From: Anaeramoeba ignava BMAN
Lineage: Eukaryota > Protista > Anaeramoebae
Assembly (NCBI GenBank): GCA_028826165.1
Contig: JAPDFW010000057.1
Span: forward strand, 310,001 to 374,000
DNA length: 64,000 nucleotides
Direction of reading: 5' to 3'
The notes beneath the pieces are model-generated. The model was not told where the DNA came from. It searched no databases and saw only the letters and a program-made list of their open reading frames with translations. How positions within the stretch are numbered: position 1 is the first letter of the stretch; every line of letters begins with the position of its first letter. Position numbers and translations under genes: made by a program. Positions 1 through 64,000 of the stretch are shown here, piece after piece.

Positions 1-221
1 TTTTTGGCAATTCAGAACAAAAAAATTGATGTTATAAAATTATTAATTCGATATCACGCAAAACTTCCACTTTCAAATGTTTGTCTTTTTTTTTTTTTAA
101 TAAATCAAATAACAAATCTTTTCATTTTTTTTTTTTTGATTAAAAATTTTAGGAAACAATTTTGGATGAATTTTTAAAAGATTCTCAAATAGCAAATCTT
201 TTATCTGATCTTGAAAAATGA
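1..221 (+). CDS. 3' end of an ankyrin-repeat-like protein (exons <1-78, 153-221)
   Basis: Frame 1 reads FLAIQNKKIDVIKLLIRYHAKLPLSN (ankyrin-like), then a GT-AG intron at 79-152, then ETILDEFLKDSQIANLLSDLEK-TGA. Confidence 0.6.
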
Positions 222-408
222 AAAATGAAAAATGAAAATTAATTTTGATTTTAATTTTAATTTTGATTTTAATTTTAATTTTAATTTTAATTTTAATTTT
301 GATTTTGATTTTGATTATTAAATTTGTTAATTAATAAATCAAATAAATTTGGATTTGTTTTATTTTGATTTTAATTTTTAATTTTTAATTTTAATTTTAA
401 TTTTAATT

Positions 409-2195
409 TTAATTTTGATTATTAAATTTGTTAATTAATAAATCAAATAAATTTGGATATGTTTGATTTAATTGAAAATAATCAATTCCAATTTCAATTT
501 CTTCAATTATTTCTTGTGTAATTTGAATTTCATTTTTAATTTGATTTGAATAAATCCAATATTCAAATATTTGAAATGATTTATTACTTAGTTCACTATA
601 ATCTGTAACTTTATTTGATTTATCATTTGTTACAGATAAAAACATTCCTCGATATAATTCACTTCTCATTATTAATATTAATTTTGGAAATTTATATTTC
701 TTTTCTTTTCTTTCAATAATAAAATCTTTTTCATTTTCATTTTCATTTAAATAAATTTTTTTCATTGTTTCTTCAATTTTTTCATTGGAATTTATAATTT
801 CTTTAATTTCAGAATATAATTTTGGATTTATTATTCTGTTTGAATAAATCATTTCAAATATTTGATTTGATTCTTTAATTGATTTTTTTGAAATAATTTC
901 TTTAAGTTTTTCATTTTGATTTTGATTTTGATTTAATCTATATTTTAATATTAATTTATGAGCTTGATATTATTTCTCCATTTTCGGTTTTAAATGAAAT
1001 ATCACAAAATTCTTTTCTTCTGAAATAATTTTATCAAATCTTCTTCAAGATTGGAAAAAGAAGGAGGAGAATAATAAAGAAATGATTTGTTTTCTCCACA
1101 AGAAATATGATAATTGGAGATATCTTCATTAAATCTTAATTTAGGAAGTTCAATTTGAATTGGAATTTTTTGATTCCAATTTGTATTTCCAGTTCCTAAT
1201 TGACCATACCAATTACTTCCAAATCCTATTAATTTTGAATTAGAAGTTAAAATCAAAGTATGTTCATTTCCAACAGAAAAATCAATAATATTATCATCAT
1301 TTTCAAATAAAGATGATTTGATTTCAGTAAATTCATAAGTATATTCATTTTTGCCAAGTCCATTATATCGATAATCACCACATGAATAAATTTTTCTTTT
1401 TGGATTTTCATTTTCATTTTCATTTTCATTTTCATTTTCATTTTCAATCAACATTATTGAACAAGAGCTTCCACATTGAACATCAATTATTTTGCCTTTT
1501 GGAATATTTTGGATTTTGGTTAATTTTTGGATTTCTGTTTCTTCTTTTCTTGTTTTTCCTAATCCAATTTTACCATATCCATTATTCCCGCATCCAAATA
1601 ATTCTTGATTTGGATTTAAAAGAAAAACATGATTTGAATCAGTTCCTGAAAATATTTTAGAAACATTTTTCATCATTAAAATTGGTTTTTCTGTTTTTTT
1701 AAGTGTTTTAGAATCTAAACCAAGTTGGCCATATTGATTTGAACCAATTCCATAAGCATTTTGATTTGAAGTTAATAAGTAAATTGAATTGTATCCTGAA
1801 ACAATATCTTCAATTATTCTATCATTTGTATCTTCAATTAATGATGAAATATTGATAAATTCATTTGAATTATTTGAATTAATATCTCTTCCTTTGGCAA
1901 ATACATTTCCTTCTTTTGTTAAAATAGCTTCATTTTCAAAACCAATAGTTACTTTTTGAATATTTTTAATTTGGATTTTTTCAGGTTTTTGATTTGACCA
2001 TCTTAAATATTCTATTGCTTTTCCATTTTTAAAAAGGAAAATTGTTGAAAAAAAACTTGATGAAATTTGTTTAATTTGTTTTTCATTTTCATTTTCATTT
2101 TCAAATTTAAATTGATTTGGTTTTGTTATTTCATTTGGTTCATTTTTGAAAAGTTTTGGATTTTGATTTTGACCAAAAAATAAACAATCATTCAT
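409..2195 (-). pseudogene. RCC1-repeat + BTB protein, frameshifted (pseudogene or consensus error)
   Basis: ORFs 1002-2195 (RCC1 repeats GSNQYGQLG, SVGNEHTL) and 409-852 (BTB-like) are collinear with the intact paralog 59813-61594; two +1 indels near 1020 and 968. Confidence 0.75.
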
Positions 2196-2356
2196 TTTTG
2201 AAAAGAAAAAAATGAAATTATTAATTATTATGAAAAATTATTTATTAAAGAAAAAAAACAAACAATTTTTTTTTCATTTTTTTTCATTTTTCTTTTTCTA
2301 TTTCAATTTTTGATTTTTTTTTCTTTTCCAAAAAAAAAATTTGTTAACGATCTTTG

Positions 2357-5300
2357 ATGTCAAAAAGAGGAGTTTTAAGTAAAAAAGCACATGAAATTAC
2401 AGAAAATGTCAACCAAAAACCAGAACTCGCTTATTCAAAAGAAACTGAAGAAAAAGTATTTTTGAATTAATATTAAAATTAAAATTAAAATTAAAATTAA
2501 TATAAAATTAATATAAAATTAATATAAAATCAAAATTAAAATTAATATAAAATTAAAATTAAAATTAATATTAAAATTAATATTAAAATTAAAATTAATA
2601 TTAAAATTAAAATTAAAATTAAAATTAAAATCAAAATTAAAATTAAAATTAAAATTAAAAATAAAATTCATTTATAAAATTAAAATTAAAATTAAAATTA
2701 AAATTAAAATTAATATTAAAATTAAAATTAATATAATTAAAATTAAAATTAAAATTAAAAATAAAGAAAATTAAAATCAAAATCAAAATTAAAATTAAAA
2801 TTAAAATTAAAATTAAAATTAAAATTAAAATTAAAATTAAAATTAAAATTGAAAATAAATTAAAATCAAAATTAAAAATAAAATTAAAAATAAAATTAAA
2901 AATTTAATCCTTTTCACAAAAAGGTTATGGTTTGTAAACAATATGTGAGACAAAAATATATTGAATTTTTACATTATTTATGGACAAGAAACGCACGTCT
3001 TGATGAATTAAAAAAACAAATGGATGAAGATAAATTATCACCAAAACAAAGGAAAAAGAAGTTAGAAAAATATTATCTAACTGAAACAAATTATCTCAGA
3101 CAAAGAAGAAAACGTTTATTTGTTGAAGATTTTCAAATTATTGCAAAAATTGGTCAAGGCGGTTATGCTGATGTTTTTCTTTGTAGAAAAAAGGATACAA
3201 AAGAACTTTTGGCTCTTAAAAGAATGAAAAAAGAATTAATTTATCAAACAAATCAAGTAATTTTTTCAATTTCAAATTCAATTTCAATTTCATTTTCAAA
3301 TTCAATTTCAATTTCATTTTCAAATTCAATTTCAATTTCATTTTCAAATTCAATTTCAATTTCAAATTCAAATTCAAATTCAATTTCAATTTCAATTTTA
3401 ATTTCAATTTCAATTTTAATTTCAAATTCAATTTCAAAATCAATTTCTAAATCAATTTCTAAATCAATTTCTAAATCAATTTCTAAATCAATTTCTAAAT
3501 CAATTTCAAATTCAATTTCAATTTCAAACTCAATTCCAAATTCAATTTCAAATTTAATTTCAATTTCAATTTCAATTTCAATTTCAATTTCAATTTCAAT
3601 TTCAATTTTTTAATTTTAATTTTAATTTCAATTTCAAATTCAAATTCAATTTCAATTTCTAAATTAATTTCAATTTCAAATTCAATTTCAATTTCTAAAT
3701 TAATTTCAATTTCAAATTCAAATTCAATTTCAAATTCAAATTTAATTTCAATTTCAATTTCAATATCAATTTCAAATTTCAATTTCAATTTCTATTTCAA
3801 TTTCAATTTCAATTTCAATTTCAATTTCAATTTCAAATTCAAATTCAATTTCAATTTCAATTTCAATTTCAATTTCAATTTAATTTCAAAAATGATTAAA
3901 ATTTTGAATTTATTAAATTTTGAAAATTTCAATTTCAATTTCAACTCAATTTCAATTTCAATTTCAATTTCAAATATTCTTTTCAAATTCTGAATTTCAA
4001 TTTTAAATCAATTTTAATTTTAATTTCAAGGAGAGTGAATTTCAAAAACTTTCAATTTCAAAATCAATTTCTAAAAAATTTTAGAAGAAGATAATTCAAT
4101 TTCTAAATTAATTTCAATTTCAATTTTATTTCAATTTCAATTTTTACATAAATTTCAATTTCAATTTCAATTTAAAAATTAAAAATTCAATTTTCAATTT
4201 CTAAATCATTTCTAAAAATTTAAAAATCAATTTCAAATTAAATTAAAATTAAAATTTAAATTTCAAAATCAAATAAAAATTAAATTAAAAATAAAATTCA
4301 AATTAATTTTAAAATTTCAAAATTTAAAAATTCAAAAATTAAAATTTAAAATCAATTTCTAAATCAATTTTAAATCAATTTCTAAATCAATTTCAATTTC
4401 AATTAAAATCAAAATGATAAAAGGTTGAACATATTAAAAATTAAAATTAATGTTCTTGCTTTATAGTTCAGATTGGCTTGAAAAACTCAAATATTCTTTT
4501 CAAGAATTGAATATCTTTATCTTGCAATGGATTATTTAAGAGGAGGTGATTTAAAAACTTTACTTTTAAATGTGAAAATTTTAGAAGAAGATACTGCTAA
4601 ATTTTATGCAGCTGAAATGCTTTTATGTATTGAAGCTTTACATAAACTTGGTTTTATTCACAGGTTAAAAAATAAAAATTCATTTATAAAATTCAAATTC
4701 ATTTATAAAATTAAAATTCATTTATAAAATTAAAATTAAAATTCATTTTAAAATTAAAATTCATTTATAAAATTAAAATCAAAATTAAAATTAAAATTAA
4801 AATTAAAATTAAAATTAAAATTAAAATTAAAATTAAAATTAAAATTAAAATTAAAAATTAAAATTAAAAATTAAAATTAAAATTAAAATTAAAAAATTAA
4901 AATTAAAAATTAGAATCAAAATTAAAATTAAATACAAAATTAAAATTAAAATTAAAATTAAAATTAAAATTAAAATTCAAATTAAAATCAAATTAAAATT
5001 AAAATTAAAATTAAAATTAAAATTAAATTAAAATTATAATTCAAATTAAAATTAAATTCAAATTATAATTCAAATCAAAATTAAAATTAAAATTAAAATT
5101 AAAATTAAAATTAAAATTAAAATTAATTTAAAAATCAAAATTAAAATTAAAATTCATTTATAAAATTAAAATTAAAATTAAAATTAAAATTTATTTATAA
5201 AATTAAAATTAAAATTGAAAAAAAAAACAGAGATTTAAAACCAGAAAACTTTCTAATAGATGAAAACGGACACATCAAACTAACAGATTTCGGATTATCC

Positions 5301-6017
5301 AAAAACGTTGCATTAAAACAACAATGGAGAGATACAATAAAAAACATGAAAGGAAAACATGGAAACATGTTTGTGAACTCTGGACAAAAACGAAACCACC
5401 AGACATTAAGGAAGCTTCAGCAACAAAAACGGTCATATTCAATCGTTGGTTCACCAGATTACATATCACCAGAAATATTAGAACAAAAGGGGTATGTAGG
5501 AACAGTAGATTTTTGGAGCTTGGGATGCATTTTGTACGAGATGCTTGCAGGATTTCCACCATTTTCAGGAGAGAACGACGACGAAACACTCGCAAATGTG
5601 TTGAATTTTCAATACACACTTGAATATCCACAATACGACGAAGGCGAGGAGGTTATGACTGATGAAGCGTGGGATTTAATTAAAAAATTACTTTGTGCTC
5701 CTGAAGAAAGACTTGGTCGTGGTTCAATTGATGAGATTAAAAACCACTCCTTCTTCAAGGAAATTGAATGGGACAAACTCCGTGAATCAACTCCTCCTTT
5801 TGTTCCCCAAGTCGAAGATGATGCTGATATCGTTTATTTTGATACTTCTTATTTTGAAGATTCTTCTATTGAAGTTCATACTCCTAAAAATGATCCTAAA
5901 TCTTTTGTTTTACAATCTCCTAAAAATGAATTCTCTGGTTTCACTTTTAAAAAACTTTCTGGAACGGATAAAGGAATTCAAGAAATGTTCCAAATTACAA
6001 ACCAAAAATTTAATTGA
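2357..6017 (+). CDS. NDR/LATS-like AGC serine/threonine kinase (exons 2357-2455, 2924-3256, 4424-4663, 5231-6017)
   Basis: Motifs ETNYLRQRR, IGQGGYADV, ALKRMKK, IHR/DLKPEN split by an intron, DFG, SIVGSPDYISPE, C-terminal FSGFTF. The 5' part of exon 3 (about 4440-4525) has broken frames. Confidence 0.9.
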
Positions 6018-6308
6018 AAAATTTTTAAATTGAATCTTGAAAAAGCAAATTTTCTATTTTTTTCTTTTAAAAAAAAATCCAAATTCTATTCTTTTTTTGA
6101 AATTACCACAAAAAAAATAAAAAATAAAAAACAAAAAACAATTAAAAATAATTGAATTGAATTTAATTTAATTTAATTTCAAAAAAAAAATATTATATTT
6201 CTCTTTTTTTTATGAACATTTTAAGAAAGAAAAAAAGAATTAATTTGAAAGAAAAAAAAAACGGAAAAAAAAAAGTGGAATTTTTGTTTTTGTTTTTTTG
6301 AATTAATT

Positions 6309-8580
6309 TTAATTGCAACATCCTCCTTTTCTTTGATTTTTAATTCTTTGTGGAGGATCTACAAGATGAAATCCTTCTGAACGTGGTTCTGGAACTTGTG
6401 TTTTAACAATATGTTTTGCTAATGTTGTCATTGCATTTGCTAAAAAATTTTAATTTTAATTTTAATTTTCAAAAAGAATTTTAATTTTTAAAAAAGAATT
6501 TTTACAAATATTTAAGTTTTCTTTTGCTGATGTTTTAAACCAAGCAAAGAATTCATTTGTAGTTGAAAATTCTTCAATTTCTTGATCTGGTATTGCTTGA
6601 GTTTTTAAATCACACTTTTTAAATTTTGTATTTAAATTTAATTTTGATTTAATTTATAATTTAATTTATAATTTAATTTATAATTTTATTTTGTATTTAT
6701 TTTTAAATTTAATTTATAATTTAATTTATAATTTAATTTATAATTTAATTTTGTATTTAATTTATAATTTAATTTATAATTTAATTTATAATTTAATATA
6801 TAATTTAATATATAATTTTATTTTTGGATTTAATTTATAATTTTATTTATGATTTAATTTATAATTTAATTTATAATTTTATTTATAATTTTATTTATAA
6901 TTTTATTTATAATTTATTTTATAATTTTATTTATAATTTAATTTATAATTTTATTTATAATTTTATTTATAATTTTATTTATAATTTAATTTATAATTTA
7001 ATTTTTGAATTTAATTTATAATTTAATTTATAATTTTAATTTATAATTTTATTTATAATTTAATTTATATTTTTATTTATTATTTAATTTTATGAATTTA
7101 ATTTATAATTTAATTTATAATTTAATTTATAATTTTATTTATAATTTAATTTTAATTTTTATAATTTAATTTATAATTTAATTTATAATTTAATTTATAA
7201 TTTAATTTATAATTTAATTTATAATTTAATTTTAATTTTAATTTAATTTATAATTTAATTTATAATTTAATTTATAATTTTATTTATAATTTAATTTATA
7301 ATTTTATTTATAATTTAATTTTGATTTAATTTTGTATTTAATTTTATATTTAATTTTGAATTTTATTTATAATTTTATTTATAATTTAATTTATAATTTA
7401 ATTTTGAATTTAATTTATAATTTAATTTATAATTTAATTTATAATTTAATTTATAATTTAATTTTGAATTTAATTTATAATTTAATTTTGAATTTATTTT
7501 TGAATTTAATTTTTGGATTACTTTATTTGCAAGAAGCATAATAGGAACAGGAACTCCATTTGATAAAGCAACTTTTTCTACAACATCATCTCTCCACTTT
7601 ATAAATTAAAAAATATTAAAATTTGTTTTGAAATAAATATTTTTGTTTTTTTAAATTACTTTTTTTGCTTCTTCGAATGTATTTTTTCTTGTTATATCAA
7701 AAACAACAATTGCTGCTGATGATTTTTTGTAATATAATGTTTTCATTAAACCATATCTAAAATCGGATATTTTTTTATAAATTATTTTAAATTTTAATTT
7801 TAATTTTATAAATGAATTTTAATTTTCATTTTAATTTTCATTTATAATTTGATTTTAATTTTAATTTTAATTTTAATTTTAATTTTAATTTTATAAATGA
7901 ATTTTAGTTTTAGTTTTAATTTTAATTTTGATTTTGATTTAATTTTAATTTTAATTTTAATTTTAATTTTAATTTTAATTTTAATTTTAATTTTGTAAAT
8001 GAATTTTAATTTGAATTTGAATTTGAATTTTATAAATGAATTTTAATTTTAATTTTAATTTTAATTTTAATTTTGATTTTGATTTTGATTTTGATTTTAA
8101 TTTTATAAATGAATTTTAATTTTAATTTTAATTTTAATTTTAATTTTATAAATGAATTTTAAAATTAGTTTTAGTTTTATATTTGGAAATTACCTTTCTT
8201 GTCCTGCAATATCCCATAATTGAAGATGAACCTGTTGGTCATCAACTTCAACAGAAACTTCAACAAAATCAACTCCAATTGTCTTAATTATTTTTATTAT
8301 TTTTTTTAAAAAAAAAAAAAGAAAAAAAGAAATAAGAAAAAATTTAAAAGAAATAAATAAAGAAATGAATAAAGAAAATACTGCTTTGTAATTATTTGAA
8401 AAAGGAGAACCAGTATATCTTTTAATTATACTAGTTTTTCCACATCCACTTGAACCAATAACAATAATCTATTTAATTGAAAATTTTTTATAATTTTTTA
8501 TTATTATTTAATTTAAAAAAATAAAACGTTTTTTTATTTATTGTTTTTTTGTTTACTTTATGATAAAGCATATCAGTCAT
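6309..8580 (-). CDS. Rab GTPase, Rab32/38-like (7 exons, absent from the ORF track)
   Basis: Manual splicing gives MTDMLYHK-IIVIGSSGCGKTS...TIGVDF...LQLWDIAGQER...LLANK-CD...KTSAK...KGGCCN*. WDIAGQE is typical of Rab32/38/29; CC prenylation end; all introns GT-AG. Confidence 0.9.
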
Positions 8581-8762
8581 TTTTAAATTTAATAAGAAAA
8601 AAAAAAAGAAGAAAAAAAAAACAAATTAAGAAGAATAATAGGAATAAATGAAGAAAAAATGAAATTTTTAATTTTTAAAAAAAATTTTTTTCATTTTTTT
8701 TTTCATTTTTTTTTTTCATTCAATCAAATTAAATCAAATTTTTTTAAAAAACAAACATAAAA

Positions 8763-9056
8763 ATGGAACAAACAAATGAACCTCAACAAGAAGATTTAAG
8801 TTCTAAAGCAATGAAATATGCCAAAAAAGAATTTGTTGTTTATAAAATGAAAGTACCAGCATTTTATCTAATAATTGCATTAATTCTTGCAACTTTAATT
8901 TTTGGTTTTAAAGGATTTCTTTTTACAGTTGCTTTTATTGGTATTGGAATTTGGCTTATAAAACCAAAAGAAACTGAAGTTCTTCCAACAACAGAAAATC
9001 AAACACAAGAACATGAACCTTTATTTTCAAGTCATTCTGAGAAAGATGATAATTAA
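8763..9056 (+). CDS. Small membrane protein with hydrophobic hairpin (possibly FAM241/DUF4605-like)
   Basis: 97-aa ORF with two adjacent hydrophobic segments and an upstream TTTCATTT motif. Confidence 0.6.
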   Translation: MEQTNEPQQEDLSSKAMKYAKKEFVVYKMKVPAFYLIIALILATLIFGFKGFLFTVAFIGIGIWLIKPKETEVLPTTENQTQEHEPLFSSHSEKDDN

Positions 9057-9109
9057 AAGTTTTTTTTTTTATTAAAAAATTTTTTTTTACTTTTCTTTCT
9101 TTTTTTTTA

Positions 9110-9240
9110 ATAAAACAAAACAAAACAAAACAAAAACAAAACAAAATAAAACAACAAAACAAAACAAAATAAAACAACAAAACAAAAAAAAACAAAACAA
9201 CAAAACAAAACAAAAACAAAACAAAACAAAACAAAATAAA
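9110..9240. repeat. (AAAAC)n microsatellite
   Basis: Visible pentamer run. Confidence 0.85.
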
Positions 9241-9299
9241 TAAAACGTTTTATTTTTTGATTAATTTTGTTTTATTAATTTTTTGATGAAAATTTCTAA

Positions 9300-10340
9300 T
9301 TAGAATTTGATTTAATTTTGATTTAATTTTGATTTAAATTTAATTTAATTTTTGATTTAAATTTGATTTAATTTTGATTTAAATTTAATTTAATTTTTGA
9401 TTTAAATTTGATTTTAATTTGATTTAATTTTGGTTTAAATTTGATTTAAATTTAATTTAATTTTGATTTAATTTTGATTTAAATTTGATTTAATTTTGAT
9501 TTAATTTTGATTTAAATTTGATTTTAATTTGATTTAATTTTGGTTTAAATTTGATTTAATTTTAATTTTGATTTAAATTTGATTTAAATTTGATTTAATT
9601 TTAATTTTGATTTAAATTTAATTTAATTTTGATTTAATTTAATTTTGATTTAAATTTTATTTAATTTTTTAATTTGAAATTTTAATTTTTCTTTTTTAAT
9701 TCCAAACCAAGAAAATTTTCCATTTATTTTGAATTTGATTTTAATTTGATTTACCAATTTTGATTTGAAATTTGATTTTAATTTGATTTAAATTTTTAAA
9801 GGGTTAACAAAAATTTGATTTAAATTTTGATTTAAATTTGATTTAAATTTGATTTAAATTTGATTTTAAATATAAATTCACAAAAATTTGATTTAATTTG
9901 ACCCGCAAAATTTTGATTTATATTTGATTTAAATTTTGATTAAAATTTGATTTAAAATTGATTTAAATTTGATTTAAATTTGATTTAAAATTGATTTAAA
10001 TTTGATTTAATTTTGATTTAAATTTTATTTAATTTTAATTTAATTTTAATTTAAATTTAATTTAAATTTGATTTAATTTTGATTTAAATTTGATTTAATT
10101 TTGATTTAAATTTGATTTAAATTTAATTTAAATTTGATTTAATTTTGATTTAAATTTGATTTAATTTTGATTTAATTTTGATTTAAATTTGATTTAAATT
10201 TGATTAAAATTTGATTTAAATTTGATTTAAATTTAATTTAATTAAATTTGATTTAATTTAATTTTAATTTAAATTTGATTGAATTTTGATTTTAATTAAA
10301 TTTAATTTTGGTTTAAATTTGATTTGATTTGAAATGAATT
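9300..10340. repeat. Degenerate (TTTGATTTAAA/TTTGATTTAAT)n satellite downstream of PRMT5
   Basis: About 11-bp period repeat visible throughout. Confidence 0.85.
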
Positions 10341-10364
10341 GAAAGATTTCTTCTTTTTGAGAAA

Positions 10365-13119
10365 TCACATTCCAAACCAAGAAAATTTTCCATTTGGATT
10401 ATGAATTTGAGTTTGAGAAGGAGAAATAACAGCCCATTCATACCAAACATGAGATTGACGTGAAGTTCTCCAGATATTAAGAACTAAAGGGTTATTTTGG
10501 TCAACAAAAACGGGAGTTTTAATAGGGAAAAATATAGGGAACCAAGAAAAAAGACCAGGAGTTCTTGAATCAGGATTTGTAGAAATATAAATATCACCAA
10601 AAAGTTTAGCATCAAAATAACCGCAAAATCCATGAATTATTTCGCTTTCAAGAAATTGATATTGAATCACTATATTTCTCCAGTTGTGTGAGTTGTTTTT
10701 TTGGATTTTTTCTGGTGGTAATGGATGTGTGAATTTGAAACACGGTTGTAAATCTGCTACTTGATTGAATCGTGATGTTTTTACTATGTATTGTGTTTCG
10801 AATGATGAATCTTTATCATATGATTTTAATTCTCCAAAGAAATTTACTGCTGTGCATGGTGCAATATATGATGTATATTCACTTGGAATACTAATTCCAT
10901 CTTCTCTTAAAAATCTTTGAGCTCCATCAAGACTTTTTATATTTAATTTTATAAATAATTTTATTAATAATTTTATATTTAATTTTATATTTAATTTTAT
11001 AAATAATTTTATTAATAATTTTATATTTAATTTTATATTTAATTTTATATTTAATTTTATATTTAAATTTATAAATAATTTTATAAATAATTTTATAAAT
11101 AATTTTATAAATAATTTTATAAATAATTTTATAAATAATTTAATAAATAATTTTATAAATAATTTTATAAATAATTTTATATTTAAATTGTTTTAAATCT
11201 TATATTTAAATTGTTTTAAATTTTATATTTAGTTTTAAATCTTATATTTAAATTGTTTTAAATTTTATAAATAATTTTATAAATAATTTTATATTTAGTT
11301 TTTAAATCTTATATTTAAATTGTTTTAAATTTTATAATTAAATTGTTTTAAAGTTTATATTTAGTTTTAAATCTTATATTTAGTTTTAAATCTTATATTT
11401 AGTTTTAAATCTTTATATTTAGTTTTAAATCTTATATTTAAATTGTTTTAAATTTTACCATTCAGGAGATAATTCATTATCACCAAAAGATCCAAGAAGT
11501 TCACTAACCAAAATATCAGCTTTTTCAGGAGCATTCCAAAATCTCATATCAGTTTCAACGATAGTAACTTTAGAATTTTGTTCCCAATTTCTTTTTTTCA
11601 AAGTAATAACAGCTTGAGGGTTTTTTTCAATTGCATAAAGTTTTGCTTTACAAGCAGCTCTAAAAGAAGCTCTAAGAGAAGCTTGAACAAGAGGTCCTCT
11701 TCCAGCTCCAACAACCATAATAACAAATTCTCGAGGATTATCTTCATTTTTGCTTTTCAAAAACTTTAACGCTTCATAAACTGCTTCTTCATATTGCAAA
11801 TATTTAGTCTCATCATCTTCAAATAATGAATATGTTTGATTGTCTAAGTTTTCCATTAAAGGTTGAAGTGGTAATTGAACATTGTCTTGAAAAGATTCTT
11901 CCATTTTCTCAACTTCGGATAATGGTGGTAAACAGGAATAAAGAGTTCGAAGAAAAGTTAGATAGGAATTATCAAAATATGAAGGAGGATCTGGAAGCGG
12001 TTTTTGTTTTTGATTTTGATTTTGATTTTGATTTTGATTTTTTTCATTTGAATTTTCATTTTTGTTTTTTTCATTTGAATTTTCATTTGAATTTTCATTT
12101 TCATCTAAATTTAATTTCTCTAAATTTGCTTTTGCCAAATTCTCCAAATTTTCTAATATAGTTTCTCCATTTTCACGAATAATCATCGTTGATTTTTTCC
12201 TCATGAATTGCTGAATTATCCCTTGAGTTCGAAGAGGCAAAGAAATTTCTTCATCAGAATTTTTAGCAAAAATACTTGTTGGCAAAATTAAATATTTCAC
12301 TGGTTCAAACATGAATTTTTGGATCAAATTCTGAGGAACTTTAGTATGAGTGAGTTCTAAAGCAATCACTAATTTAGTTGGATAACCACATAGCTGGCGA
12401 ATTTGATTCCATGCTTGATACTCGCGATATTCACTTATTTCAGTTTCTTTCATTGATGTTATTGGAATGTGAATTGCAATTTCTCCAGTGAAATCATTAA
12501 TTGCATGATTGATCATTTTGGAATAATTTGCATTCATGATTCGTTGATTTTCATCTGATTTAAAATATGGTTTTGGAATAAAAATACTTGTGATTCCTAA
12601 ATACTTTGCCCAGTGAATCTCAGTGTAGAATTTGTTTTCAATATCGATAAATTGATCTTGAATTTCAAGCATTTGATTTTGATTTCCAATAGATTTTTGA
12701 TTTTGATTTTGATTTTGATTTTGATTTTGATTTTGATTTTGATTTTGATTTTGATTTTGATTTTCATTTTGATTTTCTTTTAAATTTTCATTTTGATTTT
12801 CATTTGAATTTTCTTTTGAATTTTCTTTTGAATTTTCATTTGAATTTTCATTTGAATTTTCATTTGAATTTTCATTTGAATTTTCTTTTGAATTTTCTTT
12901 TGAATTTTCTTTTGAATCATCTGCAAATATTTCCGTTACTTTTCCCGAAACTAAATTTGTCCATTCTCTTGCCTTTAAATGCGTATTATTTTGGCTTAAA
13001 GGACCCTCAATTTCAAGAGGAACCAAAAGAAAATCAAATCCTTGTTTTTCTAAAAGTTCACTTATTTCTGAAAACAAGTCTGTGATTTTTATTGGTTCCA
13101 AACCATAGAAACAGGACAT
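10365..13119 (-). CDS. PRMT5: Protein arginine N-methyltransferase 5 (intron 10933-11458)
   Basis: [48 protein letters not shown] across the intron, HGFCGYF, GLFSWFPIFFP, VWYEW, IHNPNG. Confidence 0.96.
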
Positions 13120-13294
13120 AAGATATTAAAAAAAAAAGTAAAGAAGAAGAAAATAGAAAAATGAAAAAAAAATATTAAAAAAAAATTTTTTTTCTTTTTT
13201 TCATTTTTTCATTTTTTAATTTAAATTTTTAATTTAAATTTTTATTTTAATTTTAATTTCTTTTAAATTATTTTTTTTAAATCATTTTTATATA

Positions 13295-13782
13295 ATGAAA
13301 TCTTCTAAAAATGAAAATTTAACAATCAAAATTAAAGATCTTCAACCAAAACTTCGAAATATTACAAGTACTTTTATTGTTTTAGAAAAGAGAAAAACCT
13401 TCCAAACACAACATAGTCAAACATTATCAACCTTTCTTGTTGCAGATGAAACAGCAGCAATACAATTTACAATATGGGATTATGATTGTTCATATATTAA
13501 AGAAGGAGATATTTTATTTTTAACAGGAGGTTACACTTTTTTATATAAAGACCAACTTGTTTTATATACAAGTAAATATGGAAGTGTTTCAAGAATTGGT
13601 GAGTTTACAATGGTTTATGTTGAAAACAATATGAGTGAATATCGTTGGAATTCTGATCAAAATGGAAAATGGGTAAAAAAAATTTTTTTTAAAAAATTGT
13701 TTTCCTTTTTTTCAAAAATTAATTTGTTTATTTTCTTCTTTATTTTTATTAGGTTTCAACTCCTCCTAATCAAATAAATTAA
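13295..13782 (+). CDS. NABP: OB-fold ssDNA-binding protein, SOSS-B/NABP-like, copy 1 (intron 13673-13752)
   Basis: KIKDLQP...FIVLE...LVADETAAIQFTIWD...GDIL.LTGGY...IGEFTMVYVE matches the hSSB1/SOSS-B pattern. Confidence 0.88.
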
Positions 13783-13880
13783 TTATTAAAATATTTTTTT
13801 TTCAAATTATATGTTGTTTTTTTGATATTATATTATTTAGAAAAAGAAAAAAAAATAAAAAGAATTTGGAATAATATTTA

Positions 13881-15449
13881 TTAATGATAATTTTCTTTAA
13901 GTGCAGTATTTAATATTTCTTCTAAATGATCTAAATTAATTATTAAATCATTTCCACTTTCTTCTGCATAATCTAACCAATATTCATTTCCAGTTATATG
14001 TGATATCCAATAAAACATTGAAAGATCTCCAAAAAATTGTTTTCCTTGAAATTCAATAATAATTGGATGAGATGAAGTAAATAATAAATTATAAAAAGCT
14101 CCTCCATGTGATCCAATTATAACTTTAGCTTTGGAGAAATATTCAACTAATTCTTTTAAATTTTCATGTTCTTTATGTGAAAAAATTTTGAATTTATTTC
14201 CAAATCTTTTTCTTAAATAATTTTCAACTTCTTCATTATTTATAACATTTCTTCCATTATAATTATTAACTCTTGGTAAATAAATAATATTTTCTTGTTG
14301 ATAATTTGGAATTTCTTCATTTGATTTGATTTTTAATATATTTTTAACTAAAAATGTTTTTATTTCTTGAAATTTTCTTGGATGAATAAATGGAATATTG
14401 CAAATTATTAATAATTTATCAATTTTATAAGTAATTGAAGGATCATAAACTTCAAGTTTAACATTAAAATCTTCTTTAACAAAATTTAATAATTTATAAG
14501 GAATTTCTTGCATATTTGAATCAACAAGAAGAGTCCATCCTTTATCTTTGATAAAAGGTCTTATTCTTATTAATGATCCTAATACTCTATCAATCCAATG
14601 TTGAAAAGCAGTTGAATGTTCAGCAATAGCTAATACAACTTTTTCCATATATTTGATATTATTTGAATTTGGTATTTCGAAATCTTTAATTTTAAAACCA
14701 TAAGGAGTGCAATTAGGAAATGATTGAAAAGAATAATCTTTGAAATAAGTTATATTTCCAAGTGAATTTATAGATGAATTGAAAACCATTTGTTCTTTTT
14801 CTTTATCAAAAATTTGTTCATATCTCTTTTGATGAAAATCATTTACAAATCTTTTAAATGCTTTATTATTTAGGAAATGAGGTAAATTTAAAGCAAAAGA
14901 ACCATAAAAAAATTGATATTTGATTTGATTTTGTGAAATGAATTGTTTTTGATATTTTAATGATTTATTATAATTTGGATAATCAATAAATCTAATAGAT
15001 TCATTATCATAAAATGAATAAGGATCTTCATAATTAATTAAATCAAAATCAAAATCAAAAATAAAATGAAGTATTTGAAGTTGAACTATTCAATGATTTA
15101 TTTTCATTTTTTAATTCTTTAATTTCTTTTTCAATTCCAAAAATTGAATTTTGAACATGAATAAATTCTTTTATAGTAATTTCTTTGGTTTTATTCTTTT
15201 CTAATTTTGGGAATTCATCTAAAATTTATTTAATTATTTATTATTAAATTTTTTATTAAATTTTTTAATTTAAATTTATTTTTCAATTTTAATTTTACAT
15301 TGAGTATCATTTATTAAAAAATTGAAAAGATAAAAAGTAATAAAAAAGCTAATTAATATTAATATTGATATTAATATTAATAATAAAATAAAACATTTAT
15401 TTTGAAATGTTCTTTTTGGATAATTTGCTTCTTTTGGATTATCTTCCAT
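13881..15449 (-). CDS. GT61 (DUF563)-like type II membrane glycosyltransferase, copy 1 (intron 15219-15298; homopolymer frameshift near 15060)
   Basis: N-terminal TM exon; FQHW, R.V.N.EE, FSKAKVIIGSHGGAFYNLLF, IIEF motifs. Confidence 0.8.
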
Positions 15450-15716
15450 TTATAAAATAAAAAATAAATGAAAGGAAAAAAAGTGAAAAGAAAAATTTTT
15501 TTTAAAATGAAAAATTTTTTCTTTTATTCTCTTTAATAATTTTGTTATTTATATTTGACACTTTTATTTATTCAATTTTTAAATAATAATTTTTAAATAA
15601 ATTTTTTTTTTTAATTTAAATTTTAATTTAAAAAATAAAATAAGATTTATTATTTTTCTAAATAATATAATATCAAAAAAAACAACATATAATTTGAAAA
15701 AAAAATATTTTAATAA

Positions 15717-16202
15717 TCAATTTATTTGATTAGGAGGAGTTGAAACCTAATAAAAATAAAGAAGAAAATAAACAAATTAATTTTTGAAAAAAAGGAAAAC
15801 AATTTTTTAAAAAATTTTTTTTACCCATTTTCCATTTTGATCAGAATTCCAACGATATTCACTCATATTGTTTTCAACATAAATCATTGTAAACTCACCA
15901 ATTCTTGAAACACTTCCATATTTACTTGTATATAAAACAAGTTGGTCTTTATATAAAAAAGTATAACCTCCTGTTAAAAATAAAATATCTCCTTCTTTAA
16001 TATATGAACAATCATAATCCCATATTGTAAATTGTATTGCTGCTGTTTCATCTGCAACAAGAAAGGTTGATAATGTTTGACTATGTTGTGTTTGGAAGGT
16101 TTTTCTCTTTTCTAAAACAATAAAAGTGATTGTAATATTTCTAAGTTTTGGTTGAAGATCTTTAATTTTGATTGTTAAATTTTCATTTTTAGAAGATTTC
16201 AT
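15717..16202 (-). CDS. NABP: SOSS-B/NABP-like ssDNA-binding protein, copy 2
   Basis: Near-identical inverted copy of 13295-13782 with the same intron. Confidence 0.88.
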
Positions 16203-16336
16203 TATATAAAAATAATTTAAAAAAAATAATTTAAAAGAAATTAAAATTAAAAAATAAAAATTAAAATAAAAAATTAAATAAAAAAATTTAAATAAAAAAA
16301 TTTCATTTTTTTTCTTCTTCTTTTTTTAAATAAAAA

Positions 16337-17350
16337 ATGAAAGTTAAAGAAATCCAAAATAACAATGAATTCCAATTAAAATTTAATCGCAAAACAACAT
16401 ATACACTTATTTTCATTTTTTTTATTTTATCATTTACATTTTTTTTACTTTTAAAATCAACTCAAAATAAGAATGAAAATGAAAATCAAAATGAAAATCA
16501 AAATGAAAAGGAAAAGGAAATTAAAAATAAAAAACAAAATTGGGATTTAAAAAAAGAAAAAATATGTATTTTAATGGTTGATGATCGAACTTTAGGAAAG
16601 AATTTTGATTTTTCATCAAACAAACAAATTCCTTTTTTTCATACATCAATTTTTGCAAATTCTTTCTATTCAAAATATCATGGATATGATTTCTACAGAA
16701 TAGATTCCAACAATAAAATCAATGATTCGAGGAAATTACTAAATTTATTTCAAGAGCATCCAACCAAACAAAGAACAAGTTATTGGAATAAATTAAAGAT
16801 AATTTGTCTTATGATGAATTATTATGATTATGAAATTATTTTATATTTAGATAGTGATGCTGTTTTTTTTGATTTTGAAAAAACAATCGAAGATTTTATT
16901 GTGGAAAATGTTAATTATTCAGAAAATATCTCTTTGATATTAACCAAAGATCTTGAAATCTCACTTGATTATGTAAATACAGGAGTACTTATATTTATCA
17001 ACAATGATTTCTCAAAGAAAATGATACTTGATTGGTATAACCTTCCTATAACAAATCCTGGTTTCGAATTTTCGCTAAATGTTGGATCATCAGAGCAGCC
17101 TGCAATGGGAGAATATATGTACAAAACTGAACCTTGGGAATCACACATTCATATTCTTCCTCTTAATACAACAAATGGTCCTGATGGTGAATTTATTAGA
17201 CATTTTTGGGGTGCAGTTCCTTGGGAAGAAAGAAATGATCAAATATTCCAAATTTTTATTAATTATTCTTATCATTTTCATAATTTTCTTGAACAAATTC
17301 AATCTCAAAATTTTTCATCTCAAATTTCTAAATTTATTGATAATTCTTAA
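16337..17350 (+). CDS. GT34 (GMA12/MNN10-like) glycosyltransferase, copy 1
   Basis: N-terminal TM anchor; YSKYHGY, WNKL, YLDSDA (DxD), NTGV, EQ, FIRHFWG. Confidence 0.8.
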   Translation: MKVKEIQNNNEFQLKFNRKTTYTLIFIFFILSFTFFLLLKSTQNKNENENQNENQNEKEKEIKNKKQNWDLKKEKICILMVDDRTLGKNFDFSSNKQIPFFHTSIFANSFYSKYHGYDFYRIDSNNKINDSRKLLNLFQEHPTKQRTSYWNKLKIICLMMNYYDYEIILYLDSDAVFFDFEKTIEDFIVENVNYSENISLILTKDLEISLDYVNTGVLIFINNDFSKKMILDWYNLPITNPGFEFSLNVGSSEQPAMGEYMYKTEPWESHIHILPLNTTNGPDGEFIRHFWGAVPWEERNDQIFQIFINYSYHFHNFLEQIQSQNFSSQISKFIDNS

Positions 17351-17447
17351 ATTGAAAAAGAATAAATTTTCATTCCACATTTTTTTTAATCATTTTCAAG
17401 AATTTTTCAATTTAAAAAAAAATAAAAAGAATTTGGAATAATATTTA

Positions 17448-19000
17448 TTAATGATAATTTTCTTTAAGTGCAGTATTTAATATTTCTTCTAAATGATCTA
17501 AATTAATAATTAAATCATTTTCACTTTCTTCTGCATAATCTAACCAATATTCATTTCCAGTTGTATGTGATATCCAATAAAACATTGAAAAATCTCCAAA
17601 AATCGTTTTCCTTGAAATTCAATAATAATTGGATGAGATGAAGCAAATAATAAATTATAAAAAGCTCCTCCATGTGATCCAATTATAACTTTAGCTTTGG
17701 AGAAATATTCAACTAATTCTTTTAAGTTTTCATGTTCTTTATGTGAAAAAATTTTGAATTTATTTCCAAATCTTTTTCTTAAATAATTTTCAACTTCTTC
17801 ATTATTTATAACATTTCTTCCATTATAATTATTAACTCTTGGTAAATAAATAATATTTTCTTGTTGATAATTTGGAATTTCTTCATTTGATTTGATTTTC
17901 AATATATTTTTAACTAAAAATGTTTTTATTTCTTGAAATTTTCTTGGATGAACAAATGGAATATTACAAATTATTAATAATTTATCAATTTTATAAGTAA
18001 TTGAAGGATCATAAACTTCAAGTTTAACATTAAAATCTTCTTTAACAAGATTTAATAATTTATAAGGAATTTCTTGCATATTTGAATCAACAAGAAGAGT
18101 CCATCCTTTATCTTTGATAAAAGGTCTTATTCTTATTAATGATCCTAATACTCTATCAATCCAATGTTGAAAAGCAGTTGAATGTTCAGCAATAGCTAAT
18201 ACAACTTTTTCCATATATTTGATATTATTTGAATTTGGTATTTCGAAATCTTTAATTTTCAAACCATAAGGAGTGCAATTAGGAAATGATTGAAAAGAAT
18301 AATTTTTGAAATAAGTTATATTTCCAAGTGAATTTATAGATGAATTGAAAACCATTTGTTCTTTTTCTTTATCAAAAATTTGTTCATATCTTGTTTGATG
18401 AAAATCATTTACAAATCTTTTAAATGCTTTATTATTTAGGAAATGAGGTAAATTTAAAGCAAAAGAACCATAAAAAAATTGATATTTGATTTGATTTTGT
18501 GAAATGAATTGTTTTTGATATTTTAATGATTTATTATAATTTGGATAATCAATAAATCTAATAGATTCATTATCATAAAATGAATAAGGATCTTCATAAT
18601 TAATTAAATCAAAATCAAAATCAAAATAAAATGAATTATTTGAAGTTGAACTATCCAATGATTTATTTTCATTTTTTAATTCTTTAATTTCTTTTTCAAT
18701 TCCAAAAATTGAATTTTGAACATGAATAAATTCTTTTATAGTAATTTCTTTGGTTTTATTCTTTTCTAATTTTGGGAATTCATCTAAAATTTATTTATTA
18801 TTTATTTATTTTATTTTTATTAAATTTTTTAATTTTAATTTAAATTTACATTGAGTATCATTTATTAAAAAATTGAAAAGATAAAAAGTAATAAAAAAGC
18901 TAATTAATATTAATATTGATATTAATATTAATAATAAAATAAAACATTTATTTTGAAATGTTCTTTTTGGATAATTTGCTTCTTTTGGATTATCTTCCAT
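17448..19000 (-). CDS. GT61-like glycosyltransferase, copy 2 (homopolymer frameshift near 17600)
   Basis: ORFs 18806-19000 and 17540-18658 are near-identical to copy 1. Confidence 0.8.
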
Positions 19001-19260
19001 TTATAAAATAAAAAATAAAAATAAAAAGTGAAAAGAAAAATTTTTTTTTAAAATGAAAAATTTTTTCTTTTATTCTCTTTAATAATTTTGTTATTTATAT
19101 TTGACACTTTTATTTATTCAATTTTTAAATAATATTTTTTAAATAAATTTTTTATTTTATTTAAATTTTAATTTAAAAAATAAAATAAGATTTATTATTT
19201 TTCTAAATAATATAATATCAAAAAAACAACATATAATTTGAAAAAAAAATATTTTAATAA

Positions 19261-19747
19261 TCAATTTATTTGATTAGGAGGAGTTGAAACCTAATAAAAA
19301 TAAAGAAGAAAATAAACAAATTAATTTTTGAAAAAAAGGAAAACAATTTTTTAAAAAAATTTTTTTTACCCATTTTCCATTTTGATCAGAATTCCAACGA
19401 TATTCACTCATATTGTTTTCAACATAAATCATTGTAAACTCACCAATTCTTGAAACACTTCCATATTTACTTGTATATAAAACAAGTTGGTCTTTATATA
19501 AAAAAGTGTAACCTCCTGTTAAAAATAAAATATCTCCTTCTTTAATATATGAACAATCATAATCCCATATTGTAAATTGTATTGCTGCTGTTTCATCTGC
19601 AACAAGAAAGGTTGATAATGTTTGACTATGTTGTGTTTGGAAGGTTTTTCTCTTTTCTAAAACAATAAAAGTGATTGTAATATTTCTAAGTTTTGGTTGA
19701 AGATCTTTAATTTTAATTGTTAAATTTTCATTTTTAGAAGATTTCAT
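19261..19747 (-). CDS. NABP: SOSS-B/NABP-like ssDNA-binding protein, copy 3
   Basis: Same exon-1 protein as copy 2, same intron and last exon. Confidence 0.88.
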
Positions 19748-19869
19748 TATATAAAAATAATTTAAAAAAAATGATTTAAAAGAAATTAAAATTAAAAAAT
19801 AAAAAATTAAATTAAAAATTTAAATTAAAAAAATTTCATTTTTTTTCTTCTTCTTTTTTTAAATAAAAA

Positions 19870-20883
19870 ATGAAAGTTAAAGAAATCCGAAATAACAATG
19901 AATTCCAATTAAAATTTAATCGCAAAACAACATATGCACTTATTTTCATTTTTTTTATTTTATCATTTACATTTTTTTTACTTTTAAAATCAACTCAAAT
20001 TAAGAATGAAAATGAAAATCAAAATGAAAATCAAAATGAAAATGAAAAGGAAATTAAAAATAAAAAACAAAATTGGGATTTAAAAAAAGAAAAAATATGT
20101 ATTTTAATGGTTGATGATCGAACTTTAGGAAAGAATTTTGATTTTTCATCAAACAAACAAATTCCTTTTTTTCATACATCAATTTTTGCAAATTCTTTCT
20201 ATTCAAAATATCATGGATATGATTTCTACAGAATAGATTCCAACAATAAAATCAATGATTCGAGGAAATTACTAAATTTATTTCAAGAAGCACCAAATTT
20301 AGTTAGATTACCTCCTTGGAGTAAATTAAAGATGATTTATCTTATGATGAATTATTATGATTATGAAATTATTTTATATTTAGATAGTGATTCTGTTTTT
20401 TTTGATTTTGAAAGAACAATTGAAGATTTCATTGTGGAAAATGTTAATTATTCAGAAAATATCTCTTTGATATTAACAAGAGATAGGGATGTTGTATCTG
20501 ATTATGTAAATTCAGGAGTACTTATATTTATCAACAATGATTTCTCAAAGAAAATGATACTTGATTGGTATAATCTCCCTATAACAATTCCTGATTTCCA
20601 ATATTCAATCAACGGAGGAGCAGCAGAACAAACTCCTATGGGTCAATATATGTATAAAACTGAACCTTGGAAATCACACATTCATATTCTTCCTCTTAAT
20701 ACAACAAATGGTCCTGATGGTGAATTTATTAGACATTTTTGGGGTGCAGTTCCTTGGGAAGAAAGAAGTGATCAAATATTCCAAATTTTTATTAATTATT
20801 CTTATCATTTTCATAATTTTCTTGAACAAATTCAATCTCAAAATTTTTCATCTCAAATTTCTAAATTTATTGATAATCCTTAA
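19870..20883 (+). CDS. GT34-like glycosyltransferase, copy 2
   Basis: 337-aa paralog of 16337-17350; WSKL, YLDSDS, NSGV. Confidence 0.8.
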   Translation: MKVKEIRNNNEFQLKFNRKTTYALIFIFFILSFTFFLLLKSTQIKNENENQNENQNENEKEIKNKKQNWDLKKEKICILMVDDRTLGKNFDFSSNKQIPFFHTSIFANSFYSKYHGYDFYRIDSNNKINDSRKLLNLFQEAPNLVRLPPWSKLKMIYLMMNYYDYEIILYLDSDSVFFDFERTIEDFIVENVNYSENISLILTRDRDVVSDYVNSGVLIFINNDFSKKMILDWYNLPITIPDFQYSINGGAAEQTPMGQYMYKTEPWKSHIHILPLNTTNGPDGEFIRHFWGAVPWEERSDQIFQIFINYSYHFHNFLEQIQSQNFSSQISKFIDNP

Positions 20884-20981
20884 ATTGAAAAAGAATAAAT
20901 TTTCATTCCACATTTTTTTCAATCATTTTCAAGAATTTTTCCAATTTAAAAAAAAATAAAAAGAATTTGGAATAATATTTA

Positions 20982-22519
20982 TTAATGATAATTTTCTTTA
21001 AGTGCAATATTTAATATTTCTTCTAAATGATCTAAATTAATTATTAAATCATTTCCACTTTCTTCTGCATAATCTAACCAATATTCATTTCCAGTTGTAT
21101 GTGATATCCAATAAAACATTGAAAGTGTACCAGGAAAGGGTTTTCCTTGAAATTCAATAATAATTGGATGAGATAAAGTAAATAATAAATTATAAAAAGC
21201 TCCTCCATGTGATCCAATTATAACTTTAGCTTTGGAGAAATATTCAATTAATTCTTTTAAATTTTCATGTTCTTTATGTGAAAAAATTTTAAATTTATTT
21301 CCAAATCTTTTTCTTAAATAATTTTCAACTTCTTCATTATTTATAACATTTCTTCCATTATAATTATTAACTCTTGGTAAATAAATGATATTTTCTTGTT
21401 GATAATTTGGAATTTCTTCATTTGATTTGATTTTTAATATATTTTTAACTAAAAATGTTTTTATTTCTTGAAATTTTCTTGGATGAACAAATGGAATATT
21501 ACAAATTATTAATAATTTATCAATTTTATAAGTAATTGAAGGATCATAAACTTCAAGTTTAACATTAAAATCTTCTTTAACAAAATTTAATAATTTATAA
21601 GGAATTTCTTGCATATTCGAATCAATAAGAAGAGTCCATCCTTTATCTTTAATAAAAGGTCTTATTCTTATTAATGATCCTAATACTCTATCAATCCAAT
21701 GTTGAAAAGCAGTTGAATAATGAGCCATAGCTAATACAACTTTTTCCATATGTTTGATATTATTTGAATTTGGTATTTTGAAATCTTTAATTTTAAAACC
21801 CTCAGGAGTGCAATTAGGAAATGATTGAAAAGAATAATTTTTGAAATAAGTTATATTTCCAAGTGAATTTATAGATGAATTGAAAACCATTTGTTGATTT
21901 TTTTCATCAAAAATTTGTTTAAATCTTCTTTGTTGATCGTTATCCACAAATCTTTTAAATGCTTTATTATTTAGGAAATGAGGTAAATTTAAAGCAAAAG
22001 AACCATAAAAAAATTGATATTTGATTTGATTTTGTGAAATGAATTGTTTTTGATATTTTAATGATTTATTATAATTTGGATAATCAATAAATCTAATAGA
22101 TTCATTATCATAAAATGAATAAGGATCTTCATAATTAATTAAATCAAAATCAAAATCAAAATAAAATGAAGTATTTGAAGTTGAACTATTTAATGATTTA
22201 TTTTCATTTTTTAATTCTTTAATTTCTTTTTCAATTCCAAAAATTGAATTTTGAACATGAATAAATTCTTTTATAGTAATTTCTTTGGTTTTATTCTTTT
22301 CTAATTTTGGGAATTCATCTAAAATTTATTAAATTTTTTAATTTATTAAATTTTTTATTTATTATTAAATTTTTAATTTAAATTTACATTGAGTATCATT
22401 TATTAAAAAATTGAAAAGATAAAAAGTAATAAAAAGCTAATTAATATTAATATTAAAATAAAACATTTATTTTGAAATGTTCTTTTTGAATAATTTGTTT
22501 TTCTTGGATTATCTTCCAT
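20982..22519 (-). CDS. GT61-like glycosyltransferase, copy 3 (indels in exon 1)
   Basis: ORF 20982-21947 plus upstream sequence collinear with copies 1 and 2. Confidence 0.8.
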
Positions 22520-22614
22520 TTATAAAATAAAAAAAAATGAAAGGAAAAAATGAAAAAAAATTTTTTTTAATTGTTTGAAAAGTAAATTTTTGATTTTTAT
22601 TAAATCTATTTGAA

Positions 22615-22646
<32 letters not shown>

Positions 22647-22666
22647 AGGAAAGAAAGAAAATCAAT

Positions 22667-25600
22667 TTAATCATTTTGTTTTTTTTTTTTCTTATTAAAA
22701 AATTGTTTGAGTTTATCTTTTATTAAACGATAACCAGTGAAAGCAACATAAACACCAGCAACATAAACAACACCAATCAATAAAATGAATAAATCGAATA
22801 ATTTTGATTTAACAGTGAGAATATTTAAAATAGCTTGAGAAGTTTTAAAATATTTAGTTTTGATTTTAAGATTAATAGGAAAAGTTTCTTTTTTGGATTC
22901 AATTCCAAATTGATCAAAAGAATTTTGGATAATTTGCAAGAATTGGTCGTCTTCATTCATAAAAGGGATAAATTTAGGATATTGAGATATTGATTGTTGG
23001 AAGAGATCAATTAGTAATAAATTTGGTTGATATTTTTGATCAAATAGTGAATATTCTTGTGGATCATTTTCTTGATTTTCTTTTTCTGAATCAATTTTGA
23101 GTTTTTCGCCTGTTTGATAAATTAAATGTGATAAAGAGCTTAAAATTATGTTTGTTGTTGTTGATATTAATTCGGGCTTGATTTCTCTTGTGTTTGAAAT
23201 GATACTTCCTGTATGTAATTTTGATTCTGGGTTTTTTATACTTGATAATGTTGCTGAAGGAATGTGTTTTCGAGTGAAAAGTTCATGTTCCCAAGAAATT
23301 ACTGGATTATTTTTATCAATTTGAGTTTTAATTAATTCTATTTGGATATTCATTTGTTTGCAAGAATATTTGAGGAACTAAATTTATTTTGATATATGAA
23401 TAAATATTAAAAATTAAATATTTTTATATTTTAATATTTTTATATTTTAATAATTTTATATTTTTATATTTTAATATTTTTATATTTTTATATTTTTATA
23501 TTTTAATATTTTAATATTTTAATATTTTTATATTTTTATATTTTTATATTTTTATATTTTTATATTTTTATATTTTTATATTTTTAATATTTTTATATTT
23601 TATATTTTTATATTTTAATATTTTTATATTTACTTCATAAAAGTTTTGCAATTCTTTATTTTCCAAACTTGAATCAGCAACGTGAAAGAATAATTTTTGA
23701 GGAGAATCAGATAAAGTTGATTCAAAAATAGAATCAATAGAAAGAACAAATTGAACAGAATCAAGAAATCGTTTATCAAGAGAATTCAACCATTTTTTTG
23801 AACCATGATAATTAAAATTTGAACCAGCACCATTAATAACAAACATTAAATCAAAAACTGAAGTAGTTTCTTGAATTTGATAAAGTTGACTAAAAATACG
23901 TGAAAGTTCGATAATAATATTAATTCCAGTATTTGATTTTCCTTTTGCAAGACTTGGTGCTGCTGAAAATGAATCAAATGTTGTTGAAATAATTATTGTT
24001 GGATTTTTTTCTTTTTTTTCTTTTTTTTCATTTTCATTTTCGGTTATTTTTGATGTCAAAATTCCTTGAATTGAATAACTTTTTAAATCTTGAATAACTG
24101 TTGGTTTATCTCCTTTAATTTCAATTAAATAATTTTCTGAAAAAGTTGTTTTTCTTTTGGATTCATTTATTATTTCTATTAATTCTTTTGCTTGATTTTC
24201 AAATGTGAAATAAACTGCTGATCTAAATTCAATACTTGATATTTTTTCTTCAATTTTACCCCATTTTTCTTGAATTTTTAGTGGAATTGATTGATTTGAA
24301 TCTGGGAGGATTATAAGTATTCCATTTGCCATTCCTTTTGTTGCTAGTTCATCGATACTATAAAATTAAAATCAAAATTAATATAAAATTAAATATAAAA
24401 TTAATTTATAAAATTATTATAAAAAATTATATATAAAATTATTTATAAAATTATTTTATTATATAAAATTATTTATAAAAATTAATATATAAAAATTATA
24501 AAATTTATAAAATTTTATTTATAAAATTATTTATAAAATTATTTATAAAATTATTTTAAAATTATTTATAAAAATTATATATAAAATTATTTATAAAATT
24601 ATTTTATTAAAATAAAATTTTATAAAATTAAAATATAAAATTATATATAAAATTTTTATAAAATTATTTATAAAAATTAATATATAAAATTATTTATAAA
24701 ATTAATTTATATAAAATTATTTATAAAAATTATTTATAAAATTAATATAAAATATAAAAATTTTATTAATATATAAAATTATTTATAAAATTATTTATAA
24801 AATTAAAAATTATATAAAATTATTTTTTATAAAATTATTTTATAAAATTATTTATAAAATTATTTATAAAATTATTTATAAAAATTATTTATAAAATTAT
24901 TTATAAAATTATTTATAAAATTATTTAAAAATATTTATAAAATTATTTATAAAAATTTTAAAAAATTATTTTATAAAATTTATAAATTTTATAAAATTAT
25001 ATATAAAATTATATATAAAAATTTTATTTATTAAAATTATTTATAAAATTATTTATAAAAAATTATTTATAAAATTATTTATAAAAAATTATTTATAAAA
25101 TTATTTATAAAATTATTTATTATTTAAATTATTTATAAAATTATTTTATAAAATTATTTATAAAATTATTTATAAAATTATTTATAAAATTATTTATAAA
25201 ATTATTTATAAAATTATTTATAAAATTATTTATAAAATTATTTATAAAATTATTTATAAAATTATTTATAAAATTATTTATAAAATTATTTATAAAATTA
25301 TTTATAAAATTATAAAATTAAATATAAAATTATTTATAAAATTATTTATAAAATTATTTATAAAATTATTTATAAAATTAATATATAAAATTAATTTATA
25401 AAATTATTTATAAAATTTATAAAAAATGTTTGGAATTAGATTACTCAATATCAAGTAAATCATTCATCATGAAAATTGCTATCTTTCCTTTAAAACATTT
25501 AAATACTCCATCTTGACATGATTCAATTGATTTAAATGATAAAGAATTTAAACTAATTACTTGTGAACCAAATTGTTGACCTTTTTTTTCATATTGAATT

Positions 25601-25692
25601 AATCTAAAAACTGGAAAAGAATTATTTGCTTTTAAAGATTGAATTAAAAAGAAAAAAGAAAATGAAAGAAAAATAATTAAAGAAAATTTCAT
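22667..25692 (-). CDS. NCLN: Nicalin (introns 23378-23633, 24358-25444)
   Basis: Signal peptide, VFRLIQYE..GQQFGS, GILIILP, FDSFSAAPSLAKG, FNYHGSKKWL, WEHELF...IPSATLSS, VKSKLFDL + C-terminal TM. Confidence 0.9.
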
Positions 25693-25945
25693 TTTTTAAT
25701 TTTTAAATGAAAAGGAAAAAAATGAAAAAAATTTTTTTTTAAATTAAAAAAATTTAATAAGAAAAAAAAAAAAGGAGAAAAAAAAAAATATTAAAAAGAA
25801 AAAAGAAAGTTTTATTTTGAAAATTTTTTCCAAAATAAAAAATAAAAACGAAATAAACTGGACTTAAAACGACTTTCTACAACAAACAATGAGAAAGAAA
25901 AAGAAGGAGAAGATTTAAAAAGAATAAGAAAAAAAGGGAAAAAAA

Positions 25946-28069
25946 TCATTTTTGGATAAAATCAATTAAAATATCATCCCAATTTAAAATCATAAACAAT
26001 AGAACTTGTTGGGGAATCTGCAAAGTAGGAGAGAAACAGATGGATAGATTAGCAGAGCTCATCTGGTTATAAAAAAAGAAGTTTCCAACTTTTGCCAAGT
26101 GACGAATTAAACGGTTCAAAATGATCTTATTGATGTTCGGAAGTTCATTTAAAATTTGGGAAATTTCGCATAAAACTTGGTGTTTATCTTCGAAGTCGCC
26201 TTGTTGCTTTTCGAGAAGATAATCATCTGAAAAAGTGTCTGAGAAAATTTGAAGATATCGTCGAGTCAGAATTGATTCTGGAAGCGAGCGGAAAAATAAC
26301 TTGAAAGCGCTCGCAACGCTATGAATATCCACTTTAGAAAAGTCGACGTCTGTGCCGCTATCGATGCCCTTCTTCAAGTTCTGGACGTCTTCTGAACTTG
26401 GAGTCATTCTATAAATACTTTTAGTGAGCGGAGCTTTTCGATCCAAAAAATCGAAAATTTTTTGCAATGCGTCCGGAATCAGGAATTGGGAATCGGGCGA
26501 TCTGTTTGAAAGCACAGAGAGCGGAACTCCGAAGATGTTGGTTCCGTCGTCTTCGGACACAATTTTGTTCCTTTGTTGTATCAAAGTACGTGACAACATT
26601 TTTAGTTTTTCAATTTCAGTTATTTCTGCTTGAAGTGATTTGGTTCGTTGATCCTCCGTTTCGTTGCTGTCCTTCGGAGATACCGCGCTGGTCGTCTTGT
26701 TCGATTTCTTGGTATTGCTTGAGTGATCTCCTGTTAGCGATAATTCCACTTGAATGTTTGACACGCTTTTTCTTTTCGAACTTTTTTTTGAGAAAAATGA
26801 CAATCCAGTCCATCTTCTACTTTTTCGTTTAAACTTTGCCCATCTTCCTTCTTTTGTATCTCTGTTCTGAGGAATAGGAACGCTATCCAATTCTATTGAG
26901 TCGCGTTTTTGCTGTTTCTCGTCTGTATCGTTCCCAGTTGTTTTGGCTGTGTTTTCATTTTCTGTGCTGTGATCATCGTCTTTTTCTGCGTGCTCAGTTT
27001 GCACTAAGTCCCGATCCTCACGCGTAATATTTCTCTTCAAATCTTTCTCTGAAATATCTATGTCTTCAAACTCAAGCTCCTTCTGCAATTGTTCGCCCTT
27101 TTCGATGCCAATTGAAGAAGACTGTGGATTTGAAGTTGAAGAATAAAGTAAATTTTCATCTTGCAAAAAACATCTCATTTGTTCAATTATTTGCTGGACT
27201 TCTGTGAGCTCCTGATCCTGAGTAAACCTTTTTTTCTCGTATATGCTTTTCATGAGATGATCGAATCTCTTGTTGAATTCCTCCTCTTCTTCTTCAATTT
27301 GCATTTTTTCTTGATCTTCGTCTTCGGGGATGTTTGAGTTGCTTAAATTATTTTGATTGAAATCCATCGAGAAGTTCTGTTTCAATTTTCCCATCGGGTT
27401 TATATTCTGTTCTGAAAAAGAAAGGGATTGATGTATAGCGTGGTCTTTATTGATTTCGGGGCTTTTTTGTTGGGGAGATTGTGGGAGTTCTCTTCGCGTA
27501 AGTCGAGATTTGTATGACTTCCGTTTTGGAAGATCAGGAACGGATGTTATTGATCGGCTCTTCATATTATGCATGCTTGAGAATTTGGGAATAGGTTTGG
27601 GCGGCAGTTTCCTCGTTTTGTTTCCCTGTTGTTCTTCTTTTTTGACCAGGTTTTTTTTCTCTTTTTCATTTTCTTGTTCATTTGTTTTTCTTTCTTGCTC
27701 AATGCTTATGTTATTCGGTATCGGGATTGGCTTCATTAGCTTTTTAATCTCTTCGTTCATATTCCGATGCGTTTGTTCTTCTTGCTCCATCTCTGGGTTT
27801 TCGCTTTTGGGTTGCGGAGATTCATTTGGTGAAAAGTGATTATTTTTTAAATTTTCAATTGTAATTTTTTGGGTTGAATTATTTGAATTATTTTTTGTTG
27901 ATTCTTCCGTTTCTTGTGTGTTTTGCGTCTCAGAGTCTTGTTCTTTGTAGTTTTTTGTATGTTTTGGTGAAGTTGGTTGATGTTTTTTTTGTGCTTTATA
28001 ACGTGAAAATTTGGGTCGAGTTGAAAAGAATGGATTTTGAGCAAGTTTTTGAACTTTTTGATTATCCAT
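25946..28069 (-). CDS. RhoGAP-domain protein with long disordered N-terminus
   Basis: IFGVPL, IYR (Arg finger), DIHSVASAFKLFFRSLPESIL, NQMSSANLSICFSPTL. Confidence 0.92.
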   Translation of the reverse strand: MDNQKVQKLAQNPFFSTRPKFSRYKAQKKHQPTSPKHTKNYKEQDSETQNTQETEESTKNNSNNSTQKITIENLKNNHFSPNESPQPKSENPEMEQEEQTHRNMNEEIKKLMKPIPIPNNISIEQERKTNEQENEKEKKNLVKKEEQQGNKTRKLPPKPIPKFSSMHNMKSRSITSVPDLPKRKSYKSRLTRRELPQSPQQKSPEINKDHAIHQSLSFSEQNINPMGKLKQNFSMDFNQNNLSNSNIPEDEDQEKMQIEEEEEEFNKRFDHLMKSIYEKKRFTQDQELTEVQQIIEQMRCFLQDENLLYSSTSNPQSSSIGIEKGEQLQKELEFEDIDISEKDLKRNITREDRDLVQTEHAEKDDDHSTENENTAKTTGNDTDEKQQKRDSIELDSVPIPQNRDTKEGRWAKFKRKSRRWTGLSFFSKKSSKRKSVSNIQVELSLTGDHSSNTKKSNKTTSAVSPKDSNETEDQRTKSLQAEITEIEKLKMLSRTLIQQRNKIVSEDDGTNIFGVPLSVLSNRSPDSQFLIPDALQKIFDFLDRKAPLTKSIYRMTPSSEDVQNLKKGIDSGTDVDFSKVDIHSVASAFKLFFRSLPESILTRRYLQIFSDTFSDDYLLEKQQGDFEDKHQVLCEISQILNELPNINKIILNRLIRHLAKVGNFFFYNQMSSANLSICFSPTLQIPQQVLLFMILNWDDILIDFIQK

Positions 28070-28401
28070 TTAATTTTTTATTTTTATTTTTATTTTATAT
28101 TTTTAATTTTTAATTTTTAATTAATTTTTTTGAAATTTTGATTGAAAAAGTTGTCAATCAATCAATTAATAAAAAAAATTTTTCCAAAATGTAAATAAAC
28201 TGAACTTTTAAAAATTGAGAAAAAAATACAAAAAAAAAATAGAAAAATAAAAAGAAAAATAAAAAAGAAAAAAAATGAAATTTGTTTTCTCTTTTTAAAT
28301 TAAAAAAGCAAAAAAATAAAATAAAAAAAAATAATTAAATAATGAGTCATTTTTTCATTTTTTTCATTTTTTTTCTTTTTATTTATTTATTTAAAAAGAA
28401 T

Positions 28402-30707
28402 ATGGGTAACAAAACACAAATAACAATAATAAAAACAATAATAATAAACAAATCTTTTATTAATTCTTTCTCTTTCTTTCTCTTTTCTTTAAAACAATCA
28501 CAAAATTACAAAAGAAAATAATTTCCAAATTTCTTTAAAATATCAAGATTTTCAAAAAGAATTAAATAAGATTATTGATTTAATTGATATTTTAGTTGTT
28601 TGTTATCAATTCTAAATCTAATTTTAATTCTAATTCTAATTTTAATTCTAATTCTAATTCTAATTTTAATTTTAATTTTAATTTTAATTTTAATTTTAAT
28701 TTTAATTTTAATTTTAATTTTAATTTTAATTTTAATTTTAATTTTAATTCTAATTTTAATTTTAATTTTAATTTTAATTTTAATTTTAATTCTAATTATA
28801 ATTATAATTTTAATTTTAATTTTAATTTTAATTTTAATTCTAATTTTAATTTTTAATTTTAATTTTAATTTAATTTTAATTCCTAATTTTAATTCTAATT
28901 TTAATTCTAATTTTAATTTTAATTTTAATTTTAATTTTAATTTTAATTTTAATTTTTAATTTAATTCTAATTCTAATTCTAATTTTAATTTTAATTTTAA
29001 TTTTAATTAATTTTAATTTAATTTTAATTTTAATTTTAATTTTAATTTTTAATTTAATTTTAATTTTAATATTAATTTTAATTTTAATTTTAATTTTAAT
29101 TTAATTCTAATTTTAATTCTAATTCTAATTTTAATATTAATTCTAATTCTAATTCTAATTCTAATTTTAATTTTAATTTTAATTTTAATTTTAATTTTAA
29201 TTTTAATTTTAATTTTAATTCTAATTTTAATTTTAATTTTAATTTTAATTTTAATTTTAATTTTAATTTTAATTTTAATTTTAATTTTAATTTTAATTCT
29301 AAAAAGGATAAACCAAATTTTAATGAAAATTCTGTATTTATGAACCAAATTCAACAAAAAAAAACACTAATAATGAAAAGAATCTTTCAACAATTCCAAA
29401 GATTTTATCAAAATAAAACTTTAGATACAACAAAATTTATTTCATTATTTCAACAAGTTAATGAAATAACAAATTTTCTGAATCAATTAATTGGAGAAAC
29501 AGAAATTTTAAGGATAAATGATAATAAAAATTTAGAACAACTTAATTTATTATCAAATAACAAAATTATTGAAACAGAAAACAAAAAGAAGAAGAAAAAA
29601 AAACAAAATAAAAATCAAAATATAAACCAAAATCAAAATGAAAATCAAAATCAAAATCAAAATCAAAATCAAAATATAAATCAAAATCAAAATAAAAATC
29701 AAAATAAAAATCAAAATATAAATCAAAATATAAATCAAAATATAAATCAAAATATAAATCAAAATAAAAATAAAAATCAAATTTCAAAAGAAATTACAAT
29801 TCAAGATATAAATCAAATTTCAAAAGAAATTAAAATTAAAAATCAAAATAAAAATCAAAATCAAAATTAAAAATCAAAATCAAAATAAAAATATAAATCA
29901 AAATCAAAATAAAAATATAAATAAAAATAAAAATAAAAAAAAATCAAATAAAAATCAAAAATCAAAAAATTCAACAAGAAATTGAAACGAAATCAAAAAT
30001 AAAATTAAAAAAAGAAATCAAAAGAAATTAAAATTAAAAATCAAAATCAAAATATAAATCAAAATCAAAATCAAAATATAAATCAAAATCAAAATATAAA
30101 TCAAAATCAAAATCAAAATCAAAATATAAAGAAAAATCAAAATAAAATTAAAAAGAAAAATCAAGAAATAAATAATTTGAACAAATCTTTAAATTGTTTT
30201 CTTGATGAATGTTATATAATTAATGATTTTGAAAATATTCAAAATTGCGAAAATGATACTCAAAATAATGATAATAATAATAAAGATTCAGAAATATTCA
30301 TTTTTGATAATGTTTATGAAAATCTATTAGATATAAAATATGATCCAATTATCGATCAAACAGAAGGTTTTATTTTATTAACTGATTCTGAAAATAAAAA
30401 TAAAAACAGAAACAAAAATAAAAATAATCAATTGGATTTGAAAGATTTCCAAATTCTTTTTAAAACAAGAATTTTTGATGATGAAGATTTGGAAGATTTT
30501 GATTTAGTTGAAAATAATTTTCAAAATCAAATCAATTTGGAAACAATTGAAAAATTTTTTGATAAAAATATCTTAAATGTGCAAAATGATAAAATTTCAA
30601 AAAAGAAAAGTAAATTAACTGATTGGCAAATGATGGAAGAAGGTTTTTCAAATTTAACAAAATTTGTAATTGATTTATCTTTAATTCTTGAAAACAAAAA
30701 GAATTGA
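28402..30707 (+). CDS. Hypothetical protein with QN tract (4-nt first coding exon ATGG; long intron 28598-29306; frameshifts in the QN region)
   Basis: Splicing ATGG / ENNFQISL...DILV / DKPNFNENSVF joins in frame to ORF 29340-29870; the sequence continues into ORF 30177-30707. Confidence 0.55.
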
Positions 30708-30713
30708 AAAATA

Positions 30714-30745
30714 TTTTTTTCATTTTTTTCATTTTTTTCATTTTG
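30714..30745 (+). promoter_or_regulatory. Tandem TTTCATTTT initiator-like elements upstream of APEH (representative of a window-wide motif)
   Basis: Three TTTTCATTTT copies in the roughly 50-bp gap before ATG 30759; the same sense-oriented motif precedes nearly all genes. Confidence 0.65.
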
Positions 30746-30758
30746 GTTTTAAAAAAAA

Positions 30759-33700
30759 ATGATTCAAAATCAAAAAAAAAGAAAAAAAATTCTAGAAAAA
30801 TTATCAATTATTCCTCAAATCAAAGAAGCAAAATTAAATAATGAAAATTTATTATCAAAAAAAATACATTTTGAAAATAAAGAAAATTCAAATTTTGATT
30901 TATCAATTTTGGTTTCAATTAATTTTATTTCAAGAAATATAACAGAAGGATCATATTTCACATTTACAAAACATCACATTATTTCTGGAAACACATCATT
31001 TGCTTTTCCTTTTCCATTTGAACAATTTCCAAAAAATGAAAAAATTATATTAAAAACCACATCAAATGATGGAAAATTTTCGGCTTATTTTTTGCAATCA
31101 AAAGATGGAAAATACAGTATCCAAATTTGGAACCAACACCAAATGATTCATACAAATCAAGTCCCAAAAGATTTGCATGGAGTTGTTTATACAGATGATT
31201 ATTTTCAATGCTTTAAATTTTCACCAGATGCAAAAAAACTAGTTTATACTGCTGAAGCCAAAAACGATGAAATGAAAAAAAGTTTTTGGGAAAATGATTG
31301 TGCAAAAACTCCTGTTAATGATTGGGGAGAGGATTTCCAAGGCAAAACATCTCCATGTCTGTTTGTTTATGATATTCAAGAGAATAAAATTTTGGATATT
31401 TTTGGAAATTTGAAGAAATTTGAGGATCAAAATAATTCAAATAAATCAATCACAACAAACAAGAATTTTCAAGTTAATCAGACAAACACATCTTTTGGAT
31501 CAGCGATATGGCTTGATAATGATATAATTATTTGTTGTGGATATGAAAATGAGCCTTTTAGACTTGGAATGAGATTCTGTTATAACAGAAAATGTGGGAT
31601 ATATAAAATCCAAATGGATCCAAATCAAGAAATTTCAGAGATTGAATTACTTACACCAAATTTCTTCAATGCTGTTTCTCCTCGTTTAAATCAACAAAAA
31701 ACAAAAATTGCATTTATTTCAAATCCAAATACTTTTGGAACGCATAATTTTGCTAAACAATTATGTGTTTATGATCTGGAAACAAAACAAACTGATATTT
31801 TGATTGATATTCCTTTCAAAAAAAGCACTGATTTTATTTCTGAGGATGAATTTCCAGGTCTTTTCACAAATTTTCTTCCTCAAAATTGTTGGATTTCTGA
31901 TGATAAAAAAATACTAATAAATACAACTTGGGGAAGTTCAATGAAAATTATTGCTGTTGAAACACAGAAAAAGGATTATTCCAAACCAGAATTCAATATT
32001 ATTTCTCCACAAAAAGATTCGAGCTCTTGGTTTTTATTGGATTCAAATGAAAAAGGGATTCTTATTTACAATACAAATCCAATTCATCCATTTTCAGTTT
32101 ATTTTGTTAATTATCAATATATTTTTAAAGGAAACTTGAAAAATTGGATTTTAGTTGAAGATTCATCAAATTTTGGAAATGAAGAAACTAAATCAAATTT
32201 TGGAAATGAAAAAAATAAATCAAATTTTGGAAATGAAAAAATTAAGGCTGGAGTTTAGTTTAACAAAAAAAAATAAAAGATAAAATTTTAATTATCATTT
32301 TCATTGTCATTCTTATTTTTTTTCAAATGTTCTCGATAAAACGAACTAAATGCTTTTTTTGTGGTTCAACGAAGAGTTCTCAATTCAAGAAATATAAAAA
32401 TAAATTTCCACTATGCACTGCATGTTATCAAAATCGAACTGTGAAAGTATTTTTTTTTTTCTGACTCATATCCGATCGGATATAAGTGTGATCAATAAGA
32501 AAAGAAAAATTTTTTTTTCTGTTAATTATTTTAAAATTTTTCTGTTTGAAACAGAAATATCTCATAAATATTCATCAAATCAAATCAAATAAAAATTTAT
32601 AAGGAAAAAAAATGAATGAACTAATTGAAGATGAAAAGAAAAAGGAAGAAAAAGATCTTCCAAAAGATCACAAAAGGGAAAAATCAATTGATTTTGAAAT
32701 GAAAAATTAAAATCGAATTTGAAATGTACCAAAAAGAAAAACCTTCTCAATGAGGAAAAAAAACAGAAACAGGAAATTCAAATCTCTCCAAACTCAGTTC
32801 TGAAGTTGAAATTAGGAGAATTCATTCAATCAATTGGCAAAAAAATTAATATCGTTTAATGAGAGCTTCAATCGTTTGATTAACAAATTCGCGCTTAAAG
32901 CTGGTAATTTTTGGAAATATTATAACCTTCAAATAGGGTTTCAGTTTAAAATGGAAATGAAAAATCGAGGCATTAAACCTTCCTTTTAGAAGAAGAATTA
33001 AAAAAAAAATTGAAAGAGAGGAAGAAAAAGAGAAAAGAAGAAGAGCAAAAAAAACAAGATTATTTTAATCAAAAAATCAATAAGAAATATTAAATAACAA
33101 AAACAAATTTTTCAATCAATCTTGAGAAAAAAAGCTGAAAAATCGAAAAATTTTTTTTGTTGTTTTTTTTGATTTTCAAACTCGCCCCTTAAATCAAATT
33201 TTGAAAATGAAAAAATTAAATCAAATTTTGGAAATGGAGAAATTAAATCAAATTTTGAAAATGAAGAAATTAAATCAAATTTTGAAAATGAAAAAACTAA
33301 ATCAAATTTTGGATGGAATGTTTTTTCAATTCGACCAAAAGAGAAAGAAAATCATTTCTATGAAAGTGTGTTTATATTCAATAAAAAAGAGATTCCTAAA
33401 AGACCTCTTCTTGTTTCTCTTCATGGTGGACCACATTCATGTTACATTACAGAATATTCGCTGTTTAATAATTATTTCTTATCAATTGGATTCAACATTC
33501 TTTGTGTGAATTATCGAGGATCATTAGGATTTCATCCTGAAATTATGAAGTCACTTTTATCCAAAATTGGGAAACAAGATTCAGAAGATGTAAAAAATGC
33601 AATTGATGATTTAAAACAAAGAAAATTAATTTTGAACGAATCACCAATATTTATTGAAGGAATTTCATTTGGAGGATTTATAACATCACATTCAGTTTCA

Positions 33701-34108
33701 AGATTTCCTGGATTCTACAAAGCAGCTATGGTCAGAAACCCTGTAATAAACATTGCTGCTATGTCGAGTAATTCAGATGTTCCTGACTGGTGTCTTGTTG
33801 AATCAGGTCTTGATTCATCTCACTTATATTCATATTCTCTTCATGATATTCTTACTATGTCTCAATTTTCTCCAGTTAATTTTGTTCCTCAAATTTCTTC
33901 TCCTGTTTTAGTTGTTCTTGGTTGTTTGGATTCTCGTTGTAAAAATTCTGATGGTCTTCAACTTTATTCAAGTTTGAAAGCTTATAATTTGAAAACTGAT
34001 TTAATTTTGTATCAAGATGCAAATCATTTATTGGCAAATTTATCTGTTGAACTTGATTTACTTATTCGTTCTTCTGATTGGTTTTTAGGTTATTTACAAG
34101 AAAATTGA
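30759..34108 (+). CDS. APEH: Acylamino-acid-releasing enzyme (S9C peptidase), interrupted by an insertion at 32246-33188
   Basis: Propeller part HGVVYTDDYF, WGE, FCYNR; catalytic part LHGGPHS, VNYRGSLGF, GISFGG, RNPV, DVPDW, DSR, H. Removing the insertion plus one TTAA gives a single 800-aa ORF. Confidence 0.93.
32246..33188. mobile_element. 943-bp non-autonomous DNA transposon-like element with TTAA TSD (Kolobok-like ends)
   Basis: TTAA at 32242-32245 and 33189-33192; left end GGCTGGAGTTT, right end reverse-complement GGGGCGAGTTT (8/11), each followed by an A-tract; precise removal restores the host frame. Confidence 0.82.
32327..32989 (+). pseudogene. GATA-type C4 zinc-finger gene inside the element (intact first exon 32327-32446, probable intron 32447-32554, degenerate 3' part)
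   Basis: MFSIKRTKCFFCGSTKSSQFKKYKNKFPLCTACYQNRTVK = C-x2-C-x17-C-x2-C; GTATTT donor and ACAG acceptor; downstream coding-like fragments have stops. Confidence 0.62.
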
Positions 34109-34109
34109 A

Positions 34110-34730
34110 ATGAAATCAAATCAAAATTAAATCAAAATTAAATCAAATTAAATTTAAATCAAAATTAAATCAAATTTAAATCAAATTCAAATTAAATCAA
34201 AATTAAATCAAAATTAAATCAAATCAAATTAAAATTAAATCAAATTTAAATCAAAATTAAATCAAAATTAAATCAAAATTAAATCAAAATTGAAATGAAA
34301 TTAAATCAAATATAAATTCAAATTAAATCAAAATTAAATCAAAATTAAATCAAATATAAATTCAAATTAAATTAAAATTAAATCAAAATTAAATCAAATT
34401 TCAAATTAAAATTAAATCAAAATTAAATCAAAATTAAATCAAAATTAAATCAAATTTAAATCAAATTCAAATTAAATCAAAATTAAATCAAAATTAAATT
34501 AAAATTAAATTAAAATTAAATTAAAATTAAATCAAAATTAAATCAAATTAAATCAAAATTAAATCAAAATATAAATCAAAATCTAAATCAAAATCAAAAT
34601 CAAATTTAAATCAAATTTAAATCAAAATTAAATCAAATTAAATCAAAATCAAATTGAAATTAAATTAAATCAAAATTAAATCAAAATTAAATCAAAATTA
34701 AAATTCAAATTAAATCAAATTAAAATTTAA
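34110..34730. repeat. (AAATTAAATCA)n satellite downstream of APEH
   Basis: About 11-bp period repeat. Confidence 0.85.
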
Positions 34731-34821
34731 AAGATCCTTTATTACTTTTTGTTATGTTATTCCTAAAAAAATTTTAAATTTCTTGAAAAGATAATATTGA
34801 AAAAGAAAAAAAAAATATTAA

Positions 34822-37051
34822 TTAATCTTGATTTGATTTTTCAAAAATTTCTTTAATTGAAAAATTTAAAAATTGAATTGATTCTTCTTGACGTATTTCT
34901 TCAGGAATCTCAAATTTATCCCAATTTTGATAATCTACATTATCAAGAAATCCAATATTTTCTAAATCTTTTAAAAAATTTAGTTTTTGATTATTAAAAG
35001 TTAAAAAATTTTGATTTGCAAATTTTTTTGGATGTTCAAAAATATCTTTTTTTGATTTTTCTTTATAATATAAAGAAAATTGTTCAAGTTCAAATTTACC
35101 AACAGGTTCTAAATCCAATCTGATTTCAAAAAAAAAAAATAATTAAATCAATTAAAAATCCAAAAAATTGTTGGTTTTTTTTCTTTTCTTCTTATAAAAT
35201 ATTTTTCCTTACTCATCTGGTTTAAAATTACTAAGAATTTGATAAATAATGTTTTTAGATAAATTTGGACAAATTTCTGAACAAACTGAATAATCATTTG
35301 GAAAGTCACTAATAATTTTCTTTTTCATAACTAAACAATCTGCAATTTGTTTAATCATAAGAAATTTTTCACTAAAATATTATAAATTGAATTTTGAATT
35401 TTTGAATTTTTGAATTTTGAATTTAATTATAAATTTACCAACAAAAGAAAAATTGATTATTTTTTAACCATTGATCAAATTGAGCAAATATTAATTTAAC
35501 ATAAAATCCAAGAGAACTTGAACAAAGAGATGGAGTTTGCAAAATTTGATTGGAAATTGAATTATTCATAAATTCAAAATAATAAGCAAATATTGATTCT
35601 ATCAATTCATGATCAAGAAAATAGTGATTTGAAATGTCCAAAATTTGATTTAAATTTTGAGTGATTGAAGATTCAGAATCAACAATTTGGTTTGTTGCTA
35701 AATTTCTTAAACTAAGATCATTTTTTTGTTTAAGTTCCTCTTCTGGATTTTTCGAAAAAATTACTTCAAATTTTGATTCATTATCTTTTTTTAGAATTTC
35801 AAATATTCGGAAACAAATTCGATTTAACAGATTCACAACCAATTCTTTAAAAATCTCAACTTGATTTGAGATTTTTTCTTTATTTTTTTTCTTCTGCAAA
35901 TTGATTAAATGATCTGTGATTTTTGAAGAATATTCATTTGTTAATTTTAGCAGAAACATTAAATTACTTAAAATCCAAATTATTTTTTCATTTGATTCAA
36001 CATTAAATTCGACAAACTTGATAATTGATTCATAAAATTCAAGAAAAAATTGACTATAATTTGGGTTAAAAATATGATGATAAACCAAAAATTTGAATAT
36101 AAAGCATGCTGAAATTGGTGCTTGTTTGTTGAATTTAGGTTTAATAAAAAAGAAAAAACGATCCATTATATTTCTTCCCAATTCAATTACTTCATAATTT
36201 TTGGTTTTTTTCTCTTCTTTTTTGATTAATTTTTTCAAATATTCAATTTGAGTATTTCCTGTATATTTTTTTTGTGTTTTCTTTCTTTGTGGTTTTTGTT
36301 GTTTTTGATTTAAAATAAACGAAGTAAGTCTTGGCGATAAATGTCCAAATTTTGTATTTATATTTTGTAAATTGAAATCAAATGGATTTTCATTTTGAAA
36401 AGGAGATAAAATGAACTCTTGAATTTGTTCATCTTCTTTTTGATCCAAATTTAATGTAAGATTATTTTTTTCAATTTTTTGGTTATTTTCATTTTTTTGA
36501 TTATTTTCATTTTTAGAATATAATTGTTCTTGAATATTTTTTAATGAAAGAAGATTTTCAAATTTTTTTTCTTTAAAATTTTTCCAAATTTTCATTACAA
36601 TCACAATAATTGGTTTTTGTATTTGAGAATCTTGATGTTTTGGTTTTAATTGATAATGTCTAATAATTGCTTCATTGATATCAATAATTTTTGAAATATT
36701 TAGTTTAATTTGAGCAAGAGTTTCATTTCTATTTTCTTTTTGCTAATTTTAATTTTAATTTTATAAATGAATTTTATAAATGAATTTTAATTTTACTTTT
36801 GATATTGATAAAAATAAATATGAATTTGAAATAACCTCTTCTTTTTCATTAAAAAGAACTTCAAGAAAAACTTCAAATTCTTCATTTAAAATTCCTTCTC
36901 CATTTGAATTTATATTAATTTTCTTTGTATTTCCTTGATTTTTTCCACATTTCCATCTAACAAAAACTTTTTCAGTTTTGGGTTCAAAATTATTTATTGA
37001 AACAATTGCAAATTGAAAATAAATTTTTCTTTCATTTTGAGTTGATTTCAT
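34822..37051 (-). CDS. NT-type C2 domain + Dilute (DIL) domain protein (4 exons)
   Basis: N-terminal VFVRWKCGK...LNEEF (EEIG1/EHBP1-type C2); IWILSN and LCSSSLGFYVK...FDQWL (DIL); exons joined by GT-AG introns. Confidence 0.7.
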
Positions 37052-37243
37052 TCAATAAAAAATAAAAAATAAAAAATAAAAAAATGAAAAAATGATTTTT
37101 TGAAATAAATTTTTTATTAATAATAAAAAAAAAATAACATGAAAGAATTATAACAATTTAATTTTTTTTATTTTTTGTTTGTTTTTTATGTTAATTTGAA
37201 GTTGAAAAAAAAGTGGAATTTAAAAAAAAAAAGAGGAACAATT

Positions 37244-39805
37244 TCAAATATTTTCATTTTCCTTTAAATCATTTAAATCATTTAAATTAATTTCTTTTAA
37301 ATCATTTAAATCAATTTCTTTTAAATCATTTAAATCAATTTCTTTTAAATCATTTAAATCATTTAAATCTTTTTCTTTTGAATCTTTTGAATCTTTTGAA
37401 TCATTTAAATCATTTTCTTTTAAATCATTTTCTTTTGAATCTTTTGAATCATTTAAATCTTTTTCTTTTAAATTTTCTTTTAAATTTTCTTTTAAATTAT
37501 CTTTTAAATTTTCTTTTAAATTATCTTTTAAATTTTCTTTTAAATTTTCATTTGAATTTTCTTTTGAATCTTTTAAATCTTCTTTTAAATCTTTTTCTTT
37601 TAAATTTTCTTTTAAATTTTCTTTTAAATTTTCTTTTAAATTTTCTTTTAAATTTTCTTTTAAATCTTTTTCTTTTAAATTTTCTTTTAAATTTTCTTTT
37701 AAATTTTCTTTTAAATTTTCTTTTAAATTTTCTTTTGAATCATCTTTTAAATTTTCTTTTAAATTTTCTTTTGAATCATCATTTGAATCATTTCCATTTA
37801 AATCAATTCCTTTAAAATGATTTTCATTTGAATTATTTTCTTGATTAATATCTGCACCAGGAAGAGTCCAACTACTTTTTTTAGTAATAATATTAACATA
37901 ATAAGGACGATTTGTATTAGGATCAATTTGTTTAATCCAACCATCTGGAACTATTTCTTCTTGTTCTTCTTGTTTTTCTTCATGAGTTTCAGGAATAACT
38001 AAATCTGGAAAATGTTCTTGTTCAAATTTCTTAATTTTATGAAGTGCTTCATTTCGATATCCACTTCGTATTTCATTAACAACACTCAATGCAATTATTG
38101 TATTATCAGGTTTATTCCATGAAACATCTTGTGTAACTGGATTATAATAATAATTGTGCTTATATCGAATATCATAAAGTTCATAACAAACTAATTAAAT
38201 TTATTATAAAAATTATTATTAAATTTATTAAATGATTTTTATTTGAATTTTATTTTTATTAAATTTTTAAATATAAATTTTTATTAAAATTATTATTTTT
38301 TTTATTAAAACTACTTTTTATTAATAATATTAGTTTAATAAGGACGATTTGTAATGTTATTGTTCAAATTTTAAAATTATTATTCCAACCATCTGGAACT
38401 ATTTTTCTTAAAATTCTTATTTTTATTAAATTGTTTTATTCAAATTTTTAGGAATAACTAAATTTATTATTAAAAATGTTCTTGTTTAAAATTTATTATT
38501 AAAAATTATTTTATTTATTAAAATTATTATTAAAATTTATTATTTTATTATTTTAAATTTTCGATATCATTTTGTAATTTCATTATTAAAATTATTAAAT
38601 TTATTATTAAATTTCCATGAAACATCTTATATTATATACTGGATTATTATAATTAAATTATTAAATTTTATTATTATAAAATTATTATTATTATTAAAAT
38701 TATTATTAAATTTATTATTAAATTATTATTAAATTTATTAAAATTATTATTAAATTTATTATTAAAATTATTATTAAATTTATTATTAAAATTATTATTA
38801 AATTTATTTATTATTAAATTTATTATTAAAATTTATTATTAAATTATTATTAAATTTATTATTATTAAATTTATTATTAAAATTATTATTAAAATTTATT
38901 ATTAAATTTATTATTAAAAATTTTTTTAAAATTTATTATTAAAATTATTATTAAAAATTATTATTAAATTTATTATTAAATTTATTATTAAATTTATTAT
39001 TAAATTTATTATTAAAATTAAATTATTATTATTATTAAATTTATTTTTATTAAATTTATTAAAATTATTATTAAAATTATTAAAATTTATTATTATTAAA
39101 TTTATTATTAAATTTATTATTAAAATTATTATTAAATTTATTATTAAATTTATTATTAAATTTATTATTAAATTTATTAAATTTATTATTAAAATTTATT
39201 ATTAAATTTATTATTAAATTTATTATTAAATTTATTATTAAATTTATTTTAAAAATTATTAAATTTATTATTAAATTTATTATTAAATTTATTATTAAAT
39301 TTATTATTAAATTATTATTAAATTTATTATTAAATTTATTATTATTAAATTTATTATTAAAAATTTATTATTAAATTTATTATTTTTATTATTAAAATTA
39401 TTAAATTATTATTAAATTATTATTAAAATTATTATTATTATTAAATTTATTAAAATTTTATTATTATTAAAATTATTATTAAAATTATTAAATTTATTAT
39501 TAAATTTATTATTAAATTTATTATTAAATTTATTATTAAAATTATTATTAAATTTATTATTAAATTTATTATTAAATTTATTATTAAAATTATTATTAAA
39601 ATTATTATTAAATTTATTATTAAAATTATTATTAAAATTATTATTAAAATTATTATTAAAATTATTATTAAAATTATTATTAAATTTATTATTAAATTTC
39701 TTTTAAAATTATTTTAAATTTATTATTAAAATTTCTTTTAAAATTTATTATTAAAATTATTAAATTTCTTTTGATCTTTTTACAATCAAATTCTTCTGAA
39801 GTCAT
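37244..39805 (-). CDS. Two-WW-domain protein with KENL low-complexity tail (exon 1 39784-39805; intron 38191-39783)
   Basis: YYYNPVTQDVSWNKP and VPDGWIKQIDPNTNRPYYVNIITKKSSWTLP. Confidence 0.8.
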
Positions 39806-39895
39806 GTTAAATGATTTTTTATTTAAAGAAAAAAGAAAAAAAATGAAAAAATTAATTTTCATTTTTTTTATTTTTCATTTTTTTTTATTTTTAAA

Positions 39896-40768
39896 ATGTC
39901 TTCTTCTCAAGATGAACTTGCAAATGAAATGATTAATTTAAATTCACAACTTGAATTCCAAACAAGAGAAATTTCAGATAAAATTCTAGAAACAAAAAAG
40001 GAAATCAAAGAAAAGAAAGGAAAAATTAAATTGATTCAAGAAGAAAAACAAAAAAGAGAAAAAAAAATAAATGAAGAAAAAGAAAAAATTCAAAACAAAA
40101 TCAAAAATCAACAAAAAAATATCAAGAAAGTTTCAAAACAACTTCAAGAATTAAAACAGGAAAATAAAACTCTGAAAGAAAAAAATAACTCTTTAAATAT
40201 TCAAATCAAAAATATTCATGAATTAAAACAACAAAATCAAAAAAATAAATCGAAACTCAAAAAAAATATAAATGAAAAACTAAAAGAAGAAATTGATTCA
40301 AATCAAAAAAAAAACGAAGAAAAAAAAATACAAATTGATTCACTTGAAAAACAAATTGAAATTAAAAAAAACGAAAAGAATCAATTACAAAAAGAATTCC
40401 AAATTTTAAAAGAAAAAAATGATTCAAATTCAAATTTACTTTTTGATAAACTTAAATCAATATTGGATTCAATAAATAATTTAGTTCATGAAATTCAAAT
40501 TTTAACAACAAAAAATTTTGAATACAATTTAATTTCAAAACAAATTGATATTTTTCAATTACAAAAATTGGTTTTATTAGAAGAAAAATTTGACGAAAAA
40601 AAATATTTGGATCAAGAAATTGAAAATTATAAAGATAAAAGAAAAGAATTAGTTGATAGTTTGCAAATGAAGAAGCAATTTAAAGAAATTTTTGAAGAAA
40701 AAAATGAACAAATTTCTGTTTTAAGAAATCAATTTAAAGAATTAATTCTTGAATCATTAAAAAAATAA
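39896..40768 (+). CDS. Coiled-coil protein
   Basis: 290-aa K/E/Q-rich heptad ORF with an upstream TTTCATTT motif. Confidence 0.75.
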   Translation: MSSSQDELANEMINLNSQLEFQTREISDKILETKKEIKEKKGKIKLIQEEKQKREKKINEEKEKIQNKIKNQQKNIKKVSKQLQELKQENKTLKEKNNSLNIQIKNIHELKQQNQKNKSKLKKNINEKLKEEIDSNQKKNEEKKIQIDSLEKQIEIKKNEKNQLQKEFQILKEKNDSNSNLLFDKLKSILDSINNLVHEIQILTTKNFEYNLISKQIDIFQLQKLVLLEEKFDEKKYLDQEIENYKDKRKELVDSLQMKKQFKEIFEEKNEQISVLRNQFKELILESLKK

Positions 40769-40839
40769 TTGAAAAAATAATTTGAATTTATTTTTCCGTT
40801 TTTTTTTTTTTTAAAATGAAAATAATTTGAATTTTCTTT

Positions 40840-41138
40840 TTAAAAATCTAAAAGAAGTTGAGGAATAATTTTTTCTAAATGTTCAGGTTCAATATTTTCT
40901 GAATTTTCAATTTGAGCTTTTGCTGAAGCTCTATCAATTGCTTCTCCAACAAATAAACGTAAAAATTCAGCAACACATTCTAAAGTATCTTTTGAAACTT
41001 TAAATTTAATTTAATTTTAATTTTTTAATTTTTAATTTTTAATTTTTAAAAAATAAAAGATATACTTTTGGTTTTTTCATTTTTAAAGTTTTTTCTTAAA
41101 ATTGTACTTAAAGTTGAAGGATTAAAAGTTTCTTCCAT
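40840..41138 (-). CDS. CENPX: Centromere protein X / MHF2 (histone-fold; intron 40998-41065; absent from the ORF track)
   Basis: Spliced: MEETFNPSTLSTILRKNFKNEKTKISKDTLECVAEFLRLFVGEAIDRASAKAQIENSENIEPEHLEKIIPQLLLDF*, with the diagnostic LEKI.PQLLLDF end. Confidence 0.93.
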
Positions 41139-41228
41139 TTTTTATAAATAATAATTGAAAAAAATGAAAAATGAAAAATGAAAAATGAAAAATGAAATTT
41201 TTTTTTTATAAATTATTGTTTTTTTTTT

Positions 41229-44200
41229 TTAATTATTAAATTCTTTAAGTAATTGTAAAATATATTCTTGAATTTCTTCAGGATTATGTTCATCTTCATT
41301 AAAAGAAATTATATGAGAAATGAATTTCGAATTATTTTCCAAAATTAAGTTTTGAATTTTTCTCATAATTATTGGTGGAAAAGAGAATTGTTCTAAAACA
41401 TTTTGTGCCATTTTAACTCGAATTTGATTTCGAGAATTTTCCATTTGATTATCATTTAAAAAGGAATCACGATGAATAAAATTTTTTGGAGTAAATTTTT
41501 GGAAATTTAAAGAAGAATTTTGATTTTTTTGATTTTTTTGATTTTTTGATTTTTTGGATTTTTTGGATTTGGATTTTGAATTATTTTTTGGTTGATTTTT
41601 TGGTTGATTTAAAACGGATAAACTATTTTTAATTTTATTTAATAAATCACTTTGAGGTGGATTATAATTGAGCAACATTTGATTTGTGGGTAAACTTGAA
41701 ACCATTAAATTTTCATTTTCTTCATTATAAGCATTTTGAGATTCTTGTGATTCTGAATCTGAATAATCAGAAGGAGATGAAGATTCATCATATTCTTCAG
41801 AAGATACTGAAAGTGAATCCGAAGTTGAAGAAAGTGAATGAGAAAATGAGGTTGAAATATTTCGATGATTCTGGCTTGTTTCCTCATCAATAGATAGAGA
41901 ATCTTCCTCCATTTTTTCCTCCTCCAATTTTTGACGAATCTCATTTTGGATCATTTCTTTTAGTTCAAAAACTGAAGTATTTGTTTCATTTAAATCATGA
42001 ACAATACTGTAAGTGTGATTTGATTTATTATAAGTGATTTTCTTTGAAGATGATATTAGAGCCCAAAAATTCTCTGCTCCAACTTTATTTCCATATACTT
42101 CTTGATAGCATTTCCATAACTCAGGCTCAATAGTTTGCGCTCCTTTCAATAATTCTTGTTTTGTTAAATTATCTCCATAAACTTTGAATGTTTCCAATGA
42201 AATTTTCCATCCAGATCGATAAAAAGAAACCCTTCTATGCCTCATTTTTTGAAGGCGTTCTTTGGGTTTAATTAATTTTTTTCTTTTTTTCTTTGATCTT
42301 CTTTCTTCTGTTTTTGTTAATACTGTATTTGTTGTTGTTGTTTCTTCTTTTGTTTGATTTTCTGAAAAATTATCATATTCGCTCATTTTAAGACTTTCTT
42401 CATTGATTGAGTAAGTTCTTTCTTCTGTATTATAGATAAAATAACGTTTGGATTCTGACATTATAAATGCTCGAAAATTTTTTTTTGATTTTGGAGTATC
42501 AAGAATAATTTGATAAGATGATTGATTTTGATTTTGAATTTGAATTTGATTTTGATTTTGATTTTGATTTTGATTTTGATTTTCATTTTGATTTTGATTT
42601 TGATTTTGATTTTGAATTTGATTTTGATTTTGATTTCGATTTTGATTTTTATTTTCAATTTGAATTAAATTTTGATTTTGAATTTGATTTAAATTTTGAA
42701 TTTGATTTTGATTTTGATTTTCAATTTTATTTTGAATTTGATTTTGTATTTGATTTTGAATTTGATTTTGAATTAAATTTTGATTTTGAATTTGATTTTG
42801 TATTTGATTTTCATTTTGTATTTGATTTTCATTTTCAATTTGATTTTCATTTTGTATTTGATTTTGATTTTCAATTTGATTTTGATTTTGATTTTGATTT
42901 TGATTTTGATTTTGATTTTGATTTTCAATTTTATTTTCAATTCCTTTTTCAATTTGTATTTGATTTTGAATTAAATTTTGATTTTCATTTTGATTTTCAT
43001 TTTGATTTTGATTTTGATTTTCATTTTGATTTTCATTTTCATTTTGATTTTCAATTTTATTTTCTTTTAATGATATTTTTCCATATGCTATTTGATAACA
43101 CTCCCATAAATCTCTATGATTCTTAATAGAATTTTCTACAATTTCTTTTTGTGTACATGGTTTATTCAGAGATTTTATCACTTCTATTGCATATGTCCAT
43201 CCAGGATTTATTGTTTTAATTTTATGATGAATTAAATCACGAAGTAATTTTCTTTTGTTTTCTCCATTTAAAAAATATTTTTTGAGAAGAAAATCAATAT
43301 CAGGAGAAATTTTCAAAATATGGTTCTTTGGAATTTTTTGTCTTTTTCTATATGGATTTGGAGCCTTTTTTGGTTTAGGATTTGGATTTGGATTTTTGTT
43401 TTGAATTTTCTTTGGTTTGTTTTTTTGATTCTCAAATTTTTCCTTCAAATATAACAATTGAGATTTGGGATTAAGTTGAAAATGCTCAATTACATGTTGG
43501 AAATTGAAATTGAGAATAAAATCAAGATTGTTATTGAAATCCTGAACTAAAATATTATCGGTATATAAAAACTTGATAAATAAAAACATGAACTGGAAAG
43601 ATAAACCAGAAGTATCTTTAAACCTAGAGATTTTTTCTTGAGAAGAATTAAATAATTGACGGAAAAAATTACTTCTTGTTTGAAGAATTAATTTATGAAC
43701 AAAAACTTCTTTTTCTTCAACTTCAATCACAAAATCTTTTTTTTCATCACTTTGCCAATATAATTTGCTGATATCATTTTTCAAATCTTGTTTTTTTGGT
43801 TCTGAAACACCGATTTGAGTAAATTTTTCAAGAAGTTTTTTGGGCAATTTTTTTGCATTTCCCAAATCATCAGAATAAATCCAAATCAAAATTTTCAAAA
43901 TTTGGTTTTTGGAAAAATTTTCCATAATTTGTTTAATTTCTTCAGCTTTTTTTCCTGTTCGTGTTTCAACAACCAATTTGTGGACAGGAAATTGAGAAAT
44001 TTGTAAATCAGTATTTTCTTTGTGTTGAAATAAATGATAAAAGTCTTCTTGAAATGAGAAAGTTGTATTAACAAAATTGCCAAAATTTGAATTCTTCAAC
44101 GAATTCTTCAATGAATTTTTCAACGAATTATTTTCTTCTTTTAAATTTTTCACCAAATTTTTCTTATCGATTTGCATTTTCAAAGAATAAAGTCTGGAAT

Positions 44201-44501
44201 TTTTATCAAAACTAAATTTATTTTCATGAAGTAAAAACAATCCAAAATTTGTTCGTATTTTATGTTTTTGAGAACTATATAAATCTTTGTAACATTGATA
44301 AATTTCTGGGAACATTTGTTGTGCTTTTTCCACAATTTCCCCACGTGATGCGGGTCTTCCAATTGCTTGGAGAACTTCTACTCCATATTCCCATCCTTTT
44401 TTATTTTTTTTGATTTTGGAAAGTCTTATTCTTAATTGTTGTCTTCTTTCTAAATCTAACTTTTTTTTTTCTTTTTGTTTTTGATTGTTTGAAACTGACA
44501 T
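41229..44501 (-). CDS. BTB-domain protein with three winged-helix-like repeats and a QN tract
   Basis: 1090-aa ORF; FPVHKLVV and [15 protein letters not shown]...FIKFLYTD (BTB); three GW...CY...YS repeats. Confidence 0.85.
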
Positions 44502-44662
44502 TTTTTATGATGAGAATTAAAAATAATAAAAAATAAACAAAAAATGAAAAAATGAAAAAATAAAAAAATGAAAAAATCAAAAAATGAAAAAATGAAAAAA
44601 TGAAAAAATGAAAAAATGAAAAAATCGGATAAAAAATTTTAATTTTAATTTTTAATTTTAAT

Positions 44663-47600
44663 TTATTTTTTAAAATTCCAAAATTTAATAATTCCATCTT
44701 CACAACAACTTGTTATCATTTCTTTTTCTTTTAAATATAAAACACAATTAACATCATTTGGATGTGCATTTTCATAACGAGAGCGAATTTTGACTTCAGA
44801 ATCAATAACTGAAAAAATGCAAATTGAATTATCACCTGAACCTGTGAGAAAAATTAATTCAGAATTTGATTCTGTTAATGGTTCAATAATTTCAAGTGAA
44901 TAAATAGGTCTTTTATGAGCATTAGAAATGACAACAAATTTTTGCCAAATTTTATTTTTTTCAGTTTTTTCTGAATCTTCTTCAAAAAGTGAATATCCAC
45001 TAAGAAATTTTTGTTCTGGAAGTGTTTCAATATCTGTTTTTGGTTTCCAAAGAATAATTTTATTGTCTTGATCACAAGAAACTTTTTAACAAAATTGAAT
45101 TTAATTTTGAATTTAATTTTGAATTTAATTTTGAATTTAATTTTGAAATTAATTTTGAATTTAATTTTGAAATTAATTTTGAATTTAATTTTGAAATTAA
45201 TTTTGAATTTAATTTTGAATTTAATTTTGAATTTAATTTTGAATTTAATATTGAATTTAAAATTTAATTTTGAATTTAATTTTGAATTTAATTTTGAATT
45301 TAATTTTGAATTTAATTTTGAATTTAATTTTGAATTTAATTTTGAATTTAATATTTAATATTGAATTTAATTTTAAATTTAATTTTGAATTTAAATTTGA
45401 ATTTAATTTTGAATTTAATTTTGAATTTAATTTTGAATTTAATTTTGAATTTAATTTTGAATTTTATTTTGAATTTAATTTTGAATTTAATTTTAAATTT
45501 AATTTTGAATTTAATTTTGAATTTAATTTTGAATTTAATTTTAAATTTAAAATTTAAATTTAAATTTAATTTTGAATTTAATTTTGAATTTAATTTTGAA
45601 TTTAATTTTGAATTTAATTTTGAATTTAATGAATTTAATTTAATTTTGAATTTAAATATTTTGAATTTAATTTTAAATTTAATTTTGAATTTAAATTTGA
45701 ATTTAATTTTGAATTTAATTTTGAATTTAATTTTAAATTTAATTTTGAATTTAATTTTGAATTTTATTTTGAATTTAATTTTAAATTTAATTTTGAATTT
45801 AATTTTGAATTTAATTTTGAATTTAATTTTGAATTTAATTTTGAATTTAATTTTGAATTTAATTTTGAATTTGAATTTTGAATTTAATTTTGAATTTAAT
45901 TTTAAATTTAATTTTGAATTTAATTTTGAATTTAATTTTGAATTTAATTTTGAATTTAATTTTGAATTTAATTTTAAATTTAATTTTAAATTTTAATTTT
46001 GAATTTAATTTTGAATTTTGAATTTAATTTTAAATTTTAATTTTGAATTTGAATTTTGAATTTAATTTTGAATTTAATTTTGAATTTTGAATTTAATTTA
46101 AAATCGGATAAAAAAATTTTTGATAAAATAAAAGATTTACGAATGCAATTATTTCCACAAGGTTTACAACACCAAATAGTAGAATTATGACCAGCTAAAG
46201 TATCAAGTGATAACCAATGATTTTCATCTTTAGATTTTTGCCAAACTTTAACTGTTTCATCATAAGAAGAAGAAATTAAAAATTTTGAATCATTCATCCA
46301 AGAAATATATTTAACATCTCCAGAATGTCCAGTTAAAACTGCAAGACATTCATATTCTGTTTCATTTATTTGTTCCCAAATCCATATTGTTTTATCCCGT
46401 CCGCAAGTCGCTAAAAGATTTTTGGATTCGGTACTAAATATCCATTTTACTCTTTTAACTTCATTTGCATGTCCTTCTAATGATGCAATACATTCAAAAT
46501 CTAATGCATTTTCAAATTGATTTTTATTTTTATTTTTATTTTGATTTTGAATTTGATTTTAATTTTGAATTTGATTTTGATTTTCAATTTAATTTTGAAT
46601 TTGATTTTGATTTTGATTTTGATTTTGATTTTGATTTTGATTTTGATTTTGATTTTGATTTTGATTTTGATTTTGATTTTGATTTTGATTTTGAATTTTG
46701 ATTTTGATTTTGATTTTAATTTTTGATTTTTGATTTTGATTTTGATTTTGATTTTGATTTTGATTTTGATTTTGATTTTGATTTTGATTTTGATTTTGAT
46801 TTTGATTTTGATTTTGAATTTGATTTTGATTTTTATTTTGATTTTGATTTTGATTTTGATTTTGATTTTGATTTTGATTTTGATTTTGATTTTGATTTTG
46901 ATTTTGATTTTAATTTTGATTTTGATTTTAATTTTGATTTTGAATTTTGATTTTTTTTGATTTTGATTTTGAATTTAATTTTGATTTTGATTTTGATTTT
47001 GATTTTGATTTTTTGATTTTGATTTTTGATTTTGATTTTCAATTTTGATTTTCAATTTTTGATTTTTTGATTTTGATTTTGATTTTGATTTTAATTTTGA
47101 ATTTGATTTTGATTTTTTTTTGATTTTTTTGATTTTATTTTTGATTTTGAATTTTGATTTTGATTTTGATTTTATTTTGATTTTGATTTTGATTTTGATT
47201 TTTTGATTTTGATTTTGATTTTGATTTTTTTTGATTTTTGATTTTGATTTTGATTTTGATTTTGATTTTGATTTTGATTTTGAATTTGATTTTGATTTTG
47301 ATTTTTATTTTGATTTTGATTTTGATTTTGATTTTAATTTTGATTTTAATTTTGATTTTGATTTTGATTTTGATTTTGATTTTTAATTTTGAATTTGATT
47401 TTTTTGATTTTTTTGATTTTAATTTTATTTTATTTAAATTTTTATTTTGATTTTATTTAATTTTGATTTTTAAAATTACCATTTTGACCATTTTTTAAAG
47501 AATATTTCCAAACATTAACAATTCCATCAAAAGAACAAGAAGCTAAATATTTTCCATCAAGAGACCAATCAACAGAACGAATTGTTTTTTCATGAGATTC

Positions 47601-47777
47601 TTCAAGAATTGAACTACAAATCCATTCATTTTTTTTTGTTTTTTGATTCATTTGTTCTTTAAAAATTCTAATAGTTTTATCAGAACTACAACTAGCAAGA
47701 ATATTTTTTTGATGATTCCAAGCAAGATCCCAAGCAGAATCTTTATGAAGAGGAAATGTTTGAAGAGTTCGTAACAT
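44663..47777 (-). CDS. CIAO1: Cytosolic Fe-S assembly WD40 protein Cia1 (introns 45082-46140, 46501-47479)
   Basis: LASCSSDKTIRI, HEKTIRSVDWS..G.YLASCSFD, LEGHANEVK, LATCGRDKTIWIWE, GHSGDVK, SSSYD, HPNDVNCV. Confidence 0.93.
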
Positions 47778-48269
47778 CAAAAAAAAATGAAAATGAAAAA
47801 ATGAAAAAAATGAAAAAAATGATTTTGATTTTAAATTTAATTTTGGTTTTAATTTTGGATTTTGAATTTTAATTTTAATTTTGATTTTAATTTTAATTTT
47901 AATTTTGATTTTGATTTTAATTTTGATTTTAATTTTAATTTTGATTTTAATTTTAATTTTGATTTTATTTTTGATTTTAATTTTAATTTAATTTTGGATT
48001 TTAAAAATCTAAAAATTCTTTTAAAATATTTTTTCTTGTTAATTTGTTATTATGTTTTTTTTTATCCGAAATCAAAATCAAAAGAAAAATTTGTGAGAAA
48101 AAGAAAAAGAAAAAGAAAAAGAAAAAGATTTTTTTTTTTTGAAAGAAAATTGAAAAGATTGAAAGAATTGAAATTTGAAGAAGAACCAAAAATAAACGAA
48201 ACAAATATTGTTTAATCCAAAAAAAAAAGGGATAAATTGGATAAACAAAGCGAATGAGAATTAAGAAAT

Positions 48270-51200
48270 CTATTTACGACCAACTAAACGAGCTTTTCCC
48301 TAAAAAATAAAATTAAAAATAAAAATTAAAAAAAAAAATAAATAAAATTTGAAATGAATTAAAAATGGAAAAAAAAAAGTGGAACAAAAAAAATAATTAA
48401 AAAAATCCAAAATAAAACAAATTGAATCTAAATTGAGAAATAAAAAACAAATCAAAAAAATCAATGGAAAACAAACCTTGCCAGCTCTTGCGGGTTTCTG
48501 AAATTTCTTCTCTTTAACGACTGTTTTCTCAGGAGGATACAATTCAGCAATGAAAAAAGATTCATTAAAATCTTCCAAATCTCTGATTTCGATATTCTTC
48601 TTTGTAACAACACCAACATCACCAGCTTGATTCAAAGAAGCGGATTTTACGGTTGAGTAGAGCATTTTTTCTTTAACTTTGGCTGTATCAGGACACCAAA
48701 AGAAAAAAATTATTGGATCTTCACTTTTTCCTTTATTTTGATGTTTGAATCTAAAGAAAATATAAGAAGGATGAGCATCGTTGACTTTGTTCGGTAAATC
48801 GTTGAGAGAGACATCTCCTGCATCAAGTAATTCGATTGTTTCTTGAGATGTGTCAACTTGTAATTGAACGAAATTGATTGATTTGTTTAAAAGTTTCTTA
48901 AGATTTTCTGAAGAATCTGAAGAAATAGGGAAAGCAACAGAATGAACATAAGAACGGGTTTTGCTATCAACAACTTCTGCCAAACGTTCTTCCTTCTGTT
49001 GTAATTCTGCGTCGGTATATGGGAGCGATTCATAGGTTTCATTGCTTCTACGTTCGAGAATTGAATCCCAAGAAATGTCGTTAGGCTCAGTTGCATAAAT
49101 TTCGGTCATAAAATATCCTCCTCCAAGACTCTTTTTACAACTATCCCGTGTTGATGCATAGAGCATACGATCCTTTACTGTTGATCCGCTGGGTACAAAT
49201 ACAACAAAAACCCATTCATCTCCAAATGTTTTGTTTACTGTGTCTAATCTGTATAAAATGTAGCATGCTTTATTGTCTTTAATTTCTTCATGAATCAAAG
49301 CAAAATCACTTTCTTCGTCATTTTCAATATCTCTATTTCCAACTTCCGCGAGTTCCACTTTAATTATAAATTTTTTTAATTTTGAATTTAATTTTGAATT
49401 TAATTTTGAATTTAATATATAATTTTGAATTTTGAATTGAATTTTGAATTTAATTTTAAATTTAATTTTGAATTTAATATTGAATTTAATATTGAATTTA
49501 ATTTTGAATTTAATTTTGAATTTAATTTTAAATTTGAATTTTGAATTAATTTTGAATTTAATTTTCAATTTAATTTTTAATTTTAAATTTAATTTTGATT
49601 TTGAATTTAATTTTGAATTTTGAATTTAATTTTGAATTTAATTTTGAATTGAATTTTGTATTGAATTTTGTATTGAATTTAATTTTGAATTTATTTTTGA
49701 ATTTAATATTGAATTTAATATTGAATTTAATTTTGAATTTAATTTTGAATTTAATTTTGAATTTAATTTTGAATTTAATTTTGAATTTAATTTTGAATTT
49801 AATTTTAAATTTAATTTTGAATTTAATATTGAATTTAATTTTGAATTTAAATATTGAATTTTTAATTTTGAATTTAATTTTAATTTTGAATATTGAATTT
49901 AATTTTGAATTTAATATTGAATTTAATATATAATATTGAATTTAATATTGAATTTAATATTGAATTTAATATTGAATTTAATATTGAATTTAATTTTAAA
50001 TTTAATTTTGAATTTAATTTTGAATTTAATATTGAATTTAATATTGAATTTAATTTTGAATTTAATTTTGAATTTAATTTTGAATTTAATTTTGAATTTA
50101 ATTTTGAATTTAATATTGAATTTAATTTTGAATTTAATTTTAAATTTAATTTTGAATTTAATTTTGAATTTAATTTTAAATTTAATTTTGAATTTAATAT
50201 ATAATATTGAATTTAATATTGAATTTAATTTTGAATTTTGAATTTAATTTTGAATTTTGAATTTAATATTGATTTTAATTTTGAATTTAATTTTGAATTT
50301 AATTTTAAATTTAATTTTGAATTTAATTTTGAATTTAATATTGAATTTAATTTTGAATTTAATTTTGAATTTAATTTTAAATTTAATTTGAATTTTGAAT
50401 TTTGAATTTAATTTTAAATTTAATTTTGAATTTAATTTTGAATTTAATTTTAAATTTAATTTTGAATTTAATTTTGAATTTAATTTTGAATTTAATTTTG
50501 AATTTAATTTTAAATTTAATTTTGAATTTAATTTTGAATTTAATATTGAATATAATTTTGAATATAATTTTGAATTTTGAATTTAATATTGAATTTAATT
50601 TTAAATTTAATTTTGAATTTAATTTTGAATTTTGAATTTAATATTGAATTTAATATTGAATTTTGAATTTAATTTTGAATTTTGAATTTAATTTTGAATT
50701 TTGAATTTAATATTGATTTTAATTTTGAATTTGATTTTGAATTTAATTTTGAATTTTGAATTTAATTTTGAATTTAATTTTGTATTGAATTTAATTTTGT
50801 ATTGAATTTTGTATTGAATTTAATTTTGAATTTAATTTTAAATTTAATTTTGAATTTAATTTTGAATTTAATTTTGAATTTAATATTGAATTTAATATTG
50901 AATTTAATTTTGAATTTAATTTTGAATTTAATTTTGAATTTAATTTTGAATTTATTTTTGAATTTATTTTTGAATTTTGAATTTAAATTTGAATTTAATT
51001 TTAAATTTGATTTTAAATTTTTTGTGGAATTTTATTTAATCAAATTTTTATGATTTATTACTATTTTCAATTCTAATTTTAATAACTCTTTTGATTCTTT
51101 CATTTCTTGCTTGTCCAAAACTTTGAACTAATTCTTTTGAAGCTATTTTTTTTATTGAAAAAGAAAAAGAAAAAGAAAAGAAAAAAAAATTTTTTAAAAA

Positions 51201-51277
51201 AGAAAAAAAAAATTTTTTTATAAATTAAGAAATAAATTAATTAATAACGAACCACCAATTCCACTTGAATGAGACAT
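48270..51277 (-). CDS. TWF: Twinfilin (two ADF-H domains; 4 exons; 1704-bp intron 49358-51061)
   Basis: MSHSSGIG start, CYILYRLD, VKDRMLYASTR, CPDTAKVKEKMLYST, KFQKPAR..GKARL tail. Confidence 0.95.
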
Positions 51278-51418
51278 AATTTAATTAATTAATTAATTAA
51301 TCAAAACAAAATAGAAAATAAGGAAGAAGAAAAAAATGAAAAAAAAAATTTAAAATAATTTAAAAAAAAAAGCAAAAAAAACTTTTTCATTTTTTTCTTT
51401 TTTCTTTCTTTTTTTAAA

Positions 51419-52641
51419 ATGAATTTAAATTTAAATTTAAATGACCAACAAATTGTTATTGAAAATTTAATTGAAATTATTTATGATGGAATTTTAACAA
51501 AAAAACCAAATGAATCACAACCTTATATAAAATTTGGAGGAACTATTTTTACAGGAAGTTTTGATTATCATTCTTGTATTCATGCTTTTTTTTCTCTTTT
51601 TTCATCTTTCAATCACTTTTTCTTTGATGAAAAAAAAAATCCAAAATTTAAAGAAATCAAAGAATTTCTTCATTCACAATTTACAACTGAATCTATTCAA
51701 ATTGAGATTGATTTTCTTCAAAAAAATCCAAATTATGATGATTATGGACAAGCTTGGTTTTTATTATTAATTTCTGAATTAAAATGTTCCACTTTTTTCA
51801 AACCAAAAAATTCAAATGATTTTTTTCAAAAAATTGATATTCTTGAAAATTTGATTCGAAAGCATTTAATTGAATTATTAAATCAAGAACAATATATTTT
51901 TATTGGAAGTCATAATTCAGCATTATTTATGATTTTTTTGTGTTTAATATCTTGTTCAATTTATAAAAAAGATGATTTATCAAAATTTTTTATGCGAAAA
52001 AATCAAGAAAAAAAAATGAAAATCAAAATGAAAATGAAAATCAAAATCAAAATCAAAATCAAAATCAAAATCAAATTGAAAAACAAGAAAAAAATCAAAT
52101 TCAAGAAAAAAATGAAAATGAAAATGAAAAACAAGAAAAAAATGAAAATCAAAATTGGAAACAATTTTACAATCAATTAAATTCTATTTTCCTTCATATC
52201 TCTCAAAAAAACGAAAAAAAAATCCTCGAATTTGATTTAACAAAACAAAGTACTTATGATTTTGTTCATTTAAGAAATATTTACATTTCAATTCAACAAA
52301 TTGATGCTTATTTGCAATTTGATCCTGAAAAAAAAGAACAAAATTTTCCCAAAATTCAAAAATCATTCCCAATTTTTATTCCTCCAAAAAATTTACAAAT
52401 TAAATGGAATAATTGCCATTATCCTGGACTTATTTCTTCTGGAATTTATACTTATTGTTTGGATTTTTCACTTAAAATAATTCAATTTCCAAAAATGTCA
52501 ACTTTTCCAAAATGGAAAATTTTATTTCAAGAAAATATTTTGAATTATGAAGAAAGATGGAAAAAAGATTTTAGTTGCATTTCTCATTGGGTTCCTCAAT
52601 TTATTTATCTTGGAATATTATTAGGAAATTTAATGAATTGA
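51419..52641 (+). CDS. DUF2891-like protein, frameshifted around an EN/QN insert
   Basis: IFTGSFDYHSCIH, YGQAWFLLL, GSHNSALF, HYPGL, SHWVPQF resemble recalled DUF2891 motifs; split over ORFs 51419-52180 and 52312-52641. Confidence 0.6.
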
Positions 52642-52699
52642 GAAAAAAATTTTTTTTTGCTTTTTTTTTCCAATTTTTTTTTTCATTTTTTTCTTTTCA

Positions 52700-55600
52700 A
52701 TGAAAACAAATAAAAGCAAAAAATCACAACAAGAAAATTCATTTTTAAATAAACATGAAGATCAAATTAACAGTTTATCAGAATTAGCTAGAAATTTACA
52801 ATTTCTTTTTGAATCTAAAAAACAAGCTGATTTTCAACTAATTTGTGGAAAAAATAAAACGGTAATTGCTTGTCATAAATTTATTCTTAAAGCAAGATCA
52901 GAATATTTTGAACATTCTATTGGAAAAAATGAAAAAATAATGGAATTTGAACAATTTGAACCTGAACATTTAAACCAAGTTATTTCTTTTTTATATTCAA
53001 TTAATATTTCAATTACCGTTGAAAATTTTCAACAAATTTATAAAATTGCTTCATTTTTAAGATTATATGATTTGCAAACTGCAATTGAAAGAATTGCTTC
53101 TGATATTGTCAAGCAAGATATCTCAACTTTTTTTGATATTTATTTGCAGGCTTTTGAAATGGAATCTTATCAATTGTTTCAAGTTTGTCGAAATGAATTG
53201 ATTCAAAATTATGAACTTATTTTGCAAAATGATCAATTGATTTCCAGTTTATCTTCTCAAGAAATCCAAAGGTTTGGTAATTCAATTCATGATAATTCAG
53301 AAAAATTATTTCAAATTAAAGAAAGAATTTTGGAGAAATGGAAAAAAATGAAAGAAGAAAATCAATATCAAATTGAAAATGAAAATCAAGATCAAAATGA
53401 AATGAAAACTGAAAATGAAATGAAAACTGAAAATGAAATGAAAATTGAAAATGAAATGAAAATTGAAAATGAAATTGAAAATAAAAATGAAAATCAAAAT
53501 GAAATTGAAAATCAAACTGAAAATCAAAATGAAAATCAAAACCAAAAAGAAATTGAAAATCAAATTGAAATTGAAAATAAAAATCAAAATCAAAATGAAA
53601 TTGAAACTAAAACTCAAAATAAAAATGAAAATGAAAATAAAAATAAAAATCAAAATAAAATTGGAATTGAAAATAAAATTAAAAATCAAATTGAAACTGA
53701 AACTCAAATTGAAATTAAAACTCAAAATCAAAATCAAATTGAAATTGAAAATAAAAATCAAAATAAAATTGAAACTGAAACTCAAAATCAAATTGAAATT
53801 GAAAATAAAAATCAAAATAAAATTGAAACTGAAACTCAAAATCAAATTGAAATTGAAACTGAAATTGAAAATAAAACTCAAAATCAAAATCAAATTCAAA
53901 ATCAAAATAAAAATAAAATTGAAATTAAAACTCAAAATAAAAATCAAATTGAAATTGAAAATAAAAATCAAAATAAAATTAAAACTCAAAATCAAATTGA
54001 AACTGAAAATCAAATTCAAAATCAAATTCAAAATCAAATTGAAACTGAAAATCAAATTCAAAATCAAATTCAAAATCAAATTGAAACTGAAAATCAAATT
54101 CAAAATCAAATTAAAACTCAAAATCAAAATCAAATTCAAAATCAAATTAAAACTCAAAATCAAAATCAAAATCAAAATCAAAATCAAAATCAAAATGAAA
54201 TTGAAATTGAAATTGAAAATGAAAATCAAATTAAAAATAAAAATCAAAAAGAAATTCAAATTCAAATTCAAAATAAAAATTCAAATAGAAATTCGAAGAA
54301 AAACCTTAAAATTCTAAATAAAAATCAAAAAGAAATTGAAATAAAAATTCAAAATCAAAATCAAAATCAAAATAAAACTCAAAATTGAGAATCAATATCA
54401 AATTCAAAATCAAAATAAAATTGAAATTCAAAATCAAAATCAAAATAAAATTGAAAATACAGTTAAAATGGATGAAGAAAATACAAATACAAATACGAAT
54501 ACAAATCAATATCAAAATCAAAATCAAAATCAAAATCAAAATCAAAATCAAAATAAAATTGAAAATCAAAATCAAAAATCAAAATCAAAATCAAAATCAA
54601 AATCAAAATCAAATTGAAATGAAAATCGAAAATAAAATTAAAAATAAAAATCAAAATCAAAATCAAAATGAAAATCAAAATCAAAATGAAAATCAAAATC
54701 AAATTGAAATTGAAAATGAAAATCAAATTAAAAATAAAAATCAAAAAGAAATTCAAATTCAAATTCAAAATAAAAATTCAAATAGAAATTCGAAGAAAAA
54801 CCTTAAAATTCTAAATAAAAATCAAAAAGAAATTGAAATAAAAATTCAAAATCAAAATCAAAATCAAAATCAAAATAAAATTAAAAATACAGTTAAAATG
54901 GATGAAGAAAATACAAATACAAATACAAATACAAATCAAAATCAAAATCAAATTCAAAATCAAATTCAAAATAAAAATCAAAATCAAATTAAAAATCAAA
55001 TTCAAAATTCAATTCAAAATCAAAATCAAAACCAAAATCAAAATGTATTGAGAAAAGAAATTGGACTCAAAATTCCAAATATAAATAAAATTCCAAAACA
55101 AAAACAAATTCAAAATCAAAAATCAATTCAAAAACCAATTCAAAATCAAAATCAAAAACAAATTACAATTCAAAAATCAATTCAAAAACCAATTCAAAAT
55201 CAAAATCAAAAACCAATTACAAATCAAAATCAAAAACCAATTCAAAATCAAAATCAAAATCAAAAACCAATTCCAATTCAAAAACCAATTCAAAAACCAA
55301 TTCAAAAACCAATTACAAATCAAAATCAAATACAAATCAAAAATTCAAAAAAATTCAAAAACAAATTCAAAATCAAAATTACAAAATCAAATTCAAAACC
55401 AATTACAAATCAAAACCAAAAACCAATTACAAATCAAATTCAAAAACCAATTCAAAAACCAATTATAAATCAAAATCAAAATCAAATTCAAAAATCAATT
55501 ACAAATCAAAATCAAAACAAATTCAAAAACCAATTACAAATCAAAATCAAAATCAAATTCAAAAACCAATTACAAATCAAAATCAAAAACCAATTCAAAA

Positions 55601-56777
55601 ATCAATTCAAAAATCAATTACAAATCAAATTCAAAAACCAATTCAAAAACCAATTCAAAAACCAATTCAAAAACCAAATTCAAATCAAAATTCAAAAACA
55701 ATTCAAAACCAAATCAAATTCAAAAACCAAATCAATTCAAAAATCAAATTCAAATTCAAAACCAAATTCAAAAACCAATTCAAAATCAAATTCAAAAAAA
55801 ATTAAAATTAAAAAACCAATCAAAAACCAAATTCAAAAATCAAAATCAAATTCAAAAATCAATTCAAAAAAATCAAATTCAAAATCAAAATCAAATTCAA
55901 AAACCAATTCAAAAATCAAAACCAATTCAAAATCCAATTATAAATCAAAATCAAAAACCAATTCAAAATCAAATTCAAAAACCAATTCAAAATCAAAAAC
56001 CAATTCAAAATCAAAAACCAATTCAAATTCAAAAACCAATTCAAAATCAAAATCAAAAACAAAATCAAAATCAAAATCAAAATCAAAAATCAATTCAAAA
56101 TCAAAATCAAAATCAAAATCAAAATCAAAATCAAAATCAAAATCAAATTCAAAATCAAATTCAAAAATCAAAATCAATTCAAAATCAAATTCAAATTCAA
56201 AATCAAATTGAAAATCAAAATCAAAATTTAAATCAAATTAAAGCATTTATCGAAAGAATTGAAAATTTTCCAGATAACCCAAAAATTTGTAAAAATGTTA
56301 TTCAAAGTTGTTATTATTTAGTCAAAACTAATACAGGTAAATTTGCAAATTTTGATTTAAAATTAATTAATTTTATTTAATTTTTTAAATTTAATTTTTT
56401 AATGAAAGAATTATCAAAAATTTGTATCAAAATGAATTTTATTGAAATGATTATTAAAATAATGAGAAAATTTCTTGATGATCCAAAAATTTCTTTCTGG
56501 AGTTTTAAATTATTATTTATTTTTCTTAAATTCAATCAAGGTAAAAAATTTTGATAATTTTAAAAGAAATGATAAACAAAAATAATTAAATTTTAAATTA
56601 AAACTTTTTAATTCTAAAAAAAAAAAATTTAAAGAGAAAAATATTATTCAAAAAATGAACAATATTCTTCGAAAAGAAGATTTTGAAAATGCAAAAAAGA
56701 AGAACAAAAAATCACAAAAGATTATTGAAAAATTTTTGAATTTGTTTGAATATTTGAAAAAGAACCAAGAAAAATAA
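52700..56777 (+). CDS. BTB/BACK protein with about 3 kb of QN/QKPI low-complexity sequence and a helical C-terminus (two short 3' introns; frameshifts)
   Basis: ADFQLICG...CHKFILKARSEYF...FLYS; C-terminal exons at about 56230-56336, 56409-56540 and 56635-56777 joined by GT-AG introns. Confidence 0.72.
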
Positions 56778-56868
56778 CTGATAAAATATTTCTTCTTCTA
56801 AATCTTTTTAAATAAATTTTTTTAAATTTTTTTTTTTGATTATATTCATAAAATAAAATGGAAGAAAA

Positions 56869-59506
56869 TCAACGAAAAACAGTAAAAAGAGTTATCATTG
56901 TAATAATTAAACCAATAGCCAAAATATTATTAAGATTTCTATAAAGAAAAGAACGAAATTTTGATTTTGGATGTTGAGAATTAGTATTTTGGAAGGAATC
57001 ATAATCATAATTATTTTTAGAATTATTATTTTGATTATTATTTTGATTATTATCAATATTCGAGTGAATAACATCATCAGAAGTAAGAAGAGATTGTTTT
57101 TCAAGGTTATCATTTTCTGAATTAACAACAAGAGGTTGATTTTGATTTTCTTTTTTTGAATCTTTTTGATTTTGATTTTCTTTTAAATCATTTTCTTCAT
57201 TTGATTTATTTTCATTATTTAAATCATTTAAATCACTTTCTTGTTTGAAATCATTTAAATCACTTTCTTGTTTGAAATCATTTGAATCACTTTCTTGTTT
57301 GAAATCATTTGATTTATTTTCATCATCACTTAATTTCTCATGAAGAACACTATTCCTTTCAGAATTATCAATCAAAGGCTGAGAATTCTTAGTTTTCCAA
57401 GTGAAACCAATAATTTTTTCTTTTGGAGGAGGTTTTGAAAGTAAACTGATAACAACAATCAAAAAAGAAGAAATAAGAAACGAAATGGCAGCAAAATAAA
57501 GATAATTAATCTTAACAAAGACATGAGAGAAAGGATGTTTAGAAGAATCAATAGAAGAACCACTAGTAGCAGCTTCAGCAATAAGACGAACCATACCAAT
57601 AAAACAACCGAAATAAAGGGAAACTGAAGCGGCTAAATTATTAGTCCTTTGCCAGAAGAACCCAGCGAACATAACAGCAGTGAAAGGGGGAGCGAGATAA
57701 GCAGCCACTTTATTGATAGAGATGAAGAGCTGGTCAGAAACTCGAGGGATGACTGGGATCCACAATATCGAAAGGAGAACAATGACGGAACCTGAGAGCT
57801 TCCCGACAATCAAAAGTTCTCTTTCAGAAGCCTTTGGTCGGATCTTTCTTTGATATATATCATAGGTAACAAGTGTCGAGCTTGAATTGAAGATGGAGGC
57901 GAGGGATGACATCAACGCTGAGAGAATTCCAGCAAGAATTAAACCGAGCACACCATGTGGCATCAATTTTGTCAAAAGCATTGGAAACGCAATATTTGGA
58001 TTATCATTCACATCCTTTGGATAAAGCGCTCGTGCAATCATCCCCGGAAGCACCAGCATGAACATGGGAAGTATCTTCAGATATCCTGAGGCAACACATC
58101 CGGATTTTGCGTGGGAAAGATTTTTCGCAGCAAGAACTCTTTGCACAATCAATTGGTCAACACACCAGTAGAAAATCGATGAAGCTGGCATGCAGATTGT
58201 TCCTGGCCAAGGAATGTCTTCATTATTACGTGAGGCAAAGATGTGAAAAAAACTGTCAGGAACGTTAGGATTTTCTTTTAAACCAGAAAACCCGCCAACC
58301 TTTTTTAGTCCAACGCCAACCGTTGTGAGTCCGCCAACCACAAGAAGCACTGTCTGGAATGTTTCTGTCCATATCACGCTTTTCAATCCTCCGAGGATGG
58401 AGTAGACTGCTGTGATGAGGAGAAGAACTATAGCGGAAACGTAAAAATTCCATCCGAGAACTAAATTAAATATAACGCTCCCGGCATATAATGTTGCTGA
58501 GATTTTCGTTAATATGTAAAGCAATAGGCAGATTATTGTAAGGAATATTCGACTCCCTGTTGAAAATCTCTTCTCTAGATACTCAGGTGTTGTTGCACAT
58601 CTTGATGATAAATACATTGGTGTGAAAATCCATCCAAGTAATAATAATATTAATGTTGCTTCCCATTCAAACATCCCTTTATTTTCATTTTGAATTTAAT
58701 TTTGATTTTCATTTTGAATTTAATTTTGATTTTAATTTTTAATTTTAATTTTAATTTTGATTTTAATTTTGATTTTGATTTTAATTTTAATTTTAATTTT
58801 GATTTTGATTTTGATTTTGATTTTGATTTTTAATTTTGATTTTGATTTTAATTTTAATTTTAATTTTGATTTTGATTTTAATTTTGATTTTGATTTTAAT
58901 TTTGATTTTTAATTTTAATTTTGATTTTAATTTTGATTTTAATTTTGATTTTAATTTTGATTTTAATTTTAATTTTAATTTTAATTTTAATTTTGATTTT
59001 GATTTTGATTTTGATTTTGATTTTTGATTTTAATTTTGATTTTAATTTTGATTTTGATTTTAATTTTGATTTTAATTTTGATTTTAATTTTAATTTTAAT
59101 TTTAATTTTAATTTTGATTTTGATTTTGATTTTGATTTTAATTTTGATTTTATATTTATATTTATGTTTATATTTATATTTATATTTATATTTATATTTA
59201 TATTTATATTTATATTTATATTTATATTTGATTTTGATTTTAATTGAAATTACCAATCGAAAGTCCATCTTGAGAAGCTGAACCAGCAAGACCAATAAAA
59301 TGTTCAGCTCCAACATTTGAAGAATAAATACTTCCAGCAATTGCATACCAAACAGCAGAATGACCTGCAAGAAAATATGTTTCCGAATCACTTGTTTTTG
59401 AACTTCCTCGTTTTTTTCTCATTGCAATAAATGATATTGTAAATAAAATCAAAAAATAAACTAAAAGAACAAAAATATCAACCCAATTAAGTCCGACTTT
59501 TTCCAT
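56869..59506 (-). CDS. Sodium:solute symporter, SLC5 (SGLT/SMIT-like; intron 58677-59253)
   Basis: YFLAG, SNVGAEHFIGLAGS, FEW, PEYLEKRF, GGLKSVIWTE, YWCVDQLIVQRVLAAK, SALMSSLASIFNSSSTL. Confidence 0.95.
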
Positions 59507-59812
59507 ATTTAAATAAAACTGAAATAATATTTATTATTAATGAAAAAATGAAAAAATGAAAAAATGAATTTTTGATTTTTAATTTTTAATTTTTAATTTT
59601 TGGATTGGGGGAGTTTAATTGTTTAACTAGACGAACAAAATCTTTTTTTGATTTTTAATTTTGATTTTGCTTATTAAATTTATTAATTAATAAATCAAAT
59701 TTTAATTTTTTTTAATTTTGTTTGATTTAATTGAAAATAATCAATTCTAATTTTAATTTTAATTTTAATTTTAATTTTGATTTTAAATTTAAATTTAATT
59801 TTAATTTTAATT

Positions 59813-61594
59813 TTAATTTTGATTTTGATTATTAAATTTATTAATTAATAAATCAAATAAATTTGGATTTGTTTGATTTAATTGAAAATAATCAATTCCA
59901 ATTTTAATTTCATCAATTATTTCTTGTGTAATTTCAATTCCATCTTTAATTTGATTTGAATAAATCCAATATTCAAATATCTGAAATGATTCATTACTTA
60001 ATTCACTATAATCTGTAACTTTATTTGATTCATCTTCAGTTACAGATAAAAACATTCCTCGATATAATTCACTTCTCATTATTAATATTAATTTAGGAAA
60101 TTTATATTGTTTTTCTTTTCTTTCAATTATAAAATCTTTTTCATTTTCATTTTCAAATAACTCTTTCATTGTTTCTTCTATTGATCCAAATAAATTGAAT
60201 TCAATTTCAATTTCAGAATACAATTTTGGATTTATTATTCTATTTGAATAAATCATTTCAAATATTTGATTTGATTCTTTAATTGATTTTTTTGAAATAA
60301 TTTCTTTAAGTTTTTCAATTTGATTTTCATCATATCCGATTATAGTTTGCAATATTAATTTATGAGCTTTGATTATTTCTCCATTTTCTGTTTTAAATGA
60401 AATATCACAAAATTCTTTTCTTCTAAATAGTTTTATCAAATCTTCTTCAAGATTGGAAAAAGAAGAAAGAAAAGGAGAATAATAAAGAAATGATTTGCTT
60501 TCTCCTCCACAAAGAACATGGTAATTAGAAATATTTTCATTAAATCTTAATTTAGGAAGTTCAATTTGAATTGGAATTAATTTATGTTTTATATCTCCAG
60601 TTCCTAATTGACCAAAATCATTATTTCCAAATCCAAACAATTTCCTTTTAGTTGTTAAAATCAAAGTATGGTTATATCCAACAGAAAAATCAAGAATATT
60701 ATCATTCCCAAATAAATGTGGTTTGATTTCAGTAAATTCATAAATATTTTGATATTTGCCAAGTCCATTTAATTGAGCATTTCCACATGAATAAAGTTTT
60801 CTTTTTGGATTTTCATTTTCATTTTCATTTTCAATCAACATTATTGAATAAGCACCTCCACATTGAATATCAATTATTTTACCTTTTGGAATATTTTGGA
60901 TTTTGGTTAATTTTTGGATTTTTGTTTCTTCTGTTCTTGATACTCCTAATCCAAGTTGACCATTTTGATTATATCCGCATCCAAATAATTCTTGATTTGA
61001 ATTTAAAAGAAAAACATGATTTGAAGAATTTCCTGAAAATATTTTAGAAACATTTTTCATCATTAAAATTGGTTTTTCTGTTTCTTTTAGTGTTTCAGAA
61101 TCAAAACCAAGTTGACCATAAAAATTACCACCAATTCCATAAGCATTATGATTTGAAGTTAATAAATAAATTGAACTAAATCCAGAAGCAATATCTTGAA
61201 TTATTCTATCATTTGGATCCTTAATTAATGATGAAATATTGATAAACTTCTTTGTATTTCTTGGATTAATCTTAACTCCTTTGGCAAATACATTTCCTTC
61301 TATTGTTAAAATAGCTTTATTTTGCAAACCAGGAGCTATTTTTTGAATATTTTCAATTGGAATTTTTTCAGGATTTTGATTTGAATCATTTCTATTTATA
61401 TATTCTATTGCTTTTCCATTTGTAAAAAGGAAAATTGTTGAATAACGACTTGATGAAATTTGTTTAATTTGTTTTTCATTTTCATTTTCTTTTTCATTTT
61501 CAAATTTAAATTGAATTGGTTTTGTTATTATATTTGGTTCATTTTCGATAAGTTTTGGTAATTGATTTCTTCCAAAAAATAAACAATCATTCAT
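59813..61594 (-). CDS. RCC1-repeat + BTB protein (intact paralog of 409-2195)
   Basis: 593-aa ORF; GQLG RCC1 repeats; FCDISF...AHKLIL BTB. Confidence 0.88.
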   Translation of the reverse strand: MNDCLFFGRNQLPKLIENEPNIITKPIQFKFENEKENENEKQIKQISSSRYSTIFLFTNGKAIEYINRNDSNQNPEKIPIENIQKIAPGLQNKAILTIEGNVFAKGVKINPRNTKKFINISSLIKDPNDRIIQDIASGFSSIYLLTSNHNAYGIGGNFYGQLGFDSETLKETEKPILMMKNVSKIFSGNSSNHVFLLNSNQELFGCGYNQNGQLGLGVSRTEETKIQKLTKIQNIPKGKIIDIQCGGAYSIMLIENENENENPKRKLYSCGNAQLNGLGKYQNIYEFTEIKPHLFGNDNILDFSVGYNHTLILTTKRKLFGFGNNDFGQLGTGDIKHKLIPIQIELPKLRFNENISNYHVLCGGESKSFLYYSPFLSSFSNLEEDLIKLFRRKEFCDISFKTENGEIIKAHKLILQTIIGYDENQIEKLKEIISKKSIKESNQIFEMIYSNRIINPKLYSEIEIEFNLFGSIEETMKELFENENEKDFIIERKEKQYKFPKLILIMRSELYRGMFLSVTEDESNKVTDYSELSNESFQIFEYWIYSNQIKDGIEITQEIIDEIKIGIDYFQLNQTNPNLFDLLINKFNNQNQN

Positions 61595-61757
61595 TTTTAA
61601 AAAATAAAAAAATGAAAAAAATGAAAAAATGAAAAAAAAAATTTTAATTTTGATCGTTATTTTTCTTTTTTTATTTTTCCTTTTTTTATTTTTCTTTTCT
61701 CAATTTTCCTTTTTTTATTTTTCCTTTACTTTATTTTATTTTATTTTTCTTTTTTTG

Positions 61758-64000
61758 ATGACTAAATTTGATTTAACAACAACTGAATGGATTAATTTTA
61801 TTTTGGATATTGTTTTTGTTACAACTTTAATTATTTTCATTATTTTTACAATTTATAATAAGAATAAACCATTTAATTTAATTTGGAGAGTTCGAGTAAT
61901 TTTAATTATTATTGGATTATTTTGGATAGTAACGTTTTATTTATTTTAAATAGAATTATTATTTTTTCCTTTATAAAAAAAAGTAAAAGAAAAAAAACAA
62001 AAAGAAAAAGAAAAAGAAAAAGAAAATTATTCTTTTTGAAACTTGAGTTTTTTATAAATTTGCTTTTTTCCTTTTACTTTTACTTTCTTTATAAATGAAA
62101 AAAAAATGATCAAAAAAATTTCAATTAAATAAATAAACAATTTTTTTTATTGAAAAAGTTAAGCAATATTCTTTTTGATAAAATGTTTTGGACAAAAGAA
62201 AAAGGGATGATTTATGTTCAAAAGAATGATATGAAAATTATATGTTCAATTTGCTTTTTAATTTCTAGAGGAATTACTGAACCTTTATTCTTTTTAATTA
62301 TCTATTTCCTTTTTCATTTCAGACAGAAAACAAACACTTTCCAAATAAAAAATGCTTCAACAAAAATTACTCTCTCATCTTTTCTTTGTTTGATTCCAAA
62401 TTTTGCTCTTCATTTAATTATTTTTATTGTTCGGTTTTCTTCAAATACTACAAATAAATTTTATTCAATTTATAATGAAGATAGTAACACTTGTTTAATT
62501 CCTGGAATTTCTACATTAATTTTTGCTGCATTTGAATTAATATTTTTTATTTTTTTCCGTAATGATTTTCTATAATTCCAAAATATATTCAAAATAAATA
62601 TTCCAAATAAATATTCAAAATAAATATAATTCCAAAATAAATATATTCAAAATAAATATATTCAAAATAAATATAATTCCAAAATATATTCAAAATAAAT
62701 ATTCAATATAAATATATTCAAATAAATATATCCAAAATAAATATTCAAAATAAATATAGAGACCTTCAAAATAAATATTCAAAATAAATATTATTCCAAA
62801 ATATATTCAAAATAAATATTATTCAAAATAAATATAATTCCAAAATAAATATATTCAAAAAAATAAATATTCAAAATAAATATATATTCAAATAAATATT
62901 ATTCAAAATAAATATTATTCCAAAATAAATGGGGATCCAAAAATATTCAAAATAAATATAATTCAAAAAAATATATTCAAAATAAATATATTCAAAATAA
63001 ATATATTCAAAAATAAATATATTCAAATTAAATAATATTCAAAATAAATATTCAAAATAAATATTCCAAAATAAATATATTCAAAATAAATATAATTCCA
63101 AAATAAATATATTCAAAAATATTCAAAATAAATATTCAAAATAAATATATTCAAAATAAATATATTCAAAATAAATATTTAATATAAATATTATTCAAAA
63201 AAATATTCAAAATAAATATTTAATATAAATATAATTCCAAAATATATTCAAAATAAATATATTCAAAATAAATATAATTCCAAAATAAATATTCAATATT
63301 TATTCAAAATATTTAAAATGTTTTCTAGTTATAAAAGCTTATCGTTTTGGAAATCATATTATAAACAGTTCTTTTACAGATAAAGTATTCATTCTCACAT
63401 TATTTTTGCTAGTTGGTGTAATTATGGATATTGTACTTTCGATTCCAGAAAATTCTTCAAATCTTCAATTATTTCGAATTTTAATCATTTTTGCAATAAT
63501 TTTCTCAACTGTTTTTGTAAGAAAAAATTTCAATTCAAATTCAAATTCAAATTCAAATTCCAAATTAAAATTAAAATTAAAATTAAAATTCAAATTCAAA
63601 TTCAAATTCAAATTCAAATTCAAATTCAAATTCCAATTCCAAATTAAAATTAAAATTCAAATTAAAATTGTTATTTTTTTTTAAACATAGATTTTGATCC
63701 TCCAACCTTTAATTAAATCTAAAGGATTGAAATTTGAATCTTTTAATTTTGTTCTCAAGGAATCAAAACCAAACGAAACAAGAACAAAAGAAGTTCAAAT
63801 ATTTGATAAAAAAAATGGAATTCAAGAAGAAAAAAAGGAATCAAGTGAACAAGAAGAGGATATAAATTTAAAACCTGAAACACCAACAACAAGTGGTGAA
63901 GATTTCGTTGTTTATTTAGATCAAGAAGAAACAAAACACATTACTCAAATAATGAAAGATTCTGGTTATAAAGAAGAAGATGATGATGATCTTGATTTGC
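61758..64000 (+). CDS. Multi-pass (about 7 TM) membrane protein, GPCR-like topology; runs off the window
   Basis: Exons 61758-61929, about 62159-62558, 63329-63516 and 63691->64000 splice in frame; repeated hydrophobic helices followed by an acidic tail. Confidence 0.65.

Follow-up and report, generated by a model that had tools for sequence, protein, structure and literature searches.

The Kolobok superfamily (Kapitonov and Jurka) is divided into several lineages (PMC9587614), some of which are known to encode a transposase only. Koloboks are known from trichomonads and other protists, and their termini are defined as 5'-RR...YY-3' (PMC9587614). Animal Kolobok transposases usually carry a THAP domain, and the T2-MITE of Xenopus is a presumed non-autonomous member of the superfamily (PMC6004289). 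Our literature search found no report of a Kolobok in Anaeramoeba and none of a GATA finger in a Kolobok.

We describe here an element in Anaeramoeba ignava that interrupts the gene for the acylamino-acid-releasing enzyme (APEH) within a 64,000-nucleotide stretch of the genome (the window), and that represents a real, recent insertion of a new family within this known superfamily. The element resembles the transposase-only trichomonad families Kolobok-n_TV and Kolobok-n_TrFo (PMC9587614) in its TTAA duplication, RR...YY termini and short inverted ends, and its last-glutamate motif is of the same T-x2-NESFN kind when compared by eye with Data S5 of that study. It differs from the protist Koloboks described there in being non-autonomous, in carrying a GATA-like finger at the 5' side, in having no KolX, nuclease or helicase gene, and in residing in a host that is not listed. 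The T2-MITE of Xenopus (PMC6004289) is likewise non-autonomous, with a TTAA target and purine-first ends, but T2-MITEs form predominant families with AGGRR ends, whereas the APEH element is present in two copies and has kept remnants of coding sequence. The APEH element is an internally deleted coding element and not a transposase-free MITE.

A TTAA-flanked insertion in the APEH gene

The features of the locus are collected in Table 1. The element begins with GGCTGGAGTTT and its reverse complement with GGGGCGAGTTT; these ends match at 8 of 11 positions and are followed by A-tracts, and their imperfect inverted similarity extends to about 45 bp. Among 50,427 pairs of TTAA lying 500-1500 bp apart in the window, the pair at the APEH element is the only one to enclose a GG...CC interval, and chance pairing is ruled out because a second full copy stands elsewhere in the genome, at an unrelated site, between a TTAA pair of its own. 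An earlier reading of this DNA, made from the letters alone (the sequence-only reading), had delimited the same GG...CC element and proposed that its removal restores the gene, and our analysis agrees on both counts. In-silico excision of the element with one TTAA yields 2403 nt (800 codons and a stop) with no internal stop, and with the element in place the frame meets a stop 4 codons past the junction.

Table 1. Features at the APEH insertion site (window coordinates).
Feature	Position	Strand	Remarks
APEH (acylamino-acid-releasing enzyme) 5' part	30759..32245	+	Codons 1-495, beta-propeller region; Pfam APEH_N, KAJ5077663.1 identity
Minisatellite units 1-3	32165..32245	+	27 bp each, SNFGNEExK type, left of insertion
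Left target-site TTAA	32242..32245	.	
Non-autonomous, internally deleted element, very probably Kolobok	32246..33188	+	943 bp as assembled; C76 copy 1096 bp
Left imperfect terminal inverted repeat	32246..32290	+	Core 32246-32256, GG first; identical in C76 copy
GATA-like zinc finger exon	32327..32446	+	40 codons, C-x2-C-x17-C-x2-C, GT donor at end
Probable intron	32447..32603	+	GT...AG, 19% GC, predicted from sequence
Perfect 16-bp palindrome	32468..32483	.	Two GATA cores, within the probable intron
Deletion-rich block	32638..33143	+	506 bp, probable consensus/polishing artefact
Kolobok transposase C-terminus remnant	32855..32944	+	Last catalytic Glu (FNESFN...NFWKYY); frameshifted continuation to ~33075
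Right imperfect terminal inverted repeat	33144..33188	-	Core 33178-33188, CC last; identical in C76 copy
Right target-site TTAA	33189..33192	.	
APEH 3' part	33193..34108	+	Units 4-8 of the minisatellite at 33193-33311, followed by the S9 catalytic domain (Ser654, Asp742, His774)

The APEH frame is otherwise without lesions. Pfam assigns the 5' part to APEH_N (5e-20) and the 3' part to Peptidase_S9 (8e-24), the catalytic motifs are intact (Ser654 within GISFGG, Asp742 and His774, plus HGGP), and the 5' half is 99% identical to A. ignava KAJ5077663.1. The target TTAA sits in unit 3 of a coding minisatellite of eight in-frame 27-bp units, a setting on which the sequence-only reading is silent. 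The product of the occupied allele is predicted to be truncated at about codon 499, upstream of the catalytic domain. An APEH paralogue at C57:417511-418221 has a 718-aa open frame and a catalytic domain that is 41% identical. Elsewhere in the window (13230-22520) lies a duplicated and inverted glycosyltransferase gene cluster, with GT34 at 16337 and GT61 at 17540-18658 plus copies.

The other full copy in the genome (C76:315753-316848) is 1096 bp long and lies within unrelated AT-rich satellite, with its own TTAA pair and identical ends; its flanks share no homology with those of the APEH insertion. A single substitution separates the two copies across their first 392 bp, and they therefore separated very recently, the family having moved recently. 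The presence of two dispersed, near-identical copies would point to cut-and-paste mobility. End-pattern and DNA searches of the assembly found neither a third full copy nor a longer parent, and besides the two copies the end patterns gave matches at chance level only; nor did the assembly yield an autonomous element with the same ends or with a GATA finger. The recent insertion proposed by the sequence-only reading is supported by the C76 copy, and its suggestion of a possibly undescribed family also holds, here as a new family of a known superfamily; of the two things it proposed to look for in the genome, another TTAA-flanked copy exists, and a longer autonomous partner was not found in the assembly.

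Two other loci resemble parts of the element. At C84:196987-197020 (L004:1493-1534), 34 bp are identical to the right subterminal region and follow a TTAA and an end of slightly changed sequence; this locus is perhaps the decayed solo end of a third copy. A single-copy 980-bp element at C126:763451-764430 (L037:1505-2484) is flanked by TTAA on both sides and has perfect 13-bp GG...CC ends that agree with the right end of the APEH element at 9 of 11 positions; no transposase remnant was detected in it.

The length of the element in the window deserves caution. The window and C76 copies differ at 42 places, 41 of which, including all 30 deletions (163 nt), fall within the 506-bp deletion-rich block; the binomial probability of such clustering, with the block covering 506 of the 943 bp (p 2e-10), is optimistic, since the limits of the block were set post hoc. 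Racon, Nanopolish and Pilon had been applied to correct the assembly, and the default window of Racon is 500 bp. Two replaced stretches in the block resemble the flanking APEH repeat, one of them scoring 41 against a maximum of 29 in the C76 copy. Reads with and without the element, if merged into one consensus, could produce this pattern. Three DNA runs from one sample contained 0.83, 0.78 and 0.77 of the sampled words, where the expected share is 0.84-0.86 for an artefactual block and 1.0 for a real one; contig drop-out also lowers these shares, which discriminate poorly and are consistent with an artefact without being decisive. Some of the single-A differences could instead be errors in the C76 copy. 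The block is probably a polishing artefact, possibly arising from empty-site reads, and we consider it quite likely that the true element here has the 1096-bp form of the C76 copy and that the 943-bp length was produced by consensus calling.

Transposase remnant and Kolobok relatives

Contrary to the sequence-only reading, which saw no transposase in the element, the 3' half preserves a Kolobok transposase C-terminus that includes the final catalytic glutamate. In the C76 copy this half reads as a transposase end broken by one stop and one frameshift. A genome search with a profile of five Kolobok-type C-termini, from which the element itself was left out, recovered the C76 copy at 50.8 bits (E 5e-12) and the window copy at 20.5 bits; the best of 500 shuffles reached 9.5 bits (C76) and 7.1 bits (window). 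Searched against 1.84 billion proteins, the same profile returned 568 relatives, and 6 of the 20 that were scanned pass the Pfam cut-off for PF20700. One PF20700 relative also carries a DEDDh exonuclease, an arrangement described for KolobokD in PMC9587614. The tie to named Koloboks is an indirect one, running through these PF20700 matches, the KolobokD-type protein and the motif compared by eye with Data S5.

A full-length profile of 77 sequences matches the element in the last-Glu region only, which indicates that the first two catalytic aspartates, the DxxH motif and the inner zinc finger have been deleted. The element shares with Koloboks the 4-bp TTAA duplication, the RR...YY termini, the imperfect terminal inverted repeats and the C-terminal transposase homology; it has no complete DDE triad, C/DxxH signature or zinc finger between D and E. 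The N-terminal THAP domain and the second gene, KolX, of the Kol0 and animal types had no match in the element pieces scanned, and the GATA-like finger is present instead. Judged from its sequence, the element retains both ends, a 5' gene start and the last 110-130 codons of a DDE transposase, the latter broken by a stop and a frameshift. Being an internal-deletion derivative with most of the catalytic core gone, it is unable to move by itself, in line with the non-autonomous status first attributed to it. The assignment to Kolobok, originally made from TTAA and the RR...YY ends, now has protein homology added to it, and we are highly confident that the APEH insertion is a non-autonomous Kolobok derivative with an internal deletion, belonging to a hitherto unnamed family.

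piggyBac transposons also duplicate a TTAA target, but their ends are CC...GG (YY...RR), not RR...YY, a contrast already drawn in the sequence-only reading. A piggyBac reading was rejected: the termini are GG...CC, a Pfam scan showed no piggyBac domain, and the remnant matches Kolobok-type, PF20700-related proteins.

A genome search with the transposase piece of the C76 copy identified an intact Kolobok on contig C77 (L076:4533-6674, minus strand). This 2142-bp element lies in satellite and is flanked by TTAA at either end. Its GG...CC termini are perfect inverted repeats of 12 bp, and it contains a single frame with D152, D241, DxxH at 266-269, an H-H-C-C finger and E410, which are the features given for Kolobok in PMC9587614. 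The C77 and APEH elements have in common the TTAA duplication, the GG...CC ends and a single gene, and the C77 protein is the closest match to the remnant read with X at its two breaks (26 of 64 residues, ~40%). The C77 ends differ, however (GGGAGTAGTGC), and are perfect over 12 bp where those of the APEH element are imperfect (8/11), and the C77 element is without a GATA finger. It is too diverged to be the parent of the APEH element. A copy of the C77 element on C37 is 90% identical, with its left end missing and stops present; upstream of this truncated copy (L077:1-2700), a transposase-like fragment and a ubiquitin-hydrolase (UCH) fragment probably belong to another decayed element.

The five-C-termini profile also detected about 15 further Kolobok-like loci in the genome, including those at C68:368831, C69:260397, C89:9392, C13:97361, C67:509103, C93:340151, C1:1001776, C64:33671, C100:145606, C9:18677, C122:63403, C35:499269 and C1:87213; some of the further loci fall in open frames of 600-1534 aa. 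Numerous Kolobok families thus reside in the A. ignava genome, and the trichomonads, in which the superfamily is known, are related to Anaeramoeba. In assembly GCA_029935755.1, a 4-kb AT-rich contig (L087) encodes an 843-aa Kolobok-type transposase related to that of C77.

The element was most likely excised at its GG...CC ends by a Kolobok transposase acting in trans and pasted into the TTAA of one 27-bp APEH repeat unit with duplication of the TTAA, the duplication itself being visible at the site. A complete Kolobok-type frame is present in the A. ignava transcriptome set. The ends of the APEH, C77 and C126 elements all have GG first and AGT at positions 7-9, and cross-mobilisation among the three is possible.

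A GATA-like finger exon near the left end

The finger encoded near the left end scores 21.8 bits against Pfam GATA (PF00320; E 1.4e-4), below the cut-off of 26.8, with a cysteine spacing that fits the family, and its best PDB sequence matches are GATA-3 and GATA-1. A single-sequence structure model (pLDDT 74) consists of a hairpin and a helix. A fold search with this model returned GATA fingers for all of the top 15 hits at TM ~0.7, each individually with E > 0.1, and the ESM Atlas gave no finger match of at least 0.9. To judge by this resemblance the finger is real and GATA-like. In both copies, use of the obvious acceptor of the probable intron that follows would bring a stop after 3 codons, barring an error in the count of an A-run, and neither one- nor two-intron models of the finger gene gave a clean in-frame join at the best-looking acceptor. 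The double-GATA palindrome within this intron is of weak significance, with 19 of 500 shuffles reaching its weighted score and 55 of 500 its length (p ~0.04-0.11).

The link between finger and transposase is drawn from position: the exon has the same strand as the transposase and begins 81 bp in from the left end, the place expected for an N-terminal DNA-binding exon. On balance we lean towards the finger being the element's own N-terminal DNA-binding module. The exon might alternatively be a captured fragment of a host transcription-factor gene lying outside the transposase gene, which we regard as a plausible but less probable origin. Capture would accord with the roughly 150 related transposases retrieved, none of which has a GATA-type finger and several of which carry the usual zinc ribbon, with the 18 fingers in the genome that score above the Pfam GATA cut-off, and with the lack of a clean splice to the downstream frame. 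A Pfam GATA scan of the genome placed no such finger near the other Kolobok loci. The position of the exon argues against capture, however, as do the absence from the genome of any host gene matching the 40-aa finger and the divergence of the finger from canonical GATA, in which SSQFKK replaces TPLWRR.

Occupied and probable empty APEH alleles

The NCBI model of the APEH protein is 755 aa long and requires a 1082-bp gap in the window, equal to the element, one TTAA and five repeat units. In no placement, as one intron or as two, does this gap have GT-AG, GC-AG, AT-AC, GT-AA or TA-AG ends, the only intron end types listed for the A. ignava genome. Gene prediction restricted to canonical ends would not build such a model, and transcript evidence may therefore underlie it. 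One might speculate that the three-unit junction in the model is the product of excision or of a deletion between repeats. The flanking repeats are in frame, so precise excision or any repeat-to-repeat deletion would reopen APEH. In a run from another study the share of words present was 0.61, not far from the 0.68-0.72 that a gene free of the element should give, although contig drop-out also lowers such shares. We think it fairly likely that an empty allele coexists in the sequenced culture, and a polymorphic insertion at APEH is likely. The heterozygosity raised by the sequence-only reading has indirect support from the deletion-rich block and the NCBI model.

Other explanations of the locus must be weighed against a polymorphic insertion. 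The same Kolobok derivative could have become fixed and have inactivated this copy of APEH, with the C57 paralogue (41%) covering its function and the 3' deletions reflecting real decay or plain unpolished error. The paralogue makes this conceivable, the assembly contains no second APEH haplotig with an empty site, no element-free 800-aa A. ignava APEH protein appeared in the databases searched with the two APEH halves as separate queries (where no transcriptome-derived APEH protein turned up either), and the genome authors treat the genome as haploid, ploidy itself not being established. Yet a recent copy would not decay by 30 deletions confined to one 506-bp block while 392 bp of the same element show a single change, the NCBI model passes over the element with no workable splice sites, and the rest of the APEH frame has no lesion; we consider fixation rather unlikely. 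An assembly artefact, in which the C76 element was misplaced into APEH and is absent from cells, would suit the corrupted appearance of the window copy's 3' half, the element-free product implied by the annotation, and the word shares, for which predictions of 0.84 (insertion absent) and 0.86 (insertion present) agree equally well with the runs. It is very improbable nonetheless: both junctions are base-exact at a duplicated TTAA within an in-frame repeat, the APEH flanks are unrelated to those of the C76 copy, and a long-read assembler presumably cannot invent such a join unless reads carry it. Slightly less probable still is that APEH tolerates the element through its removal from RNA as an intron. 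Donors of the GC type (32247, at the left end) and the GT type (32253 and 32258), together with the spliced product shown by the NCBI model, speak for splicing, but the right end has no AG, every in-frame canonical solution costs at least 48 APEH codons, and the NCBI junction has none of the ends listed above. With no canonical, frame-keeping ends at its borders, the intron reading was rejected, in agreement with the initial remark that no simple in-frame GT-AG pair would remove the element.

A fuller version of the polymorphic-insertion reading, which we offer tentatively and regard as less likely than not, joins two propositions: that the parent was a Kolobok lineage with a GATA-type DNA-binding finger, perhaps binding the double-GATA palindrome, and that the APEH insertion segregates in the culture, where in-frame, repeat-mediated deletion gives rise to revertant alleles.

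For users of the genome, the locus carries a warning that, at the insertion site, both the published gene model of APEH and some 500 bp of assembled sequence are probably wrong. It also provides a defined insertion in a single-exon APEH gene, at which occupancy and excision can be scored by PCR. If the finger does belong to the transposase, a GATA finger on a Kolobok transposase would be an added case of DNA-binding-domain exchange in DDE transposases. Together with the near-identical C76 copy, the APEH insertion documents recent Kolobok movement in a free-living metamonad.

What the first reader, a model, noticed from the sequence alone, without database searches (positions are those of the whole stretch)
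32327..32989. The element carries its own intron-containing GATA-type zinc-finger gene
Seen: 81 bp inside the left end, after a TTTTCATT promoter-like motif, an ATG opens C-x2-C-x17-C-x2-C (CFFCGSTKSSQF...LCTACY), followed by a GT...AG intron and broken coding-like sequence. It is missing from the ORF track. Known: this spacing is the GATA (type IV) finger. Inference: either captured cargo or the DNA-binding accessory protein of a new transposon family, so the element could spread a transcription-factor-like domain.
Basis: partly seen in the sequence, partly recalled or inferred. Interest (0 to 1): 0.82.

Follow-up and report, generated by a model that had tools for sequence, protein, structure and literature searches.

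The report
Orphan zinc-finger ORF in Kolobok-like transposon
A small cut-and-paste transposon sitting inside a peptidase gene of the amoeba Anaeramoeba ignava really does start with a short four-cysteine zinc-finger reading frame, but the finger is an orphan that only faintly resembles GATA factors, the copy here is truncated, and the element has just two copies, so it is a modest curiosity.

Summary
A 947-bp TTAA-flanked insert (32246-33192) splits the APEH/S9 peptidase gene in frame. An ATG 81 bp inside it (32327) opens CX2CX17CX2C.

A second copy lies in an unrelated satellite (contig C76). It has identical ends and TTAA duplication, so the element is mobile. TTAA plus 5'-GG...CC-3' ends fit Kolobok, not piggyBac. 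No transposase or autonomous partner was found.

The C76 copy carries a public two-exon model: hypothetical protein M0811_08813, 119 aa, 192-nt GT-AG intron. The same splice here gives 63 aa, because exon 2 is frameshifted and cut short.

"GATA-type" is not supported as family membership:
- Pfam GATA scores 21.4 bits against a cut-off of 26.8.
- The TPxWRR and CNAC core residues are absent.
- A profile of the genome's own GATA fingers gives about 1-2 bits, so it is not a captured host exon.
- An exhaustive search of 1.84 billion proteins found only the sister copy, plus faint hits to nematode GATA fingers and bacterial zinc ribbons.

Expression could not be tested; no RNA run was available.

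Best reading: an orphan C4-finger mini-gene, or a relic of a transposase N-terminus, native to a two-copy non-autonomous Kolobok-like element and decayed here. The scan had already flagged the C76 copy (s1-695180). Interest is low to moderate.

The parts
30759..32245 (+). Host gene, N-terminal half: acylaminoacyl-peptidase (APEH) propeller domain, ending in the KSNFGNE 27-nt repeat linker. The last four bases are the left TTAA.
   Evidence: Pfam APEH_N 72 bits. 99% identical to NCBI 'acylamino-acid-releasing enzyme [Anaeramoeba ignava]' P0001.
32242..32245 (.). Left TTAA (target-site duplication).
   Evidence: Removing 947 bp restores both the 27-nt repeat period and the reading frame.
32246..33188 (+). 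Body of the non-autonomous Kolobok-like element (943 bp). Ends are 5'-GG...CC-3', with an imperfect 11-bp TIR: GGCTGGAGTTT at the left and, as reverse complement, GGGGCGAGTTT at the right (8/11 matches).
   Evidence: The second copy at G000:C76:315753-316848 has identical 23/22-nt termini and a TTAA on each side.
32327..32446 (+). Exon 1 of the finger ORF (40 codons). CX2CX17CX2C with Cys codons at 32351, 32360, 32414 and 32423. GC is 30%.
   Evidence: Identical to residues 1-40 of public protein P0002 except T15M.
32447..32638 (+). Putative 192-nt GT-AG intron, placed by homology to the public model on the C76 copy. GC is about 20-22%, against 8% for typical A. ignava introns.
   Evidence: Intron statistics are from the PMC11550330 supplement.
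32468..32483 (.). 16-bp perfect palindrome ATATCCGATCGGATAT, with inverted TATC/GATA arms.
   Evidence: Exact copies occur only in the two element copies in the 42.8-Mb genome; the reversed control gives 0.
32639..32710 (+). Remnant of exon 2 (23 codons plus TAA at 32708-32710). Relative to the C76 copy it has three single-A length changes in A-runs, then a deletion with filler that brings a stop into frame.
32695..32711 (.). Window-copy-specific filler that replaces about 58 nt of the C76 copy. It resembles the flanking APEH 27-nt repeat.
   Evidence: (family D3).
32952..32964 (.). Second window-copy-specific filler, TGGAAATGAAAAA, identical to the core of the flanking APEH repeat.
   Evidence: This 13-mer occurs only at 32201, 32228 (flank) and 32952 in 64 kb, both strands.
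33189..33192 (.). Right TTAA (target-site duplication).
33193..34108 (+). Host gene, C-terminal half: the rest of the KSNFxNE repeats and the S9 peptidase catalytic domain.
   Evidence: Pfam Peptidase_S9 84.7 bits. C-terminus identical to P0001.

Best explanation
The insert is one of two copies of a small non-autonomous, TTAA-targeting, Kolobok-like cut-and-paste DNA transposon of Anaeramoeba ignava.

Near its left end the family carries its own short gene. Exon 1 encodes an orphan C4 zinc knuckle (CX2CX17CX2C). In the better-preserved C76 copy, exon 1 is spliced over a 192-nt GT-AG intron to a Lys/Arg-rich tail, giving the public 119-aa model M0811_08813.

Inferred: this finger plus basic tail is, or was, a small DNA-binding module native to the element. 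It is either the surviving N-terminal exon of the lost transposase gene or a small accessory protein. It is not a captured host GATA factor.

Shown: the window copy is a decayed derivative. Its interior has several deletions with short fillers, two of them copied from the flanking APEH repeat. Its exon 2 is frameshifted and stops after 63 codons. Any function would therefore have to come from the other copy.

The resemblance to GATA fingers is limited to spacing and the knuckle residues (CxxCG.T...LC.AC).
For: Mobility:
- Two copies at unrelated sites have identical termini and TTAA on both sides.
- In both, the empty site can be read from the periodic flanks.

Superfamily:
- TTAA TSD with 5'-RR...YY-3' ends is the stated Kolobok signature and differs from piggyBac (PMC9587614; PMC6004289).
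- No piggyBac DDE domain was found in the genome.

Finger:
- The open-frame C4 motif is rare by simulation.
- Exon 1 GC is 30%, against 18.5% upstream and 12.5% just after the 108-nt alternative.
- Pfam GATA E=1.9e-4; whole-genome six-frame E=0.027.
- The best non-self eukaryotic hits in 1.84 billion proteins are bona fide GATA fingers of Meloidogyne hapla, E 1e-5 to 5e-4.

Gene model:
- Public two-exon protein P0002, with GT-AG boundaries mapped.

Not host-derived:
- No paralogue exists in the genome.
- It scores about 1-2 bits against the genome's own GATA profile.

Decay of the window copy.
Against: - No RNA evidence was obtainable; all runs are DNA-type contigs.
- The public model may be purely ab initio.
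- There are no relatives outside this genome, so selection cannot be tested. The two copies differ by one base, a non-synonymous one, in the first 415 bp.
- Codon-usage score of exon 1 (-3.2) and of P0002 exon 2 (-3.3) lies between real exons (mean +10.8) and wrong frames (mean -16.8).
- The intron is atypical for this organism: 192 nt and 20% GC, against a mode of 76 nt and 8% GC.
- A 45-aa ORF is expected by chance in such a sequence.
- The AlphaFold model is low-confidence, pLDDT 66.
- No autonomous element with these ends was found.
Confidence: 0.55

Rival explanations
1. Chance ORF. The element is a non-coding MITE-like Kolobok derivative. The 45-aa frame with four cysteines and the ab initio public model on the sister copy have no biological meaning.
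For: - 67% of composition-matched shuffles contain an ATG ORF of 45 aa or more.
- The bare C4 DNA pattern is only 1.4-fold above the reversed control genome-wide.
- All family hits are sub-threshold.
- It is an orphan.
- Coding score is ambiguous.
- Exon 2 is low-complexity Lys/Glu-rich and broken in the window copy.
Against: - The open-frame C4 motif occurred 0 times in 100 simulated 64-kb windows.
- The whole-genome six-frame E-value for the GATA profile is 0.027.
- GC rises to coding level exactly over exon 1.
- ATG position and orientation match a transposon's own gene.
- The best remote hits are zinc fingers, not random proteins.
Confidence: 0.27
2. True GATA-family transcription-factor domain. 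It would be either cargo captured from a host GATA gene or a divergent GATA DNA-binding accessory protein.
For: - The spacing is CX2CX17CX2C.
- Pfam GATA is the top family, at 21.4 bits.
- The closest eukaryotic hits are GATA proteins. In my own side-by-side reading of the P0004 sequence, the W/RR positions carry conservative F/KK replacements.
- A basic tail follows the finger in the C76 model.
Against: - It is below the Pfam cut-off, and GATA is not reported at E<=0.01 for P0002.
- It lacks TPxWRR and the N of CNAC, which all six strongest host GATA fingers keep.
- It scores 1-2 bits against the host GATA profile, where nematode fingers score 31-36 bits.
- It is equally similar to bacterial double-zinc-ribbon repeats.
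- The Atlas score of 0.82 points to generic C4 fingers.
- No host paralogue exists.
Confidence: 0.08
3. The insert matters mainly as a removable interruption of the APEH gene, taken out of the mRNA as an odd intron or out of the DNA by excision. The finger ORF would then be incidental to that role.
For: - The public APEH model P0001 joins the two halves over a 1082-nt gap, which is the element plus five repeat units.
- Precise TTAA removal restores the frame.
- Canonical in-frame GT-AG options exist, one using a GT inside the left TIR.
Against: - Every placement of the annotated gap has non-canonical ends within a 12-nt direct repeat. That is the pattern expected from repeat-induced alignment or reverse-transcription artefacts, or from an unassembled empty allele.
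- DNA contigs bridge both junctions.
- No empty-site contig or RNA was seen.
- This reading is not exclusive of the best explanation.
Confidence: 0.1

Closest known systems
Non-autonomous Kolobok elements (for example the Xenopus T2-MITE family)
   Same: TTAA target-site duplication, purine-purine / pyrimidine-pyrimidine termini, short imperfect TIRs, no transposase, about 1 kb in size.
   Different: - Only two copies, rather than a MITE-like burst.
- Termini are GG...CC, not the AGGRR motif of T2-MITEs.
- It carries a short finger ORF.
- No Kolobok transposase could be linked to it.
GATA zinc finger (Pfam PF00320)
   Same: C-x2-C-x17-C-x2-C spacing; G after the second Cys; Thr in the knuckle; Leu before the third Cys and Ala between the third and fourth; a basic stretch after the finger in the C76 model.
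   Different: - Below the Pfam cut-off.
- Lacks T-P-x-W-R-R and the Asn of C-N-A-C.
- Unrelated to the 18 or so GATA domains of the same genome.
THAP N-terminal DNA-binding domain of Kolobok and P-element transposases
   Same: A zinc-dependent module at the very start of the element's gene, which is the position expected for the DNA-binding domain of a transposase (PMC6004289).
   Different: THAP is C2CH with a much longer spacer and an AVPTIF box. Here there are four cysteines with a 17-residue loop, and no THAP hit.
piggyBac-type elements and TTAA-bounded eliminated sequences
   Same: TTAA target; precise removal would restore the host reading frame.
   Different: - Ends are GG...CC rather than CC...GG (PMC9587614).
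- No DDE_Tnp_1_7 domain was detected in the genome. The control for that search was silent too, so this absence is weak evidence.

Membership tests
GATA zinc finger (PF00320) | Four cysteines spaced C-x2-C-x17-20-C-x2-C | tested here: met
   CFFC-x17-CTAC at codons 9-33.
GATA zinc finger (PF00320) | Score at or above Pfam's gathering cut-off (26.8 bits) | tested here: not met
   21.4 bits for the window copy; 20.3 bits in the genome scan; GATA not listed at E<=0.01 for P0002.
GATA zinc finger (PF00320) | Conserved core residues T-P-x-W-R-R in the loop and C-N-A-C in the second knuckle | tested here: not met
   The element has S-S-Q-F-K-K and C-T-A-C. All six strongest host fingers keep the [TS]-P-x-W-R core and C-N-A-C, and five of the six keep the second Arg. 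A host-GATA profile gives about 1-2 bits.
GATA zinc finger (PF00320) | Sequence-specific binding to (A/T)GATA(A/G) | not testable with these tools
   Needs EMSA or a similar assay. A palindrome with TATC/GATA arms lies in the element, but that is only a coincidence to test.
Kolobok superfamily | [quoted passage not shown] | tested here: met
   Both copies are flanked by TTAA. The empty sites are reconstructable from the periodic flanks.
Kolobok superfamily | Termini 5'-RR ... YY-3' (criterion from PMC9587614) | tested here: met
   5'-GG...CC-3' in both copies.
Kolobok superfamily | DDD/E transposase with a C/DxxH signature, encoded by the element or by a partner with the same ends | tested here: not met
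   - The element has no long ORF.
- Only two loci carry these termini.
- PF12762 gave no hit.
- A direct Kolobok transposase profile was not available.
piggyBac superfamily | TTAA duplication with 5'-CC...GG-3' termini and a DDE_Tnp_1_7 transposase | tested here: not met
   TTAA is met, but the termini are GG...CC. PF13843 was not found in the genome, with a silent control.

The most novel reading that the evidence does not exclude
The element family encodes a minimal DNA-binding protein: a GATA-like C4 treble clef plus a basic tail, 119 aa. This protein would recognise the element's own unique palindrome ATATCCGATCGGATAT (inverted TATC/GATA arms, inside its intron) or its ends. It would take the place of the THAP domain as the targeting or regulatory module of a Kolobok lineage whose transposase acts in trans.
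Probability: 0.06. Interest if true: 0.55.

Novelty: new member of a known kind. Interest (0 to 1): 0.25.

Why it matters
If the finger protein is real, it would be a very small, lineage-specific DNA-binding module carried by a Kolobok-type element in a deep-branching metamonad. It would be an example of a transposon using a non-THAP zinc finger.

As things stand, it mainly documents three things:
- An undescribed two-copy TTAA element in A. ignava.
- A public hypothetical protein (M0811_08813) that is transposon-borne.
- A public APEH gene model that hides a transposon inside a non-canonical 'intron'.

These are useful for annotation. They are not surprising to a transposon specialist.

Tried and rejected
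- **Autonomous partner.** Exact or 3-mismatch searches with both 22-23-nt termini found only the two copies. The relaxed TTAAGGNNNGAGTTT pattern was rarer than its reversed control.
- **Transposase domains.** PF13843 (piggyBac) and PF12762 (IS1595-like) gave nothing.
- **Ulp1 lead.** Following earlier notes, I used Ulp1/PF02902 to reach 'Kolobok-Ulp1' elements. The multi-copy hits on C20 and C114 are a different transposon, with TIR CTCTCTTTCTCACCGATAAC and no TTAA. No TTAA-flanked TIR pair was found in the four fetched loci.
- **Paralogues.** Neither the finger nor the downstream 51-aa ORF has a paralogue in the genome.
- **Remote homology.** The word search found nothing. PDB sequences gave nothing at E<=10. 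The ESM Atlas gave only generic C4 fingers at 0.82.
- **Structure.** The single-sequence AlphaFold model has pLDDT 66, so I ran no fold search on it.
- **Expression and empty site.** Only DNA-type Logan contigs were served. They bridge both junctions, but they break up in the repeats. They show neither an empty site nor RNA.
- **C>T at 32370.** This change in one contig of run X3 could be bubble-popping between the two copies, so I did not interpret it.
The 108-nt intron (32447-32554) gives only 15 more codons in 12.5%-GC sequence, so I rejected it in favour of the 192-nt public splice.
- **Ciliate-style eliminated sequence.** Rejected: the genome uses the standard code and is A. ignava.

Full report
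**Organism and setting.** The window is G000:C58:310001-374000 of a 42.8-Mb, roughly 19% GC assembly. The N-terminal ORF next to the finding is 99% identical to NCBI's 'acylamino-acid-releasing enzyme [Anaeramoeba ignava]', on a contig of the same length as C58. The genome statistics match A. ignava BMAN as published (PMC11550330). Earlier scan notes said the same, and this confirms them.

**What is at the coordinates.** The host gene is an APEH/S9 peptidase. The APEH_N domain lies in 30759-32258 and Peptidase_S9 in 33197-34108. Its linker is a 27-nt tandem repeat encoding KSNFGNE-like units.
- The repeat period is 27 nt everywhere except across 32245/33193, where it is 974 nt. That is an insertion of 947 bp: a 943-bp body plus one TTAA.
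- Removing it restores ...EKI|KSNF... in frame.
- The ATG at 32327 is 81 bp inside the left end. It opens a 45-aa ORF with C-x2-C-x17-C-x2-C.

**The insert is a mobile element.** A whole-genome DNA search found one other copy, C76:315753-316848 on the minus strand.
- It has the same 23-nt left and 22-nt right termini, each abutting TTAA.
- It sits in an unrelated AT-rich satellite whose unit is restored if the element and one TTAA are removed.
- The termini are 5'-GG...CC-3', with an 8/11 imperfect inverted repeat.

Kojima and Bao state that Kolobok makes TTAA duplications and, unlike piggyBac, ends in 5'-RR and YY-3' (PMC9587614). The same signature defines the Xenopus T2-MITEs (PMC6004289). 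The element meets these structural criteria but encodes no transposase.

I found no partner with the same ends. I also found no piggyBac or IS1595-like DDE domain (the piggyBac control was silent, so that absence is weak). I file it as Kolobok-like by its ends only.

**The two copies compared.**
- The first ~415 bp differ by one base: C32370T, which is Thr15Met inside the finger.
- Beyond that, the window copy has three single-A length changes in A-runs, summing to 3 nt, followed by five deletions with short fillers.
- Two fillers reproduce the core of the flanking APEH repeat. The 13-mer TGGAAATGAAAAA occurs only at 32201 and 32228 (flank) and at 32952 (filler) in 64 kb on both strands.
- This suggests, as an inference, that the window copy was rebuilt in place by error-prone, template-switching repair.

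**Is there a gene?** The exhaustive HMMER search of 1.84 billion representatives with exon 1 (by reference, 40 aa) returned one strong hit, P0002.
- P0002 is KAJ5073405.1, hypothetical protein M0811_08813 of A. ignava, on the contig of C76's length.
- Mapping it on the C76 copy gives exon 1 (the finger), a 192-nt GT-AG intron and a 79-codon Lys/Arg-rich exon 2.
- The homologous splice in the window (32447-32638) gives only 63 aa, with a stop at 32708-32710.

I computed that joined window translation only locally, to see where the frame ends and to score it against a small local profile. External searches used exon 1 by reference or the public protein by its id.

Evidence that the ORF is real is mixed.
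- For: exon 1 has coding-like GC (30%, against 18.5% upstream). The open-frame C4 motif did not arise in 100 simulated windows.
- Against: ORF length is not significant. The codon-usage score is intermediate. The intron is long and GC-rich for this organism, whose introns have a mode of 76 nt and 8% GC. No RNA run was available.

**Is it GATA-type?**
- Pfam's best family is GATA, but at 21.4 bits against a cut-off of 26.8. For P0002, GATA is not reported at E<=0.01, and a sub-threshold Ima1_N hit appears instead.
- The genome has about 18 GATA domains above the cut-off. The element ranks below them, at 20.3 bits.
- The six strongest host fingers all read CxNC[GQF]T..[TS]P.WR.GP...LCNACG. The element has CFFCGSTKSSQFKK...LCTACY.
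- A profile built from those host fingers scores nematode GATA fingers at 31-36 bits per domain. It scores the element at 1-2 bits, no better than bacterial C4 ribbons.
- In the exhaustive search, the remaining hits (E 4e-6 to 5e-4, mostly summed over several repeats) were two Meloidogyne hapla GATA proteins, bacterial double-zinc-ribbon repeat proteins and unrelated proteins.
- The Atlas features gave generic C4 fingers at 0.82. PDB sequences gave nothing. A single-sequence fold was of low confidence.

Conclusion: this is a C4 zinc-knuckle/treble-clef-like motif with faint GATA resemblance. It is not a demonstrable GATA family member, and it is not a captured host GATA exon.

**Mechanism proposed.**
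- Shown: a TTAA-targeting element with Kolobok-type ends transposed to at least two sites, and one landed in frame in the APEH linker.
- Inferred: the family's own 5' gene encodes a small zinc finger with a basic tail. It is most likely a DNA-binding module, either a relic of the transposase N-terminus kept in an internally deleted derivative or a small accessory protein. The window copy has since decayed.
- The main rival is a chance ORF (0.27).

**APEH gene model.** The public APEH model (P0001, 755 aa) joins the halves across 1082 nt, which is the element plus five repeat units. Every possible placement has non-canonical ends inside a 12-nt direct repeat. Canonical in-frame GT-AG alternatives exist, including a donor inside the left TIR. 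DNA contigs bridge both junctions. Whether APEH is functional, spliced oddly or polymorphic cannot be settled here.

**Novelty.** No paper on Anaeramoeba transposons was found. The element is an undescribed but ordinary kind of non-autonomous DNA transposon. The finger ORF already exists as an unnamed public hypothetical protein. The scan had already flagged the sister copy (s1-695180) and this insert (s1-698223).

Noticed in passing
window 32176-33270: The public APEH protein (P0001, 755 aa) implies a 1082-nt 'intron' covering the transposon plus five 27-nt repeat units. All 12 equivalent placements have non-canonical ends within a direct repeat. This may be an annotation or RT artefact, an unassembled empty allele, or unusual processing.
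   Followed up: partly
window 32695-32711 and 32952-32964: Fillers that replace segments present in the C76 copy reproduce the core of the flanking APEH repeat. This suggests in-situ template-switching repair of the element after a break or an excision attempt.
   Followed up: partly
window 32468-32483 (also G000:C76:316611-316626): A perfect 16-bp palindrome, ATATCCGATCGGATAT, with inverted TATC/GATA arms. Exact copies occur only in the two element copies in the whole genome. It lies in the annotated intron of the finger gene.
   Followed up: partly
window 32253 and 33343: A GT inside the element's left TIR and an AG in the downstream APEH exon would give a canonical, in-frame 1091-nt intron that removes the element. 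Nothing shows that it is used.
   Followed up: no
L070 3765-6960 (G000:C20) and L071 (G000:C114): A different multi-copy transposon, 98.9% identical over 3.2 kb. It has 20-bp TIRs (CTCTCTTTCTCACCGATAAC) and a 735-aa open frame with a Ulp1/C48 protease domain. It is not TTAA-flanked.
   Followed up: partly
L033-L038 (own genome GATA genes): The six strongest GATA fingers of A. ignava share an unusual 19-residue loop with a GP(A/P)P insertion, followed by CNACGCY..H.KHRP. L033 and L034 are identical duplicates on different contigs.
   Followed up: no
window 26001-28000: A 2-kb block at 37.7% GC in a window that averages about 18%. No Rfam family matched anywhere in the window, and I did not examine the block further.
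   Followed up: no
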